The notes under the pieces were generated by a model. That model was not told the DNA's origin, did no database searches, and was given only the letters and a program-made list of their open reading frames with translations. Position numbers and translations under genes: made by a program. Below, in pieces: positions 1 to 12,762 of a stretch of 12,762 nucleotides of DNA. This DNA comes from Acidobacteriota bacterium (lineage in GTDB: Bacteria > Acidobacteriota > UBA6911 > JACQSX01): NCBI GenBank assembly GCA_036507075.1, contig DASXQR010000090.1:1-12762 (forward strand). Direction: 5' to 3'. How positions within the stretch are numbered: the stretch's first letter is position 1; the number at the start of each line of letters is the position of its first letter.

Positions 1-1521
1 CGCGTCGTGGGGAAAGGAGTTGAAACGGGCCGCTCCTACTGGCACGGGTATTACCTCAACGATGATTGGAAGGTAAATCGGAACCTGACGCTGAATCTCG
101 GTTTGCGCTACGAGTACGTGAGTCCGCTGGTTGACGTTCTGAACCGGCGTTCGACGTTCTACCCGCTGGTGCATGAGAACACAACCGGGGAGCGCGGCCA
201 GATCATCGTGGCAAACAGCACCGAGGCAAAGCAGCTTTTAAACCTGAGCGGTGTCGGGGCGCGGGCCGTCTATGCCCCCGACCGCAACAACTGGGCGCCC
301 CGCATCGGTCTGGCGTACTCGCTGGGGGAGAAGACAGTTCTCCGCGGCGGGTACGGGATTTTTTACACGAACTCGCAGAACTTCGTGAATAACTTTGTCA
401 TCAACCGCCGGCAGCCGCCGTTTGCCGAAACTCAGACGATCACCTCTTCGACTGCCACGCCTGAGATAGCAATTGCCAACCCGTTCGTGAATGCAAGCGC
501 GGTGCTGGTAATTGCCACTCAGAACATCAATCCCGGCTTCCGCGAAGGGTACGTCCAGCAGTGGAACTTCACGGTACAGCGCCTGCTGCCAAAAGACTTC
601 AGCGTTGAAGCAGGATACGTCGGCAGCAAGGGAACCGACCTGGGCGAGCTCAACTTTTATAATGTGCCGCACCCCGGACCCTCAGCCACTCTGCAGGCCC
701 GCCGTCCCTTTCCAGCCTGGGGGACGGCTCTGAGCCTGGACTCGTACGTTACGTCCCACTATGACTCGCTTCAGGTGAAAGCCCAGAAGCGCTCTTCGGC
801 AGGGATGGCGGTTTTGGCGGCATACACTCTCTCCAAGTCCATCGATCTCTCCAGCGAGCGCGGCAACGGCGAGCGCGGCGGCGGTTTTGACGGAAGCGGC
901 AATCCGAGAGATCCGCGCTCTTCCCGCGGGCTGTCCGGATTCGATAACAGGCACCGCCTGGCGGTAAGCTTTGTCTATGAGATCCCAGCAGGACAAGGCA
1001 AGCGTCTCGGGAGCGGCGTCGGCGTTGTGGAAGACAAGCTCATTTCGGGGTGGGAGCTGAGCGGGATTGCAACCTACCAGAGCGGCTTTCCCTTTACCGT
1101 GGTGCAGTCCGGTGACCCAAATGGGGATGGCATCGCCGACCGGCCCGATCTGATTGGCAACCCGGTAATCAATGATCGAAACCCGAACTGTTACATCGCA
1201 GACTCGCGCAACCCGGCGTGCGGCACCGGCACTGGGACGGCATTTGCCAATCTCCCGGCAGGGTCGATCCGTTTCGGCAGCGCAGGAAGGAATATTCTTA
1301 TTGGTCCCGGGCAGATAGTACACGATCTGGGAATTTCCAAGAACACGCGCTTTGGCGAACGCTACAACGTCCAGTTTCGCGCCGAGTTCTTTAACCTGTT
1401 GAATCGGGCGAATTTCAACCAGCCGAATCGGACCGTGAACATCACAAATCCCGCGTTTGGAAGCATCAACTCGGCATTCCGCCCGCGCGAGATGCAGTTT
1501 GGTTTGAAGTTCGAGTTCTAA
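1..1521 (+). CDS. TonB-dependent outer-membrane receptor, Oar-like beta-barrel; 5'-truncated by the window edge
   Basis: Frame is open from base 1. Motifs typical of acidobacterial Oar-like receptors: YYLNDDWKVNRNLTLNLGLRYE, NNWAPRIGLAY, VLRGGYGIFY, QQWNFTVQR, QFRAEFFNLLNRANF. Ends in an OMP-type aromatic C-terminus (QFGLKFEF). Confidence 0.93.
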   Translation, partial: RVVGKGVETGRSYWHGYYLNDDWKVNRNLTLNLGLRYEYVSPLVDVLNRRSTFYPLVHENTTGERGQIIVANSTEAKQLLNLSGVGARAVYAPDRNNWAPRIGLAYSLGEKTVLRGGYGIFYTNSQNFVNNFVINRRQPPFAETQTITSSTATPEIAIANPFVNASAVLVIATQNINPGFREGYVQQWNFTVQRLLPKDFSVEAGYVGSKGTDLGELNFYNVPHPGPSATLQARRPFPAWGTALSLDSYVTSHYDSLQVKAQKRSSAGMAVLAAYTLSKSIDLSSERGNGERGGGFDGSGNPRDPRSSRGLSGFDNRHRLAVSFVYEIPAGQGKRLGSGVGVVEDKLISGWELSGIATYQSGFPFTVVQSGDPNGDGIADRPDLIGNPVINDRNPNCYIADSRNPACGTGTGTAFANLPAGSIRFGSAGRNILIGPGQIVHDLGISKNTRFGERYNVQFRAEFFNLLNRANFNQPNRTVNITNPAFGSINSAFRPREMQFGLKFEF

Positions 1522-1524
1522 GTA

Positions 1525-1674
1525 TCACCACAAAGACACAAAGGACACTAAGGGGGGACGAGGAGCTGGCGGAGTCCGGTCACCTCCAGAATACTTTGCC
1601 ACTGTTCACCTTGAGACCTGACCTGACTCCGCCAGCCCCTCGTTCCCTTCGTGTCCTTTGTGTCTTTGTGGTGA
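1525..1674. repeat. 150-bp long inverted repeat (arms about 1525-1582 and 1619-1674, 36-nt loop) with CACAAAG-periodic ends
   Basis: TCACCACAAAGACACAAAGGACAC (1525-1548) is the exact reverse complement of 1651-1674. Pairing continues inward through ACGAGG, GCTGGCGGAGTC and GGTCA, with a few mismatches and a 2-nt indel. Confidence 0.95.
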
Positions 1675-3461
1675 AAAGATTCTTACTCTTTGCAATGCCT
1701 TTTGCACTGACAGGCGCCATGGCATGCCTGTCCCGCGCGCAAACGACAGAGACGCCGGTTCAGGCCGTCTGGGCCGTCAATGACGGAGAGAAGGTCAAAC
1801 GAGACGACCTGAGCAATCCCAATAAGACGATCAACTCCGCGTGGGACGGGCACAAAGTGCGTCTCTTCGGCGCACGAAACGAGATTCTGGCCTTTCAGCT
1901 GATCATTGAAGCGGGCGCGCGGGGGATCGACGCTTTATCAATCGAGCTACCCGAACTCCGGCAGCGGGGTGGCACAGCAGCCATCTTATATGGGGCGCCC
2001 GCCCGGGATCCCACCGACTACAGCGGCCGCCAGATCCAGATATTCTCAGAAAACTACATGCAAGTTTCCCGGCCCACACAGGCCAGCTGGATCTACCGTC
2101 AAAATACGCCCAGCGCTCCAGCCGACCCCACCGGCTGGAAACCGGTGCAGCTTGTTCCCGAGAATGCCAGGCAAGGGAAGGGAGGTTTCCCTCTGAAAGT
2201 TGAACCCTTTCAGAATCAGGCCATCTGGGTGGAGATTTACGCGGGTCGCAATTTGCCGCCAGGATTCTACGATGGAACCCTTTTTATAAGAGCGGATGGA
2301 GAAACGCGGACCATACCGCTGGAGCTGGAAGTCTTCAATTTCATTCTTCCCGACGAAAACAGCATCCACGCCATGATCTACTATGAAAGCCAGCAGCCCG
2401 AGCTTTACCAGGGACGCAATCTTGATGCCGAGTATCACCGCTTCGCGCATCGCCACCGGATCGAGCTTGTGAATGCCTACAGTGTCGCGTCGGCCACGGC
2501 GGCTTTGGGCCGCTTTCGCGGAGACGACTTCTCTTCCGCGCGCGGTTATGAAGGACCGGGAGAAGGCGCCGGGAACAGAATCGCTCCAGCATCCTTTTAC
2601 TCGCCCGGTACCGGGTACGATGAAAGATCGAGCGCCTGGGAAAAATCCGATGCGTGGATGACATTCCTGGACCAGTCTCTTCCGGGTGTTATTACTTTCC
2701 TATACATGCCGGATGAACCTGCACCTTCGGAATATGCGCGCATCTGGAGAATTGCCGATAACGTCCATTCCAACCCGGGACCGGGACGACGGTTGCCGAT
2801 CTTTGTCACTCGCGGCTATGTCCCGGATCTTGACGGCGCGATCGACATCTGGTGCTCCGGACCTGGCTCGTACATTATCGAGCGCGCTCTGCAGGAGAGG
2901 AGCCGCGGGCGCCAGTTTTGGATTTACAACGGAGGGCGTCCCGCCGGACCGGCCATTGTGATCGACAGTCCAGCCACCGATCCGCGCGCTACCATCTGGG
3001 CTTGCTTCAAGCACGGTATCGACGTCTATTTCTACTGGCACGCCGTGCACTGGCGCCACAATAGCCAGAAGCGTGAAGGGGACCGAAATCAGGATGTCTG
3101 GGCAAACCCCATCACCTACGACAACGGCCAGTCATTTGCCAACGGCGACGGAGTCCTCATTTATCCCGGAGAAGAAAAACTCCACCCCAACGAAGACCGC
3201 GGAGTCCCCGGGCCGTGCTCGACGATCCAACTTGGGAACTTCCGCCGGGGGCTGCAGGACCATCAGTATTTGACTCTGGCTCGCAGGCTCGGGCTGAACG
3301 CTGAAGTAAACCGTGCGCTGCAGGCCGTTGTTCCGCGGGTTTTTTCAGACGCCGGAAGCACGGTCGGTTTCGCCGAAACGGGCAACACTTTCGAGGATGC
3401 GCGCAAGGAGCTTGCCACGGCCATCGCGGCTGCGAGCGCCAGGCAACGACGACGCCCCTGA
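1671..3461 (+). CDS. Secreted DUF4091-domain protein, GH123-like putative beta-N-acetylhexosaminidase/glycoside hydrolase
   Basis: GTG at 1671 gives a signal-peptide-like start, MKRFLLFAMPFALTGAMACLSRA-Q (ATG 1695 is an alternative; TTG 1596 lies inside the hairpin loop). Motifs: N-terminal ARNEILAFQL, YMPDEP (adjacent Asp-Glu as in GH20/GH123), WIYN, and C-terminal NGDGVLIYPG plus STIQLGNFRRGLQDHQYL, which resemble DUF4091. Confidence 0.8.
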   Translation: MKRFLLFAMPFALTGAMACLSRAQTTETPVQAVWAVNDGEKVKRDDLSNPNKTINSAWDGHKVRLFGARNEILAFQLIIEAGARGIDALSIELPELRQRGGTAAILYGAPARDPTDYSGRQIQIFSENYMQVSRPTQASWIYRQNTPSAPADPTGWKPVQLVPENARQGKGGFPLKVEPFQNQAIWVEIYAGRNLPPGFYDGTLFIRADGETRTIPLELEVFNFILPDENSIHAMIYYESQQPELYQGRNLDAEYHRFAHRHRIELVNAYSVASATAALGRFRGDDFSSARGYEGPGEGAGNRIAPASFYSPGTGYDERSSAWEKSDAWMTFLDQSLPGVITFLYMPDEPAPSEYARIWRIADNVHSNPGPGRRLPIFVTRGYVPDLDGAIDIWCSGPGSYIIERALQERSRGRQFWIYNGGRPAGPAIVIDSPATDPRATIWACFKHGIDVYFYWHAVHWRHNSQKREGDRNQDVWANPITYDNGQSFANGDGVLIYPGEEKLHPNEDRGVPGPCSTIQLGNFRRGLQDHQYLTLARRLGLNAEVNRALQAVVPRVFSDAGSTVGFAETGNTFEDARKELATAIAAASARQRRRP

Positions 3462-3464
3462 TGC

Positions 3465-3668
3465 AATGCGGAATGCGGAATGCGGAATACTGTTACGTAA
3501 GTCGTTAACGCGTACTTGGTCTGGTGCCTTTGTGGTTGAAGAGAATGAACCACCAAGGCACCAAGCTAGATTTTAAACTTGGTTGCCTTTATTCCGCATT
3601 CCGCATTCCAAATTCCGGATTTCGTAATTCCGCATTCCGCATTCCTCATTCCGCATTCCAAAATCCGC
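3465..3668. repeat. Inverted 7-mer tandem arrays: (AATGCGG)x3+AAT at 3465-3488 and about 11 ATTCCGC-like units at 3591-3668
   Basis: Read directly. The two arrays are reverse complements and fill the gap between two convergent genes. Confidence 0.95.
3522..3563. repeat. Inner palindrome TGGTGCCTTTGTGGTT-N10-AACCACCAAGGCACCA nested between the 7-mer arrays
   Basis: Arms are 15/16 complementary. The arm resembles the ACCACAAAGACACAAAG end of the 1525-1674 element. Confidence 0.85.
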
Positions 3669-3686
3669 CTCAGCAACTTGCCGGCG

Positions 3687-5045
3687 TTAATAGGGCCAGG
3701 CGGTTCCATCCTGGCGGCGGATGGTCGGCCGTGAGCGGCGTACGTAGGGATATTTCTTGGCCGCCGTCTCGTTGACTTCGATCCCCAGTCCCGGCTTGTT
3801 GTTAATACTGATGTTGCCGTCGCGGAAACTGGGGACGTCGGAAAAGACTTCCCGAATCGCGTCGCCCCAACTGGCTGCGTGTTCCTGTATGCCAAAATTC
3901 GGCACGGCAAAGCTGACGTGACAATTGGCCATGTGAGCTACCGGCGAAATGTTGCCGGGTCCGTGCCAGGCGGTCAGGATTCCGTAGGGCTCACACACAG
4001 TCGCAACTTTTTTCCCTGCCGTAATACCTCCGCAGTGGACCAGATCATGGCGCACGTAATCGATCAGGTGTTCTGTGATCAGTCCCAGGCCATCCCACTG
4101 ACCGGTGTAAATTTCGCCCATCGCAACTGGAATGCTCGACTGCTGCCGGATCAGCCGAAACGAATCCAGGTGCTCCGGGCGCAGCGGGTCTTCGTAATAA
4201 AAAAGATTGTAGGGTTCGAGCGCCTTTGCGAGCCCTACCGCCTGATTGGGCGTAATCCTTTCGTGTACGTCGTGCAAAAGCTCGATCTGTTCGCCCAAAT
4301 TTTTTCGCAGGTGTTCAAAAAGTTTGGGCAGCGTGCGAACGTACGGCCCGGGCTCCCAGATTTCGCTCGGCGCTGACTCCTCATCGTAGGCCTTCTGAAT
4401 CGCCGCCCGTTGCCGCTCAGAAGGAGGGACCGCATAACCTCCTTCCATTCCCGGCGCCGACACCTGCACTTTTATCACCCGATATCCGCGCGCCATTAGT
4501 TTGCGCGCTCCTTCTTCGACTTCCTGAAAGTTGCGCCCGCCGATGCTCGTGTAAGTGAGCAGTTGGTCGCGCGCCTTTCCTCCAAGCAACTCATACACCG
4601 GTAGCCCGGCCACTTTTCCTTTGATGTCCCACAACGCCATGTCAATTCCACTGATGGCCGACATGTGCACAGAACCCGACCGGTAGTAGGGAAGAAAGAA
4701 CAAAGTCTGCCAGATATCTTCGATCCGCATCGGATTCCGCCCGAGCAATCCAGGCCTCATATGCTCTTCCAAAAACTTGGCAACTCCCAGCTCACTGCCG
4801 GAGCAGGTGGCGTCTCCCCAGCCATAAAGCCCTGCCTGATCAGTGAGCACTTTGACGAGCACATAATTGCCCAGCGCAGATTTTGCGGGATTGGTGACCA
4901 ACACCTGCAGATCAGTAATCTTTAAGCCTGCCGCCGCCGGCGCGCCGGACACGCCCTGCCCTGATGCTGTACTAAAAGAGCGAAGAGACGAACCGGCAGC
5001 TCCTGCGGCTGTAAACGCCGAGGCAAGAAAATTACGCCTTTTCAT
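3687..5045 (-). CDS. Mandelate racemase/enolase-superfamily acid-sugar dehydratase, D-mannonate dehydratase (ManD/RspA)-like subgroup, with twin-arginine signal peptide
   Basis: Motifs: MKRRNFL Tat motif, GWGDAT, AISGIDMALWDIKGK, PVYELLGGK, LLHDVHER, YEDP, MGE, WHGP, IQE, PGLGIEVNE. GGGAGAG RBS-like sequence lies just upstream of the ATG. Confidence 0.9.
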   Translation of the reverse strand: MKRRNFLASAFTAAGAAGSSLRSFSTASGQGVSGAPAAAGLKITDLQVLVTNPAKSALGNYVLVKVLTDQAGLYGWGDATCSGSELGVAKFLEEHMRPGLLGRNPMRIEDIWQTLFFLPYYRSGSVHMSAISGIDMALWDIKGKVAGLPVYELLGGKARDQLLTYTSIGGRNFQEVEEGARKLMARGYRVIKVQVSAPGMEGGYAVPPSERQRAAIQKAYDEESAPSEIWEPGPYVRTLPKLFEHLRKNLGEQIELLHDVHERITPNQAVGLAKALEPYNLFYYEDPLRPEHLDSFRLIRQQSSIPVAMGEIYTGQWDGLGLITEHLIDYVRHDLVHCGGITAGKKVATVCEPYGILTAWHGPGNISPVAHMANCHVSFAVPNFGIQEHAASWGDAIREVFSDVPSFRDGNISINNKPGLGIEVNETAAKKYPYVRRSRPTIRRQDGTAWPY

Positions 5046-5121
5046 AGAATCTCTCCCGGGGAAGGAATAATAACTACCACATTTTCGAGCTTGGCCGGGA
5101 AAGAGACTTCAACACAGAGGC

Positions 5122-5288
5122 ACAGCCCGGCCGTAGGCCGCAACCAAATGCGTCATCGGTCATCGGTCATTAGTCATTAGTTAAGGAAATCGCTAACAGG
5201 GTTACACAGCTATGGCTGTCTAAAATCGTCGCAGAATGAAAAGAAACTCGGGGTTAGTAGTACAGCCCGGCCGTAGGCCGCAACCAAA
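5122..5288 (+). repeat. Two identical 27-bp direct repeats ACAGCCCGGCCGTAGGCCGCAACCAAA (5122-5148 and 5262-5288)
   Basis: Exact copies 140 bp apart. Each has a CGGCC-GTA-GGCCG hairpin followed by CAACCAA. Confidence 0.95.
5152..5182 (+). repeat. 7-mer tandem array GTCATCG x2, GTCATTA x2, GTT
   Basis: Read directly, starting 3 nt after the first 27-bp repeat. Confidence 0.9.
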
Positions 5289-5292
5289 AAGC

Positions 5293-5380
5293 CGTCCACG
5301 AAAACGTCAACGACCACGGTTAACGTTTACGCGCACGAGCACGACAACCTCCACGTTCGGCGTTCGCGAGCACGGGCACG
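5293..5380 (+). repeat. Degenerate 6-mer array (CGnnnA, about 14 units), with reverse-orientation CGTGGN units at 5431-5455 and 5845-5859
   Basis: CGTCCA CGAAAA CGTCAA CGACCA CGGTTAA CGTTTA CGCGCA CGAGCA CGACAA ... CGAGCA CGGGCA CG: ACG recurs about every 6 nt. Confidence 0.8.
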
Positions 5381-5520
5381 CAGTGGCCGTAAGGCCACAA
5401 CCAAGCTGATCGGATAAAACGGCGCGTCCCCGTGGACGTTGGACGTGGTCGTGCAAGTGCTACCGAACCGTGAGTTCTGGTTTTTTTAACCACATTTTTC
5501 ATTACACGTTAGGAAGCGGA

Positions 5521-5542
5521 GAGACGGCCTGAGGGCCGTCTC
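5521..5542. other. Perfect 9-bp-stem hairpin GAGACGGCC-TGAG-GGCCGTCTC
   Basis: Read directly. No U-tract follows it. Confidence 0.7.
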
Positions 5543-5544
5543 CA

Positions 5545-5780
5545 GACCGCGCAGCGGTCAAGGAGAGTAGCCGGGGGCAAGCGCGTCTTTTGCGCGCCGC
5601 CCCCGGCCGCGTCCCCCAATCAGGAGCGACCCTGAAAGGGTCGAAGAGCGGCGGGGTGACGGCGATCTTGAAAACGGTTCCGGCACCCTTTCAGGGTGCG
5701 CCGGTTGGGGGAAGCTCACCGGGGGCGGCGCGCAAAAAACGCGCTTGCCCCCGGCCACTCTATTTGACGCTTTCAGCGTC
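5545..5780. repeat. REP-like composite inverted repeat; each arm carries three hairpins
   Basis: 43-bp arms 5564-5606 and 5719-5761 differ at 2 positions. ACCCTGAAAGGGT (5629-5641) is the reverse complement of 5685-5697. Terminal hairpins lie at 5545-5559 and 5766-5780. Confidence 0.9.
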
Positions 5781-5938
5781 CAGACCGGCAATTCAATACT
5801 CTGAGTCTCCTTTTTGGTTGTGGCCTTACGGCCACTGTAGGAGACGTGGTCGTGGACGTCACTGCTGTCCAGGCGACAGCAGGGATGGTGTGTACTGAAT
5901 CGCCACGGACAAGCACCGCAGTTTTGCCAGTGCGCTTA

Positions 5939-5965
5939 TGGTAGATTACGTAGAACACTTGTTCT
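5939..5965 (+). promoter_or_regulatory. Candidate extended -10 (TGGTAGATT) followed by palindromic operator AGAACA-CT-TGTTCT upstream of the TonB-dependent receptor
   Basis: TGn+TAGATT at 5939-5947, palindrome at 5952-5965, G-rich RBS at 5966-5971, ATG at 5977. Confidence 0.35.
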
Positions 5966-5976
5966 GGGGGGTGTCT

Positions 5977-8900
5977 ATGAAATCCCAACGTTTGGCTTCT
6001 CTTCTCCTTATTCTTTGGATGACCGCAGCGCTCACGGCCGAGGCATGGGCGCAGACGGGAACCGGCGATGTGCAGGGCACGGTCAAAGATACGTCGGGCG
6101 CAGTTGTGATCGGAGCGACTGTGGCGATTACTCAGGCGCAGACCGCCCGGCGCCAGGAGACGGTGACAAACAGCGCCGGATTTTTCCTGATTCCCTTATT
6201 GCAGCCGGGAGGATACAAGATTTCTGTGGAAGCGCCAGGCATGCAGCCCTGGCAGGGAGAGCTCACGCTGCAGGTGGGACAAAATGCAGTGGTCGATCCG
6301 GTGCTGAACGTTGCCGCAAACGTAACTCAAATTCAGGTGGTGGGGGACGTGACCCCGCTGGTGACAACCACCAGCGCCACACTGGGCAATGTGGTCGAAC
6401 GCGCGCGCATCGATCAGTTGCCCCTGAACGGGCGTTTTTTCCAGACGCTGGTGCAGGCTACCACGCCCGGGCTGGAAGGCGCATCGAGCAGCCCTCGTGT
6501 CTTCGGCTTAAGACCGACCTCGATGGAGTTTCTGCAGGACGGGGCAGTGCTTACCAATCGCGATACCGGCGAGCTTTCGGGCCGGCCTCCGGGATTGGAT
6601 ACGATCGAGGAGTTTCGAGTGGAGACCAGCAACTCTTCGGCGAAAATGAACCGCCCGGCCGCCACGATTATTTCAACCAAGAGCGGGTCGAACGGAATTC
6701 ACGGCGCCGTATTCGAGACGCACCGCAACAATTCGTTTGGTGTGGCACGCCGGCGGCAGGACTTTTATGACAAGCCGCCGCACCTGGTGCGCAACGAGTT
6801 CGGGGCATCGCTCGGCGGGCCGGTTTATCTGCCAAAACTTTACAGCGGCACGAACCGCACCTTCTTCTTTTTCGCTTTCGAAGCCTACCGCAATTTTTCG
6901 GCAAATACGACCAGCACCAGCATGCCGACGATGGCGATGCGCCGCGGAGACTTCAGCGGGCTGGTGGACAGCGCCGGGCGGCGCATTACCCTCTATGATC
7001 CCTGGACCACCGATCCTAAGACCTGGCAGCGGCAGCCATTTCCCAACAACGTCATTCCGATCCAGCGCCAGAGCCCGCTGGCGAAATACTTTTACAGCGT
7101 CACACCGGAACCGACGCTCCCGGATGTCAATCCTCTAGTGGCCAGTAATTATTTCGGCCCGGCTGTATCTATTCGCCTGGACCATACCGAAACGCTGCGC
7201 CTGGATCATAAACTGAGCGACCGGGATCAATTCTTCGCGCGGCTTACCTATGGGAATCGCTGGGCCAAGAACCGATCGGGTGAAAACGGCTCGCCCACCA
7301 TGCTCGACGAAGCGGGCAACGTGACGTTTCGTCCGGTAAAAGATCGCAGCGCCGTCGCGTCATGGACTCACACCCTCTCTCCAACTTTTTTCAGCGAAAC
7401 GCTTGGTTCGGCCTCTTACGAGAACCTGTCGCTCTATGTAGGCACGGATCACATCAATCATGCCGACCGACTAGGGATGCCCAACCCCTTTCACGAGACG
7501 GGGCTTCCAAACTTCAGCAGCACCGGCTTCGGCATGGTGTATTCCTACGCCGACAACAAGCGAACCAACATTACGCAGGTTTACAGCCTCGATCAGAACT
7601 TTACAAAAATTCTGGGAAGGCATGAGCTTCAGTTCGGCGGGCGTTTTCGCCACGAGAGACTGCATGTGCTTCCCGATCAGCAGCAGGTGCAGGGAAATCA
7701 CAGCTTCTCCAGCCTGGCCACGGCACTCTATGATCCCAACTCCGGATCGGCCTACAACGCCTTGCCGCGGACGGGTCATGACAGCGCGAACCTGTTCCTC
7801 GGAGTTGTCGGTTCCTATTCTGCGCAGTTTGTGCGCAAGTGGTACCAGCTTCGCGCGCGGGAGTATGCCGGGTACTTCCAGGACAATTTCAAATTGAATT
7901 CCCGGCTCACGCTGAACATGGGCCTGCGATGGGAGTTCTACCCTGCGATTCGGGAACGGAACAATATCCTTACAGGATTCGACCTGCAATCCAAATCAAT
8001 CATCAATGGCGTATCGCTTGAGAAGATGTACCAGTTGGGAGTGACTAATCCGGCCATCGTTTCGAATTTCACAAGCATCGGCGTCAAGTTCATTACTCCC
8101 GACCAGACAGGATTGCCGAACACGCTGATCTATTCCAATCCGCGTGATTTTGGGCCTCGCGCGGGCTTTGCCTATCGACTCACGAATGGGCGAAACTTCA
8201 CCGTGTTGAGAGGTGGCTACTCGCTGTACGCATTTCCGATCCCGCTGCGTACGTTCAACGCGCGGATGCGCCAGAATGCGCCGACCAACGCGCGTTTCAC
8301 ACAGTCGTTAACCAGCGCTGCTCAGAGTCCTGATGGCCTGCCAAATTATGGTTTGCGCTCGATCCCGACCATCATTGCCGGGGTAAACAGTCGAGATATG
8401 CTGGATCCCAGCCAGCCGGGCGGCGTTACACGCGGCTCTTTTCTCACCAGCTTCTTTGATCCTCATCAGCCCAGCACGCGCGCGCATGAGTGGAACCTCA
8501 CAGTGGAGAGGCAGATCCTGGACGGCATGGTCATTCGCGCCGGTTATATCGGCACGCACGGCAGCAAGCTCGACCAGTTTTACACGTTCAACGAGCAGCC
8601 GAACAACTATGTCTGGTTTGTGAATACCGGACTTCCGCTGCCGACCGGTGAGTTTTCCGGTGTGGCGCGCCGGAATTTCGATCGTGTCACTTATGGCAAT
8701 ATCGAGATGTACAGCAAGACCGGCTGGTCGAATTTCAACGGCATGCAGCTTGAAGTCCAGCGCCGCTATGCGCGCGGCTACGCTTTCCAATTCTTCTATG
8801 TGTTAAGCAACGCATTTCGGGCGGGGGGAAACGGGTGGAGCGACGACTTTGTCCAGGAGCCGAATATGTTTCTCAGCGGCGCGCTTCCGTCCGATTTGAA

Positions 8901-9663
8901 GCAGCGCAACCGGCTGCTGAACTACCGGCGCGACCCGGAGATTCCGAAGCATCGAATGCGCTGGAACTGGATTGTCGACCTTCCTTTCGGGCGCGGCCGC
9001 CGCTTCGGCGGAGACGCCGGGGGGGTTCTCGATCGGATAATCGGCGGCTGGCAAATTGCCGGATTCGGCGGCATGAGAAGCAACTACTGGCAATTGCCGA
9101 CGGGCAATTGGGGCGAGCTGGGAAAAATCGAAATCTATGGGAAGAAGTATCCGATTCAGGATTGCCGCAGCGGCAGGTGCATTAACGGATATCTCTGGTA
9201 CAACGGCTACATTCCGGCCCACCGGATCAACAGCGTCAACGCCCAGGGCCAGCCAAACGGTGTAATGGGTGTGCCGGCCAGTTACCATCCTTCTTCGCAG
9301 CCGGTGATTCCGACTCCGGCAAACGGGGGGAGCTCTAGCGACCCGAATTTCAATTTTTACGAAACGCAGTCCGTCCTGGTCAGACTGCAAAACGGGTCAT
9401 TGCAGCGGACCAATCTCGATACCAATCTGCATCCCTGGCGCAATCAAGTCCTGCCCGGACCGCGGAGCTGGAGTCTGGATGCATCGCTCTTCAAGAATAT
9501 TCCGATCAACGAACGACTGGCGCTGCGCTTTAATGCAGATCTTTTCAACGTTCTGAATATGCCCGGCCTCAACCTGCCGAATTCTACAAGCGGAATTGTG
9601 AGCCTGCAGGACTCGGCCAGTGAAGCCAGGCAGTTGCAGTTGACTCTGAGATTGACCTGGTGA
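5977..9663 (+). CDS. TonB-dependent receptor, Oar-like, with N-terminal carboxypeptidase-regulatory-like domain
   Basis: Signal peptide MKSQRLASLLLILWMTAALTAEAWA-Q after a G-rich RBS (preferred to ATG 5938). Motifs: GDVQGTVKDTSGAVVIGATV, IDQLPLNGR, EEFRVET, TKSGSN, RNEFGASLGGP, YFQDNFKLNSRLTLNMGLRWE, GPRAGFAY, C-terminal QLQLTLRLTW. Confidence 0.95.
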   Translation: MKSQRLASLLLILWMTAALTAEAWAQTGTGDVQGTVKDTSGAVVIGATVAITQAQTARRQETVTNSAGFFLIPLLQPGGYKISVEAPGMQPWQGELTLQVGQNAVVDPVLNVAANVTQIQVVGDVTPLVTTTSATLGNVVERARIDQLPLNGRFFQTLVQATTPGLEGASSSPRVFGLRPTSMEFLQDGAVLTNRDTGELSGRPPGLDTIEEFRVETSNSSAKMNRPAATIISTKSGSNGIHGAVFETHRNNSFGVARRRQDFYDKPPHLVRNEFGASLGGPVYLPKLYSGTNRTFFFFAFEAYRNFSANTTSTSMPTMAMRRGDFSGLVDSAGRRITLYDPWTTDPKTWQRQPFPNNVIPIQRQSPLAKYFYSVTPEPTLPDVNPLVASNYFGPAVSIRLDHTETLRLDHKLSDRDQFFARLTYGNRWAKNRSGENGSPTMLDEAGNVTFRPVKDRSAVASWTHTLSPTFFSETLGSASYENLSLYVGTDHINHADRLGMPNPFHETGLPNFSSTGFGMVYSYADNKRTNITQVYSLDQNFTKILGRHELQFGGRFRHERLHVLPDQQQVQGNHSFSSLATALYDPNSGSAYNALPRTGHDSANLFLGVVGSYSAQFVRKWYQLRAREYAGYFQDNFKLNSRLTLNMGLRWEFYPAIRERNNILTGFDLQSKSIINGVSLEKMYQLGVTNPAIVSNFTSIGVKFITPDQTGLPNTLIYSNPRDFGPRAGFAYRLTNGRNFTVLRGGYSLYAFPIPLRTFNARMRQNAPTNARFTQSLTSAAQSPDGLPNYGLRSIPTIIAGVNSRDMLDPSQPGGVTRGSFLTSFFDPHQPSTRAHEWNLTVERQILDGMVIRAGYIGTHGSKLDQFYTFNEQPNNYVWFVNTGLPLPTGEFSGVARRNFDRVTYGNIEMYSKTGWSNFNGMQLEVQRRYARGYAFQFFYVLSNAFRAGGNGWSDDFVQEPNMFLSGALPSDLKQRNRLLNYRRDPEIPKHRMRWNWIVDLPFGRGRRFGGDAGGVLDRIIGGWQIAGFGGMRSNYWQLPTGNWGELGKIEIYGKKYPIQDCRSGRCINGYLWYNGYIPAHRINSVNAQGQPNGVMGVPASYHPSSQPVIPTPANGGSSSDPNFNFYETQSVLVRLQNGSLQRTNLDTNLHPWRNQVLPGPRSWSLDASLFKNIPINERLALRFNADLFNVLNMPGLNLPNSTSGIVSLQDSASEARQLQLTLRLTW

Positions 9664-9732
9664 CCCGGCTTTAGTACCTGAACTGCAGTAGTAGAGCACT
9701 CAACTCCGCCGCCGTCAGAGCCTCGCGCGTAA

Positions 9733-9858
9733 GGGCGTGTGAAAAAATCGACGCCACCGGGGCAAGCCCGGTGGCGTCGGTTTCTCCGACAGGCTCCTAG
9801 TGAAGAATCGCCTTCACCACCGGGGCAAGCCCGGTGGCGTCGATTTTTTCACACGTTC
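9733..9858. mobile_element. 126-bp MITE-like element with 26-bp perfect inverted repeats, flanked by TAA on both sides
   Basis: CGTGTGAAAAAATCGACGCCACCGGG (9736-9761) is the reverse complement of 9830-9855. TAA at 9730-9732 and 9859-9861. Two identical 26-bp hairpin units CCACCGGGGCAAGCCCGGTGGCGTCG at 9754-9779 and 9817-9842. Confidence 0.7.
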
Positions 9859-9952
9859 TAAACACGGGGGCCCGCCGGACTGACAATATCCCGCGGGCTT
9901 ACATCGGCGTGCCCGGCTGCTGCCGCAACCGGCTCTGCCATTGGTGAAAATT

Positions 9953-12520
9953 CTACTTCGCTTGACTGGGAGATCCTTCTGTCGCCAGCCGTTGATAGAT
10001 CTGCCGCGCCTCTCTGAATTGGCCGAGTACGTGCGCCTTTTCTTTGTCTGAGCGCCAACCGGGGTGTGCTTCCGCCAGTACAATGAGCTGATCAATCCAG
10101 CGCATGAAGTACTGTGCCGACTCGCTTGATCGCACTCCATGGACACCAACGGTAATCCAGATGGGATTCGTTGTGGCCTGCGGAAATCCGTCGTCAAAAG
10201 GATGGGCGGCTCCCGACCCGGAGGCCTGCAAGGTAATCCAGCAACTGTCATGAATCTCAAGCTCCCGGGTAAACTCCACCTGCTTTCCACGGCGCTGCCT
10301 GTTGAGATTGAAAACTTCCATCGATTTGCCGTTTCGTACCAGCTCTGCTGCGTCCAGAGGCACGATGGATTCCACTTTTCCGTAGATTCGAACCTTTCCT
10401 CCCGCTGCAGGAAGGCGAATTTCTCCGCCAGGGATTTGATCATTCACTTTGAGCTCTAAGAGAGGACCGTTGGTCACCAGCGCGCGCCCTTTGCGAATGG
10501 CTTCGATCCAGCCCTCCCAGGTCAACCGGTCCCCCAGATAAGCATAGGCGCGATCCTGCCCCACGATGGCCGTGTAGTGCAGGCTGCTGATTGAGTCTTC
10601 TCCTCCTACCGCAGGAATCCTGAATCCGTTGTTGAGCGCATGATGCCACACGCGGTAGCCGGCCCAATTGGCGCGCGACATCAGCTCATGGTAGTCGATC
10701 GTCTGCAGCGCCAGGTCGACGGGAAAAGCTTTGGCGACTCCAAGATTCGACTCGAGCGGATCGATATTGCCGGAGAACGGATGGACGTATGCGCCCAGCC
10801 CACCCTGCTCGCGCGCCATTCTGAAAACATCCGTATTGCTTGGATACAGGCTCTCAATGGCGGTTCCCTCGTAGCCGGTGGTGAAAGGGGAAATCAGGTG
10901 GCGGGTCAAATTAATCAGGGATATGTGGCCGTAGAAGGGAGGGCGGTACTCTTCATTGAAGTACAGCAGACGCCGCGCGCCGGAAAGGGGGTGCGGTTTG
11001 CCTGTGAAGAACTGATAATCAAGGATGCGATTGTCCTTATTGGCAATCAACTCGCCGACGACGCTCAGATCTTCCGCGTCACCCATGAACATGAGATTTT
11101 CAGGCGTGTTGTGCAAATTGCCCGCGTAATTCATGTGCACGTGATTGCTGCCGCTGTACCAGCCGCGGGCCTTCATGTCGGTCATTCTTTCCAGCCGCAG
11201 TGTTACCGTCGAAACCCGATCTGCCGCAGCCGTAATTTTTTGTGTTGCCGGGTAATACTCGAAACCCTTCACAGCCTCGAGGAGCAAGTAGCCCTCGGGC
11301 ACAACCAGCTCAAAAGTTCCCGCCGCATGAAAGAAGTGTTCTCCTAATCTCCCGATGCGGTGGTAAGCGCCATCGGGCGCGTAGGTTTTCCCGTCGCCAG
11401 CCCTGGCATAGACGCGTGCTGCAAGGGTGCTTCCGCCGGCTACATCTTCAACACGCACCCGCACACGCGCCATCGGTCTGGCCCAGCGGCGCGATGTGAT
11501 CGCCAGCTTTTTCTGCAGGCCGCCGTAGGTCTTAAGCAGACGCAATTGCGGCAGGCCTTCTTCATTTGAGATGAACACAATCCACTCGCCATCCGGAGAC
11601 CAGCGCGGGTGAAAACTGTCCCACTCCGCAAACGTCAGCTTGTAAGGCTCACCTCCCTGGACGGGAAGAACAAACAGGTTGTTGAACTGGCCGCCCAGAT
11701 GAGAGCTGTAGATAATCCGCTTACCATCATGGGACCAGTGCGGGCGCGTGCGGTAAAGCGTTTCCTCTTTATGTATTCTCCGTGCCTTGTCTATTCCGTT
11801 CGGTTCGACAGGCATGCGCCAGATTGCTCCCGAACCGAGTGATATGTCGCGGTTGCTGACAAAAATAATTTCTTTGCCGTCGGGCGACCAGGTGGGTTGA
11901 ATGTGCAGGTCATAATTGCCAAAATAGAGGCGGTCTTTTCCGTAAGGGTGATCTCGCGTCAATTGGATTGTCTCGCCAGGCTTGCCGTCGCGCACGTCCG
12001 TCACAAAAATATTGAAGTAGCCGTTCGGGCGCGTAGAAACAAAAGCGAGGCGTGAGCTGTCCGGCGACCAGGCAGGGTCGATGTTCAGATCCGTGCCGGT
12101 GGTGAGATCGACTGATTTGCCCGTCGATGTATCGAGAAGCTTCAGGTTGATGCGCTTATTGGTGTCATCTGCCGTGTACGCAATCCACCGGCCGTCGGGC
12201 GACCACTCGGGGGAAGACAGATATTCATTCCCATACGTGATTTCGTGAGCGACAGAATCATTCGGACGCATCTTCCACAACGAACCTTGCATAGAAAACG
12301 CAATCCATTGGCCGTCGGGCGACCAGGAAGGCCACCAGGGAGTGCTCGCTCCGGCAGGCGGCAGATAGTAGTTGAACATGTAGACGCCCCCGGTCTTTGC
12401 CGCGGGATAGAGCCTGGCAGGCTCTTCGGGAAGAATGTAACGCGCCACTCTGTCCTGCCCATGGATCAGGGCAACGATCCAAAAGAGCGAAGACAGAATG
12501 AGCAGATGTCCTTTCACCAT
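9953..12520 (-). CDS. Secreted TolB-like PD40 beta-propeller fused to a CehA/McbA-family (PHP-like) metallohydrolase
   Basis: Signal peptide MVKGHLLILSSLFWIVALIHG-Q with AAGGA RBS. Six PxWSxD repeats (PSWSPDG, PEWSPDG, PAWSPDS, PTWSPDG, PHWSHDG, PRWSPDG). C-terminal WYSGSNHVH, NEEYR, GHI, YVHP, GGEDS, GRALVTNGP. Confidence 0.85.
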   Translation of the reverse strand: MVKGHLLILSSLFWIVALIHGQDRVARYILPEEPARLYPAAKTGGVYMFNYYLPPAGASTPWWPSWSPDGQWIAFSMQGSLWKMRPNDSVAHEITYGNEYLSSPEWSPDGRWIAYTADDTNKRINLKLLDTSTGKSVDLTTGTDLNIDPAWSPDSSRLAFVSTRPNGYFNIFVTDVRDGKPGETIQLTRDHPYGKDRLYFGNYDLHIQPTWSPDGKEIIFVSNRDISLGSGAIWRMPVEPNGIDKARRIHKEETLYRTRPHWSHDGKRIIYSSHLGGQFNNLFVLPVQGGEPYKLTFAEWDSFHPRWSPDGEWIVFISNEEGLPQLRLLKTYGGLQKKLAITSRRWARPMARVRVRVEDVAGGSTLAARVYARAGDGKTYAPDGAYHRIGRLGEHFFHAAGTFELVVPEGYLLLEAVKGFEYYPATQKITAAADRVSTVTLRLERMTDMKARGWYSGSNHVHMNYAGNLHNTPENLMFMGDAEDLSVVGELIANKDNRILDYQFFTGKPHPLSGARRLLYFNEEYRPPFYGHISLINLTRHLISPFTTGYEGTAIESLYPSNTDVFRMAREQGGLGAYVHPFSGNIDPLESNLGVAKAFPVDLALQTIDYHELMSRANWAGYRVWHHALNNGFRIPAVGGEDSISSLHYTAIVGQDRAYAYLGDRLTWEGWIEAIRKGRALVTNGPLLELKVNDQIPGGEIRLPAAGGKVRIYGKVESIVPLDAAELVRNGKSMEVFNLNRQRRGKQVEFTRELEIHDSCWITLQASGSGAAHPFDDGFPQATTNPIWITVGVHGVRSSESAQYFMRWIDQLIVLAEAHPGWRSDKEKAHVLGQFREARQIYQRLATEGSPSQAK

Positions 12521-12586
12521 TGTTCACATCCTTCCAGCGCGGAATTTGCCATGCCGCTCAGCGGTGGGATTGTTTTACTTGCACAC

Positions 12587-12753
12587 TGTCAGAGCGCGAA
12601 CGAAGTGAGCGGCCCTGCCAAATTAGCTCGACTCACCAACATGGGCTACGCCCTCACAGCCGCCGAAAACCTGATATTTTCATTTGTGGCGGATATGAGG
12701 ATGGTATCAGATCGCCACATTACGGGGCCCCTCGCTTCATTCGGGCTCTGACA
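12587..12753. repeat. REP-like pair of 29-bp inverted repeats (12587-12615 and 12725-12753) around a 109-bp spacer
   Basis: TGTCAGAGCGCGAACGAAGTGAGCGGCCC versus the reverse complement of the right arm, TGTCAGAGCCCGAATGAAGCGAGGGGCCC: 25/29 identical. Confidence 0.9.
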
Positions 12754-12762
12754 TGCGTGGTG

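Follow-up and report, generated by a model that had tools for sequence, protein, structure and literature searches.

How did at least five types of non-coding repeat come to lie nested in one another in a single intergenic region? The question is raised by contig C90 of an Acidobacteriota genome (G000; 6.1 Mb in 233 contigs, 95.7% complete), all 12,762 nucleotides of which were analysed and are called the window here. The repeat region sits between a divergently oriented pair of genes, one for an enolase-superfamily enzyme and one for a TonB-dependent-receptor-like protein. The original prediction described the nested repeats at 5111 to 5859; the pieces it listed are present at those places, and BLAST of the sub-elements against the source genome found the named types in multiple copies rather than as single-copy sequence. 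Its list of parts was incomplete, as it missed the right ends that define the elements (5184 to 5205, 5221 to 5261, and from 5459 onward on the minus strand). We read the region as a stack of four gene-less derivatives of an unnamed insertion sequence (IS) family, inserted at fixed points of repeat arrays, holding other repeats as cargo, and likely moved by rolling circle in trans through a predicted Rep_trans-like nickase; we put the probability of this reading at roughly 0.7. The mosaic is real and well resolved, and it is new in kind at the level of the predicted enzyme. Repeat mosaics, repeat-targeting IS and paired tandem-array sites are already known, as far as the available portions of the reports go (PMC3184786, PMC3116915, PMC2700814); what this locus adds is the nesting anatomy of the mini-elements. 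Its parts are the following.

3687 to 5045, minus strand: flanking gene for a mandelate racemase/enolase-superfamily enzyme (PF13378, PF02746), outside the element
5110 to 5121, plus strand: head of a 9-mer (CACAGAG-type) array, the left half of the insertion target; the same head precedes 150 of 223 left ends
5122 to 5147, plus strand: left end 1 of a mini-element (5 nt, a GC hairpin of 5 bp, AACCAA); the motif also occurs upstream of the full-length ORF
5148 to 5183, plus strand: cargo, one arm of a GTCATT-type 7-mer array (the 7-mer run itself at 5152 to 5181); 32 left ends are followed by this arm
5184 to 5205, plus strand: common ('K'-type) right end with a 20-nt internal deletion, as aligned to the paralog on C68
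5206 to 5261, plus strand: 15-nt tail, then (5221 to 5261) a right end of 41 nt that begins with TAA and belongs to another subfamily
5262 to 5287, plus strand: left end 2, identical to left end 1 and directly abutting the preceding right end
5288 to 5377, plus strand: cargo, the left arm of a fold-back element made of 6-mers (CACGTC-type); such arms follow 83 left ends
5378 to 5404, plus strand: left end 3, a variant with T-A replacing one C-G stem pair (6-bp hairpin), inside the 6-mer arm
5405 to 5429, plus strand: truncated cargo of left end 3, right end missing; its start resembles four longer paralogs (C3, C83, C162, C192)
5430 to 5458, minus strand: first part of the right arm of the 6-mer element, continuing at 5841 in the paralog on C59
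5459 to 5840, minus strand: complete 382-bp mini-element in the 6-mer arm, its left end paired with an X-type right end; the array then resumes
5459 to 5515, minus strand: X-type right end and adjacent spacer; seven such ends occur in G000, and aligning this one to the right end of L118, a full-length element, gives a score of 55
5516 to 5542, no strand assigned: REP-like hairpin (GAGACGG-type), about 240 copies in G000 (218 BLAST matches over the single hairpin)
5543 to 5780, no strand assigned: six-hairpin palindrome (palindrome span 5545 to 5780), the six small hairpins counted in the sequence
5781 to 5813, minus strand: spacer from left end 4 to the palindrome, common to C18, C53, C211 and C34
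5814 to 5840, minus strand: left end 4, the variant of left end 3 on the opposite strand, formerly taken for a "closing IR"
5841 to 5859, minus strand: second part of the right arm of the 6-mer element, from paralog comparison
5860 to 5871, no strand assigned: stub of a further repeat module, with short matches at eight other loci; boundaries approximate
5938 to 9663, plus strand: flanking gene for a TonB-dependent-receptor-like outer-membrane barrel (PF25183, PF13620), outside the element

The window thus holds four left ends, three right ends and no element gene. Element 1 runs from the left end at 5122 through the 7-mer arm to the shortened K-type right end at 5205; the 15-nt tail and the second right end, ending at 5261, come after it. 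Element 2, from 5262, carries the 6-mer fold-back element and has lost its right end; the right end expected to close left end 2 is absent near 5860 to 5871. Element 3, from 5378 in the left 6-mer arm, is truncated, and element 4 (5459 to 5840, minus strand) is a complete copy in the right arm, with the RAYT-related palindrome and the REP hairpin as its cargo. Two of the four left ends are without a right end. Because elements 3 and 4 interrupt the 6-mer element they are younger than it, while the order in which elements 1 and 2 arrived cannot be told from the sequence. The identity between the first two units extends over 27 nt (5122 to 5148 and 5262 to 5288), and the junction in which a right end abuts a left end recurs at C36 and C149. 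Left end 3 belongs to a variant of which 15 of 17 copies follow a 6-mer array. All three right ends match right ends of full-length family elements: the second scores 55 against that of L062, with a null maximum of 30, and its distance of 41 nt from TAA to the cut lies in the range of 41 to 43 nt found in 36 of 54 full-length ends. The piece that contains it, 5206 to 5261, is single-copy in G000, and similar ends occur in a related genome (G004). The same stretch had also been considered as a decayed competence promoter (5224 to 5262, 12.6 bits); it is a right end.

Most of the joints in the region are found again elsewhere in the genome. In G000 the first unit has about 150 BLAST matches, the second about 100 and the palindrome 25 to 50. 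Single alignments cross the joint of array head and first unit at 104 loci, of unit and 7-mer array at 34, of unit and 6-mer array at 36, and of hairpin and palindrome at 6. Only the 56-nt piece 5206 to 5261 and the junction of the truncated cargo to the next part (near 5425) are unique to the window. Element 4 has paralogs over long stretches at C53 (97%), C34 (96%), C2, C18 and C211 (94% each). In the 6-mer arm, the paralog on C59 has five extra bases at the 5458/5841 joint. Large sub-blocks recur at C34 (96%), C2 (94%) and C53 (97%), with a more distant relative at C83 (70% over 5109 to 5420). The recurrence of large sub-blocks at 94 to 97% identity suggests that composites move as units and that the mosaic was partly built from them, and the idea of the locus as a unique hotspot does not survive it. 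Of all such loci in G000, the window ranks among the two most complex.

Of the left end, G000 holds 223 good copies among 236 pattern matches. The hairpin precedes 139 of 1,137 RCAACCAR words, as against 11 to 14 of 423 to 726 for three control words. Of the 223 copies, 150 follow the head of a 9-mer array, 21 a 6-mer array, 12 the right end of another element and 4 other 9-mers, which leaves 36 with an unclassified upstream context. These contexts bear out the original suggestion that non-autonomous elements inserted into one another, and they support its notion of mobilising enzymes, encoded elsewhere, that target other repeats. Downstream of the 236 matches the cargo consists of 6-mer arrays (83), REP hairpins (46), 7-mer arrays (32) and other sequence (75); behind the cargo follows one of three types of conserved right end, after which the interrupted array resumes. 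A right end lies within 700 bp of 84 of the 223 left ends, and for 139 none was recognised within that distance; in some of these cases the reason is that the contig stops or another element lies between. K-type right ends number 93 to 148, depending on stringency. In 30 of 32 scorable pairs the arrays to the left and right of the insert share their G/A subtype (p = 7e-7), in line with the insertion reading, and near-identical copies occupy arrays of both subtypes. G000 also contains 302 empty, uninterrupted 9-mer heads, one of them inside the window at about 1525 to 1553.

Gene-less copies extend from a hairpin-CAACCAA left end of about 26 nt to a TAGTAGT/GTTAC-type right end of about 40 nt, between a C and an ACAG-like target word. 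The consensus sequences of the two ends are unrelated, both in G000 and at full-length loci, and the conserved hairpin is found at the left end only; on folding, the K-type and the second right end of the window are not stable, and the X-type end forms weak hairpins only. Among elements with hairpin cargo, 35 of 41 begin with TTAGC, and the target resumes with ACAG. The letters with which the target continues after the right end vary together with the left flank, not with the first bases of the element. A 4-bp target duplication, hinted at by a few copies, was rejected, as the first bases vary independently of the target. The mini-elements are site-specific insertions in fixed orientation, with neither target duplication nor inverted ends. 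The minimal target word occurs 16,414 times in G000, so the preference for arrays needs something more. Among relatives, the strict left-end pattern was found in one of 40 genomes; a looser pattern gave 45, 44, 15 and 12 copies in four of the five closest, the two highest counts belonging to G001 and G003. A comparison of the orthologous gap was impossible: in five relatives the best full-length homologues of the flanking enzyme are 42 to 48% identical (one partial match reaches 81 to 82%), and their loci showed no receptor gene beside the homologue.

Where, then, is the parent of these copies? An exact-pattern scan of a genome collection returned 20 loci with titles in six phyla, Holophagaceae, Vicinamibacterales and Fimbriimonas being placed in what we take to be their phyla. 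At two of the 20 the unit lies about 100 to 200 nt before the same kind of long ORF. The complete parent is 1.7 kb long and consists of the left end, one ORF of about 515 aa, its stop, a right end of about 40 nt and the resumed target; in G041 one full-length element occurs together with two gene-less derivatives that have the same ends. With right ends and full-length parents found, the hairpin unit is neither a stand-alone 25-nt element nor a recombination scar. We surveyed the ends at 86 loci with a near-complete ORF, which are the closest matches to one query and not a random sample; 70 had enough upstream and 75 enough downstream DNA. The left end is present upstream of the ORF in 56 of the 70 (0 and 0.7 in controls) and the right end after the stop in 54 of the 75 (1 to 3.2 in controls), the controls being reverse-strand and shuffled sequences. 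Of 46 full-length insertions with both ends mapped, 23 lie in 9-mer arrays, against 1.6 expected. Their target reads C^RYAG(A), and at the junctions of 44 full-length elements the letters that would reveal a target duplication agree at chance level at three of four positions; for both the 46- and the 44-element set, the right-end cut points come from patterns written by eye after the sequences had been seen.

In L129, which belongs to the same order as G000, 35 of 41 nt of the right end match the intact K-type end of G000, and the array it occupies is the same; L129 is a full-length twin of the commonest mini-element of G000. G096 carries three identical copies, and the two examined have different flanks. 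The ORF family is present in 25 of 401 genomes sampled from the phylum of the window and comprises at least 7,919 clusters at 90% identity (6,799 representatives at 50%), its members mostly lying on isolated, element-sized contigs. The family transposase gene was not found in the assemblies of G000, G001 and G003; G004 holds a fragment and G005 an intact copy.

The protein escapes the usual family annotation. Pfam and NCBIfam scans of two N-terminal fragments (368 and 331 aa) matched no family and no transposase, the PF02486 profile gave no match at E up to 1 in two members covering the predicted catalytic region, six members had no PHROG match below E 0.001, and no sequence relative was found in the PDB. 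Homologues on 13 plasmid records are annotated as hypothetical or as ArsR-family regulators, and no Rep_trans reference protein was over the cut-off in 301 genomes. The AlphaFold2 model is confident (pLDDT 91.4). The top row of a Foldseek search of the PDB is RepSTK1 (4CIJ, E 1.8e-3), with TBP and RepDE lower and no match reaching E 0.001. With VIA-align, residues 1 to 390 align to TBP at Z 8.1 (rmsd 3.6, 173 aligned), the model aligns to RepSTK1 at Z 6.7 (rmsd 5.3, 198 aligned) and to RepDE at Z 6.5, and the C-terminus aligns to a MarR winged helix at Z 8.4; the Rep values of 6.5 to 6.7 are below that for TBP and fall in the tool's 'possibly common' range. RepSTK1 itself scores Z 5.4 against TBP in the portion of the report available (PMC4797284). 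The prediction is thus a TBP-like curved sheet with a winged helix, at moderate fold scores.

Conservation points in the same direction. Among 93 diverse members D20, E247, D251, K319, Y321, K323, R329 and E331 are 95 to 100% conserved (Y321, R329 and E331 100%, D20 97%, K323 95%), Y321 lies within strand 316 to 323 of the model, and no HUH (H-hydrophobic-H) column is conserved. The active-site residues given for RepD are D46, D142/D146, R189/Y191/K193 and R212/E214 (PMC4797284, in part), and motifs N', III and IV are described for Rep_trans enzymes (PMC5714925, in part); matched by motif spacing rather than superposed coordinates, the conserved residues appear to parallel both. E247-x-A-x-D251 resembles D142-x-A-x-D146 of RepD but is without the Arg of motif I (RxD), motif II (T/SxY/ExG) was not recognised, and motif III is without its Glu. 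By prediction, the ORF protein is a Rep_trans-like tyrosine nickase outside PF02486 membership. With RepSTK1, RepD/RepC and Rep-Arvir it shares the predicted TBP-like sheet, a Tyr-x-Lys in a strand, LRxE and an N-terminal Asp (PMC4797284, PMC5714925, as far as these were available), and with Rep-Arvir also a fused MarR-like winged helix; two viral proteins that are structural matches of the Rep-Arvir Rep (A0A2N9QVX7, A0A345MNV4) match the ORF-family protein as well (PMC13107129, in part). However, it has no PF02486 match, is about 515 aa long and stands alone between two element ends in chromosomes. The available parts of three sources place Rep_trans-type enzymes in conjugation and in the replication of plasmids and viruses and do not present them as IS transposases (PMC4797284, PMC5714925, PMC13107129), and targeted full-text searches of literature available without subscription brought up no report of a Rep_trans-type IS. 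The original prediction had looked for the enzyme among HUH/Y1, RAYT, IS110, IS5 and tyrosine recombinases; the carrier's predicted enzyme belongs instead to this unannotated Rep_trans-like family. IS110 was rejected as the enzyme: PF02371 was not found in G000, and the parent ORF has no such match.

The layout of the element recalls IS91, in which a hairpin end, the gene and another end that abuts the target word follow one another without a duplication (10.1101/2025.01.24.634351, in part). IS91 and ISCR (Helitrons by analogy) share with our family two different ends, the absence of terminal inverted repeats and target duplication, the hairpin adjoining the left-end cut and the target word abutting the other end, as described in the accessible parts of two sources (10.1101/2025.01.24.634351, PMC5714925). 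Unlike IS91, which has an HUH transposase, the family shows no conserved HUH motif and is predicted to adopt a TBP-like fold; its target is C^RYAG(A), mostly in tandem arrays, and its gene-less derivatives number in the hundreds per genome. By this analogy, IS91-style rolling-circle transposition by a non-HUH enzyme is the likely mode of movement. The enzyme would nick the bottom strand at the right end beside the target word (ori), one strand would then be displaced, and a second cut would be made at the first left-end hairpin met (ter), the enzyme acting in trans on gene-less copies. The assignment of ori and ter follows IS91, and left end 1 (5122 to 5147) would be a ter-like termination end. 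As the strand would run from a right end to an upstream left end, everything between the two would travel as one unit, which would explain both the varied cargo and the recurring composite blocks. Further, a left end usually opens with the target word, which also remains next to the right end; each insertion would thereby create fresh targets, and copies could stack end to end. Tandem ends and varied cargo are in themselves at most suggestive of single-stranded circular intermediates and one-ended transposition.

Small gene-less derivatives, a hairpin at an end and the absence of target duplication are also features of IS200/IS605 elements and PATEs. An alternative explanation keeps the ends and the enzyme as described and has a single-stranded DNA circle excised and pasted, as in IS200/IS605, or the ends recombined conservatively, in place of replicative rolling-circle movement. 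The absent duplication, the absent inverted ends and the hairpin end fit this explanation too, and the preference for fold-back arrays would be expected for single-stranded or cruciform substrates. However, the conserved hairpin is present at one end only, the conserved target word adjoins the right end and not the left, which is also the case in IS91, and the fold and motifs resemble rolling-circle initiators. The full-length element also differs from IS200/IS605 and PATEs in having no Y1 HUH, and in having its conserved hairpin at one end with the target word on the opposite side. We consider this alternative unlikely and prefer rolling-circle movement.

Every repeat that serves as cargo or target has a relative in G000 that comes with a gene: four-helix-bundle genes for the 7-mers and 6-mers, GxxExxY genes for the 9-mers and a Y1 gene for the palindrome arms. 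The 7-mer arm at 5148 to 5183 is 85 to 95% identical to arrays flanking a four-helix-bundle gene at C225:58772, arrays related to the 6-mer arm at 5288 to 5377 flank another at C37:4158, and 9-mer-type arrays flank a GxxExxY gene at C152:81104. The palindrome matches the two inverted flanks of a Y1 transposase gene at C85:28958 (77% over 106 nt, 93% over 29 nt). REP-like hairpins cluster immediately upstream of what is left of RAYT-like genes at C17:50767 and C82:44486, the RAYT call on these remnants being made by eye from their likeness to a C88 protein. The cargo repeats can be described, from these similarities, as gene-less relatives of separate cassettes (four-helix-bundle, GxxExxY, RAYT), and the six-hairpin palindrome as a REPIN-like, gene-less relative of a RAYT cassette. 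The genes of these cassettes have an upstream motif in common with recA, dprA, comEC-like and comM-like genes. Its matrix was built from the upstream regions of 14 of 18 four-helix-bundle, GxxExxY and RAYT-type genes, and 54 sites in G000 score at least 23 bits, against none in two shuffles. From 42 further downstream ORFs we chose 20 by eye for a Pfam scan, which assigned 13 to DNA-uptake or recombination families (RecA, SSB, DprA, ComEC-, ComM-, ComEA- and ComF-like, RadC, RecQ, RecG, UvrD, ERCC4, pilin) and one to Y1, with no match for six. We infer that the motif is a putative competence promoter. On the carrier's own transposase the best competence-type motif in 69 leaders reached 6.5 bits, a weakly informative value as the leaders come mostly from other taxa.

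These observations bear on a second alternative, in which the ends derive from the IS, and the copies in G000 spread without its enzyme, through a resident RAYT (an HUH enzyme) or by RecA-dependent gene conversion from array to array in the course of natural transformation. No family transposase was found in G000, which has 12 Y1 matches, and the upstream motif shared by RAYT, four-helix and GxxExxY genes with recA and the competence-related genes would suit such a route. Against it, near-identical 150-bp copies sit in arrays of differing subtype with matching sides, which indicates fresh insertions rather than co-conversion of flanks, and the cut position is the same as in full-length elements of other taxa. 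The missing gene may simply be unbinned, given 233 contigs and a family whose genes usually lie on isolated contigs. We hold spread without the enzyme to be more doubtful still than the single-stranded circle, and retain transposition in trans by the family's own predicted nickase.

The original prediction had the third unit open a 24-bp inverted-repeat element. The perfect pair exists (24/24; 5381 to 5404 and 5814 to 5837), but it bounds no single element: its halves are two left ends in facing orientation, those of elements 3 and 4, the right-hand one starting its own 382-bp element on the minus strand, and terminal inverted repeats of one element were rejected accordingly. A MITE bounded by this pair among unrelated REP-like repeats, or a local assembly chimera, is very improbable. 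In its favour are the perfection of the pair and the lack of a bridging contig over 5142 to 5284 among the matches listed. Against it, only one of 102 clusters contains such a facing pair; the copy on the minus strand is closed by a right end of its own, and its five long paralogs lack the second 'IR'; no duplicated target is seen on either side of the pair; and contigs with 0 to 2 differences bridge 5284 to 5644 and both unique flanks. The MITE parse is largely refuted. A MITE of the inverted-repeat type would, unlike what we find, have terminal inverted repeats bounding one unit and a target-site duplication. As to the assembly, run X1 (possibly the source sample) has contigs identical to 4700 to 5142, 5284 to 5486 and 5812 to 6300, and run X3, from another study and with a small word share, has one that covers 5350 to 5644 with two differences. 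Among the matches listed for runs X1, X2 and X3, no contig piece bridges 5142 to 5284; nor, among those listed, does any contig bridge 5644 to 5812 in one piece. The stretch 5186 to 5239 is uncovered in all three runs though X1 and X2 match both its flanks; such holes prove nothing. Contigs of X1 and X2 also join 5454 to 5841 with 10 other letters between. The piece 5206 to 5261 lies in the stretch without an independent contig bridge.

Nostoc SDR elements, which Elhai is said to have described in 2008, are reportedly tiny hairpin elements nested in heptamer arrays. These and certain paired repeat sites of Geobacter are proposed regulator sites or stand-alone elements of 21 to 27 nt, whereas the hairpin unit here forms a terminus of a longer element whose autonomous parent is known. 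The Geobacter metallireducens sites, paired heptamer/octamer repeats, are similar in being intergenic inverted pairs of short tandem arrays (PMC2700814, in part). BIMEs, REPINs with RAYT, neisserial NIMEs and REP-targeting IS (IS621, IS1594) likewise form intergenic repeat mosaics or use repeats as landing sites, according to the parts available of two reports (PMC3184786, PMC3116915). The likeness to REPIN/RAYT extends to the cargo modules at 5516 to 5542 and 5543 to 5780, whose repeats occur beside RAYT or RAYT-like genes (C85; remnants on C17 and C82). The organising element here is different, being a two-ended carrier of a different enzyme class.

We also incline, less firmly than to the reading of the locus itself, to a broader proposition: a new class of rolling-circle transposon run by a TBP-fold, Rep_trans-like tyrosine nickase (neither HUH nor DDE), with hundreds of gene-less carriers per genome that target their own ends as well as the arms of other selfish repeat cassettes and capture cassettes as cargo, producing layered mosaics where several unrelated mobile systems ride on one another and whose cargo systems are tied to a host competence promoter. 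Rolling-circle transposases are reviewed as HUH enzymes in the available part of one source (PMC5714925). If the proposition is true, thousands of unannotated proteins would transpose with the other rolling-circle nickase fold, a new chemistry among IS classes, and a very common 'hypothetical protein' would be explained. Short, defined ends and a precise target without duplication make the minimal mobile unit directly testable, and, if it works, it would be a candidate tool for inserting cargo. The repeat mosaic, chaotic at first sight, would become an ordered series of insertions.

An Rfam scan of the region gave no family reaching threshold. A 102-codon ORF at 5590 to 5898 crosses the palindrome; it was treated as spurious. 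The predicted fold of 5381 to 5837 is far more stable than expected (z = -16.65), and none of 100 shuffles was equally stable.

Target choice varies within the element family, because the targets of one subfamily of full-length elements (L064, L065, L085, L086, L089 and L102), which are ATAG and are paired with CATAGT-type right ends, lie outside the repeat arrays. The right flank of another full-length element, L044, shows that it inserted into a GTAG-type REP hairpin, at the loop, and RAYT-associated REPs therefore also serve as targets.

The window itself contains three further repeat structures:

1525-1675, uninterrupted 9-mer fold-back element
3465-3668, fold-back element made of AATGCGG 7-mers, enclosing at its middle a small inverted pair of CACCAAG type
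9700-9870, REP-like palindromic repeat pair of CCGGGGCAAGCCCGG type, between two convergent genes

The first is an empty target of the same kind as the one occupied at 5121. A 621-aa ORF, predicted to begin at 1596, shares its N-terminal part with the right arm of this element and probably starts at a later position in reality.

In the source genome, six loci carry a face-to-face pair of left ends bordered on either outer side by an array head, which makes them fully symmetric palindromes. Among these loci are:

C10:54906-54995
C31:9435-9656
C228:62675-62896
C226:5526-5849

These palindromes may have originated through two insertions followed by a deletion, or through template switching.

In several full-length elements (L072, L076, L077, L078 and L092) the 450 nt upstream of the ORF contain no left end. 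By eye, the upstream DNA in the last four resembles a GxxExxY gene in the opposite orientation, and may represent cargo captured by the autonomous element.

Genome-wide, the two-box motif, the putative competence promoter, is common to RAYT, four-helix-bundle and GxxExxY genes and to genes for DNA uptake and recombination. Example sites are:

C111:1523
C110:8684
C23:18273
C100:20610

Unannotated genes also lie under this motif (L002, L003, L008, L010 and L020) and are candidates for a role in competence or in mobile elements. The gene downstream of the RAYT at C122:12891 appears, by eye, to encode a YraN-family nuclease-like protein. The loops of gene-less 6-mer elements in the same genome still contain this putative promoter motif, together with remnants of the four-helix gene:

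C192:81793
C34
C36
C167
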